Origin: a virus
Lineage: Duplodnaviria; Caudoviricetes
Virus record (IMG/VR): IMGVR_UViG_3300014205_000181
Coordinates: 64,001-128,000 of that record
DNA: 64,000 bases
Strand: one strand, 5' to 3'
A program made the position numbers and the translations under genes. Of the stretch, positions 1 through 64,000 are shown piece by piece; positions within the stretch are counted from its first letter, which is position 1; each line of letters begins with the position of its first letter. Under the pieces are notes generated by a model. It had not been told where the DNA came from. It ran no database searches and was given only the letters and a program-made list of their open reading frames with translations.

Positions 1-2
1 TT

Positions 3-302
3 TATAAAAACAGACTAGGGATAGAGCTTCCTTTATATACAGATAGATATAAAAACACTGAAGATGAGAAAGAACTTGGGCGTTTAATAGGAAAAGAAAA
101 ATTGATGTGGGAGGAGGTTGATAACCCCGAGCCATATGATTTAGTTAATTTGAGACTAAAGAACCAGCCAATGCACGTTGGTGTTTGTATTGGGAATGGT
201 AAATTTTTGCACTGTATGGAAAACGTAGGAACAACGGTAGAGAAATTAAAATCATTAACTTGGAGAGACAGAATAATTGGATTCTATCGTTACTCAAAAT
301 AA
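3..302 (+). CDS. NlpC/P60-family tail assembly protein (lambda gpK-like), 5'-partial
   Basis: Frame is open from position 3. Contains HVGVCIGNGKFLH, the NlpC/P60 His motifs. Lies directly upstream of the tail-tip gene. Confidence 0.8.
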   Translation, partial: YKNRLGIELPLYTDRYKNTEDEKELGRLIGKEKLMWEEVDNPEPYDLVNLRLKNQPMHVGVCIGNGKFLHCMENVGTTVEKLKSLTWRDRIIGFYRYSK

Positions 303-3300
303 AGTATCCGTAATTGCGTGTAAAAATCCGCTTACTATGCAAAAAACTGATTACGTTTTTTGCGAAGGGTTGACTATTGCCCAAATGCTGGAAGTAGTCA
401 ATATCCCATATTATGTTAGTGTATTGGTTTCTATTGACGGAGTTCCCGCCCCAGCAGATCAGTATAAACATATTATCCCGGCAAAAGGTTCTTTGGTTAC
501 AATGAGGACTGTTCCTACTGGTGGCGGTGGGAGTAAAAGCCCATTGAGAACGATTTTAACTATTGTTGTTATTGCCTTGGCGACTATAACCCAACAACAT
601 TGGGTCACTGCTGGATATATAGGTGGTGCTGCCGGGGCCTACGTCGCTGCCGGGGTCGTGATGACGGTAGGCATGTTGATAGTCAACGCCATCGCACCTC
701 CCCCAATTCCTTCATCTCTTTCAGGTTCTCAACAAACATATAAAGATTCTCCTTCTTATGCTTTGTCTGGTGCAAGAAATACAATATCTCCATATGGTGT
801 AATCCCTATGTTATTAGGGAGACATAGAATTACACCCCCATATGGTGCATTGCCATATACAGAAAATTTAGGAGATGATCAGTTTCTAAGATGCCTATTT
901 TGTAACGGATATGGGAGGCTAGTATATTCAGATCATAAACTTGGTGAGACACCAATAGCCTCATTTTCCGATGTGGAGATAGAAACAAGAGATGGTAGCG
1001 ACAGCACGAACACATCATTGTATCCAGGCGATGTTTTTCAGCAGGATTTAGCAGTTACATTGGTACAATCAGAAAGTTGGAGCGTAAGGACAACGCAGCC
1101 GGATACAACGAGAATATCAGTTGACGTAACCTATCCTAGGGGTTTAGTGAGTTTTAATGATGATGGTTCAAGAGCAACTGTTACATCTCAGCTAGAATTT
1201 CAATATGCAGTCAAAGATTCAGGAGTATGGCATGGTAGCGTTAGTGGTGTGTCGTTCGTAAGCCGTAATATATCTGGGTCTTATTATACAGATCCATTAC
1301 AAGAAAGGAAAGATATCCTTATAATGGATAAAATATCTGGGACGTTATCCATTATAAGTGGTCAGGTAGGGTATCCTGGTTCGTATTGGCCAGCTTTGTC
1401 GCCAACAATACCAAGCTGGGCCGAAGGACTTGCAAGCTGGGATGTTGGCGAGTCGGCTATTTCCGCATTTACAGATATAAGAAAGACATCATTTGTAACT
1501 GCGGGGTATTTTGTCCCATCTCATATTTCTGGATTAGCTTTTTCTGTAGGAGCTGGTGTTTTAGTTTCCGATTTCTTTAATATCTCTGGAGCAACAACAT
1601 CAATTATAAGGAGAACTCTGTCTATCCCAGTTTCGGCTGGACAATATGATGTAAGGATGAGAAGGGTTTCTGCCGACACAAGTTCCGATAGGATTTTGGA
1701 TGATGTTCAATGGACAGCTCTAAGATCATTTCAAACTGGTAGTCCGATTCTAGAACAAAATATGGCTAGGACCGCTTTAAGGATAAGGGCTACTGATCAA
1801 TTAAATGGAGCTATTGATAATTATAATTGCATAGCACAGTTGATTTGCCCTGATTATGATGTGACCACAGATACATGGATAACTCGCCCAACATCAAACC
1901 CTGCATCTTTATATAGATATGTATTGCAAGGTCCAGCAAATAAGAGACCATTGGTGGATTCCGAAGTTGATCTGGACATATTGGCGGAATGGCATGGTGT
2001 TTGCGAAAGCAATGGATTTTCTTTCAATCACTATTTCGATTATAGGACAAGTGTTGATGCCGTTTTGCAAATGGTTGCTGCCGCCGGAAGAGCCGCTCCT
2101 GGCTATGTGGACGGGAAATATGCTGTAGTAATGGATAGGATACAATCAAATATTGCACAACATTTTACCCCTAGGAACTCTTGGGGGTATTCTTATAATA
2201 AAGCATTTTTAGACAGACCGCACGCTTTTAGAGTCAAATTTTGGAACAAAGACGCTGATTGGAGAGAAGACGAAAGAATAGTTTATGATGATGGATATTC
2301 TGAGGCTAATGCTACTTTATTTGAAGAAATGTCTCTGCCTGGAATAAATACTTCCGCATTAGCTTGGAAACACGGTAGATATCATATAGCCACTGCTAGG
2401 CTTAGACCAGAAAGACATACATTTAATTCTGATTTCGAATATCTTACATGTACTAGGGGAGACAGAATAAAATTTACAAATGATGTTATTTCTGTCGGTC
2501 TGGGTTACGGGAGAGTAAAAAGCTATACTGATGATGGGACGAATGTAACTACCGTCACGGTTGATGAAGAATTATCAATGGAATCTGGGAAAACATACCA
2601 ATTCAGAATAAGACAACATGATGGTGATTCATTAGAAATACCATTAGTCACTTCAGTCGGAACAAGTGATACATTCACTGTTAATATGACCCTCCCGATT
2701 GCAAATGCTCCTGATATAGGAGCCATTATGATGTATGGAGAAACGGAATCAGAATCAATTGATCTTATAGTAAAAGATATATCTCCCCAATCAGATTATA
2801 CTGCTCAATTAACGTGTTTGTCTTATGCACCAGAAGTTCATAGTTCAGATACTGGGACTATTCCTTCATTTTCTACGAATATAACTATCCCAGTAGACAG
2901 GGCATCTGTTTATATTCCTCAATTCACATTAAGGTCAGATGAATCTACACTAATAATTATCGGGAATACTTTCGTTCCGAGGATAGTGGCGACATTTCAG
3001 AGTCAAGTAGTTCCACCTGGACTTATAGACAGTATAGAAGTCCAGTATAGATTGAAGGGAACTCAAAACCCTTGTATTTCTGTATTTTCTATAAATAATG
3101 ATATTTCTCTTGAAGACGAAATATTCCAGGGGAAAACTTATACTATCCAAGCTAGATATCATATAGACGGGAAGGCTGGACTTTGGAGTCCATGCCAAAC
3201 ACATACGGTTGTGGGGTTGTCCACAAATCCATCAGATGTTGAAAATTTTAATGTAAATATTTTAGGGCAAACTGCTTATTTGTCTTGGGATGCGGTGACA

Positions 3301-4287
3301 GACTCTGATTTGTCGCATTATATTATAAAATTTTCAACCGCTGTGGCTGGCGCTACTTGGGGTAGTTCAGTTTCTTTGGTTGAAAAAATAGGAAAACCAA
3401 ACACAAGTATTTCTGTCCCTGCAATGACTGGGAGTTATTTAATTAAGGCTGTCGATTTTTCTACTCCAGCTATAGAAAGTATTAACGCTACGGTTATTTC
3501 TACAACTGTTCCAGGATTGGAAAATTTAAATGTGGTTAGTACACTTACAGAACACTCTTCATTTTTAGGTACAAAAACTAATTGTGAAGTTGTAGGATCA
3601 AACTTAAGATTATCATCTGTAGATACATTATCTGATTGGACAACACTATCTTCGGTTAGAAATTTGTATTTTGGAGTAAATGGGATTAATACTTCAGGAA
3701 TGTACGAGTTTTATAACTCACAAGACTTAGGAGACGTTTATTCTAGTAGATTATCAGCAACAATGTTAGTAAGTGGAAATAATATAGCAAATTTTATGTC
3801 TGGTTGGCTAGCTCTTTCTTCTGTCGAGAGTTTGTCTGGGACAGATCCTTCAATGTGGGCTGCTTATTTAGAATTGAGGACTACTAATGATGACCCATCC
3901 GCCACTCCTACGTGGAGTGGGTGGCAACCATTTATAGTAGGAGACTATTTAGCTAGGGCGTATGAATTTAGGTTGAATTTAATTTCTACGTCTTCATCAA
4001 TAACGCCAGACGTGTCATCATTATCGGTCAGAATAGATATGCCAGACAGGGTATATGGAGATGATGATGTTGTTTGTCTGAACACTGGACTTTCTGTATT
4101 ATTCTCTCCGGCATTTAAAGAAAAACCAGCCATCGCTGTTTCTGGGCAAAATATGGGAACAGGTGATTATTATGTTATATCAAATCAGTCTGCTTCTGGA
4201 TTTGATATAACTTTTTATAATTCTTCGGCAGTTGGGATAGAAAAAACATTTGATTTTGTTGCTAAGGGTTTTGGGTACGTTAATTAA
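277..4287 (+). CDS. Tail tip / host-specificity protein J, with an N-terminal gpI-like segment and FN3-like C-terminal domains
   Basis: 1336 aa. Typical J motifs: N-terminal 'P.GGGG..LR' plus hydrophobic stretch, 'IPMLLGRHRITPPY', 'TSNPASLYRYVL', 'GDRIKF'. Confidence 0.9.
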   Translation: MDSIVTQNKVSVIACKNPLTMQKTDYVFCEGLTIAQMLEVVNIPYYVSVLVSIDGVPAPADQYKHIIPAKGSLVTMRTVPTGGGGSKSPLRTILTIVVIALATITQQHWVTAGYIGGAAGAYVAAGVVMTVGMLIVNAIAPPPIPSSLSGSQQTYKDSPSYALSGARNTISPYGVIPMLLGRHRITPPYGALPYTENLGDDQFLRCLFCNGYGRLVYSDHKLGETPIASFSDVEIETRDGSDSTNTSLYPGDVFQQDLAVTLVQSESWSVRTTQPDTTRISVDVTYPRGLVSFNDDGSRATVTSQLEFQYAVKDSGVWHGSVSGVSFVSRNISGSYYTDPLQERKDILIMDKISGTLSIISGQVGYPGSYWPALSPTIPSWAEGLASWDVGESAISAFTDIRKTSFVTAGYFVPSHISGLAFSVGAGVLVSDFFNISGATTSIIRRTLSIPVSAGQYDVRMRRVSADTSSDRILDDVQWTALRSFQTGSPILEQNMARTALRIRATDQLNGAIDNYNCIAQLICPDYDVTTDTWITRPTSNPASLYRYVLQGPANKRPLVDSEVDLDILAEWHGVCESNGFSFNHYFDYRTSVDAVLQMVAAAGRAAPGYVDGKYAVVMDRIQSNIAQHFTPRNSWGYSYNKAFLDRPHAFRVKFWNKDADWREDERIVYDDGYSEANATLFEEMSLPGINTSALAWKHGRYHIATARLRPERHTFNSDFEYLTCTRGDRIKFTNDVISVGLGYGRVKSYTDDGTNVTTVTVDEELSMESGKTYQFRIRQHDGDSLEIPLVTSVGTSDTFTVNMTLPIANAPDIGAIMMYGETESESIDLIVKDISPQSDYTAQLTCLSYAPEVHSSDTGTIPSFSTNITIPVDRASVYIPQFTLRSDESTLIIIGNTFVPRIVATFQSQVVPPGLIDSIEVQYRLKGTQNPCISVFSINNDISLEDEIFQGKTYTIQARYHIDGKAGLWSPCQTHTVVGLSTNPSDVENFNVNILGQTAYLSWDAVTDSDLSHYIIKFSTAVAGATWGSSVSLVEKIGKPNTSISVPAMTGSYLIKAVDFSTPAIESINATVISTTVPGLENLNVVSTLTEHSSFLGTKTNCEVVGSNLRLSSVDTLSDWTTLSSVRNLYFGVNGINTSGMYEFYNSQDLGDVYSSRLSATMLVSGNNIANFMSGWLALSSVESLSGTDPSMWAAYLELRTTNDDPSATPTWSGWQPFIVGDYLARAYEFRLNLISTSSSITPDVSSLSVRIDMPDRVYGDDDVVCLNTGLSVLFSPAFKEKPAIAVSGQNMGTGDYYVISNQSASGFDITFYNSSAVGIEKTFDFVAKGFGYVN

Positions 4288-4299
4288 AGGAGGTTTTGA

Positions 4300-5199
4300 A
4301 TGAGTCAATTCACACATGGGGTAATCAATCCAGATACAGAGACTGGGACCCAATTAGCACTTGATTTAGCAAGTGAAGAGTCGTCGCAAAATACAAATCA
4401 TAGTGGTGCTTCTAGGCCATCTTATGCTGTAACAGGTATGATTTGGATTAAGACAGTTTCGGGAACGCTGCATGAAATATACTATTTTGATGGGACTGAT
4501 GATATACTTGTTGGGTCAATAAATCCTACGACTAATACGTGGGGGCAAACATTTACAGGCCTCGTTAATTTAGCTGCTGGGGCAGACATAGCCTCCGCTG
4601 CCACTATTGACCTCACGGCTGCCACCGGCAACTCCCCACGGATCACCGGGACAACGCCTACAAGTGCCGTGACAATGAACACCGGCCAACAGATGGTTGT
4701 CGTGGCCGATGGAGCATGGCCATTGACTTATCATGCGACAATGAATAAACTTAACACCGGGTCGGATTACACTTGCACCGCTGGCGATATAATTTCTTAC
4801 TCAAAGGATTTATCCGGCGTTATTCACGGGATAATTCATAGGGTGACGTGGGCCGAAAGCATTCACTTCACGCGAGACTTAGCGGCGGCATCGGGAAATG
4901 TTAGTTATACCGGTTTTACTTTTACTCCGAAAAGTATACTAATCACAGGAATCAAAGCTGGGGCCACACTAAGCTCTAGGGGTATTGGCAAGGTTGGGAC
5001 TAATTATTGCGATTACCACGACGGAACAAATTGGTGGTCAGGAACAAATTATGCCGTAATAGTATCTACCGACAGCGGAGTTACTAATGCCCAAGCTGGT
5101 GTTGTGGCGTCTAGTAGCCCAGGAGAAGTGACTATTGCCTGGACCAAATCTGGTACGCCGACCGGCACAATAAATTTGCAAATAACTGCATTTGCATAA
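4300..5199 (+). CDS. Tail fibre / receptor-binding protein
   Basis: Follows J and has an AGGAGG RBS. Thr/Gly/Ala-rich beta-type sequence, with a 'GFTFTPKSILI' fibre-tip-like motif. Confidence 0.7.
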   Translation: MSQFTHGVINPDTETGTQLALDLASEESSQNTNHSGASRPSYAVTGMIWIKTVSGTLHEIYYFDGTDDILVGSINPTTNTWGQTFTGLVNLAAGADIASAATIDLTAATGNSPRITGTTPTSAVTMNTGQQMVVVADGAWPLTYHATMNKLNTGSDYTCTAGDIISYSKDLSGVIHGIIHRVTWAESIHFTRDLAAASGNVSYTGFTFTPKSILITGIKAGATLSSRGIGKVGTNYCDYHDGTNWWSGTNYAVIVSTDSGVTNAQAGVVASSSPGEVTIAWTKSGTPTGTINLQITAFA

Positions 5200-5211
5200 T
5201 AGGGGGAACAC

Positions 5212-5754
5212 GTGAAAATATATCGGAGAACCTCAGATGGACTGGAAATTCAGGATGCACTTGACCGCGACTTGGCGTGGGTTACGCTGACGTATGGGGT
5301 GGGGTTTGTAGAAATTATCCCTCCAACCCCCACGGCGGCGGAACTATGCTCTACTGCTTGTTTATCAAGATGCAAAGAAGTAGACATGCTTTACTCCTCT
5401 AAGATATTCACGGATGTCGCGGTGACATTTCCGGCTGGTGATAAAGTAATCCAGTTCCGGGATAATACCGACAGATCAAACTTGGAGAGTGTCTGCGCCG
5501 GTGCCACTGCTCTTGTTGCGTTGGGTCAAGGTGAAACGCAAATGGTATATCGCACCATTGATGATGTGAATCAGGCTGTAACAGCGGCGCAAATGGCCGC
5601 TATAGGGCTTTCGGTGTTGTCTATGAAACAGGCCATTACAAATCAGCGGTGGGCGCACAAAGATGCGATATGTGCGATTTATGAGGACTTGCTAAAGTCT
5701 GATGAGCAGAAATTAATCGACCTTGCTGGATATGATATTCAGGTTGGATGGTAA
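5212..5754 (+). CDS. Tail fibre assembly/chaperone protein (DUF4376-like)
   Basis: Directly downstream of the fibre gene. Contains 'YRTIDDVNQAVTAAQM' and ends in 'GW'. Confidence 0.6.
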   Translation: MKIYRRTSDGLEIQDALDRDLAWVTLTYGVGFVEIIPPTPTAAELCSTACLSRCKEVDMLYSSKIFTDVAVTFPAGDKVIQFRDNTDRSNLESVCAGATALVALGQGETQMVYRTIDDVNQAVTAAQMAAIGLSVLSMKQAITNQRWAHKDAICAIYEDLLKSDEQKLIDLAGYDIQVGW

Positions 5755-5777
5755 ACTCATAACAAAAGGAGGAAGTC

Positions 5778-5861
5778 ATGCCTGGATCACCAAAGCCGAA
5801 AGGCAAGCCGCAGAGCAGAGACCCGAGGACAAGGCGTTCCAATAGACGTTCTGCAAATTAA
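5778..5861 (+). CDS. 27-aa basic peptide MPGSPKPKGKPQSRDPRTRRSNRRSAN
   Basis: Strong AAGGAGG RBS upstream of the ATG at 5778. Fills the gap before the ORF at 5866. Confidence 0.5.
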   Translation: MPGSPKPKGKPQSRDPRTRRSNRRSAN

Positions 5862-5865
5862 TCTT

Positions 5866-6078
5866 ATGAGACTAAAGTACTTAATGCCAATAATAAAAAG
5901 AAATACTAAATTATGTGTTGGTTGCGGAAATTGTGAATATATTTTAGGAAAAGATATAATAAAAAGATTAGAAATCAATAAATTAGAATTAAATAAAGAG
6001 GAATATGATTTAAATAAAGGTAAAATATTAAAAGCCCTAGACAAATGTTATTTGGAGGCGTTAACAATGGAGGAATAA
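5866..6078 (+). CDS. Small ferredoxin-like (single 4Fe-4S) protein
   Basis: CVGCGNC plus a distal 'DKCYLEAL', the CxxCxxC...C layout of single-cluster ferredoxins. Confidence 0.55.
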   Translation: MRLKYLMPIIKRNTKLCVGCGNCEYILGKDIIKRLEINKLELNKEEYDLNKGKILKALDKCYLEALTMEE

Positions 6079-6080
6079 AA

Positions 6081-6380
6081 ATGGTAATAACACCGGAAAT
6101 TGTATCAACCGTAATCGTTTTAATGAAGATATTTGGAACTGTAATTGTATTTTTGTTATCTGTAATTTGTGTATTGGGCGGTGTTATTTGGAAGGATTTA
6201 AGGGCTGAAATAAAAATGATAAAAAACGATTCTTTAAATTTATTGAATAATTTTAAAATAGAAGATGAAAAGAAATGCAACTCATGTTCCTCAAGGATTA
6301 AAGACGAACGTGATTCTTTAATAAAAGAATGTGACGATTTATGGAGTGCCATTGAAGTTTGTTGCCCCAGAGTAAAATAA
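6081..6380 (+). CDS. Putative holin (N-terminal transmembrane segment)
   Basis: GGAGG RBS before the ATG at 6081. Hydrophobic N-terminus and charged C-terminus. Stop overlaps the endolysin start. Confidence 0.5.
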   Translation: MVITPEIVSTVIVLMKIFGTVIVFLLSVICVLGGVIWKDLRAEIKMIKNDSLNLLNNFKIEDEKKCNSCSSRIKDERDSLIKECDDLWSAIEVCCPRVK

Positions 6381-6934
6381 TGGCTGATTTTAAAGATTCG
6401 ATAAAAATACTGATGGAATTAGAGTTCAATAATCCAGGAAATGCACTACATAAAAACAAGACAGAATCTGGGTATACTTATATGGGAATATATCAGAAAG
6501 CTCATCCTAAATGGGAAGGGTGGAAGATTGTTTTAGAGTATTTAGAAAAATATAAAAATATTAAAATTGCTTCTAAAAATTTATATATAAATGAACCATT
6601 AACCTTCTTGGTTAATTTGTTTTATAAAAAGACGTTTTGGGATAAAGCAAATCTTGATTTAATTAACTCTCAAAAAATATCAAATGAGATTTTTATATTT
6701 GGGGTTAACTCAGGGATGCCAGTGGCTATTAAAACAGCACAAAAATTAGTAGGAATTAGTCCAGATGGTGACGTAAGAGCAAAGACAATAAAGACATTGA
6801 ATAATTTTGATGAGAAAGTATTTGATGCAGAATATGATTTACTCGAACAAAAACATTATGCTATGTTAATTGAAAGGAATCCAAAATTAAAGATTTACGC
6901 GAATGGTTGGAGAAATAGAAGTATAGCTGTGTAG
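6380..6934 (+). CDS. Endolysin, glycoside hydrolase 108-like with C-terminal peptidoglycan-binding helix
   Basis: 'ELEF...GYTYMGI', 'FYKKTFWD', 'GVNSG...AQKLVG..PDG', C-terminal 'NGWRNR'. Confidence 0.8.
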   Translation: MADFKDSIKILMELEFNNPGNALHKNKTESGYTYMGIYQKAHPKWEGWKIVLEYLEKYKNIKIASKNLYINEPLTFLVNLFYKKTFWDKANLDLINSQKISNEIFIFGVNSGMPVAIKTAQKLVGISPDGDVRAKTIKTLNNFDEKVFDAEYDLLEQKHYAMLIERNPKLKIYANGWRNRSIAV

Positions 6935-6955
6935 AGTATAATATGGAGGGTTGAT

Positions 6956-7114
6956 ATGAATAAAAATATTTGTTTAATTTACTTAGTTATGTTCCTATTT
7001 TGCACAAGCTGCACAGTTAATTATGTTTGCCAGTCATCAAATGTAGATATAGATGCTAGAAAAGATATACAGGTAACTGATCCTTCTACCACTATAGGAT
7101 TACCTGTATTATGA
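6956..7114 (+). CDS. Small lipoprotein (spanin-like candidate), 52 aa
   Basis: GGAGG RBS. MNKNICLIYLVMFLFCTSC resembles a signal peptide with a lipobox-like Cys. Directly after the endolysin. Confidence 0.5.
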   Translation: MNKNICLIYLVMFLFCTSCTVNYVCQSSNVDIDARKDIQVTDPSTTIGLPVL

Positions 7115-7515
7115 TACAATATAAAAGTGGCTTTAAGTACCAACTACACAATACTTATACTATAAACTTTCCATGGTTGACGGAACATCTTAATTACGAA
7201 GCAGACTTTCTTAAAATAAGTGGGGCAATGCTTATTATAGAAGCTGGATATGCTTGGGATGGGCCTAGCGGTCCAACTTGGGATAGTAAAAGTTCTATGA
7301 GGGCAAGCCTCATTCATGATGCACTATATCAATTAATGCGTATAGGTATTTTACCAGAAAAATGCAGAGAACAAGCAGATGATGTTTTGTATGATATTTG
7401 CATTGAAGATGGGATGTTCAAGCCTAGGGCCTGGATTTGGTATAAGGCTGTTAGACTGATGGCAAGTGATATGGCTAAGAATGGTACGGAAAGAGAAATT
7501 CATATAGCACCATAG
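7111..7515 (+). CDS. DUF1353-like protein
   Basis: 'GYAWDGPS' and 'ASLIHDALY', plus 'REQADDVL...YKAVRL'. Confidence 0.7.
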   Translation: MIQYKSGFKYQLHNTYTINFPWLTEHLNYEADFLKISGAMLIIEAGYAWDGPSGPTWDSKSSMRASLIHDALYQLMRIGILPEKCREQADDVLYDICIEDGMFKPRAWIWYKAVRLMASDMAKNGTEREIHIAP

Positions 7516-7529
7516 AAACACATTAATTT

Positions 7530-7576
7530 ATAAAAATACCCCTATTAATTACTTAAATTAATAGGGGTATTTTTAT
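7530..7576. terminator. Bidirectional intrinsic terminator between convergent late and replication gene blocks
   Basis: Perfect 21-bp inverted repeat ATAAAAATACCCCTATTAATT / AATTAATAGGGGTATTTTTAT, with T-tracts on both strands. Confidence 0.9.
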
Positions 7577-7836
7577 TCTTCGACTATTGCTACTCCATTA
7601 ACATGTTCATCTATCTCAATCGGGATGTCTCCCCATAGTGGTAATTTGTTTTCATCGTATTTAATAGGAACTTGCTTCCCCCAAATATATGCCTCCCTAT
7701 TTTTAATTATTCCCTTATTTTCTTCTAATATTTCAAGATACATTTGCGGAGATAAAAATATCTTCTTTACTCCTCCGTCTTCTCTATATCTTTCAATAAT
7801 TTTACGAATCCATTGTGTGTTATTTTCTTCCCGCAT
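7573..7836 (-). CDS. Hypothetical protein
   Basis: ORF track; co-directional with its neighbours. Confidence 0.55.
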   Translation of the reverse strand: MREENNTQWIRKIIERYREDGGVKKIFLSPQMYLEILEENKGIIKNREAYIWGKQVPIKYDENKLPLWGDIPIEIDEHVNGVAIVEE

Positions 7837-8408
7837 TCTTTAAAACTCGCTCTCATTATACATCTAATTATAAAAGAAACATCATTAGATTTTATTTTTA
7901 ATTTCTTACACTTTCTGATTGTCTTTATAAATAATTCTCTTGCCTCTGGGTCTTGAAAATCATAGATCCTATCTACAGAGAAGATTATTTTCTTAATTTC
8001 CCTGTCTCTATCTGCTACTCTTGTCTTCTCCTTTTTTAATTTTCTATATAATTGAACTTTTGTAATCTTCTTTCTTATTTTATTTGCTTTCTTTTCAGAA
8101 TCCCTCCTTATGGACTCTAAATTTCTTGGTCTGTTTTTAATTGTTGGCCTTGTAAAATCGATAATATCAGCAAGAATTTCCTTATTCACCAGTGCTTGAA
8201 TCCAATCATCAATGTCTTCCTGCGAAGAGAGGATGATCACTCCAGCATATACAACAGGAAACCCGTATATTGTTATTAGCCTTTTTCTTTGGTTCATCTG
8301 GTTGAAATGAATTGAATATTTTTCAACCAAGTATTCGTGTATTTGTTTAATTCCTTTTAATATATGTTTTCTAGGTTTTTCTATTACTTCTTCCGTTTGT
8401 TCTTGCAT
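7767..8408 (-). CDS. Hypothetical basic protein
   Basis: ORF track; likely start is the ATG at 8408, just after the nrdJ stop. Confidence 0.6.
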   Translation of the reverse strand: MQEQTEEVIEKPRKHILKGIKQIHEYLVEKYSIHFNQMNQRKRLITIYGFPVVYAGVIILSSQEDIDDWIQALVNKEILADIIDFTRPTIKNRPRNLESIRRDSEKKANKIRKKITKVQLYRKLKKEKTRVADRDREIKKIIFSVDRIYDFQDPEARELFIKTIRKCKKLKIKSNDVSFIIRCIMRASFKECGKKITHNGFVKLLKDIEKTEE

Positions 8409-8412
8409 TTTG

Positions 8413-11400
8413 TTACCCACATTTAGAAATGCCACAAGAAGAACACTTTTCGCACCCTTCTACCTTGATTATTTTACCACCGCACTCATGGCAAGGTTTT
8501 TCATGTTCATATAGATATTGTTTAATATAAGTTTTCAACACTCTATTCACAACTGCTGCAAAATCTGTAATATCCCCGCTTGACTTTTTTAATTGCTTAA
8601 CAATAAATTCGTAATGAACTCCATGGCGCAATGCTAACGAAACCATTCTAGTCAAAGCCCGTTGATCCGAATCCATTAATGTGTGGGCTATATCGTCAAA
8701 TTTAACCTTAGAATTCCTGATTTGAATAGTTAAGGAATATAAACCATTCTTTTCCTTTGCGATCACCCCAGACTTGCAAGTTTTGGGAATGTATAGATCG
8801 TTCAATTCCCCAGCAAATAATTCATATGGCATGTTGTTAAACAATCCTACAGCGACAACCCATGGGACTCCCTTAATTGTACAATGATGGATATCTGCTT
8901 CTAATTCTTTTGGTCTTTTCGGAGAAAGGTTAAATTTTACCCCATCTGGTCTTTCTTCATTCATTTTTGTTTTTGCCGCTGAATTGTAGAGAACCTGTTC
9001 GTCTCTTGATCCGTCACGATAAACAGTAACACCCTTACAACCTAATTCCCATGCCATGCGATAAACACGGTCTACATCTTCCACTGTTGCTGTAGACGGC
9101 ATATTAATCGTCTTTGAGATAGACGAGTCCACATATTTTTGCATTTCTGCTTGCATTAAAATATGGTCTTCTGGGGAAATATCATTAGCCCCTTTGAAGA
9201 TGTTTTTTAAGCTATCCGGTACTTCTGGGATATTGATTGTTCCGGCTTCTTTCACTTTATTAATGATTGCAGATGCTTCTTCTGTGGTATAAGATTCCAA
9301 TAGTTTTTTCTCAAACCATTTATTTACTAATACAAGTTTTTTGCCATCTAATACATGTTTCATTGTGATAACTGAGTAGTAAGGTTCGACCCCACTGGAA
9401 CAGTCGCATATCATTGATAGAGTGTTGTGGCTAATGAATGAATTTGCGACATATGTGTTATTTTGTGGAACTTCTATATCTAATGTCATAGATGCGGAAT
9501 CTTCTATGGACATTATTTCGTCAAAAAACAAATCCATCCCTATTGTATCACAAAATTCCTTTTTAAGTCTGTCATTCCCCTTGATGTATCTATATTTATC
9601 TTTTCCAAAGCCCACCGACCCAAACCCCTTTTTATACACCCTATACATTATTCTGTCGCCAAAACTGGAAGGATCAGATTCCTTATCATAAGGTTTAATA
9701 TATGTATTAGTTCCCAATGCCCTCAGGCATATTGCTAAATCGAGAGCCATATTCTTTGAACAAGTATCTATGTATTCTGTATTTCCAGTTTTTGATCCGT
9801 CTCCTAACCAATATCCATGGATAAACGATTCAATGCTTTTAACAGAAGACATTCTCACTTTTAAAGGTATTGATACTAAATGGGCCTTGGGTTTCAGAAT
9901 TTCATTCATCTCTAAAAACTTAACAAATGGGATAGAATTAATGCATATACTCATGCAAGTTCCAGAATCATCATCTGTAGCATCAATGTTTATCGTATTC
10001 TTTATCAGCAGTTTGATTTCTGAAATTAGTTTTGATTCTTTTCTATCAATGTGTATCCTTATCCCCTTACCATGGACACTTCCATCGGCATAGATCAACC
10101 CTAGAAGGGTGGCGAATTCAGGAGTTATCTCATTGGGGAAAGATATCTCTTTATTCGCGCTAGTGTTGAATTTAATCCCATCACTCGTAAGTTGCTCGTT
10201 GGCTGTTTTGGCATACCCCCCTATTTTTGAGGCTAAAAAGTCTCCGGCCTTTAAATTATCTGCTCTTTCCCAATAGTATGTCTTTTCCTCAAAGTCATAT
10301 ATCCTATATTGATGATTAAATGTGCTTTCAAGTTCCATGCCCGTTTTTGTTAATATTTTTTTTGTCGGTTGCTCTCCATTGACATACCCCTTTGTTGCTT
10401 TAGTTTTTATATTTTCTTGGGGTACTTCATATTCTATTGGTTGCCATTTTTCTCCTTTTTCATTTACAATTTCGCCTAATTTAAGAATCCCTTTGTCTGT
10501 TATCACTAATGTAGATGGAGATTGGCAACCAGTAGGCGCAATTGTAGTAAGGTTGGCGTTTCTCCGCTTGGGACATCCTTCAACCCATCCTTTGTAAACA
10601 CCTTCTTTTTCACCTAATTCAACGCTCATTTCATTGCTTTTTTCTGCAATGAATCTCATAACGCCCCCAGCGAATTCTCTCCCGTCTTCTGAATCATAAC
10701 ATAAACCCATTTGGATAAGAAGGTCATGCAATCCCATAAGCCCGATGCCGATTTTTCTGGTTCTTTCTAACGCTTCTTGGCATTCAGGGATGGGCATTAA
10801 TGTCATGTCTAATACTCTATTCTTGAACAAAGTTGCAATTTTTATAACTTTTTCAAGCCTATCCAAATCTACTTTCCCATTTTTTATAAAATTTCCGACA
10901 TTAATCGAACCTAAAGAACACGATTCGTAAAATAAAAGCCACTGTTCGCCGCAAGGATTTGTTGTCTTTAATCTGCCAAGGTGTGGGACTGTATTTGCTC
11001 TTTCTGCTGTATCTCCAAATAAAACTCCAGGTTCCGCACTTTTCCATGCTTTCTGGCACAACAAATCCCATAGTTCTTTTTCCTTCCCGTCTTCGTCAAT
11101 CTTATTCATGAAATCATCTGATAGCAGAACGGATAAATTGTAATTGGTCAGCTTGTCTTTTTGTTCTTTGTAACGAATAAAATCAAGGATGTCTGCATGG
11201 GAAGCATCCAAAATCCCCATATTCGCACCCTTGCGCCTCCCGCCTTGTTTGATGGTATTAGTGCTGGTATCTTGCACCTCCATAAAGGACAATGGCCCAG
11301 AAGCCACTCCTTTAGTTGAATTTACGCTTGCGTTCTTCGCTCTGAGATTTGAGTAGTTAGCCCCTACCCCCCCACCACTTTTAGAAATCTTAGCAGCATC

Positions 11401-11670
11401 AGCATAGAACTTGTAGATTGAATCAATAGAGTCTTCAATAGGCAAAACAAAACAGGCAGAGAATGAATTAATCGATGTGCCTGCATTCATCAACGCTGGT
11501 GAATTGGGGAGAAAATCGCCATTGAACATTACATCAAAAAATGATTTCTTTTCTTCTTCTGTTTTTCCAAAGAAATTAGATACCCGATTACATAAATCAC
11601 TCCATGTGTTTTCGTCTGGTAGGTAGTATCTTTTTTTAAGCACAACTTCTGCCGTTCCAGTTAATTCCAT
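8413..11670 (-). CDS. nrdJ: Class II (B12-dependent) ribonucleotide reductase containing an intein
   Basis: 'FLPNSPALMNAG', 'SACFVL', catalytic 'TNPCGE', 'TIAPTG', 'GCKGVTVYRDGSR', C-terminal Cys-rich tail. No beta-subunit gene nearby. Confidence 0.9.
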   Translation of the reverse strand: MELTGTAEVVLKKRYYLPDENTWSDLCNRVSNFFGKTEEEKKSFFDVMFNGDFLPNSPALMNAGTSINSFSACFVLPIEDSIDSIYKFYADAAKISKSGGGVGANYSNLRAKNASVNSTKGVASGPLSFMEVQDTSTNTIKQGGRRKGANMGILDASHADILDFIRYKEQKDKLTNYNLSVLLSDDFMNKIDEDGKEKELWDLLCQKAWKSAEPGVLFGDTAERANTVPHLGRLKTTNPCGEQWLLFYESCSLGSINVGNFIKNGKVDLDRLEKVIKIATLFKNRVLDMTLMPIPECQEALERTRKIGIGLMGLHDLLIQMGLCYDSEDGREFAGGVMRFIAEKSNEMSVELGEKEGVYKGWVEGCPKRRNANLTTIAPTGCQSPSTLVITDKGILKLGEIVNEKGEKWQPIEYEVPQENIKTKATKGYVNGEQPTKKILTKTGMELESTFNHQYRIYDFEEKTYYWERADNLKAGDFLASKIGGYAKTANEQLTSDGIKFNTSANKEISFPNEITPEFATLLGLIYADGSVHGKGIRIHIDRKESKLISEIKLLIKNTINIDATDDDSGTCMSICINSIPFVKFLEMNEILKPKAHLVSIPLKVRMSSVKSIESFIHGYWLGDGSKTGNTEYIDTCSKNMALDLAICLRALGTNTYIKPYDKESDPSSFGDRIMYRVYKKGFGSVGFGKDKYRYIKGNDRLKKEFCDTIGMDLFFDEIMSIEDSASMTLDIEVPQNNTYVANSFISHNTLSMICDCSSGVEPYYSVITMKHVLDGKKLVLVNKWFEKKLLESYTTEEASAIINKVKEAGTINIPEVPDSLKNIFKGANDISPEDHILMQAEMQKYVDSSISKTINMPSTATVEDVDRVYRMAWELGCKGVTVYRDGSRDEQVLYNSAAKTKMNEERPDGVKFNLSPKRPKELEADIHHCTIKGVPWVVAVGLFNNMPYELFAGELNDLYIPKTCKSGVIAKEKNGLYSLTIQIRNSKVKFDDIAHTLMDSDQRALTRMVSLALRHGVHYEFIVKQLKKSSGDITDFAAVVNRVLKTYIKQYLYEHEKPCHECGGKIIKVEGCEKCSSCGISKCG
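9424..10527 (-). mobile_element. Intein (368 aa) with LAGLIDADG homing endonuclease, inside nrdJ
   Basis: Inserted at APTG|CQSP...ISHN|TLS, with N-terminal Cys, C-terminal His-Asn and +1 Thr. Internal LLGLIYADG and IHGYWLGDG motifs. Confidence 0.93.
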
Positions 11671-11695
11671 CTCTTCTCCTACTGTAGAGTTAATA

Positions 11696-11724
11696 AAAGG
11701 GAGGTAGCTTGCGCCGACTCCCTT
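11696..11724 (-). terminator. Hairpin with GCAA tetraloop and U-tract between dut and nrdJ
   Basis: Minus strand reads AAGGGAGTCGGC-GCAA-GCTACCTCCCTTTT. Confidence 0.55.
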
Positions 11725-11754
11725 GGTGATTGCTGATTATTTTAGACTAAACGA

Positions 11755-12192
11755 TTACTTTACTCCTGTGCTCCCAATACCATTCTCTCCTCTATCTGTA
11801 GACTTAATTTCATCAACTTCTTCTAACACTACATGAGGTTTCATAGAAATTTTACCTTGTGCAATCCTATCACCCTTAGAAATTTCAAATGGGTAAATCC
11901 CGGTATTCGATAAAATTACTTTAATTTCTCCGATAAAACCGGCGTCCGCACACCCAGGACTGTTTGTTACAAAGACACCATGCTTTGCCGCTAACCCAGA
12001 CCTCGATCTAATTTGTAATTCATATCCTACAGGAATATCAAAAATCATACCAGTAGGGACAATTACTGGTGGTTTATTCGGGTAAATAGTTTCATCAATA
12101 GCTGATACGAAATCAAAACAACAATCAGTTTCGTAGTTGTATTTTAAATCAGGGAGTGTTTTATCTAGTTTTTTATAATGAAGAAAGACCAC
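11755..12192 (-). CDS. dut: Trimeric dUTPase
   Basis: 'RSRSGLA', 'NSPGCADAGFIGE', 'GDRIAQ', 'RGENGIGSTG'. Confidence 0.95.
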   Translation of the reverse strand: MVFLHYKKLDKTLPDLKYNYETDCCFDFVSAIDETIYPNKPPVIVPTGMIFDIPVGYELQIRSRSGLAAKHGVFVTNSPGCADAGFIGEIKVILSNTGIYPFEISKGDRIAQGKISMKPHVVLEEVDEIKSTDRGENGIGSTGVK

Positions 12193-12205
12193 CTTTATTA
12201 TCTCC

Positions 12206-12232
12206 TTATCGGTATTTTGTTTAAAATCTTTA
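12206..12232 (-). promoter_or_regulatory. Sigma28-like promoter upstream of dut
   Basis: TAAA-N15-ACCGATAA on the minus strand. Confidence 0.65.
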
Positions 12233-12253
12233 AATATTTCTTACTAATTCAGA

Positions 12254-12793
12254 TTAAATTGAAACAATATTAAACGGCCCTCTTACTCCACCAGAAAAAT
12301 ATTCTGCTGATTTTAATGCCTGAATTACTCTTACTTCTGGATCAATTATATCTTCTTTCGTTGCATAAAGAGCACCTAATGCAAAACTTTCACCACATCC
12401 ACAAGCATTAAATTTATCAATTATTTTACCTACCTGGAAATCAGATTCTATTTTATATAGATTTTTATTATAGCCTAATAGAAATACCCCTCCTTGAACT
12501 TCGTTGTTATTGATTGTTGCGTAACCGTTATCCTTAAAACATTTAATTAACTCATCAATAAAGTTTGAACAAAGGTATTCGTAATCATCAATTCTTGGAT
12601 CATGGTCTGGAATTTTTAGTTTATAACGGATTAACTGCCCCATTCTGAAAGAAGACGTAAACCCAAAAATCATATTATTTTTCTTAAATACTTTCTCATC
12701 TGTTCTAATGCACACATCAAATCCAGTTACTCCTGCTGAATCTCCACCAATATATACTTTGCCTTTATCAACCAGGCCTGCGATACATGTCAT
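12254..12793 (-). CDS. HslV/proteasome-beta-like Ntn hydrolase
   Basis: N-terminal M-T-C-I, 'GGDS', 'K' at the expected position, 'ACGCGESFALGAL'. Confidence 0.7.
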   Translation of the reverse strand: MTCIAGLVDKGKVYIGGDSAGVTGFDVCIRTDEKVFKKNNMIFGFTSSFRMGQLIRYKLKIPDHDPRIDDYEYLCSNFIDELIKCFKDNGYATINNNEVQGGVFLLGYNKNLYKIESDFQVGKIIDKFNACGCGESFALGALYATKEDIIDPEVRVIQALKSAEYFSGGVRGPFNIVSI

Positions 12794-12801
12794 GCTTTCT
12801 C

Positions 12802-13377
12802 CTATCTCTTTAAAAAGTCTAAAATTTCAGTATAGTTTCTTTTAAATCTAATGTATTTTGATACATTGTTGATATCGTCTTTAATTATTTCAATACTTGA
12901 CCAAGAATTTAGATTGTTATTCGTGAATACAATCCCATATTGGTAATTAGATTCACAATGCTTTACAATAGTATGTGGATTATCATCAATTAATATTCCG
13001 TCTCTAGTGACTTTGTGCTTTTCTGATTCATGGATGACATTGATATCACCAAAGAACCTTTTAATATTATCATCTTTCGCTTCTTCTGTTCCGGGCCAGG
13101 AATGCGTTATGATGGATACATTGTATTGTTCTCTTAGTTCAGTTACAAAGTCAATTGCTCCTTCTAATGGTTTGATATTTGAATAAATATCTGGGTTCTT
13201 CCAGAAATCGTTGGCTTCTTTACCAAATGTTTCTTCTATCCAATCCCAATGCTTAATATGTTGTACCGTGATATTTGCTTGGTATCGGGTGTTGATGTAC
13301 TTTACCCATTCATGTGCTAGATTGTTTAAAGTACTATCAAAGTCAAGATAAATCATTAGATAATCTTCATTATTCAT
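12802..13377 (-). CDS. 5'(3')-deoxyribonucleotidase (HAD family)
   Basis: 'YLDFDSTL', 'KPLEGA', 'LIDDNP'. Start trimmed to the ATG at 13377. Confidence 0.85.
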   Translation of the reverse strand: MNNEDYLMIYLDFDSTLNNLAHEWVKYINTRYQANITVQHIKHWDWIEETFGKEANDFWKNPDIYSNIKPLEGAIDFVTELREQYNVSIITHSWPGTEEAKDDNIKRFFGDINVIHESEKHKVTRDGILIDDNPHTIVKHCESNYQYGIVFTNNNLNSWSSIEIIKDDINNVSKYIRFKRNYTEILDFLKR

Positions 13378-14128
13378 ACCAAAAGACAAGGCCTTTTGTT
13401 GTCTTCTTTCTCTCATGTAAAACATCACAAATCCCATGAGAAGTAGTATTTGTATCAATATTTGCTTCATAAATACTCAAATAAGTTTTCCCATTATCGC
13501 ATCCGATCTTTCTTCCTTTCATTTTGCTTCTTCCAGATTTCTTTTTAGTCTCTTCTGAATGTGTTCTCCCGTAAAAACCGTTATTGCCTCCGCTTAATGC
13601 TTCGCTTATTTTCTTTTTAGTCTCTTCTGATAATGTTTTGCCATACATGGGATTGTTTTCACCACTTAGAGAAATAGACTGTTTTCTTTTTGTTTCTTCA
13701 GATACTATTTTATTCTTAGAGGATAAAGAAAGCCTTTCACGATGTTGTTCAGAGAAAATTTTGCCATACATGGGATTGTTTTCTCCACTTAATGCTTCTC
13801 TTATTTTCTCCTTTGTCTCCTCACTTCGGAAATGCCCTTGCCCACCACCGGAAGTAAGATTATATCCGTTTGGGACCATTGTTTTTAATTCTTGAATCCA
13901 AGATATTTCTCTTTCATCCAGCTCCACAATTTCACATTCTTCTAAAATAGAAAAGTCAAAGTTTTCTATTCCGTATTTGTTGATCGAGTTATAGATTGGA
14001 TAATTTTTATTCTTTACGGTTGTTATATGTCTTTTCCATCTTCTTTTAACATTTGTACTTTGGCCAACATATAACTTGTTGTTTATTTTATTTTTTATTA
14101 AGTATATCCCAATTATTTCCCTCTTCAT
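13370..14128 (-). CDS. Free-standing GIY-YIG homing endonuclease with NUMOD3-like repeats
   Basis: 'GIYLIKN...YVGQS...R...GYN' and repeated 'SEETK.K.S..LSGENNPMYGK'. Confidence 0.9.
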   Translation of the reverse strand: MKREIIGIYLIKNKINNKLYVGQSTNVKRRWKRHITTVKNKNYPIYNSINKYGIENFDFSILEECEIVELDEREISWIQELKTMVPNGYNLTSGGGQGHFRSEETKEKIREALSGENNPMYGKIFSEQHRERLSLSSKNKIVSEETKRKQSISLSGENNPMYGKTLSEETKKKISEALSGGNNGFYGRTHSEETKKKSGRSKMKGRKIGCDNGKTYLSIYEANIDTNTTSHGICDVLHERKKTTKGLVFWYE

Positions 14129-14148
14129 TTAATCTCCTTAAATAATCT

Positions 14149-14697
14149 TTATCTTTTAATTTTTGCAATTTCTTCGTCCTCAATTCCTTTAAATCTCCTC
14201 ACTTTGTAATTGCCGCAAGGTTTGGGTTCTGGGCAGATAAATCCCCTATATATGCAATTTGGAACCATATAATATGCAAGGTCAGGATCAATCGATTTCA
14301 TTTCTTCACGTAAAGCTAATACAACATCCCGAGTCTCTTTGCTTGCTTTATAGCATAATCTCTTCCTGGCGATATGAAGGATTGATTCAGCATTCGCAAT
14401 AAGTCTATGATTTACTGGAGTGAACCGATCCTCTGTCCCATCTCCACCACGATCAATTCTCTTAGACCTTACGAATGGTGTAGTAGTAACATGCCTGACT
14501 AAATGGACGCTTACGAATGTTGGAATATTAATTAATTGGACTGAAAATATTTGGCTCCTCGTAATTGAATGTTCCCATGAATATATTTGTTTCAATGTTG
14601 ATTTAGCTACAAATTCAGCCCCCATTGTAGATTCTATACAAGAATGAGCCTCTTCAATATCAGTATGCTTAGTGATAATTACCTTAAAGTCATCCAT
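14149..14697 (-). CDS. Divergent flavin-dependent thymidylate synthase (ThyX-like)
   Basis: 'EHS', 'HLVRH', 'RLCYKASKETR', 'PNCIYRGFICPE'. Sits in the nucleotide-metabolism cluster. Confidence 0.65.
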   Translation of the reverse strand: MDDFKVIITKHTDIEEAHSCIESTMGAEFVAKSTLKQIYSWEHSITRSQIFSVQLINIPTFVSVHLVRHVTTTPFVRSKRIDRGGDGTEDRFTPVNHRLIANAESILHIARKRLCYKASKETRDVVLALREEMKSIDPDLAYYMVPNCIYRGFICPEPKPCGNYKVRRFKGIEDEEIAKIKR

Positions 14698-14932
14698 TGT
14701 TATTTCCTAATTTACTTTTAATATCGTCTAATTCTTCCCATGTGAAAAGAAGTTCATCATTAAAATACATACCACTTTCTTTAAACCCAATTTCTTGGTA
14801 ATTATGAATTATTTCCTCGTAGTCGTACCATACGCCAAACTCATTTATAATTTGTTCTCCTTTACTCATTTCAATAAACTCCTCATGGCAAGCTGGAATC
14901 CACTCCAAGATTTTATTAATAGCAAATGCCAT
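14690..14932 (-). CDS. Hypothetical protein
   Basis: ORF track; stop overlaps the next start. Confidence 0.55.
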   Translation of the reverse strand: MAFAINKILEWIPACHEEFIEMSKGEQIINEFGVWYDYEEIIHNYQEIGFKESGMYFNDELLFTWEELDDIKSKLGNNNG

Positions 14933-14941
14933 TTTACAAAA

Positions 14942-15145
14942 TTACTTTCCATATTGTGTACTCTTAAAAGCCGCTCCTTTCTTATTCTTAAACTTCGACG
15001 CTTGACGTTTCGTAACAGGTACTTCCGCTTTCGAACAAGCATTCTTAAATTTGTCGGACTCAAACACATTTTTATTCTCCGCTTGTTTTTCTTTTGCTGT
15101 AGTATCAAGATTTGGTCCAGTTACTCTTACCCATGATTTACTCAT
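14942..15145 (-). CDS. Small basic hypothetical protein
   Basis: ORF track; AGGAG RBS. Confidence 0.6.
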   Translation of the reverse strand: MSKSWVRVTGPNLDTTAKEKQAENKNVFESDKFKNACSKAEVPVTKRQASKFKNKKGAAFKSTQYGK

Positions 15146-15146
15146 T

Positions 15147-15695
15147 TTATTCTCCTTTGTTAAATAAATTATGTACTAATTGTTTAGCACTTTCTTCTAA
15201 TTGTTCTAAAGTTCTATTATTTTCAACTCGTAAATCATAATTAAAATCGTTTACATTTTGGTCTGCATGGTTATTTGCTGTTTCGTGTTGATCCCTCTCT
15301 ATAAAGATTGTTATTGTTTCTGGGTAGCGTTCTTTAAATCTAGAAATTTCATTTGGCTCTCTAATCATATAGATAATTGCTTCTTCTGGTTTTAATGAAT
15401 CGGCATTATCGCACATCATCTTAAAGGGATGATCTAGCCACTCAGAACTCCAATCCTTCAGCGAGGATAACATGTCCCTATTATATTCTGTCTTATTTCC
15501 GTCCCATCCCATAAGAGTAGCGCATTCCTTAACGACCTCTACGCTTGAAACTAAAGCGCCACAAATATTATAATTATCTAAGTGCTTAATTAAAAAATTA
15601 GCAAACGTATCTTTTCCACTTCTGGGGTATGAATTTATGATTATGAGATTTTTCTTTGTGTTTATCACTTCTCTATATCCTATAAAATTATCCAT
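15147..15695 (-). CDS. P-loop deoxynucleoside monophosphate kinase-like protein
   Basis: 'PRSGKDT', 'GWDGNK...R', 'IREPNE', 'NHAD'. Confidence 0.7.
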   Translation of the reverse strand: MDNFIGYREVINTKKNLIIINSYPRSGKDTFANFLIKHLDNYNICGALVSSVEVVKECATLMGWDGNKTEYNRDMLSSLKDWSSEWLDHPFKMMCDNADSLKPEEAIIYMIREPNEISRFKERYPETITIFIERDQHETANNHADQNVNDFNYDLRVENNRTLEQLEESAKQLVHNLFNKGE

Positions 15696-15698
15696 TCA

Positions 15699-16481
15699 TT
15701 AACATCCTTTATGTTCGTGGTGTTCTACACAGCAAAGTAATTGATGACTCATGTCGTCTGCCATTCCAGGATCTAAGCTCACCATAATATTGTGGTGTAA
15801 TGCTAAATCTTTTGAATCGAATCGCTTCCCGCACTTTTCACAATAATTATAACCGAATTCATCTATTTGAAGGTCTAGTAATGCTTTTCTATTAATATGT
15901 TGATTACATCTAGCCCGCCTCCTAACATTTCTTAACAATTTAGGGGTTGTTTGTGCCCTATAAGTGTCGCAACTATATTTACATCCATTGGAGCAATAAA
16001 AGTTTAGTTCTGTGCCTGGGGATTTTTTATTAAGTTTTTCAATTGCGGCTATCCTCCCAGATAATTGATCTCTTGTTGGCTTCATCCACCCATGACATTC
16101 GGAATATTTACAACGTACCAAAATACCCAATCCGTTGGGGTCGTCCATTATATCTTCAACTTGACAGAATATAGGATGTCTTTCTTGGTAGTCTTTAACT
16201 TGCATCGTCTGCCTTTCTATCGTAGTCTCTGTTTTATAGCAACCACAAGATGTTGTCTTCCCTCCCCTTAGGCTCGCTAAAGTATATTCTCTAATTGTTT
16301 TATTAGGGCAAGAGCATTGATCCAGCATTTTCCTATCTTCGCTCTTCCATCTTTCAACTTCGGACAATACAGTCAGCCTACCAAATATATGCCCAGTATA
16401 ATCAATGCCGGAGTTGAAATTTGTTTCTATTACTCTTTCTTTATTATAGCAACCACAAGATTGAGAACGCCCTCTTTTCAA
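15699..16481 (-). CDS. HNH endonuclease with SCGC repeats, N-terminally truncated
   Basis: 'FGRLTV...CSC...SCGC' repeats and C-terminal 'CEKC...LALHH...CCVEHH'. Paralogue of 19871-21013. Confidence 0.7.
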   Translation of the reverse strand: MKRGRSQSCGCYNKERVIETNFNSGIDYTGHIFGRLTVLSEVERWKSEDRKMLDQCSCPNKTIREYTLASLRGGKTTSCGCYKTETTIERQTMQVKDYQERHPIFCQVEDIMDDPNGLGILVRCKYSECHGWMKPTRDQLSGRIAAIEKLNKKSPGTELNFYCSNGCKYSCDTYRAQTTPKLLRNVRRRARCNQHINRKALLDLQIDEFGYNYCEKCGKRFDSKDLALHHNIMVSLDPGMADDMSHQLLCCVEHHEHKGC

Positions 16482-16545
16482 GTCACCGTGCCAGACTTCC
16501 CTCCTCGTTTTATTTGTTAATCAGCAAATATAATTTTAGCTGGCA

Positions 16546-16731
16546 CTATTCCTCCTTCGGTCTATATCCATCCATGTAAGCTGTAATTAATTTTGCTATT
16601 GGTTTGGGAATGATAACCTCGTTTCTAATATAACCATGAATGGTCCTTTCTCCGATTCCTAATCTATTTGCCAATTCCCTCTTATTCCATCCTATTTTCT
16701 TCCTAACGTTCTCAAATTCTTGGTAATCCAT
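16546..16731 (-). CDS. XRE/Cro-family HTH protein
   Basis: 'RKKIGWNKRELANRLGIGERTIHGY' and an AAGGAGG RBS. Confidence 0.85.
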   Translation of the reverse strand: MDYQEFENVRKKIGWNKRELANRLGIGERTIHGYIRNEVIIPKPIAKLITAYMDGYRPKEE

Positions 16732-16750
16732 ATTACCTCCTTAATATACC

Positions 16751-16778
16751 TTATCGGCATAATGTATGCAATACTTTA
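16751..16778 (-). promoter_or_regulatory. Sigma28-like promoter upstream of the HTH gene
   Basis: TAAA-N16-GCCGATAA on the minus strand. Confidence 0.7.
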
Positions 16779-16819
16779 ACATTATTTTGCTTGTACTGCA
16801 ATTTAATTTATTAAACGTA

Positions 16820-17422
16820 TTAATTAATCACCTTTACTTGTCCATTTTCAACCCTAAATAACCGATCCCCTTCAATATCAATTTGATCAGTCACAATTAA
16901 AAACTGAATACCCATTCTTGTACTAATCTCTTTTAATGTGTCGGAAATCCTTTGCTGATATTCTGAAGAATTTAATGCACTAAACGGCTCATCTAAAATC
17001 ATCAGTTTTCGTGTTTTTCTTTCTAATACAAGGAATGCTAGGCGGCAACCGATACTTATGATATTCGCCAATCCTCCGCCGCTTGAACCAAATATACTAG
17101 CTTCATTCCCATCTTTCAGGATAAATGCCTCACATTCGGTGCCGCCTCTTTTCTGAACGAAGCGAAGGCAAAATCTCCTGTCGTCTTGCCAAATATTTTG
17201 AATAAGCGGCGTAATTAAATTTTCAAAATAGCCAATCATATGTTGTTGTGTTTTCTCGGCAACCGACTGAATTACAGCTCTTGCTTCGAGAGAATCGGTT
17301 GAAAAAATCTTAATCGCTTCTAATTCTTTTACCTTAGTATCTAATTGAGAACTAAGTACTTTCTTTTCGGCTTTAATTGAATTAACTTTATCTCTAAAAT
17401 TTAGGAGTTCTTGTTTATTCAC
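16820..17422 (-). CDS. SbcC/Rad50 ATPase, C-terminal half
   Basis: Signature 'SSGGG' and Walker B/D-loop 'LMILDEPFSAL'. GTG start at 17422. Confidence 0.8.
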   Translation of the reverse strand: MNKQELLNFRDKVNSIKAEKKVLSSQLDTKVKELEAIKIFSTDSLEARAVIQSVAEKTQQHMIGYFENLITPLIQNIWQDDRRFCLRFVQKRGGTECEAFILKDGNEASIFGSSGGGLANIISIGCRLAFLVLERKTRKLMILDEPFSALNSSEYQQRISDTLKEISTRMGIQFLIVTDQIDIEGDRLFRVENGQVKVIN

Positions 17423-17621
17423 TCTTATCACCGTCAAAAGTAATAACGGAGAAAACCATCGGGCTATGATATAGGTCAATATCATATTTGTAGGCTGTCT
17501 TGAATCCTAAGTAAAATCCGAACCCCAACCAAAAAGACAATCCAGCTACAATTAATATAATCTTTGTTCCGCCCCATAATGAAAGGAAGAAAAATTTTGT
17601 AGATTCTTTAATTTTATTCAT
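17415..17621 (-). CDS. Small membrane protein
   Basis: One hydrophobic segment. Confidence 0.5.
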   Translation of the reverse strand: MNKIKESTKFFFLSLWGGTKIILIVAGLSFWLGFGFYLGFKTAYKYDIDLYHSPMVFSVITFDGDKSE

Positions 17622-17979
17622 TATTTTGTCCCAATAATCTGGCTATTAATTCTTTATCTCTCAATCTCATTAATAGTGCTATATGAAGAAGGTAAAAGAT
17701 AGAAAGCACAAAATGTCCATAGTATGTAAAAGCACACAATACCACAAAATCAAACGATTGATCTAATAACTGAGGTACTAACTTGGCGCCCCTTTTAAAA
17801 TGCTCTATTAGTACTTTATCAATTGAGAATGCCCATGCAGTAATTGCAGTTGACCATCCCATAAACAATGCTATATTTTTAAACCCTTCAATCTCATTGA
17901 CGAATCCAAGGAAGATACAAATGGCAAATATTCCATTTGACAACAGCCATTTTAAATAATGCATTAATCGTCTCCCCAA
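17614..17979 (-). CDS. Multi-pass membrane protein
   Basis: Several hydrophobic segments. Confidence 0.6.
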   Translation of the reverse strand: MGRRLMHYLKWLLSNGIFAICIFLGFVNEIEGFKNIALFMGWSTAITAWAFSIDKVLIEHFKRGAKLVPQLLDQSFDFVVLCAFTYYGHFVLSIFYLLHIALLMRLRDKELIARLLGQNNE

Positions 17980-18218
17980 GAATACTCATTTTTCAATTTT
18001 GTGTACTTAGTTTCAATCTGTTCTTTATAATCTCGTAACATTTTCTCGTTATCTTGGATCATTTTCTTGGCGTCATTGGTATTCTTAACCCCAAGATTAA
18101 CACCCTGCTTGGTTAACAAATCCATTTGAGCCTGTGCAGTGTTCAGTTCCTTTTCGGCCTGAATTATCTCGCTTTCTAATTCGTTTAAATCATCGTAGAT
18201 TTCATTAACTGTTGGCAT
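17964..18218 (-). CDS. Small coiled-coil protein
   Basis: Heptad-rich 84-aa ORF inside the sbcC/sbcD cluster. Confidence 0.6.
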   Translation of the reverse strand: MPTVNEIYDDLNELESEIIQAEKELNTAQAQMDLLTKQGVNLGVKNTNDAKKMIQDNEKMLRDYKEQIETKYTKLKNEYSWGDD

Positions 18219-18561
18219 TCTCTTTCTCCTGTAATTTGTTTTTCTTTTTTAATATAATAGATTCTATTTCATCATACATATTATAATTACATACAGTTAC
18301 ATTCAGGTTTGTCCACATTTTAACTGCCGAGTTATAGTGCTCCACAGTTTCACAAGATTCTATAACCATAATTAATTTTACTAACGCTCTATACGGCTTA
18401 TCCATTTGGCAACTCCTCATCGTCGATATGTCCAAAATTACCAAATTCGTCTATTGGCTCTAGGAGACACCCGCAACTAGCACAGTACGAATAAGGTTCT
18501 GCTAGGGTTTCTAAACCACAATTGTAATTAGTACAAGAACAGGAGCAACAATTTAATTGAT

Positions 18562-18765
18562 TCATTTCTTATTGGCCTTTGGTTTATTCCCCATATAATC
18601 GTTGGCTTCTGAATAGCCGTGTATTACAAAATTCGCGAAAGTCGGAATTCTAACGGCAGTCGATCCGCAATTAGTACATTCTATTTCTTTTATATCTTTA
18701 AACATTAATTTATCTAGTATCTCAAATTTACAATGTTTACACTTATAGGAGTATATTGGACTCAT
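18562..18765 (-). CDS. FmdB-family zinc-ribbon protein
   Basis: 'PIYSYKCKHC...CTNCGS'. Confidence 0.7.
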   Translation of the reverse strand: MSPIYSYKCKHCKFEILDKLMFKDIKEIECTNCGSTAVRIPTFANFVIHGYSEANDYMGNKPKANKK

Positions 18766-18953
18766 TCATACACCTTTATCAGTTTGTTTGTAATCGCCCC
18801 ATCCATGAATGTTTCAAGAATTTCAATTGCATTCTCAACTTTATCAATATCTTTTTGTTCTAGTAACAAATCTTCTGGACCTATTGTACCATTAAACAGA
18901 TCATAATACAAGTCATTTGTGACAATTATATTCGCTTCTTTATCAAACTGCAT
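18762..18953 (-). CDS. Hypothetical protein
   Basis: ORF track; tightly packed with its neighbours. Confidence 0.55.
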   Translation of the reverse strand: MQFDKEANIIVTNDLYYDLFNGTIGPEDLLLEQKDIDKVENAIEILETFMDGAITNKLIKVYE

Positions 18954-18956
18954 TTA

Positions 18957-19874
18957 TTATTTTACCTCCAATGTAGATTTAATAATATCTTGAACAGATT
19001 GTCTTATTTCATTTTTAAGTATAAAATTATTAAGATTATCAACAAAGCTAAATTCCTTTGCTCCTGAATCAGCACTTAAAATATCTATGTACTCTTTAAT
19101 TTGTTCTGAAGTTTCTTTTTTATCTTTATTTTTTAGGACTTCTTCGAGGTTGAACGAAATTGAAGAGTGTTCACAAGGTATTTCAAATAACTCATAGGTT
19201 TTAGTATCTGTATCAAATACAGCAATTTTAGGGATGTAATCTATTTGGGATATATTCAATCTAGTTAGAGACCCCATATTCAATAACGTTTTGCCATTAT
19301 ACTCGTGAACGAAGTATTTATGATTGTCCGCACTTAGAATTACGTCAAACTTGTTCTTAGACAATAATACACGAGCTGTAATATGTCCAGTCTGTCCGCA
19401 CCAAATTTTTTCGTCTTCGTCCCGAATAACCATTTTATGAATTACCAAGATATTAAATTTATTTTTATCTATAATCTCAGGGATTGTATCTCCCCAATGG
19501 CACCCATAAATATCCACATTTTCATAAGAAGAAGGGATTGCCTCTAACAGTTTAATTACGTCTGCTGATTCTACCACCTTTATAGGTGTATTAACTAAAC
19601 TCCTATCTAAATGTCTTTGATCATGGTTCCCACTTACAGCTAAAATATTTAATTTTGATTTTTTGAATAAATTAATGGTGTCACTGATAAGCCAGTTGCT
19701 TGCCCTGACAGAATCAAACAAATCTCCTGCTTGTAACATTAAGTCACATTTTTTTTCTACACCTAATTTTAAACACCATTCTAATTTCTTGAATTGGGTT
19801 TCTCTATAATTATCGATTCTAAATCTACTTCCAGAATCGCGCAGATGGATATCAGAGATCATCAATATTTTCAT
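18957..19874 (-). CDS. SbcD/Mre11 metallophosphoesterase nuclease
   Basis: 'SDIH', 'AGDLFD', 'GNHD', 'ADNH', 'NMGSLTR'. Confidence 0.9.
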   Translation of the reverse strand: MKILMISDIHLRDSGSRFRIDNYRETQFKKLEWCLKLGVEKKCDLMLQAGDLFDSVRASNWLISDTINLFKKSKLNILAVSGNHDQRHLDRSLVNTPIKVVESADVIKLLEAIPSSYENVDIYGCHWGDTIPEIIDKNKFNILVIHKMVIRDEDEKIWCGQTGHITARVLLSKNKFDVILSADNHKYFVHEYNGKTLLNMGSLTRLNISQIDYIPKIAVFDTDTKTYELFEIPCEHSSISFNLEEVLKNKDKKETSEQIKEYIDILSADSGAKEFSFVDNLNNFILKNEIRQSVQDIIKSTLEVK

Positions 19875-21013
19875 TTAATTATTTCCTTTATCGCATACCT
19901 TATAAGCCAACTTCCCAGAGCCACATATTCCGTTATGCCCGTCACTAAAAGACAGTCTCTGCAAAAGATAATGCCATTTTCAGGATCAAGGGCAAAGAAT
20001 GGCTCAGTTTTCTTCGGGTCGATATGATGCGCGGCTAAATTCTCTATTGACTGACATTTAGTACAGAAATTGTACCCGTATTCTTGGAATTGACGGAAGA
20101 AAACTTCATCAGACCAGATACTTAATTCATGTTTAGAAGGGGTATTGTCATCTATTTCACCCCTTATTCGCGTTTTCCTTGCTCTATACAAAGGGCATAA
20201 AGTTTTACATTTATCAGAACAATAAAAATTATTTTCAATGGCAGCAAGATCATCCTCAACCGCTTTTATTCTATTCCATAATTGGTCTGTAGTCGGTTTA
20301 AACCATTCGCTACAATACTTACACTGGACTAAAATCCCATACCCATTCGGATCGTCCATAATTTCTTCTATTCGGCAGAAAAATGGATACTTTTCTTCGT
20401 AATCTTTCTTGCGATAAGTATGGGATTCCTTAATCCTTTCTTTAGCGTAACACCCACAAGAATTAGTTATTCCTCTTTTTAGGCTGCTTAATCTATATCC
20501 CTTGATATTGCCATTGCAAGAACATCTTCCTAAAACAATTCTTCTCCGTCCATTAGTATCTAAATCAGAAACAACAGTTATTCTCCCATATATTTTGCCA
20601 ACGGCATTCTCTCGCCTATTTTTTAACTTCTCTATTTGATAACACCCACATGATGTTGTGTGCCCGCTTTTTAATTGGTATAAATTGTAGTCCTTGATAT
20701 TGCCATTGCAAGAGCATTTACCAATAATTCTTCTACAGTCATTCTTCCCCTTTGGATATTCTGAAATAATGGTCACTCTACCATATACACGCCCAATAAC
20801 ATCTTCCATCCTACTCAATATTTCTATTTTTAAACAGCCACAAGATTTAGATGTCTCATTTTTTAACCCACTTAGAATAACGTCCCTCCTTGTTTTCTTT
20901 TCACACGAACATTCGCAAAGAAAGTATCGTCTCCATTTCTTTTTCTCGACTTCTTTAATAACTGTCCATCTTCCGAATTTATTTCCCGGCTTGATTTCTA
21001 ATTTTCTTCCCAT
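19871..21013 (-). CDS. HNH endonuclease with SCGC repeats; frameshifted near the C-terminus
   Basis: Three 'G..[FY]GR.T...CSC...SCGC' repeats and 'CTKC...AAHHI...ENG...CRDC'. A one-base deletion is inferred at 19950/19951. Confidence 0.75.
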   Translation of the reverse strand: MGRKLEIKPGNKFGRWTVIKEVEKKKWRRYFLCECSCEKKTRRDVILSGLKNETSKSCGCLKIEILSRMEDVIGRVYGRVTIISEYPKGKNDCRRIIGKCSCNGNIKDYNLYQLKSGHTTSCGCYQIEKLKNRRENAVGKIYGRITVVSDLDTNGRRRIVLGRCSCNGNIKGYRLSSLKRGITNSCGCYAKERIKESHTYRKKDYEEKYPFFCRIEEIMDDPNGYGILVQCKYCSEWFKPTTDQLWNRIKAVEDDLAAIENNFYCSDKCKTLCPLYRARKTRIRGEIDDNTPSKHELSIWSDEVFFRQFQEYGYNFCTKCQSIENLAAHHIDPKKTEPFFALDPENGIIFCRDCLLVTGITEYVALGSWLIRYAIKEIIK

Positions 21014-21015
21014 AA

Positions 21016-22239
21016 TTACTGTACCTTATTCCCGCATAACGGACACTCGCCCATATCAATCATAAATTGCTTTCTTTTCTCTTTAGCTTCTTGTACTTTA
21101 GTATTTAAGCATTTAATTAATTTATTGTTTTCTTCAACACCATCAATATACTCATTTAGCTCTTTATTTTCGCACTCTTTTATCCCATGTGCCGTAATTA
21201 GCTCGTATAAGGACCGTACAGACGTTTTACATTCCAACCATACGGATGTATTACTTATCACTGAATCAACGTCTGTGAGTTCTATAACAAACTTTTTAAG
21301 GGTGTTGTGATTAGTTTCTAATTCATTATGTTTCTTAATAAGAGAAATTATTTCGGTATATAGTTCTTTGCATTTCAAAAATTCGGTATTACTTTGTATT
21401 ACTTCTTGAACATTATTGATATTCGCAACGTATTCATTTAGGGATTTCTGTTTTGTTTCTAATTCATTATGTTTTTTGATTAATTCTTGTAGTTCTTGCA
21501 ATTCTTTCTTGTGTTTTAGGACTTTATTGTATTCAAGTATCTTGGATTCAATTTCCTGTATTTCTTGGATATAGGTATTTAGATTGTTGTTCATTAATTC
21601 TAGGAGTTCACAATTAATGAACAACTCTTCTATCTGAACAAGTAATTTATCTGCTTCATCAATGAATTTAATTTTATCAATCTCAGAGGATAAAGATTTG
21701 ATAGTATCTTCTACTTGTTTTTGTTTTGAATTATTCTCTCTAATTAATGAATTGACATTGGATAGAGATTGGTCGATAATCCCGAGGCCCGAAATTTCGT
21801 TTAGCATCTGAGCACGATGGGCGGGTGACTCGCTGATGAAGAAGTGCCTCCCTTCTTCTTGGTCTTGGAAATTGTAATCAGCAAGGTTTAAAAAATCTTT
21901 GATTTCGTCGGGTACGGTGCGATTAAGTGATTTGAATTCTTTTACTTCATCTCCGATGGTTAGAATATATTCATCTATTGTTTCAGACTTCCTACGCTCA
22001 ACAGTGCCGTCAGAGAATTCCAATTTGCATTCAGTAACATCCTTCTTTTTTGCGGACCAGGGCTTAAATCCAAATCCCGTGGGACGATTGGACAAAACTA
22101 GATTAACAGCCCTGAGCAAGGATGATTTTCCGCTGTCGGAATTGCCGCTGATGATCGAAACCCCAGAATGCAATGGTAATTCTGAGTTACAATGCGTTTG
22201 AAAATTTTTGACTGTAACTTTATCTAGTGTGTTTTGCAT
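21016..22239 (-). CDS. SbcC/Rad50 ATPase, N-terminal half with coiled coil and zinc hook
   Basis: 'KNFQTH', Walker A 'GNSDSGKS', Q-loop 'FQDQ', long coiled coil, terminal 'CPLCG'. Confidence 0.85.
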   Translation of the reverse strand: MQNTLDKVTVKNFQTHCNSELPLHSGVSIISGNSDSGKSSLLRAVNLVLSNRPTGFGFKPWSAKKKDVTECKLEFSDGTVERRKSETIDEYILTIGDEVKEFKSLNRTVPDEIKDFLNLADYNFQDQEEGRHFFISESPAHRAQMLNEISGLGIIDQSLSNVNSLIRENNSKQKQVEDTIKSLSSEIDKIKFIDEADKLLVQIEELFINCELLELMNNNLNTYIQEIQEIESKILEYNKVLKHKKELQELQELIKKHNELETKQKSLNEYVANINNVQEVIQSNTEFLKCKELYTEIISLIKKHNELETNHNTLKKFVIELTDVDSVISNTSVWLECKTSVRSLYELITAHGIKECENKELNEYIDGVEENNKLIKCLNTKVQEAKEKRKQFMIDMGECPLCGNKVQ

Positions 22240-22246
22240 ATTATTT

Positions 22247-22765
22247 CTATTTATAATATTTAACTTCTATTTTATACTTCCTAAACAACTCGCCAAATTT
22301 CTTCGTTAGCTTACCGCTTTTCGGGTAATCTGGGATTTTTTCTTTCCGGTTCTTTTTCTTTATTTCTTTAACTAAATTATTATATGAAACTTTTGTGAAC
22401 TTAGGAACTTTTGGGCGTTCGGTAGGATGAATAAAATTAGTCCTAGCATTTTCTAAATAATCAGCTAGGTTTCTTAATACATCCCAAATATCTACTCCAA
22501 ATTTATGTAACCCATAACGAATAAAAGAATTAGTTACCTTCCCCTCCCAAGAGTTACTTTGGGCTGAAATGGCACCCCGGCAACAGGAACTTCCATTTTC
22601 TCCTATTTCTTTCCCCTTAGAACCGTGCATATGGTCAATTACGAAACTTTCTAGTGGGAACTTTACTTTAAGGATAGGGCAAATTCCATTCTGCTCTTCA
22701 TACATCTTCTTTTTGAGAATAGGTAAATCAGAATGCTTGAGTTGTATTAATTCTTTATCGGACAT
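22247..22765 (-). CDS. Recombination endonuclease VII-like resolvase
   Basis: 'QNGICPIL', 'IDHMH', 'CRG...N..EGK', 'LRNLADYL'. Confidence 0.8.
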   Translation of the reverse strand: MSDKELIQLKHSDLPILKKKMYEEQNGICPILKVKFPLESFVIDHMHGSKGKEIGENGSSCCRGAISAQSNSWEGKVTNSFIRYGLHKFGVDIWDVLRNLADYLENARTNFIHPTERPKVPKFTKVSYNNLVKEIKKKNRKEKIPDYPKSGKLTKKFGELFRKYKIEVKYYK

Positions 22766-22965
22766 TATAACTTCATCTCAATGAAAACATTTGACAATAT
22801 CCTTTCTCTTCTCTCCCCCATTCCAAATACGCTAACAAAATTAAGATCTATATCGTCAACACTAATCCCTGTAGCACTTTTTAGATTGTTGATTTCCGAA
22901 GAGATAAACTTTAAAATATTAATTTCAGCCTGTTCTCTCAATTCAATAGCTTATTTGATATTCAT
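22765..22965 (-). pseudogene. 66-codon ORF with an in-frame TAA at codon 5
   Basis: ATG overlaps the upstream stop and the terminal TAA overlaps the downstream ATG. Reads ATG AAT ATC AAA TAA GCT..., otherwise open. Confidence 0.5.
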
Positions 22966-23234
22966 TTCTCAACCTCACATTCATCAACGGGTTCGTCGTC
23001 TTCTAAATCCATGTCCATTTCGAACTCAAGGTCACTAGGTTTAGTATCTTCAATTTCTGATTCGTTGCAAAGATTTTCGTATTCAGCCTCTGTGGTTCTG
23101 TACCATTTCCCCTCTGGGATTAAGAACAACTGAAATTCTTTCTTTTTTAAGTTTCTTTTAAATAATATGTAATCGAATGATTTGATTGATATTTCATAGA
23201 ACCCTTCATCGTCTTTACAGAAGATATTTATCAT
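22962..23234 (-). CDS. Acidic hypothetical protein
   Basis: ORF track. Confidence 0.55.
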   Translation of the reverse strand: MINIFCKDDEGFYEISIKSFDYILFKRNLKKKEFQLFLIPEGKWYRTTEAEYENLCNESEIEDTKPSDLEFEMDMDLEDDEPVDECEVEK

Positions 23235-24118
23235 TTATTATTTCCTTTCACGAAGACGGTTCCCCACGTAGAAATCCCCTCGCCATTTAACAATGACCGA
23301 AATTCCAATTCTTCACATAAACAAATAAACGAGCTTAATTTAAATTTTTCTGTGAAATCAATCTCAAATTCTTTAGTTCCTTCAAGTGGCAATTTTACTA
23401 AAGGTAGATTTCTTTCATAAATTTTCTTGCCTTCTTCAGAAACGATAGCTTGGTACTTTTTAGAGGTACTTTTCAATTGCCCGAGTAGATATTTACAGGC
23501 TGTCTTCTCCGCTACCCCAGCGACTCCTGGAACCTCGTCAGTTCGGCAACCACTTATTGCTTTTGCATCTGCCCATTGTTCTGGGACAATGCCATATTCA
23601 TTTAGCAAATCTTGTTTAGTATAAAATTCTTGAGTTTTGATATTATACATAGAACAATGATCGAGGAGTTGCAGAAAATCTTCGTCTTTACTAATTAAGA
23701 TAAATTCACAATCATCACTATACGCCTGTACAATATCCGTAATAATATCATCACTCTCGAATCCTGGATCAACGAAACAATTCTTAAACCCCAAAGCGGG
23801 GAGAATTTCATGTTGTAAGAGGTTGAATTGTCGGAATGCTTCCTTAAATAATTCAATTTCTTCTACTGTTCGTTCCTGTTTTTTGCTATTCCTCTTCTTT
23901 TTATAATCAGGGAACATCTGCTTGCGTTTACTTTCTTTAGTATCAAAACAAAAAACAAATTTATTTGTGTTGAATTTCTTAGCAAGTGCTAGGATATCTT
24001 TGACAAATCCAAAGAGGATATGCGTTTGTGCGTCTTCTGAGTTGAGTTCTGGCATACTGAAAACAAGCCTGTAGAACAAACTAGAGGTGTCAATTATCAG
24101 GATTTTGTGTTTGGTCAT
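23231..24118 (-). CDS. 5'-3' exonuclease / flap endonuclease (T4 RNase H-like)
   Basis: 'IIDTSSLFYR', 'FCFD...R...PDYK..R', 'FESDDII', 'SKDEDFLQL', HhH 'GC.TDEVPGVAGV'. Confidence 0.92.
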   Translation of the reverse strand: MTKHKILIIDTSSLFYRLVFSMPELNSEDAQTHILFGFVKDILALAKKFNTNKFVFCFDTKESKRKQMFPDYKKKRNSKKQERTVEEIELFKEAFRQFNLLQHEILPALGFKNCFVDPGFESDDIITDIVQAYSDDCEFILISKDEDFLQLLDHCSMYNIKTQEFYTKQDLLNEYGIVPEQWADAKAISGCRTDEVPGVAGVAEKTACKYLLGQLKSTSKKYQAIVSEEGKKIYERNLPLVKLPLEGTKEFEIDFTEKFKLSSFICLCEELEFRSLLNGEGISTWGTVFVKGNNK

Positions 24119-24119
24119 A

Positions 24120-24311
24120 TTAAATTCGTTTAGTAATTGTAGCCTTAAACGCGGCGGATTCCCATTCGGAACGGTAATTTTGTTTTGATTTAGTCAAAAT
24201 GCTAACATCACTTTCCTCAATATTTATGTTCGGCATAATATCAGATAGGTAATCTAGCACAAGTTCCTTTAGTTTCTTTTCGTCAATCTCTACGTTAATT
24301 TCTCCGCTCAT
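24120..24311 (-). CDS. Hypothetical protein
   Basis: ORF track. Confidence 0.55.
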   Translation of the reverse strand: MSGEINVEIDEKKLKELVLDYLSDIMPNINIEESDVSILTKSKQNYRSEWESAAFKATITKRI

Positions 24312-24324
24312 TGCCTATCTCCTA

Positions 24325-25026
24325 TTATAATGTTCCGTTAATTGCCAGTTCTGGAAAGTTAAGTGGATGTTTTAATCTGTTTTGTACAATAAATTTATCC
24401 CTATAGATTGCAGCTTCTTTCGCAATCTTGAACCCAGATTTATTTAAAATTAATTTTCCTTTATATCTAACTGTTGCACAATATGCAGTTCCCTCCTCTC
24501 TCCAATAAATACCTCTAAATCCTGTTTTGTTCCTGACGGTCAAAGTTCTTTGGTTTAGATTATTTACTTCACTAGTGACAAAACGACAATTACTAGGTTC
24601 GTAATTACCATCATTATCTTTTCTATCGATCTCCAATCCATCTTCCCATCCGTTATTCATACACCAATCCATAAATAACCTTGGATTATGTAACCACTCA
24701 TCGCACATAATAATGCCACGACCACCCCAATCCTTATATCTTTTATAATTTTTGTTATAACATCTATTTTTTATATATCCCCATAGTGAATACAGCGGAT
24801 ACTTTGCTAATCCATGTGTCCCGTTTCGTTCAATAAGAAGTTCTAGATTATAGCATCCGCATGAACTTGACCTACCCGCCTTTAAACTCCCCAGATGAAT
24901 TTCTTTAATAGTCTTCTTTTTACAAGAACAACGGCACAAAACGTACCTTGCCCCATTTCGAGAATCAGAATTGCCTATTACCTCCCATCTGCCATATATA
25001 TTCCCAATTACTTCTTCCTTTGCCAT
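24325..25026 (-). CDS. HNH homing endonuclease with AP2-like C-terminal DNA-binding domain
   Basis: 'SCGC', 'WGGRGI..C.EW', 'IDRKDNDGNYEPSNCRF', 'NKTGFRGI...AAIYRD'. Confidence 0.85.
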   Translation of the reverse strand: MAKEEVIGNIYGRWEVIGNSDSRNGARYVLCRCSCKKKTIKEIHLGSLKAGRSSSCGCYNLELLIERNGTHGLAKYPLYSLWGYIKNRCYNKNYKRYKDWGGRGIIMCDEWLHNPRLFMDWCMNNGWEDGLEIDRKDNDGNYEPSNCRFVTSEVNNLNQRTLTVRNKTGFRGIYWREEGTAYCATVRYKGKLILNKSGFKIAKEAAIYRDKFIVQNRLKHPLNFPELAINGTL

Positions 25027-25027
25027 T

Positions 25028-26080
25028 TCACCTCCGCTTCATAACCCTTTCTTCCGTGACAAATGATGCTTGAATTTCTTCCCAACGATCAATCACCTTC
25101 TCTTTAATTTCGTTTTGAGAATCATTCTGCTCTGCATATATAATAGCCTTTTCAACAGAAGAGAATTCTTGGTCCCCCACAACGTACTTAGATTCTCCGT
25201 TAACTTCTTTTAAGTATTGTAGGTTCTCGCGCATGTCATCGAGTCCATAACCGAATACAATACTATAAGGACACTCTCCATGGGGGTCTCCAATACTGCT
25301 CTTTTTAATCTGCGCTTTAGACCTGATACCCTTCTTCTTCTCGATAGTTTGAGAGCCTACTTTCTTGGTGGACTTAATGTACTTATTAGACATTTGTGGG
25401 GAGACGCGAATTCTAAGAGAAGCATAGTATGGGATTGCTTTCCCACCAGGAGTAGTAACACCAGTTGGACTTTCTCTTTCTTGGTTAGTCAATACAACAA
25501 TGGTGTTACTACCTGCAATCTTCCTGCAAGTCTTCCTCATCCATTCCGAAAATTCCTTTGCCCTTCGCATCCCCATCTTGTCGCCAGTATCATCTTCTAA
25601 TTCCATAGAGGTAGAAAGAGCGGCAAGGGAATCACCAGCGAACACTGAGATTGCGCCTTGCTTTTCTGGTTTCGGTTCCCAGTCCCATACTGCACTAAAC
25701 ATCTCTGGAACCGTATCTGGGCGGAAATAACGGGTCTTATCAATCTTAAGACCATAAATTTTAGCGTACTCGGCATCTAGTCTCGCTTCTGGATCTGCGA
25801 TTTTAAAATCACCACCCTTTGCTTTAGCATTAGCACAAATCTCCGCAAGGATACTCGTTTTCCCAGCACCAGACGGTCCAAATATTTCCACAATTACCCC
25901 GCTTGGAATTCCTCCGCCCCTAATACGAGAGCCTGAAATTTCAAGATCAAGTAATGTAGACCCAGTAGAAATTGTTCCGTTATCAAAAATACTTTCTACA
26001 TCCACCTCCACAGGAGCATCAATATTATCCTTAATCTCACCCGCCAAAGCACTTAACTTATCTTTCTTTTTAGGAGGCAT
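25028..26080 (-). CDS. recA: RecA/UvsX-like recombinase
   Basis: 'ISTGS..LD', 'EIFGPSGAGKT', 'DSLAAL', 'TPGGKAIPYYASLRI'. Confidence 0.9.
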   Translation of the reverse strand: MPPKKKDKLSALAGEIKDNIDAPVEVDVESIFDNGTISTGSTLLDLEISGSRIRGGGIPSGVIVEIFGPSGAGKTSILAEICANAKAKGGDFKIADPEARLDAEYAKIYGLKIDKTRYFRPDTVPEMFSAVWDWEPKPEKQGAISVFAGDSLAALSTSMELEDDTGDKMGMRRAKEFSEWMRKTCRKIAGSNTIVVLTNQERESPTGVTTPGGKAIPYYASLRIRVSPQMSNKYIKSTKKVGSQTIEKKKGIRSKAQIKKSSIGDPHGECPYSIVFGYGLDDMRENLQYLKEVNGESKYVVGDQEFSSVEKAIIYAEQNDSQNEIKEKVIDRWEEIQASFVTEERVMKRR

Positions 26081-26181
26081 ATTAAAATACCTTATTTAGA
26101 AATTCACGAACCATTGGACTACACAACCACCCTAGAGCAAAACATGCCGCATATAAAACACCCCATATCCCCCCTTTCATA

Positions 26182-26370
26182 TTATTGATTAACCCTCCGT
26201 GTTCCCTTCGCTAATTTGGCAAAAGCCTTTGTCTTATCTATATAAGTTCCTTTAGTCGAAGAAGTCCAAACTACTTTCCCCTTCAAATAATTACTGAGTT
26301 TAAATTCATCCATCGCAAGGTTCATTTGGTATTCTTCATACGTTTCATTTTCGTTTCTTGGTCTATTCAT
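26182..26370 (-). CDS. Hypothetical protein
   Basis: ORF track; AGGAG RBS. Confidence 0.55.
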   Translation of the reverse strand: MNRPRNENETYEEYQMNLAMDEFKLSNYLKGKVVWTSSTKGTYIDKTKAFAKLAKGTRRVNQ

Positions 26371-26571
26371 TGTTACTCCTTATCCATCATGGAATCAATC
26401 CAACATTCATAACAAAATTGGATTGTTTGACTATATGCGTATTTGCCAAATTGTTCTGCAAGAAATTCGTTGAATAAGGCATCTTCGGTCCAGACATTCT
26501 GAATTGAAACTCCGACAACTGATTTGGCTCCATTGTACGTCATGCTTTTCCCACAATTACTGCAATGCAAA

Positions 26572-26859
26572 TCACTCATTCCCACCACCCAAGTCAGGGC
26601 TAACAACACCCAGTGCTTGTTCAAGGATCATACTTGTTAGTTCATTCTCTTCATTCAAATCCCCAATTTTATTAGCAACGATACTTTTAGCAATTTTGGT
26701 AAACACCTTTTTATCAATGTCGTGTGCTTTTACCATTTGACTCTTTTCTAGCATAGTGTCATAAGCAGCATCTACACGAATTTTCATGTCTTCTTTAGCG
26801 TTTTCAAATTCAGTAAACGCATCTACCATTTCTTTAAGACCAGTTTTAATAAATTCCAT
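26572..26859 (-). CDS. Putative dsDNA-binding protein (T4 DsbA/GapR-like)
   Basis: Helical 95-aa protein with 'KEDMK...DKKVFTKIAK'. Resemblance judged by eye. Confidence 0.4.
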   Translation of the reverse strand: MEFIKTGLKEMVDAFTEFENAKEDMKIRVDAAYDTMLEKSQMVKAHDIDKKVFTKIAKSIVANKIGDLNEENELTSMILEQALGVVSPDLGGGNE

Positions 26860-27047
26860 TATTTCCCCTTATTTATTTTTAAGATCGTCTTCAATATCCT
26901 CAATACCTTCCATCGTATTCTCCAGAAGGCCATCTTCTCCGTTCATAATCTTTGCTGGCATCTTTACTACATCAACCGCTAACCTAATAGGCATAGATGT
27001 AGCATCCATAAGTGCATCTAAAAGTTTCATCTTTTACTCCCTTTAAT

Positions 27048-27172
27048 TGAAATTGGGCAGGATTCAAACCTGCATTAGCTTTATTCACTTTAAGTGGTCT
27101 TCTATGGCCACACTATTCTACCAAGCCTCGCATAAACTATGTAGAGCGTCTACCTTTTCCGCCACCAATTTC
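27048..27172 (-). ncRNA. tRNA-like RNA with elongated anticodon arm and large variable region
   Basis: Acceptor stem GAAATTGG/CCAATTTC, Leu-like D-arm GCG-GAAAAGGTAGA-CGC, T-arm GCAGG-TTTGAAT-CCTGC. About 70 nt of non-canonical interior. Confidence 0.7.
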
Positions 27173-27181
27173 AAATTTAAA

Positions 27182-28276
27182 TTAACTCTTCAAAGTACGC
27201 TTACGCCGAACAGGAGTTGGTTCAGGTTCTGGTTCCTGTACAGGAGGCTCGTTAGCAATCTTACACTCCATATTGATTGCGCACTTATCGCATTCCTCAT
27301 AATTGTCAAAATCAATTCCAAATTCTGCTTCAATAGGGCACTTCATTTCTCCGGTTTCTGTATTTACGCCGTTATCAGCATAGAGTGGAATATCATCACC
27401 CATTGAAGATTCCTGCTTCGCTTCTTGGACAGGAGGTTTAAGTTCTCTGCGATTAACAACAGGCTTATCGTCATCGGCACTACCACCAGTATTTTCCGTC
27501 TTACCCTTGGCAATGCTCATGATCTGTACGATCTTATCATAATCATGAAGAACGAGAAGATTGTCAAGAGCGTGAGCTGCTTCAATTTCTTCATCAGTAA
27601 TAATGTACTTCCGATCCTCAAAAACAGGAGGGGTTACTTCCCAATTGTCCCCAACCTTCTTTAGATTCATCCATACAGTCTTACCTTCATCTGGATCAGG
27701 GTACGGAATAAGACCACCACCACGGGGGCGCTTTGCTACTTCCTGCATCTTCTTCTCAAAGAAGAAGTGAGAATTTTCAAGAATCTGAATACCCTTCTTT
27801 TCTTCCTTTTCATCATTGCGGATGATTACATTATAAAGAACCCGGCGAGAAGGCCAAAGTTCAGCGTGATCTTTCTTGAAATCTTGGAATTCCTTCTTCT
27901 CCATTTGCCCTTGCTTGTACATCAGTTCAACACGCTTCTCACAAATCGGACAAGGGAGGTCATAGTTCTTCAACGGGCACACTACGGGCTTGTTAGAAGC
28001 ACCTACATTACGGTGAATCCAAACATCAAGAATATAAGTCAAGTCTCCTTCATTGATATTATAATCCTTAGTAGGGTAATTTGAGCCAGCCATAAATGGG
28101 ATAATATCAAACCCTAATTCTAGCCCTGCTTCAGTTGGCTTAACCATATATGAGAAAACCCCTTCAGGTACGTTGAAATAAGATTCATAATCGTTTACGC
28201 CACGATCCTTCGCCTTGTTCTGTTCCTCAATTCGCTTCTTGAGTTGTCCTTGCATCTGTTTCCGATCAATTGCCAT
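27182..28276 (-). CDS. Single-stranded DNA-binding protein (gp32-like)
   Basis: 'IHRNVG...VCP......CPICE', 'RVLYNVI', 'DPDEGK', acidic C-terminus, replication context. Confidence 0.75.
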   Translation of the reverse strand: MAIDRKQMQGQLKKRIEEQNKAKDRGVNDYESYFNVPEGVFSYMVKPTEAGLELGFDIIPFMAGSNYPTKDYNINEGDLTYILDVWIHRNVGASNKPVVCPLKNYDLPCPICEKRVELMYKQGQMEKKEFQDFKKDHAELWPSRRVLYNVIIRNDEKEEKKGIQILENSHFFFEKKMQEVAKRPRGGGLIPYPDPDEGKTVWMNLKKVGDNWEVTPPVFEDRKYIITDEEIEAAHALDNLLVLHDYDKIVQIMSIAKGKTENTGGSADDDKPVVNRRELKPPVQEAKQESSMGDDIPLYADNGVNTETGEMKCPIEAEFGIDFDNYEECDKCAINMECKIANEPPVQEPEPEPTPVRRKRTLKS

Positions 28277-28377
28277 TGTTCTTAATTCTCCCTTTTAATT
28301 ATGATAAAAAATTTTATGTAATTTCCACTTCATTCAGATTACCGGATGTTTTCAAAAACAAACATTTGTCGCGCACA

Positions 28378-28596
28378 TTATTTGTTTTCCTCTCCAATCG
28401 TCATATACCCTGTAATTGCACCAATCATAGGGACTAGACTAACCGTTCTAATTACCTCTGTTTTATACGGTGACTCAAAATCACAATCAATGAGTTTAGA
28501 GATATTTTGGCACCATCCAATAAAACCAATAACGATAATTGCGATAATGAGAATAATCCCACCAATACTGAATTTCTCTTCGAATGATAGTCCCAT
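28378..28596 (-). CDS. Small membrane protein
   Basis: Two hydrophobic segments. Confidence 0.6.
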   Translation of the reverse strand: MGLSFEEKFSIGGIILIIAIIVIGFIGWCQNISKLIDCDFESPYKTEVIRTVSLVPMIGAITGYMTIGEENK

Positions 28597-28600
28597 GATT

Positions 28601-28783
28601 TTAATCCTTCTTTACAGATTCAGCACGCCAATCCTTCATTAGCTTCGCAATTGCTGAACTTGCCTTCCGGCTACGCATACCAGCAGCAGCGTTTCCTTTC
28701 TCTACACGCTTCTGCGCTTGCTCGTTAAACTCCTGCATCATTTCGTTGATCTGTTCCAGTAGTGCCTTAAGATTACTTTCCAT
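28601..28783 (-). CDS. Histone H1-like (Hc1 family) nucleoid protein
   Basis: 'KGNAAAGMRSRKAS..IAKLMKDWRAES' matches the GNkAAgxRaRK motif. Confidence 0.75.
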   Translation of the reverse strand: MESNLKALLEQINEMMQEFNEQAQKRVEKGNAAAGMRSRKASSAIAKLMKDWRAESVKKD

Positions 28784-29027
28784 TTTGTTGCTCCTTTTCT
28801 TTTGTTGTTTTTAAGTTCTTTATTGAACTTTCTTTAAAATCTTGTAATGCTAAATAATAACTTAGTTTTTGCTGATAATAATTAAAATATTTAACATTAT
28901 AGAATGTTCCAATTACCTCCTTATAGATTTTTGGTATAATATGAAGAATAACGATCCCCAAAATTATACCCGCCAATACCCATATCCAAGGGTTTGAAAT
29001 TAGGAATTTATTGATTAGTTCTTGCAT
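28773..29027 (-). CDS. Small membrane protein
   Basis: N-terminal hydrophobic segment. Confidence 0.5.
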   Translation of the reverse strand: MQELINKFLISNPWIWVLAGIILGIVILHIIPKIYKEVIGTFYNVKYFNYYQQKLSYYLALQDFKESSIKNLKTTKEKEQQNGK

Positions 29028-29028
29028 A

Positions 29029-29280
29029 TTAAAAAGGACAAGTATTATAAATTTCGTCTAGTTTTGAATCTGCCCAATGGAACAAATCTTCTGTAATATC
29101 TTTACTGCTGTCCCACTTCTTGGTATCTACTCCATCATGACTTTCCGCAGCATCTTCCATAGCTACCCAAGAACACCCTACGGCACCATAAAACATTTCT
29201 AATTCTTGTACTGTTTCAAATACGATGCTTAATTCAATTGGCTTAAATCCTTCTTGCGCTTCTTTAGAATTAATTTTCAC
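29029..29280 (-). CDS. Hypothetical protein, paralogue of 29792-30031
   Basis: Shared 'F.PI.L.I.FET..ELE.FYG...KWD...F.WA..KL'. Confidence 0.65.
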   Translation of the reverse strand: MKINSKEAQEGFKPIELSIVFETVQELEMFYGAVGCSWVAMEDAAESHDGVDTKKWDSSKDITEDLFHWADSKLDEIYNTCPF

Positions 29281-29792
29281 TTTTCTCTCCTTTTAAGTGT
29301 TCTGTTTGGTTGTTTTGTTGGACTTGTTGTTTCTTGTTTAATCGGTTGCTCGTTTGAACCTCCAGCACGGTCAGTGGAAAAATATTGTGCGCTCCACATT
29401 TTGAACAATAAGTCGATCTGTTTTGACTTGTCCAAAAGAGAATAGTGAAAATTTTGGAACAAGTCAGCATTCGTTTTAGCATCTGCATATTCTAATCGTT
29501 TATGGACTAATTGTTCAAACATTTCAATATATTCTGGATTATTGTAAGCTGTTGCATCAGCAGCTTTGTCAGTAACCTTTTCTTGCTCTTGTTTTGCTTT
29601 CACAAACAACTGGAGTCGTAAAACTTTGAGGGAGTCTTCGATATTCTTTATCTGTGCTTCTAGCTTATTGGATGCCTTATTATATTCATGCCACTCATGA
29701 TCATATAGTGTAATTGTATGGGAAATATTCTGTGATTCAATGTGAAGATTATAAAGGTCGATTTTTGAATCCACTTCCGGTTTTAGTTCCAT
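29277..29792 (-). CDS. Coiled-coil protein, possible UvsY-like recombination mediator
   Basis: Helical with 'KVTDKA', located near SSB and RecA. Confidence 0.45.
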   Translation of the reverse strand: MELKPEVDSKIDLYNLHIESQNISHTITLYDHEWHEYNKASNKLEAQIKNIEDSLKVLRLQLFVKAKQEQEKVTDKAADATAYNNPEYIEMFEQLVHKRLEYADAKTNADLFQNFHYSLLDKSKQIDLLFKMWSAQYFSTDRAGGSNEQPIKQETTSPTKQPNRTLKRREK

Positions 29793-30031
29793 TATTTTAG
29801 CCCTTCCAACTTATTATTCGCCCACCAAAACATCTGCATTTGGAACACTTCTAGCCGATTATCATCCCACTTATTAACTTGACATTTACATATTGACCAT
29901 TCTTTAATGGTAGCAATTGATGCGTTTGTCATTCCATAAAAATATTCCAATTCTTCTCTTGTTTCAAACGTAATGTTAAGTGTAATTGGCTCAAACTGTT
30001 TAGTATCTACTTTCGTTTCTGAAATTTTCAT
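29792..30031 (-). CDS. Hypothetical protein, paralogue of 29029-29280
   Basis: See 29029-29280. Confidence 0.65.
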   Translation of the reverse strand: MKISETKVDTKQFEPITLNITFETREELEYFYGMTNASIATIKEWSICKCQVNKWDDNRLEVFQMQMFWWANNKLEGLK

Positions 30032-31338
30032 ACCAACTCCTCCAATGAGTTTGCGGTTGATTTATCAAGTCTAACTGTTTTATAAATAGGCAAAAACAAA
30101 CTTTTAATATTACTATTCTCTTTCTCAATTATTTCATTATACTTCACCTCAACCACTTTGTCAATGAAGTATTCTTTAGGCTTTAACCTATCCTTATCTG
30201 TCAACCCTGATCCACAACCACATTCCAATTTACCACACGATGTTTGTAGAATTAAACTTCCTATCATATCCGGGTTTTTGGAATGTGGCTCAACCCCTAC
30301 ACACAGCAGGTCAGCAGATTTCTCAGCTTTGAGTTTAATGTGATTCTTTAATCGCTTGTTATCCCAAATAGAACTCTTTTCTTTAACAATACAACCTTCT
30401 AGTCCCTCTGATAAATATTCTTGAAAAATTACTTCTGCTTCATTCCAAGAATTAATTACTTGGGTATTAATCAATTCTATTTTGCAGAATTTTAATGGAT
30501 GATCCCAAATAGAATTAATCAATCCTATCCTATCTTCCAGCTCAGATAGTCTATAGTTGTATGGAGCGGTACATTTCTCATTCCAAAAATCATCTAGTGG
30601 AATCATATCCCACAATACAATGTGGATAAGTTCAGCTTCCTCTAAAGCAATCGTCCCTTTTATCGATTTGTTAATAAGGCCATTACTCTCTTTCCTCGGT
30701 AAAAGCTCTCCATCTCTATAACAAATAGCTTCTCCATCAAACATGAAATTACCAACACCCGCCATGCTAATAAATTCTTTTTCTAGACACCCTTTTAAGT
30801 CAATTAATTTCCCGTTCCTTGATCTAAAAGAAACATTCCCATTTTCTACAATGACACAAACTCTTAACCCATCCATTTTGGTTTGGATAAATGCCGGAAA
30901 TGAGATATTTTTTCTAGTCTTTTCATTATTCCTTTCGCACAATGCGACTGGGAATACTTTAATTAAGTTCGGCCAGATTTTATTAACTGTCTTGTAATCA
31001 ACCCCACAATCTGGATCTTTTCGGATGATTCGCTCGATAAGATTAGCGTTTTCTGGAATTATGCAAGATAAAATTCGGCATAGATAATTAATACCCATAT
31101 CTCCAGTATATTCCCTACTAGACAAACTATAAAGAGAATTCATTCCCCATGACAAAGATAAATTATCTTCATTAAAATACTTAGGGATTTTCTTAATATA
31201 AAATATTTCCTCTGGCGAAAGAGCTAAGTAAAAGAATACACGTAGTTCTTCATTATCTTTATGTTCTCTAAGTATTTCTAATTTAGCATTAGTAGAAGAT
31301 GTCTGTTCTAGTAATTTAATAATATCGTATACTTGCAT
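30028..31338 (-). CDS. ATP-dependent DNA ligase
   Basis: 'KMDGLR', 'SRNGK', 'FDGE', 'EGCIVK', 'KLK', 'SLFLPI...RLDK'. Confidence 0.95.
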   Translation of the reverse strand: MQVYDIIKLLEQTSSTNAKLEILREHKDNEELRVFFYLALSPEEIFYIKKIPKYFNEDNLSLSWGMNSLYSLSSREYTGDMGINYLCRILSCIIPENANLIERIIRKDPDCGVDYKTVNKIWPNLIKVFPVALCERNNEKTRKNISFPAFIQTKMDGLRVCVIVENGNVSFRSRNGKLIDLKGCLEKEFISMAGVGNFMFDGEAICYRDGELLPRKESNGLINKSIKGTIALEEAELIHIVLWDMIPLDDFWNEKCTAPYNYRLSELEDRIGLINSIWDHPLKFCKIELINTQVINSWNEAEVIFQEYLSEGLEGCIVKEKSSIWDNKRLKNHIKLKAEKSADLLCVGVEPHSKNPDMIGSLILQTSCGKLECGCGSGLTDKDRLKPKEYFIDKVVEVKYNEIIEKENSNIKSLFLPIYKTVRLDKSTANSLEELV

Positions 31339-31413
31339 TTTGCCGATCCTGTTGCCGATGTTTATTGAGTGATTCTATATACTTATTTTGTAAAGTAATG
31401 ATATTTTTGCCGA

Positions 31414-31761
31414 TTAATCAACAATCTCAATTCCGGGACAATATTTACCCTTAAATGATTTGAACTTAGTTTTAAAGAATCCGTCTTTATTTTCTTTGGG
31501 GTTATTCTTGTCAAATACCTTTCTCTTTAAAGAAATGGCAGCATGGCACAAACCCATAATAGCGAGTACAAAAATAAAAACAGATAAGTGAAGATAAAAA
31601 TCAACGAAGAGGTTTATGATGAAATTTACGATGAAACCGGTTCCAATAATTGGGAGGGCGATTTCCCAGAAATAATCACAAAAGTTTCTGGGAACTTTGT
31701 AGTTAAAGAAATTATAAATCTTCCAATGCCAACTACGCTTACTAACTTTAAAACAATCCAT
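31414..31761 (-). CDS. Membrane protein
   Basis: Two TM segments; likely start 'MDCFK' after an AGGAG RBS. Confidence 0.5.
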   Translation of the reverse strand: MDCFKVSKRSWHWKIYNFFNYKVPRNFCDYFWEIALPIIGTGFIVNFIINLFVDFYLHLSVFIFVLAIMGLCHAAISLKRKVFDKNNPKENKDGFFKTKFKSFKGKYCPGIEIVD

Positions 31762-31771
31762 TTGCTTCTCC

Positions 31772-32134
31772 TTAAAATTGATCTTTAAATTCAACGAACT
31801 CATTTAACGTATTCAATTCAAATCTAGTATTTATTTCATCTAATATAAAGTAAACATATTTTGACTTACTATCCCCTGTCTTTATAAGATTCCTTATAAT
31901 AGAAATTATATCCTCTTTCTTAATTGACGTTTGTGGCTTCTTCCTTGTTCTTTGTTTCTTTTTAGGATGATTACTGCATAAATTCCTGTACCATTCAGGA
32001 TTGCGGTTTTGGGCAACTCTTATCATTCCACCATCCATTGCGGTATTATGATCCTTACTTGGGATTAAAACAACATCTAAATAATTCTCACTGAATTCAT
32101 CTATCATTTCTTGTAGGATATGTGGAATAATCAT
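31772..32134 (-). CDS. Hypothetical protein
   Basis: ORF track. Confidence 0.6.
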   Translation of the reverse strand: MIIPHILQEMIDEFSENYLDVVLIPSKDHNTAMDGGMIRVAQNRNPEWYRNLCSNHPKKKQRTRKKPQTSIKKEDIISIIRNLIKTGDSKSKYVYFILDEINTRFELNTLNEFVEFKDQF

Positions 32135-33037
32135 TTACTTACTTATCATAATAATCAGATGGTTTCTCTGGCCTGCCTATGCAAAAATTACAATCTGGAT
32201 CGCCACATTCAATCTCAACCCATATATCACAAATTCGACAATATTTTGCATCATGTTCTTTACTATAGGATAATTCATGTTCACAATAATGGCAATAGCC
32301 GTAATCAGTTTCCATTTAATCTTCACAATGGTCATATTGTTGTTTGTAATCAAATCTTTCTTCTATATCTAAAGGTCTTTCGGTATATTTCCTTTCTCGA
32401 TATCTATCTGTGCTTCCACAAACTGGGCATTCTATAATGTATGTCATGTACCAATATTTATTAATCATTTGCATACCTCATAATATCCTCTTTCTTCTGG
32501 GAATAATCCGTTCTCGTCTAAGTCTCTTGAACAATCAGCACAGGCATATTTACCACATCCTAAATACCTAGCTGGTAGTGGTGCTTGTATTTTAGTATCG
32601 AAAATGGTACGGCATATTTGTCTTGCACAACATGAACAATATACTTTCATTTTAATCCACGCAATGGTCATCTTTTCGTATCTGGTCGCAATATAGGCAA
32701 GGGTGTTCGTCATCTCTATTACTATTATTTTTACACATATTACACGGTGAACAAAAGTCAGATTCTTCAATAAATCCTTGCTCAAAATAGACTTTTGTTT
32801 CAGCGTCTTCAAATCTCATCATAATTCCCTCCTATACCACACAAGTACTCATAAACCCCATTAAACTTAAATACCCTATGAACCTATCTCTGTGGTATTC
32901 GTTTGAGTAAGTTAATATCATATCGGAATAACCAATATCGTCTGCCATATGGTGAAGACAAAGTGCTTTATTAAACTCTTCCCTATCTTTAAAGGATATG
33001 GGATATGTTTTAAAAAGGTCTGGTGGGTTTTGCATGG

Positions 33038-33349
33038 TTATTTCCAGTATTTAAAATATTTGCAATTATTACCCTTTCTCGGCAGTTCAAGACATTTACA
33101 CATAAGAGACTTGATTTTAAACTCCCTACAGTTTGGACATTCTTGTTTTAAAACTATCCATTTCCCGTCCTTAAAATCTAATCCACCATTATAAATTGCC
33201 TCAAGAACAAATTCATCTAGTTTATATCCGCAACATTCAGAAGACAAAGAGCCTTCGACCCCTCCGCAAACATCACATACTCCAAGACCTCCACCACAAT
33301 ATACACACGGTCCTTCTCCACAATCACATTTATGCCATGTATGTTCCAT
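33038..33349 (-). CDS. Cys-rich hypothetical protein
   Basis: Multiple CxxC motifs. Confidence 0.6.
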   Translation of the reverse strand: MEHTWHKCDCGEGPCVYCGGGLGVCDVCGGVEGSLSSECCGYKLDEFVLEAIYNGGLDFKDGKWIVLKQECPNCREFKIKSLMCKCLELPRKGNNCKYFKYWK

Positions 33350-36300
33350 TTAAATGAATCCTCCCGTTCTTTCTAAAACATCCACGAATTTTTTAATCCC
33401 ATCCTTGAATGGTTTCTTAAAGTCTTCCGATTTCCACGATACCCAGCCAGGAGGGATCACGTATACAACCCAACAACTATTTTCTTCATTCCATTCACAA
33501 GTACCATTTTTACGGATTATACCCTTGTTCTCCTCACCAAAATATCCTAGCCCTGTGTTCCCAATACTAAGCACGAATCTGATATTTTCAAGTTCTTTCT
33601 TAAGATATCTTGAACCACATTCTTTGATCACTTTTATATCAGGCTTCTTACATGGACACTTAACAAATGACGTTCTGTGAAAGAATTCTTTTTCAAAACC
33701 GTACTTATTTAGCTCATTCCATAGGATATCGCCATCTCTGGATTCTAAGTATTTATTACTTTTAACTTCATCATAATTAGGAGCCTCGGTTATGATTGCT
33801 ACGTTATACTGTCCCGCGCTCTGTTGTATTGGATGCTCATTGCTTTTACACTTTACTCTTTGTGAGCAAGAAATGCAAGCTATTAATTCTGGATGGTTAA
33901 TTATTTTTTCGTCTTCTTTTAATTCTCTTCCGTAGTGATGTCCAATGAGATCAGCAGATAAGTAATTGTTTATATCTATTACTTCTTTATCACCTATTAG
34001 CGCATACAGGTTCTTGTATTTGTATTTATAGTTTAGAGTTATTCCCAAATCAAGGAAATAACTGTCTATTGTTTCTGGCAATTCGTCTTGTTCTGAACCA
34101 AAAGCTCCAATTTCCTGGAGAATTTTCAAAAGTTTATCTTTTAAGACGGGTTTTTCTTTCTTAAAAAATCCAGGTACTTGAGAATCTTGGTATTGTTTAA
34201 TTGTTTCTAAGATTTTCGGGCCGAGTCCTTTACATTCTGAGAAAGGTATTTCCAACCTTCCCTTTCTAGCTACCCAGTTATAAACATGACTGGTCTCTAG
34301 TTTTGGGGTCTGGATTTTTAAACCAAGGCGTTGTGCTTCGGTAATTAAATCATGTTTTTCAGCGTCACCACCATATGTCAATGATGCACAAATAAAACAA
34401 TCACTATAGTATAACTTTAGCCAAATAGTCCAATAAGCAATAATGCTGTAACAGATAGAATGTGATAGGTTAAACGAATAGTCCGCATGGTGTCCTAAAT
34501 CATCCCAGAATCTTTCCGCCTCTTCTTCGCTAAATGTTTTTTGTTCTAAACATCCAGAAATAAATTTATCCTTAAATTTCTCTAGTAGTGTTACATCTTT
34601 CTTCTTGGCTACAATCCTTCTTACTTCATCTGCTTCCGCTAGAGAAAAGCCAGCTATTTTATGAATCGTTTGAATTACTTGTTCTTGATAAAATATAACC
34701 CCGAATGTCTTTTGACATATTTCTTCATAAATTGGATGTTTTGGCTCCCACTTTTCCCCATTCTTTCTAGCGATATATGTATCTGTTGCCCCTGAATCTT
34801 GCGCTCCCGGCCTTACTCCGGCCACGACATCAGATAATTGAAAGATATCTTTTGGTTTCATCCTCTTCAAAAGCTGCTTAAGAGAGAATGTGTTAATCTG
34901 AAATCCACCTACCGTATTGGCATTAGAAATTTCTTCATATACTTTTTTATCATCAAGCGGAATTTTCTCAAGGATGATATCTTTGCCATGATTTTGCTTA
35001 ATTAAATCGATTGTCATAGCAAGAATACTCATTGCGTTAAGCCCCAAAATATCTAGCTTGACAAGCCCTTGTGCCTCACAATCGTTACCATCAAGACATG
35101 CTACTAACTGTCCATTACGTTCTGCTAGAGCCGTCCTAGTACCAAGACGTAGGTCTACGGGGCTAATTAGAGAAGCTGCTGCGTGACGGCCATAACTTTT
35201 GCATAAACCGGCCAACCTAGCAATGTGAATAGATGCCTCTGGGTACTTAGCTTTAAACTCTACCCCTTCTGCTGATTGAAAAGCAATTTCAATATTATCG
35301 GTTACAGATTTAGAAAATACATCTGCTTCTTTTAATGGAATTTCAAATGTCCTGCAAACATCTCTAATCGCACCTTTCGCCTCTATCTTCAAGTATGTAG
35401 AAATTCCACAAACATGGCCTTCCCCGTAAACATTTTTTAAATAATTTACTACTTGATCTCTTTTGTGGTGTTCGAAATCCAGATCGCAATCGGGCATGGC
35501 TCCTCGTCTTCCGGGGTTTAAAAACCGTTCGAACAAAAGTCCGAATACGATTGGGTCTACTTTAGTTATCCCCAACAGATAACTTATCAAGCAACCCGCT
35601 GCACTGCCACGGCCTGGGCCAGTTAAGATACCGGAATCATTACAAAAATTGACCAAATCATAAATTATTAAAAAGTATTTTATTACTCCAAAATCTTTAA
35701 TAACAGATAATTCATACTCAAATCTTTCTCTATACTCTTCAGTTACTACGTCTAGTTTATTTTTAAACCCTTCTTCGCATAGATCTCTTAATACCGTTTC
35801 TTCATCCATTCCCTTAAATTGTGGAGGTGTTGGAAGAATAATTTCTTTCTTATCTATCCTAAAACTTCCACATTTTTCTGCAATTTCTAATGTGTTATTA
35901 AATGCTTGTTTAATTTCTTCTGGATACAAAACCCCCTGATTGACAAATTGTTCATATAACTCTTCTGGAGTAGATAAAAAGAAATCAGAACCAGAAAATT
36001 TCCAGCGTGTTAAATCGCTCTTTAACTTTTTCGTCTGCATAGCCAGAAGAGTATCGTGAATGTCAGAATCTTCTTTATTTATGTAATGAGCATCGCTAGA
36101 TACGATAGTTTTAATTCCATATTTTTCTGAAAGATCCAAACATAAATTATTTGTAAGTATCTGTTTCTCATCTGAAAATGGCATCAACTCTAAGTATAAA
36201 TCGTCACCTATTTTTTTATATAATTTTTCTAAAAATGGAATGGAATCTTGTTGGTGTAGCCAAGACGCTGAACATGCCGTGCTAATACAAAGGCCCGCAC

Positions 36301-36685
36301 AATTATCCAGCAACATATCAAAACCTATCCTACCCATATAATAGAAATAATCCAGATTTGAAGAAGTTAATAACCTTAAACAATTCTCAAATCCTTCCTG
36401 CGATTTTACCCATACAGTACAGTGTGAGCGGAATTCTCCTTTTTCTTTTATTTCTGGATTGGGAACGATATAGAATTCTACCCCTTGAATGGGGATGATT
36501 CCAAATTTATCGCAAGCGGCTTGATGTTTGATAGCCCCATCCATGTTATGATGGTTGGTCAAAGCTAGGTGAGTGAAGCCAATTTCCTTTGATCTCTCGG
36601 CCCACTGCTCAGATGAAAACATGCCATCGAGCGGTGATAATTCGTTGTGAATATGGAGGGGGGTATATTTTAAATTGTTAATCAT
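33350..36685 (-). CDS. dnaE: DNA polymerase III alpha subunit with C-terminal uracil-DNA-glycosylase-like domain
   Basis: PHP 'LHIH..LS.LDG', 'GPGRGSAAGCL', 'LFERFLNP.R..MPDCDLD', 'KLDILGL', 'YQEQ', 'YSFNLSH'. The last ~180 aa resemble family-4 UDG. Confidence 0.93.
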   Translation of the reverse strand: MINNLKYTPLHIHNELSPLDGMFSSEQWAERSKEIGFTHLALTNHHNMDGAIKHQAACDKFGIIPIQGVEFYIVPNPEIKEKGEFRSHCTVWVKSQEGFENCLRLLTSSNLDYFYYMGRIGFDMLLDNCAGLCISTACSASWLHQQDSIPFLEKLYKKIGDDLYLELMPFSDEKQILTNNLCLDLSEKYGIKTIVSSDAHYINKEDSDIHDTLLAMQTKKLKSDLTRWKFSGSDFFLSTPEELYEQFVNQGVLYPEEIKQAFNNTLEIAEKCGSFRIDKKEIILPTPPQFKGMDEETVLRDLCEEGFKNKLDVVTEEYRERFEYELSVIKDFGVIKYFLIIYDLVNFCNDSGILTGPGRGSAAGCLISYLLGITKVDPIVFGLLFERFLNPGRRGAMPDCDLDFEHHKRDQVVNYLKNVYGEGHVCGISTYLKIEAKGAIRDVCRTFEIPLKEADVFSKSVTDNIEIAFQSAEGVEFKAKYPEASIHIARLAGLCKSYGRHAAASLISPVDLRLGTRTALAERNGQLVACLDGNDCEAQGLVKLDILGLNAMSILAMTIDLIKQNHGKDIILEKIPLDDKKVYEEISNANTVGGFQINTFSLKQLLKRMKPKDIFQLSDVVAGVRPGAQDSGATDTYIARKNGEKWEPKHPIYEEICQKTFGVIFYQEQVIQTIHKIAGFSLAEADEVRRIVAKKKDVTLLEKFKDKFISGCLEQKTFSEEEAERFWDDLGHHADYSFNLSHSICYSIIAYWTIWLKLYYSDCFICASLTYGGDAEKHDLITEAQRLGLKIQTPKLETSHVYNWVARKGRLEIPFSECKGLGPKILETIKQYQDSQVPGFFKKEKPVLKDKLLKILQEIGAFGSEQDELPETIDSYFLDLGITLNYKYKYKNLYALIGDKEVIDINNYLSADLIGHHYGRELKEDEKIINHPELIACISCSQRVKCKSNEHPIQQSAGQYNVAIITEAPNYDEVKSNKYLESRDGDILWNELNKYGFEKEFFHRTSFVKCPCKKPDIKVIKECGSRYLKKELENIRFVLSIGNTGLGYFGEENKGIIRKNGTCEWNEENSCWVVYVIPPGWVSWKSEDFKKPFKDGIKKFVDVLERTGGFI

Positions 36686-37692
36686 TAGTAACCTTTTAAT
36701 TTAAACAATACAGTACGACCATACAGCCGTTTTCACTCTCTACCATTGTACCATACGCTATTACAAGTAATCGCGTAATCTAGTGCTTATACAACATCAA
36801 ATACGGGGTGTCTCGCATAATGGTTGAAGATGTTAATTATTCAATACTTCATCCCAATTCTCAATCATACTCCATACTTCTTCATACATAGGCCAACTGT
36901 CTTCCACTACCACACATTTCAAATCATTCTTGCCGTCTTGGAATCTTTTGACTTCAATCTTTTTACACAACGAATCAAGAACACCTAATTCTTGATTCGT
37001 TAAATACTTACTAATATCCTTATTGCCAAGCACAGTATATCTAGTTTCTCTATTAAAATTTGCCATCTTCAACCCTCATTAGAGTAATTGCACTAAAATT
37101 ATTTAATCTCTCAATACTCAAAATCAACCACAAATTCATGCCCACATTTAGGGCACCAAACTCCTACATCCCTTGTCTCGCCAGTACATGATTCTTGAGC
37201 AGCAAAATCTCTGCCGCTCAAGAAATCGTCACCATCAAGCAAATCAACACACTCTCCGCAAGATTGGCAATCGCAATCAAGAGAAATGCTCCATATGGCT
37301 TCTATTTTATCTGACATGATTAACTCTCAACAAATATTGAAATGATTTTCTTTAAATACTTCAATAACCTTTAATCCATTAAATTATTGAACTCTTCCGT
37401 ATACCCACATTCAACACACCGATAAACATAGGTACTAGGGTTGCATTAATTGGAACCTTAATATGACGAGAATGATTTTGCTTCTTCTTTGGAAAAGTTG
37501 ACTTACTCATTGCTTTCTCCTAAATAAATTAGCTTAAGTTGATAAGATAATTCTAAATGATTTAAAAATTCCTTTTCTAATTCTTCATCATCCCACTTGT
37601 TATCAATAGTATTACAATCCCTTAGTGAGATAGCATATTCATGAATTAGGTTTGATGCGGCGTCGATTATTTCTTTATCTATCTTTGTCATT

Positions 37693-39159
37693 TTATTCTC
37701 TAATACGTTTCCGAATATCAGCAAGTGAATCATCAACTAAAAGAACTCCATTCTCAAACACTGATAGCATTTCACATTTTATCTCATGATCAAAAGAAAG
37801 ACCATCAATACACTTAAATTCGCCGTCTTCCTTAATCACAGCAACACAACCAGTATTAGATTTTTTAGTTCCATCATCGGTAGCTGGATTTTTATAAATC
37901 TGTTTTTCTTCTCCATTAATCTGGCACATAGTTGATTTCAGAGCAAAACCGAAAGAGTCCTTAGTATTGTATTGGTATGTATAACTACCCACACCAAATA
38001 CAATATTCGTTGAAGAAAAGCCTTTCTCCTTCAACCCATGACAAATACGAGTACAGCGGTCAAGAGTAATAGAATCACCATAAATTGCCCCAATATGAGG
38101 ATCTAGTACTTTATAACCCTTTTCATTTACTACGCCACCAAAAATATCCCAGAGACATTCAATCAGCCCTTTCTGAATCATCGGATTGCTAGAAAATTTA
38201 TCACCGCAAATGATCTTAACTGGGTCGCCGGAATCAGGTCTAATCACGGCCTTTCCATCCCGCGCCATAATTTCACTTTTAAGTGGCTTGATAATATTTT
38301 CAACACAAGACCACAGGTTCCAAGTATCAGAAACAATACTCACGATACCACTTGGATAAACCTCAGTTAATAGGCGTTTATAAGTATTAAATTCATTTTC
38401 GCCATCACCACCAGCACACATCACAGAATGCTCAGTGGCATTTACACTACAGCCGACAAGTTCTTTTTCAATATCCGCATTATAGTATTCTTCGAGATGA
38501 AAAATTGCTGGAATCGTATCAGTACCAACGAACGAAAGTAAATGTCCTGCGCCACTAGAAGCGGCGGACTCAAGACAGCTCATTCCCCTCATAGAAAAAT
38601 CATGAGCTTGGAATTGTACGAATTCAGGGTCTCCAGTTTCTTCAGCATAAGAATCCAAAATGGTTCGATATTCAGAAGCGGTAGTCGCTGAAGTACTAGC
38701 CATCCATAACTCAGTAGAAAGAATAGTTTCTACAAAATTAGTCAGCCAAAAGAATCTAGGATTAGTATTTTCAATAGTTAACATTGGAACCCGAATTGAA
38801 ACCTTTGTTCCCTCCGGCAATGACTTAATCAAAAGAGGCAAATAGCCAAGGTCGTGTAGGTCTTCAATATGCTGAGTATGTGGTTCCTTAATCCCAAGAG
38901 CAAATTTTAGAACGCGGGTGTATTCATTAAGAACTTCCTCCTTGCTCCGAGAAAAGAAATGTGTATTAAAGTAATTAATAAGATACTTCTTAACAAATGC
39001 CTGAATGCCAAAAACTACAACTTTATCTGTGGTGGGATGATACTTGTTGCTTCTGGGAGTCCAAGTAGAATAAACCTTTTCTGTCCCAATCGGATACTGC
39101 TCTCGGTGAGAAACCTTATAAAAATCACATAGAAGAGTTGCTGGATAAATTGTTTTCAT
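37693..39159 (-). CDS. Nicotinamide phosphoribosyltransferase-like protein (Nampt/Namat)
   Basis: 'DFYKVSH..QYP', 'HDFSMRG', 'GTDT', 'ATEHSVM', 'VSDTW', 'RPDSGDP', 'IYGDSIT', 'GVGS'. Confidence 0.92.
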   Translation of the reverse strand: MKTIYPATLLCDFYKVSHREQYPIGTEKVYSTWTPRSNKYHPTTDKVVVFGIQAFVKKYLINYFNTHFFSRSKEEVLNEYTRVLKFALGIKEPHTQHIEDLHDLGYLPLLIKSLPEGTKVSIRVPMLTIENTNPRFFWLTNFVETILSTELWMASTSATTASEYRTILDSYAEETGDPEFVQFQAHDFSMRGMSCLESAASSGAGHLLSFVGTDTIPAIFHLEEYYNADIEKELVGCSVNATEHSVMCAGGDGENEFNTYKRLLTEVYPSGIVSIVSDTWNLWSCVENIIKPLKSEIMARDGKAVIRPDSGDPVKIICGDKFSSNPMIQKGLIECLWDIFGGVVNEKGYKVLDPHIGAIYGDSITLDRCTRICHGLKEKGFSSTNIVFGVGSYTYQYNTKDSFGFALKSTMCQINGEEKQIYKNPATDDGTKKSNTGCVAVIKEDGEFKCIDGLSFDHEIKCEMLSVFENGVLLVDDSLADIRKRIRE

Positions 39160-39183
39160 TTCCTTTCCTTTAATTAAATAAAA

Positions 39184-39414
39184 TCATAAGTTTTTTTCAA
39201 AAATTTCACGGTCGCAAATGTAAAGTTCATCATCTACACCACACATAAGATAATCGCCAGATTTTCCAAGTTTATAATCCCCTTCGAGCGTTTTTACCCT
39301 AAATTCTTTATTGACCTGTGCCGCTTTTACGGGAATTGGTCTTTTCATACATAGTCTAAAATCACCCGAAACTAATACATCTAAATCTTTAAGCCTTTCT
39401 GGGAACACGATCAT
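39184..39414 (-). CDS. Conserved small phage protein ('TLEG...GDYL..GVD.ELY.C...IF' type); C-terminus possibly frameshifted
   Basis: Motif visible. Removing one base from the T7 run at 39191-39197 restores a 'FEKTYDFI*' ending. Confidence 0.6.
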   Translation of the reverse strand: MIVFPERLKDLDVLVSGDFRLCMKRPIPVKAAQVNKEFRVKTLEGDYKLGKSGDYLMCGVDDELYICDREIFEKNL

Positions 39415-39426
39415 TTTGTTTTCCTT

Positions 39427-40194
39427 TTAATTAGTTTGTTCAATCCTAGGATGTTTAATTTCTAATTCAAAATCTTTATTGGTATAAACAATATCTACAA
39501 AATCAAAAATTTCTCCTTGGAAGATTGTATTTTCAACGTAAGAAACGAGCAGTCCAATTCTATTAACTCCTTTTTCTTTTAATAATTTTGCAATCCTAAC
39601 AAATGTGCCTCCTTTGCTACAAATATCGTCAATTATTAAAACATTCTTTCCGCATTCACCTAGTAATTTTAATCCTTTTATATCCCCTGTTAGAAAATCT
39701 CTATCTTTTTTACCATACGAAATTTTCTCTTCACCGTTCCAATTGTATCTTTCTTTTGCTCCATAATCCGGGAAGCAAATAGAATCAAAACCACCTCTAA
39801 TAAAAATAGATTTAGCTCTTCCAATGCACCACTCTTCTACTTCAATATTATTGATTAAATTTGTAGTAGCGGACGAATGTGGTTCTCTTACGATAACTTT
39901 ATAGAAATTTAAAGAATTTATGATAGAGCAAATGGCTTTTAGGCTTACCGCATAAGAACCGTTCGGCCTGTCCATCCTTGAATGAGGCATATATGGTAAA
40001 TGTAATTCCGCTGGTGCATTCATTTCATCAAGAAAATTTTTAAGAATAGCTAATTTAATAAAATCATCGTCGTTTTGGTAAATTAACTCTACTACATTCG
40101 CCCGGTCATAAAATTCTAATTGGTCAATTGGTAGGTAATTTTCGCTATTCGGAAATTTCCCGAACTCAACTTTATAACTATTCAGTTTTAACAT
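39427..40194 (-). CDS. Ribose-phosphate pyrophosphokinase-like protein (Prs/Adps)
   Basis: 'FPNSE', 'PYMPHSRMDR', 'EPHS', 'PDYGA..RY', PRT motif 'IIDDICSKGGTF'. Confidence 0.9.
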   Translation of the reverse strand: MLKLNSYKVEFGKFPNSENYLPIDQLEFYDRANVVELIYQNDDDFIKLAILKNFLDEMNAPAELHLPYMPHSRMDRPNGSYAVSLKAICSIINSLNFYKVIVREPHSSATTNLINNIEVEEWCIGRAKSIFIRGGFDSICFPDYGAKERYNWNGEEKISYGKKDRDFLTGDIKGLKLLGECGKNVLIIDDICSKGGTFVRIAKLLKEKGVNRIGLLVSYVENTIFQGEIFDFVDIVYTNKDFELEIKHPRIEQTN

Positions 40195-40209
40195 TTTATT
40201 CCTTTTAAT

Positions 40210-40836
40210 TTATGTCCAAAGTGAACGGAAATATTTTCCAAAAAGTCTTAGCCCATTTTGGATTTTAGTTTGATGTTCAAGGTATCCTTCACGGTTAAAA
40301 ACATGAGTGTCATCTGGGCCAGAAATCATTTCACTCAAATTAGGATTATCTTTACATTCTTTCCATTGAATATCTATATTCCCCGTATGAAATTGATCTT
40401 CATCATCTGCATCACAAATCCTTTCAAAACTCCAGATCATTTGTTCAAGTACATAATCCCATCGCTTAAACCAATTTTCATCGGTGTCCCAAATGTTCTC
40501 TTTCTGAGTAACATAAGTGCTTTTTAATTCATCCGGCACATCTGCATCATCAACATATGGTGCTCCATGTTTATCTTCACGGATTTTAATCAAGCAGGGC
40601 AGAATAATTAACGAAAGAGTACTGTCTAGCGACCACACATCGTATTCATCTATGTGAATTTTTACTTTACGTTTTCGTTTAGAATATACCCATTCACAGA
40701 AGTTGTTCAGTTTTGTATTAGAAAGGTATTTCCCAATCTTATAGCAAGCGTCTTCAGAAAATCCCAAGTGCTGGAGAAGGTCTGATAGCTGGAAAACTCC
40801 CCAGTAAGTATAATATTTGCCAATTTTAACAAGCAT
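40210..40836 (-). CDS. Conserved phage hypothetical protein
   Basis: 'DVWSLDSTLSLIILP', 'RWDYVLEQMIWSF', 'GLRLFGKYFRSLW'. Confidence 0.7.
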   Translation of the reverse strand: MLVKIGKYYTYWGVFQLSDLLQHLGFSEDACYKIGKYLSNTKLNNFCEWVYSKRKRKVKIHIDEYDVWSLDSTLSLIILPCLIKIREDKHGAPYVDDADVPDELKSTYVTQKENIWDTDENWFKRWDYVLEQMIWSFERICDADDEDQFHTGNIDIQWKECKDNPNLSEMISGPDDTHVFNREGYLEHQTKIQNGLRLFGKYFRSLWT

Positions 40837-41128
40837 TGTCAAGTCCTAGTTCTTTCTGTAATTTTAAATACTGAGCACGCTTCTTTTCCAACGCAGCCTC
40901 TTTCTTTTTATTTTCCTTGTTTATCCTTGATTGATATTCAATGTCTGTCTCTTCTCTATTATGGAGAATTACATAATTAACATTTTCATAAGAATCGTTT
41001 TCCATTATTGCTTTTTCTCCATATTTTTCAATAAGAGATTCAATAATGTTTTTAAATGACAAAAGAGTTAAAGTATCAAAATCATAGTCTCGGAAAAGAA
41101 ATATTTTTTCTTCAATAATGTTCTTCAT
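40826..41128 (-). CDS. Hypothetical protein
   Basis: ORF track, with the start trimmed. Confidence 0.55.
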   Translation of the reverse strand: MKNIIEEKIFLFRDYDFDTLTLLSFKNIIESLIEKYGEKAIMENDSYENVNYVILHNREETDIEYQSRINKENKKKEAALEKKRAQYLKLQKELGLDNAC

Positions 41129-41319
41129 TTTATTTCTCACTAAAATACTTATTTTCAATTTTCTCAATTAGCTCTTCTACGTCTTGATTAATTTGTACCC
41201 ACTTCTGTTCTTGCTCTGGATTGTAATCTAACCGCAAAGATACCGAATAAGTAAAATTACTCAATGAACTTAGTCCGTCTAGTAACTGTTTCTTGTAATT
41301 GAAGCTCATTTTGTTTCTC

Positions 41320-42186
41320 CTAATCAACCATCAATAAAGATTCTAATTCGTCTACTTGCGTTTGGGTTAATCCTTTCCCGGCATTCGCTTTACTTAAATA
41401 ATCTACCAATTTATCCCTATACCCTTGGTCTCTTTGTTCCCAATTCAGGAAAAGAGGAATAACATGCATGGGCGGAATCCAATATCCTTTCTTAGCGTAC
41501 TTCATACAGCGCAATGTGCTAGAAATGGGGCAATGAATATTCTTAATTCTGAGAAGTTTTTTCTTTTCATCGTTATCAAAATCTGCATCGACCATTGCTG
41601 TTGGAGGATCGTAAGAAATAACTCCACAACGAATCACCGTGAAATCAAAATTAGAAAGAATCTCCTCCATACTGCCAGTCGCTACAATGGCCCCTTTCTT
41701 AACTGGCTTAATTAACTGGATAATTGGACATGCGAATAGTGGATGGTCAGACGATTCGACTTTAGCAAATGTCATAGAAACATCGTTTTCATGTTTTACC
41801 GTCAGTTTATGCGTTTCTTTGAGAACTTTAACGAAAGTATTAAACGAATCCTCTGTCTGTGAATAAATGTCACAATCTCCAGCAGGAGTGGGATTATGGT
41901 GCTTTGAACACATCCATCTAACATATCCGCCCATAATAAAATAATCTAAATTATTATCTTTGATTGTGTTTATTAACGGAAGAATTTCAAACCAACCCCG
42001 AATAATAGGCGCGTTAACAAACCCGCCTTGAGATAAATAAATATCTTTATCCTCTGGAATTTCTTCTTCGTTTTTATTTGAATCAATCTCAAATTCGCTT
42101 AAAATATTATTTAGCGTAGATTGTTTATTTTGTTCTGCTTCTTTTACTAATTTTTCTTCCTCTTCAAACCAATCAGCCATTATCAT
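41320..42186 (-). CDS. Nucleotidyltransferase (poly(A) polymerase/CCA-enzyme head-like)
   Basis: 'MGGYVR', 'GDCDIY', 'NFDFTV', 'R..KYAKKGY'. Confidence 0.7.
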   Translation of the reverse strand: MIMADWFEEEEKLVKEAEQNKQSTLNNILSEFEIDSNKNEEEIPEDKDIYLSQGGFVNAPIIRGWFEILPLINTIKDNNLDYFIMGGYVRWMCSKHHNPTPAGDCDIYSQTEDSFNTFVKVLKETHKLTVKHENDVSMTFAKVESSDHPLFACPIIQLIKPVKKGAIVATGSMEEILSNFDFTVIRCGVISYDPPTAMVDADFDNDEKKKLLRIKNIHCPISSTLRCMKYAKKGYWIPPMHVIPLFLNWEQRDQGYRDKLVDYLSKANAGKGLTQTQVDELESLLMVD

Positions 42187-42203
42187 AATTTCCTTTATTT
42201 AAT

Positions 42204-42506
42204 CTAGAATTTATTCAGTAATGATAATTCATTACTCCACTCAAATCTTTTCCAGTACACCTTACACTCTGGGCAATGATAAAATGTTGCGCCGTCATAT
42301 CCGCCACCTATAGTCTCAATAGCGATTTCTTTCCTAAAACATTTTTTATTTTTCCATGAATACCCGTAACATGCTGACGCGATTTCAAATGCTTCTTGCT
42401 CCGATTTTCCTTTCTTTAGAAAGCATTCGTAAATATCTTCACCCCGGAAATCAAATCCACATTCGGGGCATTTATCAGTTTTGCCTATGTGTTTATTTAT
42501 TTTCAT
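42204..42506 (-). CDS. Zn-finger hypothetical protein
   Basis: Two CPEC motifs. Confidence 0.6.
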   Translation of the reverse strand: MKINKHIGKTDKCPECGFDFRGEDIYECFLKKGKSEQEAFEIASACYGYSWKNKKCFRKEIAIETIGGGYDGATFYHCPECKVYWKRFEWSNELSLLNKF

Positions 42507-42778
42507 ATTTACCTTTAAAATTATATTTATGGAAGTAGCACATTGCTCAAGTCAGAAAAATCTATCACTCTGCAAATGCGAATATCTCTAATACCATAGA
42601 CCATAGCATCAATCTCCCTACCACATTCAGGACATATTCCATTAACTTGTTCTGTTTCTATACACTGGTGGCCCCAATTACAGACATAATACTTTTATTG
42701 TTATCTTTTGCAGTAAAAGATCGCCCACGGCATTTTTCGTTCATATTATCCCCTTTGACCGATGTTATTATTTCTAAC

Positions 42779-42807
42779 ACCTTAACACTTATCAGTACTT
42801 ATGTCAA
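42779..42807 (-). promoter_or_regulatory. Sigma70-like promoter
   Basis: TTGACA-N17-TAAGGT with an extended TG. Confidence 0.5.
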
Positions 42808-43743
42808 TCAGAAAATCATTCGCCTGATCAATTTCACATCTTCATCGCACAAATCGGCAATATCCGAATTTTCTTTTCCATACTCAATGTAATTTATTTC
42901 ATCAGCAAAAACAAGTTGAGATTCAAGGCGTTTAGAGGCTCTTCTTCCCGGATCATCATTATCAAAGCCTAAATAAAATTTCTTAAATCCCTTATCTCGG
43001 AGCTTAATTATTTGCGATTTTGAGAAGTTTACAGAAAGTAACGCCGCTGTTCCGTCTCCTAACCGACAAGAATTCATCAATCCTTCTACTAAAATAACCT
43101 TATCGGAATTACAATTATCTAAGTTAAATATTAAGTCTCTTCGCCTAGTAACCGCTTCATCATCGAGGCAAAACTGATAAGGAATTATATTTTTGCCATT
43201 AATAATAGAATTCCCTATGTAATTTACGAGTTTATTATTTTCATAGACAGGCCAGATTATTCTGAATTTATTTCTGCCTGTCGTTCCGCTCCACATAACA
43301 TCATACTTCTTTTGAATTTCCAAAAACGAAAATCTTCTTTTCTCTAAATAATCCTTTGCCTCTTTAGGTAAGATAGATGTGAATGTACTTGGAAATTTTA
43401 AAACCGTATTTTGTTTTTCTTCTTGATTTTCTTGCTCTTCAATATTATTTAAAATTTCTTGCGGTTCAAGCTCGTACTGTTTAAGGACTTTGTTTAATTT
43501 ACGATAATCGCATTTTAAAGTTAATTTGATAAATTCATTTAAATTAAACCCCCCGCAGCCCCAACAGTTCAATTTGCCGGTTTTTTCATTAGCAGCAGCG
43601 TGATAGTTATCCTTTCCGCATCTAGGACAAGTTTCAATTCCAATCCAACCATTTCCACCTATGTTCTTGCCAGAAGTCTTATATTTAATATCATTTTCGT
43701 CAAAAAACTTTATAAAATTAAAGTTATTCATTCTTGCTGGCAT
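42808..43743 (-). CDS. DNA primase (Zn-finger plus TOPRIM)
   Basis: 'CPRCG...H...CWGCG', 'RIIWP', 'LVEG', 'FDNDDPG', 'DIAD'. Confidence 0.85.
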   Translation of the reverse strand: MPARMNNFNFIKFFDENDIKYKTSGKNIGGNGWIGIETCPRCGKDNYHAAANEKTGKLNCWGCGGFNLNEFIKLTLKCDYRKLNKVLKQYELEPQEILNNIEEQENQEEKQNTVLKFPSTFTSILPKEAKDYLEKRRFSFLEIQKKYDVMWSGTTGRNKFRIIWPVYENNKLVNYIGNSIINGKNIIPYQFCLDDEAVTRRRDLIFNLDNCNSDKVILVEGLMNSCRLGDGTAALLSVNFSKSQIIKLRDKGFKKFYLGFDNDDPGRRASKRLESQLVFADEINYIEYGKENSDIADLCDEDVKLIRRMIF

Positions 43744-43923
43744 TTATTTTATTTAAATTCAGCAATAGGTTCCTACAAAATTCATAAGCATCTCGCGTTG
43801 CTTTTGCCCGAATCGTCCTTTCTGATGGATCATCTTCAATCACCATGCATCTTGTGTGTAAACTAGCTATTAATTCATCAAGAATAATAAGCGCTTCTTT
43901 TAAATCACCAAAATTTTCGTACA

Positions 43924-44250
43924 TTACCTTTCCTCAATCTCAATTAACTCTAAATCCCAACCATCCACAATCCCTGATTCCCAATCGGTTGTGATATTTG
44001 TATATCCAACCGTATATAATTTACCGTCTTTTACATCTTCAAGCCCAATAATCCCTTCATCACACATAGATTCAGAAATCTCATCTTCAAGACACTGGCA
44101 TTTATCACAACTACATGATTTTCTTTTCAACTCATTTAATCTAATAGACATTCCGAAACCTTTAGTGGTCGGAAATTTCTGAACACTAGCTTTATATACT
44201 TTTCCTGTACATTGCGATTCGTGACCAGCATCAATTTTAAGATTTATCAT
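43924..44250 (-). CDS. Hypothetical protein
   Basis: ORF track. Confidence 0.6.
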   Translation of the reverse strand: MINLKIDAGHESQCTGKVYKASVQKFPTTKGFGMSIRLNELKRKSCSCDKCQCLEDEISESMCDEGIIGLEDVKDGKLYTVGYTNITTDWESGIVDGWDLELIEIEER

Positions 44251-44399
44251 TCTTTAACCTACATTAAAATCTAAACACATGTACCCTTGTGCCATTAATT
44301 GCCATTCTTTAAAACGATATTTATCTTCATATCCATTTCCGTATAACGCCTTGACGTACCTTAGAGAATAAACAGCGGGGATTTGATACATTTAGATTC

Positions 44400-44675
44400 C
44401 TAATTTAAATTAATAAGATTAGCTACGGAAGAAATTTCTTTGATTTTACGTTTAAGATATACTTCCAGTGGTTCATAAATATCTTCTTGGATTTCTTTCC
44501 TTTCATCATCGTCTTCTGACCAGATACAGAACCCAAGATATTCAATAATTGCAGAATATCCATTTGTTTTAACGCTTAACTCAAATAAGTAATAATCAGG
44601 ATATGTTTCTCCAATCGCATCATAAATTTCATTATTAATATCAAAAACAATATCAGTTATTTCTTTAATGTTCAT
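44400..44675 (-). CDS. Hypothetical protein
   Basis: ORF track. Confidence 0.6.
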   Translation of the reverse strand: MNIKEITDIVFDINNEIYDAIGETYPDYYLFELSVKTNGYSAIIEYLGFCIWSEDDDERKEIQEDIYEPLEVYLKRKIKEISSVANLINLN

Positions 44676-45613
44676 TTTATTTCTCTATCCTAAAAATCTT
44701 CCGTATAACTATCACCAACTAGCTTATATGAACTCACCTTTACCCCGTCTTCATCAAACGAATCAATATAATCATTATCTTCTTGAAACACTTCATCTTT
44801 ATTAAAGTAAATTGATTCAGGAGCATCGCCATTAGAAGTTACGAAATACTTTTCCTTAATCTCTTCCATTCCTTTTCTCCTGTTTTATCCGAGTTCAATA
44901 TCTGCATGTTGAGAAATCTTATATTCATTTCCACATTCATCACATTTTTCTGTATCTCCTCTAGGATCTCCGCGCCACCCATCTTGCTTTGCATTACAAT
45001 TCGGACAATTTATATAATCGGCCTTGGAATAAATAATTGTTACTTCTTCCATTACTTTTCTCCCTTATCCTATATGATATAATTCATCTGCATGTTTTAA
45101 AACCATAATAACTGCTTGGTTTTTAGTTTCAAATGTTCCTAATTCATATGCTTGTGTTTCGTCCCATGCTGTATAGCCGTCTTCTTCATTGCCGGTTACG
45201 AAATTATTTACCCATTCTAATTTCAGATCCATTACTTTCCTCCCATAATATCTTGCAATTCATAAATCTTATTTGCTATCTCAGCACAAATATCAATTAT
45301 TTCTCCGCGTTTATGTTCAAGGCGTTCTGATAATTGCAACCCGTTGCCGTTACCGTTGCCTGTCGTATACATATTCCTAATATTGCCATAACATATTTCA
45401 AAATTATCAATATTTACCATGTCTTTCTGGGTCGTGATTTTCATTCTCATTCTATTGCCTTAATTAGAACTAATTCTTTTACGGATATCTTGTTTACGTT
45501 CTTCATCGGCTCTTTCGTATGATACAATAAAATGAAATAATTCTCCTTGATCAAATTCACACAATTTCGCCAATACTGTTTTCACGATTTTATCTACTAT
45601 TTCTGGGTGCATG

Positions 45614-46003
45614 TTAGTTATTCCTTTTTTCTAATGTATAACTATTAAATTCATTACTGAACACAACGTTCTTTATTCCTGAAAAACTAATTGCAGCGGA
45701 GCAAATAGGGCACGGTTTCGCATTGGCTATCTTACCGTTCCTCAATAACCTGACAACAATAAGAGAATGTATTTTACCTCTAGATTTCAAAATCGCAGAG
45801 AGTTCGGCATGAAGCTTAATTTGGTCTTTATGCCCATGTTTGTTAGCCAATTTGGACATAGCTGTATGCGTCTTAGAACTGTTCTGGCCGGTAGATAATA
45901 CAGTACCGTGCTTATCAATTGCGATAGCGCCTAGTCTGAATTTTTGATTATTCTTGGACGCTATTTCAATAGCCATATCTATGTAACGTTTGAATTTTTT
46001 CAT
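45614..46003 (-). CDS. Zn-dependent cytidine/deoxycytidylate deaminase-like protein
   Basis: 'HAE' and 'KPCPIC' motifs. Confidence 0.85.
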   Translation of the reverse strand: MKKFKRYIDMAIEIASKNNQKFRLGAIAIDKHGTVLSTGQNSSKTHTAMSKLANKHGHKDQIKLHAELSAILKSRGKIHSLIVVRLLRNGKIANAKPCPICSAAISFSGIKNVVFSNEFNSYTLEKRNN

Positions 46004-46009
46004 TGTGTT

Positions 46010-46038
46010 ATTGTACTAAATCGTGCTTATTTTGTCAA
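46010..46038 (-). promoter_or_regulatory. Near-consensus sigma70 promoter, likely giving a leaderless transcript
   Basis: TTGACA-N17-TACAAT, ending 6 nt before the ATG at 46003. Confidence 0.7.
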
Positions 46039-46363
46039 CGATTATTTATCTTACTCACTTATCTTACCTTTTACATACATTTTCTTTGGAGAGAAGTAAA
46101 AATATTTTCCGCTCCAATTTGAACTGTCTTCCATCAAAGCAAGGTCAAGCCCGTTTTTAAAAAATACATACCAAATTAGTTTTAATATTTTCTGTTCTTT
46201 TAAATTATGAAATTTGTTCACTCTCAACATCAATGAGAAGAAACGAGTGGTTTGCAAAACATAACTGTATAAAAGATAAACACAAATAATTAATACAAAC
46301 GAAATTAATGAGCAAATAATAGACCTTCCAACCCATAATGACAAAATATCAAACGTATCCATT

Positions 46364-46675
46364 TTACTCCTTGTACTTATCAATAATATTTTGCAGATCA
46401 GAAAGGATTAATTGAGTAGAATTATTTTCGTCGGTTATTAATGTTCTTGCATCTTCATACCACATTTCTAAACAAGTCAAAAGAATTTCTTTGATTTTCG
46501 GCATATTTTGCTCCGGCGAATATGGCAAATCACATTTCAGATAAACTTCTTCAAGGTGTTTTTCCTTATCTGATACGTATTTAATGACTTCATCATATGT
46601 CCACTCCCCATTACGAATAGCCCGAAGTTGTTGCCTTCTTCCGTCTTGGTTAAGAACAAGTGTCCCTTCCGTCAT
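46364..46675 (-). CDS. Probable C-terminal fragment of a phage nucleotidyltransferase
   Basis: 'L.AIRNGEWTYDEV...DLPYSP' resembles the helical tail of phage Pol-beta-type nucleotidyltransferases. No catalytic N-terminus. Confidence 0.45.
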   Translation of the reverse strand: MTEGTLVLNQDGRRQQLRAIRNGEWTYDEVIKYVSDKEKHLEEVYLKCDLPYSPEQNMPKIKEILLTCLEMWYEDARTLITDENNSTQLILSDLQNIIDKYKE

Positions 46676-47643
46676 TATTTGCTCATAGCGGCAATTTTAT
46701 TAAATGCCACGCAAACGTCTAAACACATTTTAGAACAAATTTTATCTTTATGTGGCGGATTATTATACATCCATTCTTCTCTTTCTTTTCTCATATTCTT
46801 ACCCACGACACCAATTGGATCTCCACCTTCGCGCATATAAATAATACATGGGAAGTGATAACCACCCGCTACAGCCATATCATCAAGAACCAACCGACAA
46901 AGATTTTTACTGCCTCCTAATCCTCTAACATGTTCTCCATTTTGTACTTTGTTGGCTCTGTACTTCAAAATAGGATATTTATTAATTAAATTAGGAGAAA
47001 CTTCTGTCAGCATTTTTAGTGCTTTATCATATTGGGCAGCAGGAATAACTCTAATGTCTGATACTCCTAACGAATCAGCTAATCTTACAGTATTATGAGC
47101 ATCATAAACATTGTCATCTGTAAAAACAACGCCTACAGTAACATAGGTAATTTTCGATAATTCTCGGATATTGTCAACTACTTTATTCCAAGCACCTGTT
47201 ATCCCGCCTGTCATTTTATCCCCGATAGAGCAACAGCCGCTATCTAGAGAAATAGAAAAATCATTTACCCCACACTTGATTAAGTATTTATAATAATCAA
47301 TATCTGCTGATCCATTTGTGGAAATAGCTATATTCTCTACGTTATTTTCTTTACAAAATTTTATTAACAAATCCAATCCTGGATATAGAGTAGGTTCCCC
47401 ACCAGAAAAACGAACATTCTTCAATCCATCTTTTACCCAATATTTCAGTGTCTCCATAGCGGAATCAAACGGCAATTCTCCCGCTATATCAGAACGCAAA
47501 CCACGACAATAAGGACATTTAAAATTGCATTCATCCGTGAGAATTAGTTCGCATCTCCACAAAGGAGAAGTAGCACTTGAATTCATGGCCCTGTCATCTG
47601 AAAGAGTGTAAAATCCGATTTCTTCTAATTTCACTTTATTCAC
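46675..47643 (-). CDS. Radical SAM enzyme
   Basis: 'CNFKCPYC', 'SGGEPTL', 'STNG', 'ISLD', C-terminal Cys cluster. Confidence 0.92.
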   Translation of the reverse strand: MNKVKLEEIGFYTLSDDRAMNSSATSPLWRCELILTDECNFKCPYCRGLRSDIAGELPFDSAMETLKYWVKDGLKNVRFSGGEPTLYPGLDLLIKFCKENNVENIAISTNGSADIDYYKYLIKCGVNDFSISLDSGCCSIGDKMTGGITGAWNKVVDNIRELSKITYVTVGVVFTDDNVYDAHNTVRLADSLGVSDIRVIPAAQYDKALKMLTEVSPNLINKYPILKYRANKVQNGEHVRGLGGSKNLCRLVLDDMAVAGGYHFPCIIYMREGGDPIGVVGKNMRKEREEWMYNNPPHKDKICSKMCLDVCVAFNKIAAMSK

Positions 47644-47978
47644 CTAAAAGAAAAACTCATATCGTTGTCTTCCTCTTCAATTATTTTTGCTTCATATAAT
47701 GTTTCAAAGTATCCGCACCAAAATGCAGAAATTGATTCTACTTTATCTTTAGAATTTCCAACGATTACTACCGAATAATCATCTTTATAATAGTTTGGCT
47801 TATCGACTTTTTCTCTATATCTACTATTTTTTGCTTGATAGTACGAATAGTGCTCTTTGATTCTTTTTAAACTTTCTTTCGCATCATCCAGCGAGTCCCA
47901 AGAATATCCTACAATGTCGGTTTCTTCATGAGAGCCGAAATAATCACCTGTTTGATATGTAATTTCTATTGTATACAT
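47640..47978 (-). CDS. Hypothetical protein
   Basis: 'Y.TGD.F', 'FWCGYFETL'. Confidence 0.6.
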   Translation of the reverse strand: MYTIEITYQTGDYFGSHEETDIVGYSWDSLDDAKESLKRIKEHYSYYQAKNSRYREKVDKPNYYKDDYSVVIVGNSKDKVESISAFWCGYFETLYEAKIIEEEDNDMSFSFR

Positions 47979-48928
47979 TATTCCTCCTTCAACTTCTGAA
48001 TATTTTCTATATGGATAGCTTTCTCTGCTTGGCCTTGTGCGTGATCGTCAAATACTTTAGAGTTACATTCTGGACAAATACAGTAATTGTTATTAACTGT
48101 CCAGCCGTAGTGTTCTTGGTTTTCCCCTAAGAGGTAAGTGTTATCCTCTTCTTTACACAAGTCACATTTGAGGTGAATTGATACGCCCATTTTGTGGCCT
48201 CCGTGAATTTATTTTAATTTAGAAACCCTTACTTGGTTATTCCTATAAAATTTTTCTACGGTTATTCTTTTATTTATATCTGTACCGTCTGGATACAAAC
48301 CCAATATTAATTCATTAATTGCAATCATATTATCATAATCTTGAATAATATAATCAGAAACATACGCTGCCATTTGAAGTTTTATTAATTTCATTTTAAT
48401 CTTTAATGAATTTTCGCCAGTTATTCCCAATTAAACCACCTATCCCAAATCCAAAAAGAAACATCGAAAACAAGTCCATTTAGTACTATAACTAACATTT
48501 ACGTTTCTAGTACAAGAATAATCTTTCTCACAAGAAGAACATGTTATTGTCGCGTCTCCGTCTGCTCCGTCTCCGAAATCAATTTCCCAGGAATCCCGTT
48601 CAGTTTTACCACAATGCGGGCAAACTGGTTCAAATGTATATTCTGTGTCGTATTGGTGCATATTAGTGTCTCAAAAATAAGAATTAATAACGTTTTCGGA
48701 AAATTCTTTCATTTCTTCAACATCAAGTATCATTGCATAATGCTGAATAATTTGTTCAAAGTCGTGCTTAAAATGATCTTCATTAGAAACAGCTTCTGTG
48801 CTTACTTCAAACATCTTCATAACTTTACCGTTTATTAATTTAGTTTCCATACTTAATCCTTATTATTCCTCATCGTTATTGTTACCTAGCCATTCGCTGT
48901 CTAGGAAGGCTAGGTTTACAAATAATAT

Positions 48929-48956
48929 TAAAGTTTTTATACTATTATTCCGATAA
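48929..48956 (+). promoter_or_regulatory. Sigma28-like promoter upstream of tnpB
   Basis: TAAA-N16-TCCGATAA(GGTA). Confidence 0.6.
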
Positions 48957-48997
48957 GGTATTTATAGAAACGATTCATTCTCTGCAAAAGGATTAAC

Positions 48998-50086
48998 ATG
49001 ATCAAGTCATTCAAATATAGAATATATCCCAACAAAAGTCAAGAGGAAATGTTTAATAAGCATTTTGGTTGCGCTAGATTTATTTATAATTGGGGCCTCA
49101 ATCGCAAAGTTAAAGAATATGAAGTATCAAAAAAGACCTTGTCTTTCTTTGATTTAACAAAAGAAACAACCTCTTTAAAATCTGAAAATATATGGTTAAA
49201 AGAAGTCAATTCCCAATCGCTTCAAATGTCTCTAAGAAATCTTGATAACGCATTTACTCGCTTCTTTAGAGAAAAGAAAGGGTTCCCTAAATTTAAATCT
49301 AAAAGAAACAACCAATCTTTCCAATGTCCACAGGCATGTTCAATTAATTTTGAAACAAATAAATTAAATATCCCCAAAATTAAAAACATTAAAATAAAAA
49401 TTGACAGATCGTTTGAAGGTAAAATTAAAACCGTCACAATTAGTAAAGTTCCTTCTGGTAAATACTATGCCTCAGTTTTAGTTGATGATAGAAAAGAATT
49501 ACCATCAAAGATTAAAGCAGTTAAAGAGTTCTCTATTGGCGTTGACTTAGGGATCAAAACTTTCGCAACCTTATCAAATGGAGAAAAGATTGATAATCCA
49601 CGACATTTTAAGAAATTAGAAAAACAATTAAAGCGAGCACAAAGGAAACTATCACGCAAAAAGAAAGGTTCTTCTAATCGAGACAAAACAAGAATTAAAG
49701 TTACCATTTTACATGAAAGAGTTACTAATTCACGAAAAGATTTCTTGCATAAATTATCTAAAAGACTGATTGACGAAAACCAAGCAGTTTGTCTTGAAAA
49801 TTTAAATGTCAATGGACTTCTCAAGAATCGCAGGTTAGCAAAACACATCCAAGATGCAGGATGGAGAACATTTAAAACATTCTGTGAATACAAGGCAGAA
49901 TGGTCCGGTAAAGAAGTTAAGACTATTGGACGGTTCGAACCGAGTTCTAAACTTTGCAATGTATGTGGAGTATTAAACAATTCACTCACCTTAAAAGATC
50001 GAGAATGGACCTGTTCTTGTGGAACCATTCATGATCGTGACATTTTAGCCGCCAACAATATTCTAAATTTCGCATTTCTACCCTAG
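48998..50086 (+). CDS. tnpB: RNA-guided endonuclease TnpB
   Basis: 'KYRIYP', 'GCARFIYN', RuvC 'GVDLG', 'LENL', 'HDRD', zinc finger 'CNVCG...C.C'. Confidence 0.95.
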   Translation: MIKSFKYRIYPNKSQEEMFNKHFGCARFIYNWGLNRKVKEYEVSKKTLSFFDLTKETTSLKSENIWLKEVNSQSLQMSLRNLDNAFTRFFREKKGFPKFKSKRNNQSFQCPQACSINFETNKLNIPKIKNIKIKIDRSFEGKIKTVTISKVPSGKYYASVLVDDRKELPSKIKAVKEFSIGVDLGIKTFATLSNGEKIDNPRHFKKLEKQLKRAQRKLSRKKKGSSNRDKTRIKVTILHERVTNSRKDFLHKLSKRLIDENQAVCLENLNVNGLLKNRRLAKHIQDAGWRTFKTFCEYKAEWSGKEVKTIGRFEPSSKLCNVCGVLNNSLTLKDREWTCSCGTIHDRDILAANNILNFAFLP

Positions 50087-50200
50087 GGTCTAGGGGGAGT
50101 TAAGCCTGTGGAGATTGTGTAAGACCTTTAGGCAACGATCTTGGAAGCAGGAAGTCTTATTGTTTAAGATAGATCATGAAGGCTTGTCCTAGGTTAATCG
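50050..50200 (+). ncRNA. Putative omega RNA (TnpB guide scaffold) with 3' guide
   Basis: Position at the tnpB 3' end and typical IS605 right-end motifs. The guide is inferred to start after TCAT at 50178. Confidence 0.5.
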
Positions 50201-50275
50201 TATTAGTCAAAATTAAACATCCAATCAAGTTTGCCCAATATACTCACTTAAATCTCTTGGTTTTCTCGGCATAAA

Positions 50276-51811
50276 TTAATCCTCCTCATATGAATGTCCC
50301 ATAAACTCACTATCGAGGAACGGTTGCGCCAGTGCAAGATTTTGAGTAATTAAAATTTGATTATTCGGGTCACAGTCTCCCTCTCTATTGTATGCGACAG
50401 AAGCTCTTAATAATCCGTTCTTTTTCTCAGTAGGAGTGCTCTGCAAAACGATCAAAGAATCGAGGTGGGCTAGTTTGGTGAAGGCTTCGGCTATTTGCAG
50501 ACCGCTAATATTTTTCATACCTGCTCCCGTTCGGTTCGTCTGTGACGCAGTTAAAACTAAAATATTCCTTTCTGTGGCGATTCTGGAAAGGCTCTTCCAA
50601 ATCTCATCAAGCTGAAATCTCACGTCATTTCCAGTATTTACAGAACGCAACACATCCGCGTAATCTACGATCAAAACGTCAGGATAAAAACCACTACTAT
50701 ATGCTAAATTATCTAAATCTGCCTCAATTTCAGCAACACCGACCCCGAACTTTGGATAACATTTTAATCGATACCTGTCATTTCCGTACATTAGCCCAAA
50801 ACCTCGGCTCATATTAATTGCTTTATCGACGGTCAATTCTTCTTTAAATTGCGAAAAAAACCAATTGGCCGTTTGGTAATCTGAAGTTCCACGACAAGCA
50901 GTACAAACAACATAATCCTTCGGGGCATTTGAAAATTCTGGAATCTCTCCAACAGAATTAACGAGTGGAATTTTACTGGCTCTAATACTTTTAGAACATA
51001 TCCCTAACTGATTTTTTTTACAATCAAAGCAACTAATTTCATATTCTTTTGATTCATCGCCTTGTCCAGTAATCATTTTAAGATCACGGTAATTAATCTT
51101 AGTGGCGGACATTTCTAGGTTCGTCTCAAAAACGCGTAGCCTGTTCATTCGAGCAACCAAGCCCAAAAAGTGCAGCATCCAGGTCTTGCCGCACTTTGGT
51201 GGTGCCATGATCGCAATCAACCTCCCTTTTTCCGGCTTAATTAAAGTACCTAATGGACCAGGAATGGTAAATAATATATCTTCTACTTTTGCCTTAAACG
51301 TCTCCTTGATAAAATCAGCATCATGAGGATTTACGCAACCAGAAGTCAATTCCGTTACTTTTCTATGATTCCTAATTTGTTTTTCTACTTCTTCTATTTG
51401 GTCAAGTTTAGCATAACTTGAGATATTATCAGCTAATTTGATATACGATTGTTTCTTAAGATATGGTATAGCTTGTTCAATGAAATATTTACTATTCCTT
51501 TTTTCTCCTTCTTCAATGAACTTATTCGATAGATTTTCAAGTAGGTCTTGTATAATCTCTGCATCTTCTGCTTGCAATTTACCTTTTTTAGTATTAAAAA
51601 TATCCTGAATATATTTACCAGGGCTTGACTTATAATTATTATAATACTCTTGAATCCAAAGGAATATTTTGCGGATATGAGGGGTATCAAAATATTCTGG
51701 TTTGGCAATGGGTAGAATTGCTTTACAAAAATCATCATCGATTATGAGATTGATTGCTATATTTTTTTCTGATTCTTGGTCGATCTTACGTCCACTAATT
51801 GAAATTGCCAT
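50276..51811 (-). CDS. DnaB-like replicative helicase
   Basis: Walker A 'APPKCGKT', 'NLEMS', 'IVDYAD', 'TASQTNR', 'IAEAFTK'. Confidence 0.88.
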   Translation of the reverse strand: MAISISGRKIDQESEKNIAINLIIDDDFCKAILPIAKPEYFDTPHIRKIFLWIQEYYNNYKSSPGKYIQDIFNTKKGKLQAEDAEIIQDLLENLSNKFIEEGEKRNSKYFIEQAIPYLKKQSYIKLADNISSYAKLDQIEEVEKQIRNHRKVTELTSGCVNPHDADFIKETFKAKVEDILFTIPGPLGTLIKPEKGRLIAIMAPPKCGKTWMLHFLGLVARMNRLRVFETNLEMSATKINYRDLKMITGQGDESKEYEISCFDCKKNQLGICSKSIRASKIPLVNSVGEIPEFSNAPKDYVVCTACRGTSDYQTANWFFSQFKEELTVDKAINMSRGFGLMYGNDRYRLKCYPKFGVGVAEIEADLDNLAYSSGFYPDVLIVDYADVLRSVNTGNDVRFQLDEIWKSLSRIATERNILVLTASQTNRTGAGMKNISGLQIAEAFTKLAHLDSLIVLQSTPTEKKNGLLRASVAYNREGDCDPNNQILITQNLALAQPFLDSEFMGHSYEED

Positions 51812-51884
51812 ATATTATAAACTTTCCTCGTTCTGTTTATACATTTTAACCGCCTTTCTCTCCCAAGAATTATTATTAACCAAC

Positions 51885-52109
51885 CTAATCACAAATCACA
51901 ATACTCCTAGTTTTCCTATAATAATTTAGCGTTACATACCCATTATTCTCTAATGAACTAATTGCTTTGCTTACCGTTACTGGATTTTTATCAATTATTT
52001 TCCCTATCTCAACATTATTTTTACTGGATTTTTTGCCAGATAGAATTAAGTTGTAAAGGATTCTCTTCGCCGTTGGGCTTAAATTGTTATCATTCATGTA
52101 ATCTTTCAA
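51885..52109 (-). CDS. Small winged-HTH protein
   Basis: 'LSPTAKRILYNL', 'NVEIGKII...TVSKAISSLENNGYV'; AGGAGG RBS. Confidence 0.75.
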   Translation of the reverse strand: MKDYMNDNNLSPTAKRILYNLILSGKKSSKNNVEIGKIIDKNPVTVSKAISSLENNGYVTLNYYRKTRSIVICD

Positions 52110-52129
52110 ATAATTAACCTCCTAGTACC

Positions 52130-52156
52130 TTATCGGCATTCTTTGCATAAACTTTA
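52130..52156 (-). promoter_or_regulatory. Sigma28-like promoter upstream of the HTH and helicase genes
   Basis: TAAAGTTT-N11-GCCGATAA, a perfect match to the extended FliA consensus. Confidence 0.75.
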
Positions 52157-52306
52157 ATTATTTTATCTATCTTTAGTTAAAAATATTAAAAGTCTTTATT
52201 TCCTATTCTTATTATGTGGGCAAATGACGCAGTATCTTGTATCACATCCCTTATTCCGAAATTCTAAAACACATTCTACCTTGATTTTCATTTATAACCT
52301 CCTGTT

Positions 52307-52687
52307 TTAATTTCCATAATCCACAGCGACTATTTTACCTTTGTACTTACCAAACGAATCCAATTTAGGTTCTGCCGGAATTGTGTAATCTTCTCGTAGT
52401 AACCAATTCTCGGCATCCATTTCAAAGAATTCTTCTCTTGTTAAAGGTTCGCATCTAGGCATTACCACTAGAAATCCAAATGGAATATAAAATAAAACTG
52501 GGCAAAGTTCTGGTTGGTTAATTTTACTGAATTGAACTTCTTGCATATTAGCTAAAAGCCCCAATAAGAACAAGCGGAATTCATACATAATACTTGGGAT
52601 TTTAAACGCATATTTTCCTATTAGAAATACTACCCTTGTTGTTCCATAGGCTATTCTACAATTTTTATGAATTATTGACATATTCAT
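52307..52687 (-). CDS. Small protein-kinase-like fold protein
   Basis: 'GTTRVVF...YAFKIP', 'E', 'VVMPR', 'G...G.IVAVDYG'. Confidence 0.45.
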   Translation of the reverse strand: MNMSIIHKNCRIAYGTTRVVFLIGKYAFKIPSIMYEFRLFLLGLLANMQEVQFSKINQPELCPVLFYIPFGFLVVMPRCEPLTREEFFEMDAENWLLREDYTIPAEPKLDSFGKYKGKIVAVDYGN

Positions 52688-53534
52688 TTGTCCATAATCT
52701 TAGGGCACCAATTGGGCTTGACTAGAGTATCAGAAACACTCCCAATTGAATACGCATTATCATCCGACATGCAATAATTCTTATGGTCATTTTCTGTATC
52801 TTGGGATAAACGCTCACAGCCACCGCAATCTTTCTCCAACCCCTTTGCCAATTTAACAATATTAGATACTAGGTAATTAATTCTAGCATGAAAATTGACA
52901 TTATGTAGATAATACTCTTTTGCTTTATGAGGGATAATATTTATAGATTCAGCAGTGCAAGTATTGACATTGATCGGATTCTCTTTTTCGTATTCAGTAA
53001 AAATCAATAGTTCTAGAAGTTTTTCTTCAAATTTATGGTAATTCATTTTATTTCTTTAGCCCCAAATCAATATAGTTCTCGACTTCTTGATTAACCAATT
53101 GATTTTTACAATAATTAATACAGCCGCTAGGTGGAACTAGTTCCCCGCCATCGACCCAACATTCGTCGGTGATTAAATCAAAAATCATGGAATTGACAAG
53201 CGGCAATTGCCCATAGGCATCTATCAAACCAGAGTTATGACAATTAAAAGAAATATTTAAATGATTTCCAGCTAGCATTGATAGTGGTCGTTGATCATCC
53301 AATTGAATATATTTACATATTAAGCATTTGTGGTAATTCATATTATTTTTACCTCTCCGCGAATGGTACTAAATATTTATTAAAATATTGTTCTGTTATT
53401 TGAGTGCATATTTTACCAGTATTGTATGATTCCATAAACCACAAATCCCCAGTATACTTACCGCAATATCCCATTGACACAGTATAAAGTTTACCATCCT
53501 TGATATTTCTATAAATTGTCATTTCTTTACCTTC

Positions 53535-54491
53535 TTATTCTCCTACTATTTCCTCAATAATTACACCAAAACCCTTACAATGAGGGCATTCTTTTAGCGG
53601 TTCATTAATCATTGTAATCAATTCAGAAAGATATTTGTCTATATTATTCTTTAAATCTTGATGGTCTTTACCTTCAAACCCTGGAAGAACAGTATACTTT
53701 CCGTATCTATCCTTATCGCTAGTCATATCAAATACTTCTATTTCTCTGTCCTTAATGAACTTCTCCTTATATTTCCTATTTTTATAAGAAGTCCCGTTAT
53801 CTTTCTTAATCTCTATTTTATTATGTATGATATCATTAAGAGGAACGACCTTCTTTACAGTAAAACAAAAATCATAATCAGAAGTGACCCTTGCATATTT
53901 ACCATTAATGTTTTGTTTGACATATTCTCTTACGATTTCATAGCTTTCTTTGCTTGATAAATTACAGGGTTGATTAGGAAGAGCAATAGACGGGAATACA
54001 ATTTTGTCTAGTAATTGGTGCTGAATGTTTTCAATTCTAAAATTATTGTAATTTTCTAAGTTTTTAATATCTGGAATCTCTAAAATAGTTTTATAAGTAA
54101 ATTCGATTTGTTCTTCTGCATCGGGTTGTTCATCTGACAATTCTTCATAGAATCCTTGAAGGTGTTTAAATTCAGATTTCCATTCACAGTAATCGTTATT
54201 CTGCTCCATTACCTCACTCTTTGGGAGGATTTTAGGGAGACTAGAAATATCTATGAATTCTAAATCACTTTTGAGTTCATACCTGTGATTTATTCTTGGT
54301 TGTTTAACCAGTTTATATAATGTAATTGGCTCTTCTTTTACGAATACCCAATTTTTATGGAACGTCGTTTCTGGACGTTCCCCATTAATGAAATAAGAAT
54401 TTAATGCATTATTGTAATACGTTGAATCCCCATTAGGGTCACTTGAAATATAATAACCATTATTTGTTTTAACGCCAGTAATAATTAACAT
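53535..54491 (-). CDS. Conserved phage hypothetical protein with C-terminal CxxCxG
   Basis: 318-aa ORF with 'SDYDFCFTVKK' and 'CPHCKGFG'. Confidence 0.7.
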   Translation of the reverse strand: MLIITGVKTNNGYYISSDPNGDSTYYNNALNSYFINGERPETTFHKNWVFVKEEPITLYKLVKQPRINHRYELKSDLEFIDISSLPKILPKSEVMEQNNDYCEWKSEFKHLQGFYEELSDEQPDAEEQIEFTYKTILEIPDIKNLENYNNFRIENIQHQLLDKIVFPSIALPNQPCNLSSKESYEIVREYVKQNINGKYARVTSDYDFCFTVKKVVPLNDIIHNKIEIKKDNGTSYKNRKYKEKFIKDREIEVFDMTSDKDRYGKYTVLPGFEGKDHQDLKNNIDKYLSELITMINEPLKECPHCKGFGVIIEEIVGE

Positions 54492-54865
54492 TTGTTCCCC
54501 TTATTGCACCATTTATTCACAAACGCTGCGTCATCAGTACTCAACATAACATAATTTTCACAATCAATCTCACACGCCTTAATAAGATTTCTAGCATCTT
54601 GAATCGATGTTTCATACCAGTATTTCCACGGTTTAGTCAACCAGAAATCAGGCTCGGTTCCATAGATCTTGGCATAAATAGCAGCTTCTTTAAAAGTCAT
54701 TTTCTGCTTCTTTAAAAATACTCTTGAAAAGAATCCCGGTTGTTTTAGCATATAATATTTAACTGTTTTCTTAAATTCATCTCCTCTCTTCTTCATAAAA
54801 GCATGAATATAACTTGAACAAGCACTGTATATTAGGTCTTTTCTTACTTTCAATTGCGTCATCAC
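54485..54865 (-). CDS. Hypothetical protein
   Basis: ORF track. Confidence 0.6.
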   Translation of the reverse strand: MMTQLKVRKDLIYSACSSYIHAFMKKRGDEFKKTVKYYMLKQPGFFSRVFLKKQKMTFKEAAIYAKIYGTEPDFWLTKPWKYWYETSIQDARNLIKACEIDCENYVMLSTDDAAFVNKWCNKGNKC

Positions 54866-55215
54866 TCCTCTCCCGTCTCAACGCTCATTGTTTCTTTATT
54901 ACATGCAGGGCAAAGATAAACATCTCCGTTCGCAACTGACCTGCTATATGCCACGAAAACATCAAAATCTTCATATCCACAATGCTGACAATAAATCCAT
55001 TCTACTTTCATTTATTTGCCTTCAATGTCAAACAATCCATTTATAATACTCTCCCCATATCCAGCACCAAGCAATAATGGGCTAATAATTTCTTCCCATA
55101 ATTCTTGGATATTCAAATTGCCCTTTGGAATCTCAATACTAACAATGCCGTATTGTGTTTGAAGCGTTGCTTTTGTTCCTTTGAAATCATTTGTGCTTAA
55201 CATAATTCTCCTTAA

Positions 55216-55534
55216 TTAAAATTTAAAAACACATACCAACATAGACCCAACACAATAACCAATTAAATCTTCTGCGTCAAAATTCTTATCCGTTAATTCT
55301 TTAAGTACTCCTACAGATAAAGAAGTCAATACGGAAATTAATGCTGTTTGATACCAAGGCAGATCAGAATATTCAAAAATCCAAAATGTGATACCTGCCC
55401 CCTATTAAGGCATGTATTGGTTGGCCTAAATTCTTTTTCTCTACTTTCGTATTAATGTCACGGTATTCATTATCTGCTAAACATATATTTGTTGTAAAAA
55501 GAATTATTAAAATTGTTGTTATTAAAACTTTCAT
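55216..55534 (-). pseudogene. Frameshifted exported membrane protein (YfiM/VanZ-like)
   Basis: Signal peptide. Removing one G from the G5 run (55398-55402) gives a 105-aa ORF with 'H.LIGAG...GVLKELTD..FD..DL'. Confidence 0.6.
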
Positions 55535-56726
55535 ATTTATCCTATAAATTATTTATTCCCAAAATCCTTGTTTAACAAATTTACCATCTGGTGTGAACTC
55601 AATACTCGAATAGAAATTAAAATACCCGACAAATTTACTAGAATGATTTACACCATTATCGTCGTAATCATCTGCGCCGATTCTATAAATTATGGTATTG
55701 TCGGGAGAATCTTGATATTGTTTTAAATTGATACCAATCTGAAAATAAAACTGTTTGAATAATTCTAAATCTGTCATGGTCTGCTCTCAGATAACAGAAC
55801 TTTCCGAGCTAATTCAAACGCGTTTACATATGCCCTTGCTTGAGCTTCGCATGAATCAAAATCCCCACTCAGACAAGATGATGTGCCAACTACTAATTGT
55901 TTCTTTAACGTCCCATCTTCTTGAATTCGGTCCGACAGGGAAATTCTGAGCATCGGACCCCATCCCAATTCATTCACTGTAACTTCGGTATCTATATGTT
56001 TTATTTCTAGTTCCATTGGGTTACCCAGTTTAATCAGATATATTTATTAATCATTTCAAGTAAGCAATGTTGGCAAATATCTAACCGTATTGTATTCCCA
56101 TCACCGAATACACTACCATATCCACCTACAAAATTTACAAAGTGGAATTCTTGCAACTCAATCCAATTATCATAGTCATATTCTTTCTTACAAATATCAC
56201 AAGTAATTAATTCTGGCCTTTTTACTTCTTCTGTATATGTTTTGTATCTAATCATTACACTCCCCTAATTTTCTGATTTGTCTCTTCATCCAACTTGCAT
56301 TGCAATTCGTAACGCTCTCTAATGTATCTTCAAAGCAACAGGGAGCATCACATACAAACGCTTCGTGCTGTATATAACAATCTCTGCAATGGCAGAATTT
56401 ATTTCCACATGATTTACAGACTTCTTCAATTTCTTTCGATTCTATATTCATTTTGGCTATGCCTTATGAAGATTTAAATATCTGGTAACAATTATTTATT
56501 GACGCGTATAAGAAAATAACAACCAGCGCCCACAAAATTATCGATACATTATTCCCTGTATACATATTGAATACAATAAAATATAACCCAACTAATCTAG
56601 AAAGAACCAAAGCTGACATTGTACCTATAAAATCCTAGCTGTATTGTCTTCAAACATGATCCAATCCCTTATAAATCAACAAACTTCGTTTCCACAACCG
56701 CCATAACGAGTGTCGTGTGTTTCATA

Positions 56727-56759
56727 AAACGTAACGTGCCACCAGAGCACGTTACGTTT
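56727..56759. repeat. 13-bp perfect inverted repeat (possible minus-strand terminator)
   Basis: AAACGTAACGTGC-N7-GCACGTTACGTTT. Confidence 0.8.
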
Positions 56760-57064
56760 GACAAGTTCCACACCAGTATTGATTTTCGTCTTGTGTGTCA
56801 TTTCCGTTAGAAAATTTTTCTTTCTCAATACTTTTCTGTTTTGCGAATTTACCTACTACTGAATAGCTCATAATTTATCCTTTATCCCGTTTCCTTAAAC
56901 AATGCTTACAAGTAACAAATCTCCATTCTCTGTGGGTATAGAAAGATTTCCCATCGTATAAAGCTTTTGCCCCCACACATAGGGGAGCATTTATTCTTGC
57001 ATATTTCCCAAAGCCTAGATATTTTTCGGCGGTTTGCGGACCTTTCTTGTGGATTATTGGGATT

Positions 57065-57352
57065 TTATTCATAATCGTCCTCGTTGTAAACTTCACGTGC
57101 GGCTTGTTCACGTGCTTTACGGTACTCTTCCTTGTCACATGCCTTCAATATCCCGTAGTTTTTACCAAATTTATCACAGAGTATTTCAGTCATCCTATCC
57201 TCAATGGCCTCTTGCTGGGCCTCTCCGTGAGCAAAAGCAAAGTGCTCTTCCCGTATCCGAGGGTCAAGTTTAAAAAATTCTTCTCTAACGTACTCGGTGG
57301 CGTGAGACGCGGCTAAGATCAATCCTATATTTTCACAGTCTTTCGCGTTCAT
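57065..57352 (-). CDS. Hypothetical protein
   Basis: ORF track. Confidence 0.6.
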   Translation of the reverse strand: MNAKDCENIGLILAASHATEYVREEFFKLDPRIREEHFAFAHGEAQQEAIEDRMTEILCDKFGKNYGILKACDKEEYRKAREQAAREVYNEDDYE

Positions 57353-57535
57353 AATTTATCCTTAATATCTTAATCAATCAGAGATTCATAACAGTACGGG
57401 CATAACGGCCCATAATCCATGTGGAAATCTGTACATTGGTTGTGTAATTCCATAGTACAGTTATCGCAAAAGGCTGTTTCATCAATTTCATCGCCACAAA
57501 ATTCGCACTTCTCTCCGATTCCAGCCATCACACCC

Positions 57536-58084
57536 TCACCCCTTATAAAAAATATGTTTCCCAATTTTGACTACAGGGTCACAAGACTTCGCCCACTTCG
57601 GGCTAACATAATCAGCATGATACGAAGTACAAGTATCTAATTCTTTTATTCTTAATCCCTTGTTAAAGTCTCTAGCGGCACGTTTACTCTCTTCCCATAA
57701 AACACCTTCTGGGTTTTCTCGTTCTTTAAGGGTCCAGGAGAATTGACTAGGAGAGTATACCACTTCTTTTACGGTATCGCCATATTTATTTGAATTTACT
57801 CTATTCAATGTCACTTGAGCAACAGCAATTTTGCCAGAATAATCTTCAACCCCGGATTCAAAATAAATATTTAAAGCAAGGATGTGTTCTTCTTCATCGG
57901 ATAATTTTTTAGTATTTTCTGGGCTAATCCAATAAAAATCCAGGTTAAACTTTTCGTCTAATTCGTTTGTTAGGGTATTGACTTGCTCTTGGAGTGAATC
58001 GGCTTTTTTTTCGGATTGCATGAAGGCGAAAGCAAATAAAATGTAAAAACCTAGTCCGAATAATATTAGTGATTTGTTTTGCAT
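57536..58084 (-). CDS. Cell wall hydrolase, SleB/Hydrolase_2 family
   Basis: 'LALNIYFESG', 'AVAQVTLNRV', 'QFSW', 'YHADYVSPKWA', 'IGKHIFY'; N-terminal TM segment. Confidence 0.92.
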   Translation of the reverse strand: MQNKSLILFGLGFYILFAFAFMQSEKKADSLQEQVNTLTNELDEKFNLDFYWISPENTKKLSDEEEHILALNIYFESGVEDYSGKIAVAQVTLNRVNSNKYGDTVKEVVYSPSQFSWTLKERENPEGVLWEESKRAARDFNKGLRIKELDTCTSYHADYVSPKWAKSCDPVVKIGKHIFYKG

Positions 58085-58092
58085 AATTTACC

Positions 58093-58431
58093 TCAATTAT
58101 TGATCGCTTCCCATGCACTAATTAATTTCTGAATTTGAACTTCCAGCACATCAAAAATACTCTCGTCTTTAATTCCATATACTTTAAAAGTAACCCATTC
58201 TCCATCTTTCGGCTCTGCACATAATTCTATTTCAAATTCTTTGTGTTCCTCACTGCTGTATTTAATATCCCACCCATAAACGAGGATCTGAATTCCTGGT
58301 TTATCATCGTTACATTTACATCTTGTCTCTGTATTATATTTCTTCCACCAATAAATATCTGCGTTAGAAAAGCCAGGTTTTACTCCACCATACCACCCCA
58401 TTTCTTTAAATTTGTCGTTATAATTTTGCAT
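58093..58431 (-). CDS. Hypothetical protein
   Basis: ORF track. Confidence 0.6.
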   Translation of the reverse strand: MQNYNDKFKEMGWYGGVKPGFSNADIYWWKKYNTETRCKCNDDKPGIQILVYGWDIKYSSEEHKEFEIELCAEPKDGEWVTFKVYGIKDESIFDVLEVQIQKLISAWEAINN

Positions 58432-58681
58432 TTAAGTACTCATTTCTTAGAAAGATAATAATTAATATCCCATTTACAGAATCCATGGCCATCTAGCATT
58501 TCTTCACATGTTGGAAGATCGCTAAATGGATGAAATTCCCCATTTTCAAATGTACTACTATTAATAATTTTTCTTCTCTGATTGAACACCCACTGATTCC
58601 TAATTAAAGCATAAGCACAAATAATTAATTCCACTACACAAGTAATCAAAAAAATAATTGCCCACATAAACGACTCCTTAA

Positions 58682-59068
58682 TCAATCTTTTTGCATTTCT
58701 CGGTAATCTTCCAATAGCCCACTCATATTCTCTTCTATATTGATGCAAAATCCAAGTGCTTCCAGATTTAAGTAAATTTCTCCACATTTTTCACACATAA
58801 ACCACGGAGATATTTTAACCTCTGTGTATCCGAACTTATCTTCTTCAAATTCCGTAGGCCCGCGCCACCTATTAAACCGCAAAGATAGATCATTTACTTT
58901 AATTTTCGCTCCGCATGAACAACACTTTCTTGATTTTTTAGTATTTAAAGGAAAGAAGTATTCCATTTCTGGCGGAACATTACCATATCCTTCGGTAAGC
59001 ACTTTCTCGGCTAGGATGTAAAACCACCCATCTCCTTCCCACTCTGCGCAATAACATGACAAGCTCAT
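58682..59068 (-). CDS. Cys-rich hypothetical protein
   Basis: 'CCSCG', 'CEKCG'. Confidence 0.6.
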   Translation of the reverse strand: MSLSCYCAEWEGDGWFYILAEKVLTEGYGNVPPEMEYFFPLNTKKSRKCCSCGAKIKVNDLSLRFNRWRGPTEFEEDKFGYTEVKISPWFMCEKCGEIYLNLEALGFCINIEENMSGLLEDYREMQKD

Positions 59069-59349
59069 ATTTTATTCTCCAATTCGTCAGCTTGTTTTCT
59101 AAGATACGTTGCCTTTGCTGAATTAAATTCTTTTTCTGTTTCATAGGTGTTTAAGGTTTTATCACAATTCTTACATGATAAACACCAGATATACTTAGGT
59201 GTCCAATCCGAATAATGCGAAAAGCAAGAGGAGAACTCAACTTCTCCGTGCTGACATTTCATTTGCTTTAGTTCTTTTTCAATATAAAGAACACGATCAA
59301 CTAAAGATGTTATTACTGCCGCTTCTTTCTTAGATAAGTACATAAACAT
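59065..59349 (-). CDS. Hypothetical protein
   Basis: ORF track. Confidence 0.55.
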   Translation of the reverse strand: MFMYLSKKEAAVITSLVDRVLYIEKELKQMKCQHGEVEFSSCFSHYSDWTPKYIWCLSCKNCDKTLNTYETEKEFNSAKATYLRKQADELENKI

Positions 59350-59502
59350 TTAATCACCTACTCCCTCAATTTAACCTACATTTGTCGCCGTGCTTTTTAT
59401 CGTTTAAATTAAGCGCCTATGCGCATCAAATTTTAAGCATCTGTATGGTTTATTGAACCCATTTATCAAATACAGATTCTATCTCTTTAAAAGAGTAATT
59501 AC

Positions 59503-59531
59503 TTTCTACCATATTACAACCGCTATGTCTA
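59503..59531 (-). promoter_or_regulatory. Sigma70-like promoter
   Basis: TAGACA-N17-TAGAAA with an extended TG. Confidence 0.45.
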
Positions 59532-59599
59532 CTAAAATAATTCAGACAAAAGTCGATAATGTCAATTTCAGAATATTTTTCTGGAGGATATTCGTTCAT

Positions 59600-60043
59600 T
59601 TATTTAATATACCCGCCAACTCCCTTTGTACTTAAATCAAACGTAACCCATCCACCAGTAGCCAATCGCCCAACTTGTACTTTTTCTTTATCATGGGTTT
59701 TCGTAAACATATAGTTCTGAATTTCGTCCACCTTGAAAAATTTAAAAACACGCTCATTAAATTCCAGCAATTCGCTACGCATTGAAGGAGGGAAATTAGG
59801 AACAATCGTCATAGACCAATCCTTCCAATGTGTATTCCACTCTTCGTGCATGGTGAAGAGGAAGCTAGTCTTTGACCGACTAAGAGCTAGCTTCTTGGCT
59901 TCTTCCTTGCTAAATGACTTTTCTTCAAGCTTAGAATACTTTGACCACCCGATACGGACTCCGTCATCTTGGCTCTTAATGGCGATAAAACACCCTACTG
60001 GATTCCCGTTTTTACGAATGTACTTAATTAGTTGTGTTTTCAT
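59600..60043 (-). CDS. Hypothetical protein
   Basis: 'IGWSK...FSKE.A..LAL.R'. Confidence 0.65.
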   Translation of the reverse strand: MKTQLIKYIRKNGNPVGCFIAIKSQDDGVRIGWSKYSKLEEKSFSKEEAKKLALSRSKTSFLFTMHEEWNTHWKDWSMTIVPNFPPSMRSELLEFNERVFKFFKVDEIQNYMFTKTHDKEKVQVGRLATGGWVTFDLSTKGVGGYIK

Positions 60044-60064
60044 TTTGCTTCCTTTAGTTTTGCT

Positions 60065-60529
60065 TTAGTTGATTTGTTTGCGGTTAATAAAATTTGAATA
60101 AGTACCGAAATTATTTTTTAAATCATTAAGCATCGTTTCGTCATTCAGCCCTTTTTCTTTAAAAACGTACTCAACATATTCGTGGTCGTATAATTTCTTT
60201 CTACGTTTATTTACTTCTTTAATTTTTTCGAACACAATATCTCTATCAATACCATAAGTTTCTAGAAGATATTTTGCTATTCCCGGATAAGAAATTTCTT
60301 TAAATTGGCAAATCGGGCATGAAGATTCAGAGTAGCAAGAATCTCCCCACCCGTTTTCCGATTGGTCTTCATTCAATAAATGCTCATCGCAAATCACATG
60401 GCCGTTGACACATTCAGCGAATCCTAAATCCTCTGGACTTGCATCCCAACCTGATTCAGTTGCACTACAAATTTCACAGACAAAAGAACTTGAACTTGAG
60501 TTGCTTACAAAATAGTTCCTGGATTTCAT
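60065..60529 (-). CDS. 'SNSSSSS'-leader protein 3 (Cys/His-rich body)
   Basis: Begins MKSRNYFVSNSSSSSF; contains CEIC, CVNGH..C..H and CPIC. Confidence 0.85.
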   Translation of the reverse strand: MKSRNYFVSNSSSSSFVCEICSATESGWDASPEDLGFAECVNGHVICDEHLLNEDQSENGWGDSCYSESSCPICQFKEISYPGIAKYLLETYGIDRDIVFEKIKEVNKRRKKLYDHEYVEYVFKEKGLNDETMLNDLKNNFGTYSNFINRKQIN

Positions 60530-60531
60530 AA

Positions 60532-60897
60532 TTAATAACCTCCCTCACTTTCGATAACAACCATATCACTTGAACCGATATTGTTTAATCCATTCTTGCA
60601 TAGAAAGCTTTCTACCCCACCTTCTTTACTGCTGAACGAACCCATTAGAATTACCTTTCCTCCTTGAATAGCAGCCTTGGCCTGATTATATCTATCATCT
60701 TCTAACATCTCTTCGGCACTATAACAATATCCTTCCACAAAATAACGTGCTAATTCTTCAACCGTTTTAATTGTATCCCTTGAATATGTCCGCAAATCAA
60801 CCTCAATTTCCAATTTAACCTTTGGATTGTCTCCGTTTACTGCTACGATAAATGAAGAACTTGAACTGTTACTGACGAAAAAGTTTCTCGATTTCAT
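60532..60897 (-). CDS. 'SNSSSSS'-leader protein 2
   Basis: Begins MKSRNFFVSNSSSSSF. Confidence 0.85.
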   Translation of the reverse strand: MKSRNFFVSNSSSSSFIVAVNGDNPKVKLEIEVDLRTYSRDTIKTVEELARYFVEGYCYSAEEMLEDDRYNQAKAAIQGGKVILMGSFSSKEGGVESFLCKNGLNNIGSSDMVVIESEGGY

Positions 60898-60912
60898 ATT
60901 AATATCCTTTAA

Positions 60913-61518
60913 TTAATGGTGACTGAATTGTCTATAAGTAAAATATTTTTCCCAATTGAAATCATGTTCAATTTCACGCCCTAATTCTGTATCGTCTCCG
61001 AACTCACCTACCATGAAAAGTTTATATTCTTTAAATTCAGAAATAAATTCATCTACTATTTTAACGAACCTAACTCTTACTTCTGGAAGGTCGAACCATT
61101 CTTTTTCTACCTTATATTTCGCACTATAATCGTCTTGTTTAATTTTTCTTTTCGTTATTTCATTATCGGCCCACTGTTTCATAGGAGTTGGCCTTGAAGA
61201 GTAAAAGAAACCATTCCCAGAACCATATTCTTCTGAATAATAAAAATTACTAGCCAATTCTGATAAAACATTATCTTCATCGTATCCGCTGATTTCTTCC
61301 CATGGTTTATTTTCTGCTGATTCTTTTAATTTTTCTAAATCTAATGGGAATTCTTTTAGTCCCTCAAATATTCCACGCAAAACCGAAATACTTACAGAAT
61401 CTTGTTTATCGCCAAACCAAACATCTGCCGCTTCTTCTGGAGTTTCAGGAATTTTGTTTACTCCGATGATAAAGCTTGAAGAACTTGAATTACTTACGAA
61501 AAAGTTTCTTGACTTCAT
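60913..61518 (-). CDS. 'SNSSSSS'-leader protein 1
   Basis: Begins MKSRNFFVSNSSSSSF; AGGAG RBS. Confidence 0.85.
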   Translation of the reverse strand: MKSRNFFVSNSSSSSFIIGVNKIPETPEEAADVWFGDKQDSVSISVLRGIFEGLKEFPLDLEKLKESAENKPWEEISGYDEDNVLSELASNFYYSEEYGSGNGFFYSSRPTPMKQWADNEITKRKIKQDDYSAKYKVEKEWFDLPEVRVRFVKIVDEFISEFKEYKLFMVGEFGDDTELGREIEHDFNWEKYFTYRQFSHH

Positions 61519-61533
61519 TTAAATCTCCTTTAA

Positions 61534-62562
61534 TTACACATCAAAATATGGGCAAGACCTATTATTGCCTTGAATTTTATTTCGCTCAATACAAGTTGAT
61601 TTCTTAAACCATAAATCCTCCAAGAAATTATTTACACCTGCCATGTCAATCCCATCCGTTTCTTTATTTGAAAAAGAACAAGGATGAAATACACCATTTA
61701 CATCGATATAAGAGCTAAAAGATGCACTTTCGCAAGGCTCAATAGACTGTTCAAAATGTTTCAAAATACCCCAATCTCTAAACATATCCATCAATTTATT
61801 TGCACCACAAGAATCACAGCCATATCTTATGTCATTGAATAAACAGTACTTGACAATATGGCTAAATTTTTCAGTACTCAGTTTGTGGTAATTAGTCCCA
61901 CGACCTTTCTGTTTTAGAGAAAGAAAAACAATCGCATTTAATTTCTCAAGTCTTGGATCACTCTTTATATCTCTGAGTGTTTCTAGCGTTTGTCTATAAG
62001 TTTCTTCGCTGATGAGCATATGCACATTTATTTGGGTCATACCTTTATCAGTCAATCGTTTAACGGCATTGTAACAAATATTTTTATCCGCATAGCGAGA
62101 AACCGCAACTGCTCCACACAGAGAAGAAAGTTTATCTACAATATCGTCCGTCAATCTATCGCCGTTTATTGTGACATTAGGGATAATTGTATTTTCTCTA
62201 CAGTATTCCATCATCTTCCATAATTCGTCTGAGACATCTACATCGCCAATTCCAAATGCCGTTTGCGTAAGTAGGTGAATGTTGTTATATTTAGGAAATT
62301 TATCAATAATACTCTTGAAAGTATCAAATAACATGTGTTTTCCGTTAGATGTATTGGACTTATAACAGTGCTGGCAGCCAAAACTACAAATGCTAGATGC
62401 CTCTAAATCGAGAATAAAAGGCCCATACGGAGAATATTCGGGATCGATGCTTTTTTTCTCTCCCCATACTTTTGTATTTCCATTTTCCATATTAAAATCA
62501 TAATTAACATCCGAACTTCTAAAAAACTTTTTATTTTTTTCTATAATAATAGTCGGCTTCAT
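61534..62562 (-). CDS. Radical SAM enzyme with Twitch/SPASM-like C-terminus
   Basis: 'CSFGCQHCY', 'NVTING', C-terminal 'PCES..FSSYID..G..HPCSF...CPYF'. Confidence 0.9.
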   Translation of the reverse strand: MKPTIIIEKNKKFFRSSDVNYDFNMENGNTKVWGEKKSIDPEYSPYGPFILDLEASSICSFGCQHCYKSNTSNGKHMLFDTFKSIIDKFPKYNNIHLLTQTAFGIGDVDVSDELWKMMEYCRENTIIPNVTINGDRLTDDIVDKLSSLCGAVAVSRYADKNICYNAVKRLTDKGMTQINVHMLISEETYRQTLETLRDIKSDPRLEKLNAIVFLSLKQKGRGTNYHKLSTEKFSHIVKYCLFNDIRYGCDSCGANKLMDMFRDWGILKHFEQSIEPCESASFSSYIDVNGVFHPCSFSNKETDGIDMAGVNNFLEDLWFKKSTCIERNKIQGNNRSCPYFDV

Positions 62563-63479
62563 ATAAGCACCATCCCTTTGTATTTAAGGTTTTATTTTTA
62601 TATCTTTCATGAATAATTTTAGGGTCAAACACTTTATTTACATATCTTTTTAGAGAGGTATAAGATAAACCATTTTCTTTACAAAACCTTTTCACTTCTC
62701 CCTTAACCTTTATTATATCTCCGCTTGGCGAAACAAATACCCATTCTTTCGCATTTGGGTTTTTGAAACCTTGGGTATTATTCCTACAAATCTCTTTTAG
62801 CCTTTTAGATTTCTCCTGTCCGTGCAATTCATCAAATTTTCTATGATCGCCATAACGAGGATTCCCACTACCCTTCAACCTATCCTTGCGCCTTTTCTTA
62901 CCTTCTTCCGAATTATACCCAGAAGTAGGATCTTTACACCTCAATTTATTTGCTTCTCCTATTTTTTTGATATATTGATTTGTTTCTATCGGAATCATCG
63001 TATATCCGGTTGGGACCATTCTTCTGTAAATTTGTTAATGGTCCTTTTTTATCTTTTAGCGTCCCAATTTCATTAATTAGTTTAGCCTCTATCTCATATG
63101 CTCTATATTCACTTAAATTTGTTTTTAACTTAACTATCTTGGGAGTAAGGCCGTCATTAAGGATAGATCTGATTTTATTGTCTTTTATAAAATTTTTATT
63201 TTGTTTTAAATTTGATTCATGAAGATGTTTTTATACCTGTAACCCTTACCTTTCCCAACATAAAAAATTTCTGGAGGATCTTTTCTAGGATCTAAATAAG
63301 CGTAAACATAAGACTCTCCCATATCGCTAGGAATAATCATCGTATTGTTACCATAATAAAATCTAAAAATCATTTTTATCTTTTCCCCATCTATCAAATT
63401 TTCCCGTAACCATATTAAAATCGTAATTGTAATCTTCTGACCTGAATTGTTTTACATTTCTATTAATTTCAAGTTTCAT
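62531..63479 (-). pseudogene. GIY-YIG homing endonuclease fused to a duplicated radical SAM N-terminus, broken by three homopolymer frameshifts
   Basis: 'YVYAYLDPR...FYVGKG..YR', 'AYEIE..LI', 'PLTN' and 'GNPRYG' lie in successive frames. Shifts at 63365-63369, 63228-63232 and 62962-62968. Confidence 0.75.
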
Positions 63480-63568
63480 TTTGTTCTCCATAGTAAATTG
63501 TATAATTAATTTAACCCCCGTATTCAACACCCACAACTTACTAAACTACACCCAATAAGTCAAGATAA

Positions 63569-64000
63569 TTATCCCTCAAATAATCCCTGATCGTTACACC
63601 ATTTCGCAAAATTATCCAAGCTATAATCACTGCACAAATTTCCTGGGCAAATTTTCGAAACTTCTTCATTTTTACTCTTAAAGATAAATTCAAGGAAATA
63701 TTGTGCTCTTTTCCCCTTTGACGCCATTGTACCGCTATACAACTCACCAGCGCACCACGAAGAAAATTTCTTTTTATTTTCTTTATAAAAAGCGTTTAAC
63801 TTCTTCGTAGCAATCCTGAATTTATTCTCTTCAACAGTATCGAATTTAATTTTTTGAATATCCTCAATACCGTTTATCTTTTCTTTTTTGGTTATGCGCA
63901 AATATTCTTTCTTCAACTGAATGGTAACTTCTGGATCTTCATCATCCATCAAATACCCAGACACTTTAGCTAAATCTGGCTTCTTATCCAAATACTCTAA
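63569..64000 (-). CDS. Hypothetical protein, 5'-partial
   Basis: Open frame runs off the end of the window. Confidence 0.55.
   Translation of the reverse strand, partial: LEYLDKKPDLAKVSGYLMDDEDPEVTIQLKKEYLRITKKEKINGIEDIQKIKFDTVEENKFRIATKKLNAFYKENKKKFSSWCAGELYSGTMASKGKRAQYFLEFIFKSKNEEVSKICPGNLCSDYSLDNFAKWCNDQGLFEG

Follow-up and report, generated by a model that had tools for sequence, protein, structure and literature searches.

A 16-residue N-terminal tag paired with a radical-SAM enzyme in phages: a candidate protein-modification system

Why should three consecutive phage genes encode proteins that share their first 16 residues, and why should they lie directly behind a gene for a radical-SAM enzyme? 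The question is raised by four genes near the end of the window, i.e. the whole 64,000-nucleotide stretch of viral DNA analysed here (Table 1).

The locus and its radical-SAM enzyme

A first-pass annotation had reported three consecutive tagged genes 15 nt behind a radical-SAM gene, and the corresponding ORFs (201, 121, and 154 aa) are found where it had placed them. The gaps between genes are short (15 nt from the stop codon of the enzyme gene to the first tagged gene, then 15 and 2 nt), and a Shine-Dalgarno sequence lies ahead of each gene of the locus. The serine-rich tag, MKSRN[FY]FVSNSSSSSF, is found in proteins starting with MKSRNFFVSNSSSSSF (201 and 121 aa) and MKSRNYFVSNSSSSSF (154 aa). 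When the entire 3.7-Mb assembly was searched, a tag HMM matched exactly these three ORFs and tblastn detected a single enzyme gene. In 596 Gb of prokaryotic genomes, only 82 occurrences of the exact 10-mer FVSNSSSSSF were counted. Among 50,697 phage records, we found no match to the locus by megablast and none to the 154-aa protein by tblastn, while the 121-aa protein gave a single weak match.

Table 1. Genes of the locus and position of the encoded tags in the window.
Feature	Coordinates	Strand	Product	Other characteristics
Radical-SAM enzyme gene	61534-62562	minus	342 aa	C59-x3-C63-x2-C66 (ORF listing)
Tagged protein 1 gene	60913-61518	minus	201 aa, pI 4.7	tag encoded at 61471-61518
Tagged protein 2 gene	60532-60897	minus	121 aa, pI 4.8	tag encoded at 60850-60897
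Tagged protein 3 gene	60065-60529	minus	154 aa, pI 4.8	tag encoded at 60482-60529

The tag had also been described as written in different synonymous codons, and pairwise comparisons agree with this description: any two window tags differ at 14-18 of 48 nt, with 9-10 synonymous and 0-1 non-synonymous codon differences, and serine codons switch class (TCN <-> AGY) two to four times per pair. Thus, the identity of the three tags is held at the protein level and does not reflect a recent DNA copy.

The enzyme belongs to the radical SAM superfamily, as indicated by its CxxxCxxC motif (C59/C63/C66, invariant in 37 homologues), by its PF04055 score (E = 1.4e-6; 29.0 bits, just below the 29.5 cut-off), and by the nearest neighbours of its Atlas model (pTM 0.89), which are radical-SAM clusters. 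In addition, it matches phrog_7293 (E = 2.9e-75) and shows a conserved N-terminal segment at residues about 12-45 (...G28...W33-G34...D40-P41). The Twitch/SPASM-like cysteine tail noticed in the first-pass annotation is real: in the alignment of homologues, C252, C277, and C295 show no variation and C337 almost none. Canonical SPASM domains follow the motif CX9-15GX4C ... CX2CX5CX3C ... C and bind two auxiliary clusters, whereas twitch-type enzymes (BtrN, SkfB, MoaA) have a truncated SPASM-like C-terminal domain with one auxiliary Fe-S cluster. The seven-Cys pattern is absent here: only four further cysteines are conserved, with no CX2CX5CX3C, and from their number and position they may form one fully ligated auxiliary cluster. 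PF13186 (SPASM) has no match in the window enzyme at E up to 0.1. It is found on 26-65% of the members of the Atlas enzyme clusters, which are 83-100% viral, and matches in relatives are weak (19.5 bits vs a 21.5 cut-off). The best real PDB profile match is SkfB (E = 0.014), matches to PPR proteins being a repeat artefact, and the best NCBIfam matches, far under their cut-offs, cover the cluster-binding core only. With no characterised radical-SAM family close to the enzyme, its chemistry cannot be transferred by homology.

Pairing of enzyme and tag in phages and bacteria

If the enzyme reads the tag, both should travel together. Among the 80 IMG/VR loci matched by the enzyme profile, 69 have one or more tagged ORFs not further than 10 kb away. 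After collapsing enzymes with >90% identity, 61 of the 67 non-redundant loci do so, with 1-13 tagged genes each, and six have no tag within this distance. All tags share the strand of the enzyme, and the nearest one lies at a median distance of 476 nt (downstream in 46 of the 61 loci). Reciprocally, 17 of 22 tag-bearing contigs encode the enzyme, including both contigs with terminal repeats; the five others are all fragments (three are 16-51% complete according to CheckV, and the others measure 12.7 kb and 49 kb). The co-occurrence by which the first-pass annotation proposed to judge its idea is thus borne out, together with strict co-orientation, and tagged genes are not common in the absence of the enzyme in this set. 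Tagged genes may also lie at a distance from it: two and five are found elsewhere in the enzyme-encoding genomes of Klebsiella phage Matisse and Vibrio phage D479, respectively, and those of Slopekvirus are ~20 kb away. In Matisse, the enzyme is gp164, and gp113 and gp118 are tagged proteins. GTDB, an independent set, provides two more examples, with 11 tags and the enzyme on a 135-kb contig, and six tags and the enzyme on a 43-kb contig.

The neighbourhood of the pair contains no third conserved gene family. When 4,253 ORFs from about 100 loci were clustered, the enzyme was present in 96 loci and tagged proteins in 91, and the next family in at most 10. The pair recurs in thousands of phages: a tag-dominated profile matches about 27,000 protein clusters (50% identity), and enzyme clusters number at least 5,200. 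Carriers include culturable phages of Klebsiella, Enterobacter, Cronobacter, and Escherichia, and the system can be tested in those of Klebsiella. Literature searches on the tag sequence and on phage systems of a radical-SAM enzyme with a tag returned no description. As the pair recurs widely without a described function, it is probably an unrecognised protein-modification system.

This system is not restricted to phages. A sister pair, whose enzyme scores 51.2 bits against PF04055, is encoded on bacterial chromosomes and plasmids, where all eight loci examined have exactly one adjacent ORF starting with MKI[RK].[DG][FY][VI]TNSSS..F; for example, MKIKLDFVSNSSSTSF adjoins the sister enzyme on an Agrobacterium plasmid. 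Non-phage contexts include ABC-transporter genes, and in some bacterial proteins the tag is followed by a membrane helix and a body of 470-730 aa. The cargo family of the 121-aa protein also accompanies the bacterial sister enzyme (hhalign probability 97.8%, E = 1.1e-12 over 98 columns). Thus, the pairing that the first-pass annotation presented as a candidate phage protein-modification system is seen across phage loci, but is not a phage-only trait. Radical-SAM matches in E. coli and Salmonella plasmids (25.6% identity) were discarded, as the E. coli locus examined has no tag neighbour, and the Ophion radical-SAM defence system is unrelated.

These phage and bacterial distributions bear on a sorting or stability signal, such as a T4-like capsid-targeting sequence, a secretion signal, or a degron, in which case the enzyme would be unrelated to the reading of the tag. 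T4-type capsid-targeting sequences are N-terminal peptides followed by a prohead-protease site (L/I-x-E), and their cargo is packaged in the head. The exact N-terminal position of the tag would suit such a signal, as would the internal proteins of T4, which are likewise tandem unrelated cargos behind a shared peptide of ~10 residues. However, a sorting signal does not account for one enzyme family being almost always encoded nearby on the same strand, nor for the presence of the tag on single chromosomal or plasmid proteins beside the sister enzyme in non-phage contexts. Moreover, no consistent L/I-x-E site is found past the tag in the three window proteins, and the tag lacks the hydrophobic core of a signal peptide. 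We therefore hold a sorting signal to be very improbable, including the T4-like form which the first-pass annotation had offered as its alternative.

In two of the eight bacterial loci, both in Bacillota, the sister pair lies within an Avs2-like operon, which encodes an MBL protein (Avs1a/LmuA-like, E = 4e-77 to 6.5e-78), a trypsin-STAND protein (Avs2, E = 4.7e-24), and a tagged protein of 132-138 aa. The Klebsiella pneumoniae Avs2 operon encodes Avap1, a radical-SAM protein with an unknown substrate, and Avap2, a small DUF6375-like accessory protein which binds the sensor KpAvs2 (Bechon et al. 2024, PMC11564622). In the same study, Avap1 was needed against T2 but not against SECphi18, and no viperin-type nucleotide was found (PMC11564622). 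PF19902 (DUF6375) gave no match on tagged proteins with HMMER, while HHpred was used in PMC11564622; in a genome search the same model matched nothing, the controls included.

Tag, cargo, and predicted mode of reading

Across loci, the consensus of the tag is M-K-[IVT]-R-x-G-F-V-S-N-S-S-S-[ST]-S-F, exactly at the N-terminus: among 400 tagged ORFs, it begins at residue 1 in 386. Positions N10, S11, S12, and S15 are invariant in this set, and the most invariant stretch is N10-S13 rather than the Phe triplet (F7-V8-S9). Tags of one genome share odd variants despite different body families, such as S3, N5, and F or Y at position 6 in the window, or T6 in all eight tags of locus L104, which fits one common reader per genome. 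Covariation between tag position 6 and enzyme residues 29-32 was not retained: it is suggestive in the window (NTKV with F/Y6), inconsistent across loci, and uncorrected for phylogeny. A glycyl-radical enzyme/activase pair was also considered. In glycyl-radical enzymes, the radical is carried by an invariant Gly of an R-V-x-G-[FYW] loop. This idea was rejected because G6 of the tag (R-x-G-F) is not conserved: the three window tags have F or Y at this position, those of L104 have T, and most bacterial tags seen have D.

The bodies behind the tag are small and acidic, and most of them are unrelated to one another. With a median length of 129 aa (80-290 aa), tagged proteins are predicted to be folded. 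Searches of Pfam, PHROGs, and NCBIfam yielded no family for the three window proteins, nor for 89 cargo representatives. The bodies form 101 BLAST clusters, and hhalign relates few of the 21 clusters large enough to be profiled. A single tagged protein of large size was matched (367 aa), on weak evidence; the top "two-stretch" tag matches are fused tandem pairs. The family of the 201-aa protein (cargo cluster 3, 25 loci) has the C-terminal signature ...EYSDNxG...LEHG...ISHH-COOH, with invariant D175, E184, and H201 (the last residue). In its AF2 model (pLDDT 71, below 50 at residues 1-10), strand 14-20 pairs with 167-173 and 195-199, and Foldseek found no convincing fold match in the PDB. The family of the 121-aa protein (cargo cluster 0, 30 loci; AF2 pLDDT 88) carries ...GSFSSExG...E..LC..G...IESEGGY-COOH, and a VIA-wide fold search gave no convincing match (best Z 4.8). 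The 154-aa protein (cargo cluster 1, 27 loci) is zinc-finger-like, with invariant C18, C40, H44, C71, P72, and C74 right after the tag, and matches zf-RING_5 weakly (E = 5e-4, below cut-off). The absence of similarity past the tag, as first described, is confirmed for the zinc-finger family, whose tag-trimmed profile matches neither of the two others, but has to be qualified for the 121-aa and 201-aa families, which show a weak local match (probability 35-38%).

This weak match, between GSFSSExG..E and EYSDNxG..LEHG, would be expected if all tagged proteins belonged to one fast-evolving superfamily, with the motif as its best-conserved structural or ligand-binding element (first strand plus Ser-rich loop) and a functional but indirect link to the enzyme, for example through binding of its small-molecule product. 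Similar strand-plus-acidic-loop motifs were seen by eye in several other clusters, tagged ORFs merge into one BLAST component under a loose criterion, and in both AF2 models the cargo begins its core with a beta-strand formed by residues 13-20, which includes the tag from about S13 onward. On the other hand, profile comparison finds no similarity for most tag-trimmed family pairs, and the zinc-finger family clearly stands apart; bacterial tags preceding membrane helices and large bodies would not fit one fold either. In addition, residues 1-10 lie outside the modelled fold, with low AF2 confidence in the 201-aa and 121-aa proteins, as expected if the tag is a free handle. Given that the predicted complex described below also sets the tag, and not the body, on the enzyme, a single superfamily appears quite unlikely.

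The first-pass annotation had suggested predicting enzyme-peptide complexes. We co-folded the enzyme with the 121-aa protein in the absence of SAM and clusters, and obtained a median ipSAE of 0.62 (runs: 0.12, 0.63, and 0.62), compared with 0.00 as the best of three for controls; this mark is reached by 58 of 80 solved complexes and two of 110 mismatched pairs, a calibration outside which our self-made alignments lie (37 rows for the enzyme and 38 for the 121-aa protein). Contact agreement between runs is 73% or more, with a partner pLDDT of 67 or more. On the cargo side, the confident interface is predicted to consist of residues 1-11 only, inside the enzyme barrel. On the enzyme side, it would involve residues 27-33, 37-38, 40, 50, 52, 100, 102, 127, and 129-131, as well as 150-153, 177, 179, 181, 209-214, 250, and 272-275, which include most invariant residues of the enzyme family. 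Residues S12-F16, though invariant, fall outside the confident interface in these models. As the tag from S13 onward is also modelled as a core strand of the cargo, part of its conservation could be structural and the tag is not a fully detachable leader.

All of the computational tests that we ran support the idea that the adjacent enzyme reads the tag and that the cargo behind it is interchangeable. We favour the view that the tag is both the handle and the substrate site of a twitch-type radical-SAM protein maturase, with a probability of about 0.6. The original proposal of a recognition and modification site on interchangeable cargo thus stands as far as reading by the enzyme is concerned (pairing, co-orientation, lack of a third gene, and co-fold), while a reading of the tag as a fully detachable leader does not. 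Pairing statistics and the co-fold show association, not chemistry, and the tag may alternatively tether the small proteins to the enzyme while itself remaining chemically unchanged. In that case, the bodies would act as exchangeable adaptors or regulatory subunits, which bring other substrates (host proteins, nucleic acid, or a metabolite) or switch the enzyme on and off. Their diversity and acidity recall adaptor or mimic sets, and in a possible counterpart pair the small accessory binds the sensor KpAvs2 and the radical-SAM partner is needed against some phages only (PMC11564622). Nevertheless, the modelled tag fills the barrel interior, where it touches family-invariant residues and would block any other substrate, and an N-S-S-S core that is invariant and always equally far from the N-terminus would be superfluous in a pure tether. 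Docking without modification is thus rather unlikely.

Under the maturase reading, the module would comprise two components, a twitch-type radical-SAM enzyme and small acidic proteins with an N-terminal 16-residue handle. Tag residues 1-6 are predicted to dock as an added beta-strand on the N-terminal segment of the enzyme (residues 27-40), so that F7-S11 would enter the barrel and lie above the SAM and [4Fe-4S] site. Hydrogen abstraction by the 5'-deoxyadenosyl radical may then occur at one of the residues of the invariant core (N10-S11-S12-S13), and the single auxiliary cluster (C252, C277, C295, and C337) would complete the reaction. By analogy with BtrN and anaerobic sulfatase maturases (anSMEs), our preferred guess is a two-electron oxidation of a serine side chain, while a Phe-Ser/Asn cross-link or an epimerisation would be alternative chemistries. 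One enzyme could in this way mature many different proteins (three here, and up to 13 in other phages).

As to the biological role, we infer that tagged proteins are probably early-expressed effectors in phage-host conflict. More tentatively, the pair may form a widespread post-translational conflict system, in which a covalent change of the handle by the enzyme (e.g. Ser to formylglycine, or a Phe-Ser/Asn cross-link) arms, stabilises, or activates hypervariable small acidic effectors. Bacteria would use the pair as an accessory of Avs2-type NLR-like sensors, possibly as Avap1/Avap2, and phage copies may act on or mimic that module. If the enzyme does read the handle as proposed, thousands of "hypothetical" early genes of large phages would join one system with one rule (a 16-residue handle and one enzyme). 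Protein-level radical-SAM modification would be added to phage biology, and a portable tag-enzyme pair would become available for protein engineering. The need of some Avs2 defence operons for a radical-SAM accessory, a question left open in PMC11564622, might find an explanation in this system as well.

Comparison with known systems

Several known systems resemble parts of this module. Like the genes of T4 internal proteins, tagged genes are arranged in tandem in a large lytic phage and encode unrelated small proteins with a short common N-terminal peptide. In contrast with T4 capsid targeting, the tag is paired with a radical-SAM enzyme, occurs in bacterial chromosomes, and is not followed by a conserved prohead-protease site. 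Three-residue cyclophane (triceptide) enzymes cross-link aromatic-x-x motifs in variable precursors, and F7-V8-S9 is an aromatic-x-Ser triplet, as in FxSxx-COOH/FxsB systems. Here, however, the motif is N-terminal instead of C-terminal and less invariant than N10-S13, and membership was rejected, as no FxsB or FxsC model is found among NCBIfam matches at E up to 0.1.

Anaerobic sulfatase maturases (AtsB, anSMEcpe) are radical-SAM enzymes with auxiliary clusters which oxidise a Ser or Cys side chain of whole proteins, and the twitch dehydrogenase BtrN, which has one auxiliary cluster, oxidises an alcohol. A chemistry of anSME or BtrN type is made plausible by the invariant Ser run and the single four-Cys auxiliary site. 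Unlike anSME substrates, the tag lacks a (C/S)-x-(P/A)-x-R motif and, unlike anSMEs, the enzyme lacks the seven-Cys SPASM pattern, with four extra conserved Cys only. Membership in the anSME family itself was dismissed, since this motif is missing, no anSME model appears among NCBIfam matches (E up to 0.1), and no sulfatase domain occurs in the 89 cargo representatives.

The two Bacillota operons resemble the Avap1/Avap2 arrangement by gene context, both having a radical-SAM protein and a small protein beside an Avs2-type STAND sensor. The phage form differs from it by its many tagged proteins and the lack of a STAND gene, and tagged proteins, compared with the DUF6375-like Avap2, gave no PF19902 match with HMMER.

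RiPP clusters encode one or more short precursors made of a leader and a core, usually together with an RRE, a leader protease, and/or an exporter. We rejected a RiPP gene cluster here, as tagged proteins, at a median of 129 aa, are not short and have predicted folds, and as no other gene family is conserved nearby. Contrary to RiPP precursors, the substrates would be folded proteins instead of short peptides, and the conserved part, at residue 1, would be both handle and presumed target. RRE domain, protease, and exporter are not conserved near the pair in about 100 loci, and the enzyme matches no curated maturase family at cut-off (NCBIfam). What the module shares with RiPP radical-SAM systems (SkfB, SuiB, CteB, PqqE, and MftC, and the one-enzyme-many-substrates logic of prochlorosins) is one enzyme beside several substrates with a common recognition sequence, a C-terminal Cys-rich auxiliary-cluster domain, and, in our models, beta-strand docking of the recognition part, which would bring the neighbouring residues into the barrel.

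The module and the tag

The window, which lies on a phage contig of 144.5 kb (35% G+C; binned with a 3.7-Mb assembly), codes for a J-like central tail fibre, a ribonucleotide reductase, a DNA polymerase, a ligase, NAMPT, a DnaB-like helicase and an SbcC-like nuclease. The first-pass annotation had described three genes with a common 16-residue N-terminus (the tag) behind a radical-SAM gene, and both the ORFs and the 15-nt gap after the enzyme gene are confirmed (intergenic gaps: 15, 15 and 2 nt). Every gene of the module has a Shine-Dalgarno sequence of its own. Throughout the assembly, the tag HMM retrieves exactly three ORFs, all from the window, and tblastn a single enzyme gene.

Coordinates of the module, neighbouring window elements and bacterial loci (L numbers are fetched loci)
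Feature	Location	Strand	Details
Radical-SAM and tagged-gene module	60065-62562	minus	4 tightly packed genes
Gene 1, radical-SAM protein	61534-62562	minus	342 aa; C59-x3-C63-x2-C66
Genes 2-4, tagged proteins		minus	201, 121, 154 aa; starts MKSRNFFVSNSSSSSF (twice), MKSRNYFVSNSSSSSF
Small Cys-rich ORFs (CxxC...CxxC)	56034-57564, 58682-59349	minus	several, 64-128 aa
ORF repeating enzyme N-terminus	63363-63536	minus	57 aa; FRSEDYNYDFNM..G....WGK
Stretch with this ORF and a GIY-YIG homing-endonuclease gene	62531-63536	minus	endonuclease frame shifts near 63206 and 63019
Ribonucleotide reductase large-subunit ORF	8413-11670	minus	1085 aa
HNH endonuclease ORF	19871-21013
Transposase	48998-50086	plus	362 aa; phrog_506, E 6.7e-128
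Large bacterial tagged proteins	L140:9138-10571, L144:6070-8262, L139:6670-8205		477-730 aa
Surroundings of tagged protein and sister enzyme, Agrobacterium plasmid pAt2	L145:3539-6190

The Cys-rich ORFs downstream of the module lack the tag and resemble typical zinc-ribbon early phage proteins. The 57-aa ORF lies directly upstream of the enzyme gene and is followed by the GIY-YIG gene, which looks decayed, as its reading frame shifts at least twice. Elsewhere in the window, the reductase ORF matches reductases over residues 10-381 and carries an endonuclease-like match at 508-626, which suggests, at the sequence level, either an intein or insertion of a homing endonuclease. The transposase gene stands on the opposite strand amid a long minus-strand run of phage genes.

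Pairwise comparison of the three genes shows 14-18 differing positions in the 48 nt that encode the tag. As this amounts to 9-10 synonymous codon differences per pair (2-4 serine codon class switches are also seen) and at most one amino-acid change, tag identity is upheld by selection on the peptide, in agreement with the first-pass annotation. Of 400 tagged ORFs, 386 have the motif from residue 7 onward, and the tag therefore starts at Met1; its consensus over these 400 ORFs is M-K-[IVT]-R-x-G-F-V-S-N-S-S-S-[ST]-S-F-[IVL]-[IV]. The window tags share a local variant (S3, N5, F/Y6) across all three genes despite three families of bodies (the proteins minus the tag), and such concerted variants within single genomes are also seen in other genomes. 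Homologues of the 121-aa protein keep an invariant tag, with body identity down to 40-60%. In some database proteins (P0013, P0014, P0019 and P0021), two tagged modules are joined within a single ORF, the second tag being internal (e.g. ...EYKMKQRNGFVSNSSSSSF...); these are either natural fusions or arise from gene calls with read-through or recoded stops.

Enzyme-tag pairing and diversity of the cargos

The enzyme-tag pairing is general. Twenty-two IMG/VR loci were reached via the 121-aa family, nearly all with 2-9 tandem tagged ORFs. The enzyme lies within 10 kb in 15 of them and elsewhere on the contig in two more, each with terminal repeats; the remaining five contigs, which lack it, are fragments. 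Starting from the enzyme profile, tagged ORFs are present within 10 kb in 69 of 80 loci (61 of 67 once enzymes more than 90% identical are merged). The co-occurrence that the first-pass annotation proposed to look for with a tag HMM thus holds in both directions (17 of 22 contigs in the first). At the enzyme-profile loci every tag is on the enzyme's strand, the nearest at a median of 476 nt, and one locus has 13 tags. The cultured Klebsiella phage Matisse and Vibrio phage D479 have no tagged gene directly beside the enzyme; they carry two and five, respectively, 2-20 kb from it, all annotated as hypothetical. An independent GTDB scan yielded two long contigs bearing the enzyme, with 11 and 6 tags. 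Clustering of 4,253 ORFs taken from about 100 loci shows no conserved family other than the enzyme and the tagged proteins. A tag-dominated profile matches 27,290 representatives at 50% identity (E ≤0.001), and the enzyme forms at least 5,217 clusters at 90% identity; its Atlas clusters are 83-100% viral.

The bodies, whose median length is 129 aa, are acidic (median pI 4.5; pI below 5.5 in 88%, versus 33% of other small ORFs at the same loci). They sort into 101 BLAST clusters, and tag-trimmed profile comparison of the 21 clusters that have three or more members relates few cluster pairs. No Pfam family was found on any of 89 cargo representatives. Three of the four largest clusters contain the window's proteins. 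The earlier claim that these show no likeness past the tag holds almost fully: the 121-aa and 201-aa families share only a weak local motif. The 154-aa family is Cys/His zinc-finger-like; the 201-aa family ends in EYSDNxG...LEHG...ISHH-COOH and the 121-aa family in GSFSSExG...LC..G...IESEGGY. We consider it improbable that the tag is a structural motif of one superfamily. Residues 1-10 have low confidence in the AF2 models of both the 201-aa and 121-aa proteins (pLDDT 71 and 88). The first core strand of the former spans residues 14-20 (DSSP); in the latter this region is confident (pLDDT 80-94), with no strand assigned before residue 39. Fold searches with the two models found no solved fold resembling either.

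Predicted docking and possible chemistry

The predicted enzyme-tag complex, another check suggested by the first-pass annotation, places the tag at the interface. Co-folded without cofactors, with alignments for both partners, the enzyme and the 121-aa protein reach an ipSAE of 0.62 (runs 0.12, 0.63 and 0.62), whereas the highest-scoring of three controls stays at 0.00; the ipSAE mark is reached in 58 of 80 solved complexes versus 2 of 110 mismatched pairs. The runs agree on at least 73% of contacts, and partner pLDDT is 67 or higher. On the partner side, only tag residues 1-11 form the confident interface: residues 1-6 pair with enzyme residues 27-33 and 40, and F7 contacts G28, Q100 and N129. 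The other enzyme contacts (52, 102, 129-131, 150-153, 177-181, 209-214, 250 and 272-275) take in most invariant residues of the family. The model looks as expected of a substrate handle, although it speaks to docking geometry and not to chemistry. Sequence searches found no solved complex of a similar kind.

Besides the SAM cluster motif, the enzyme family has invariant C252, C277 and C295, a near-invariant C337 and a conserved N-terminal segment ahead of the barrel. The enzyme matches phrog_7293 (function unassigned), and curated maturase families via the cluster-binding core only, far below cut-offs; among solved structures, the best profile match is the twitch enzyme SkfB (E 0.014). Judging from these residues and matches, a twitch-type enzyme with one auxiliary cluster would be the most economical description.

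We favour, with a probability of roughly 0.6, the reading that a radical-SAM protein maturase uses the tag as docking site and as substrate site, one enzyme serving many cargo proteins. A tag that docks without being modified, which the same co-fold could depict, seems unlikely, and a tag that is a sorting or stability signal very improbable. The invariant N-S-S-S core, together with the presumed single auxiliary cluster, would make serine side-chain oxidation on the tag the first guess, a Phe-Ser/Asn cross-link or epimerisation being possible alternatives. A glycyl radical is excluded, as G6 is F or Y in the window. Literature searches on the tag and on its pairing with the enzyme found no description of either.

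Bacterial sister pairs and Avs2 operons

An enzyme-profile search over 400 genomes of one phylum found a full-length bacterial relative (sister enzyme) in 10 (E 1e-53 to 1e-65). In each of the eight loci fetched, exactly one ORF beside it matches the tag HMM (e.g. MKIRQDFVTNSSSTSF and MKIRCDFVTNSSSASF), and an Agrobacterium plasmid has the same arrangement. Past the tag, the small partners show homology to the window's 121-aa family (probability 97.8%); in the others (477-730 aa), a hydrophobic, membrane-helix-like stretch follows the tag. Beyond it, these large proteins have extended bodies of coiled-coil-like or repeat type and so differ from the small acidic cargos of phages. The pAt2 pair adjoins an 883-aa protein annotated 'SMEK domain-containing', with an integrase nearby, and may represent another defence-island-like context.

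In two of the eight sister loci, the tagged protein and the enzyme share a five-gene operon with an MBL protein (Avs1a/LmuA-like), a trypsin-STAND protein (Avs2-like) and a protein of 133-140 aa; neighbours at the other loci are unrelated. The small acidic bodies, the location among early/replication genes and the defence-operon sister together suggest a possible role for the module in phage-host conflict. With roles left unexplained, an Avs2 operon of K. pneumoniae includes the radical-SAM protein Avap1 and the small DUF6375-like protein Avap2 (Bechon et al. 2024, PMC11564622).
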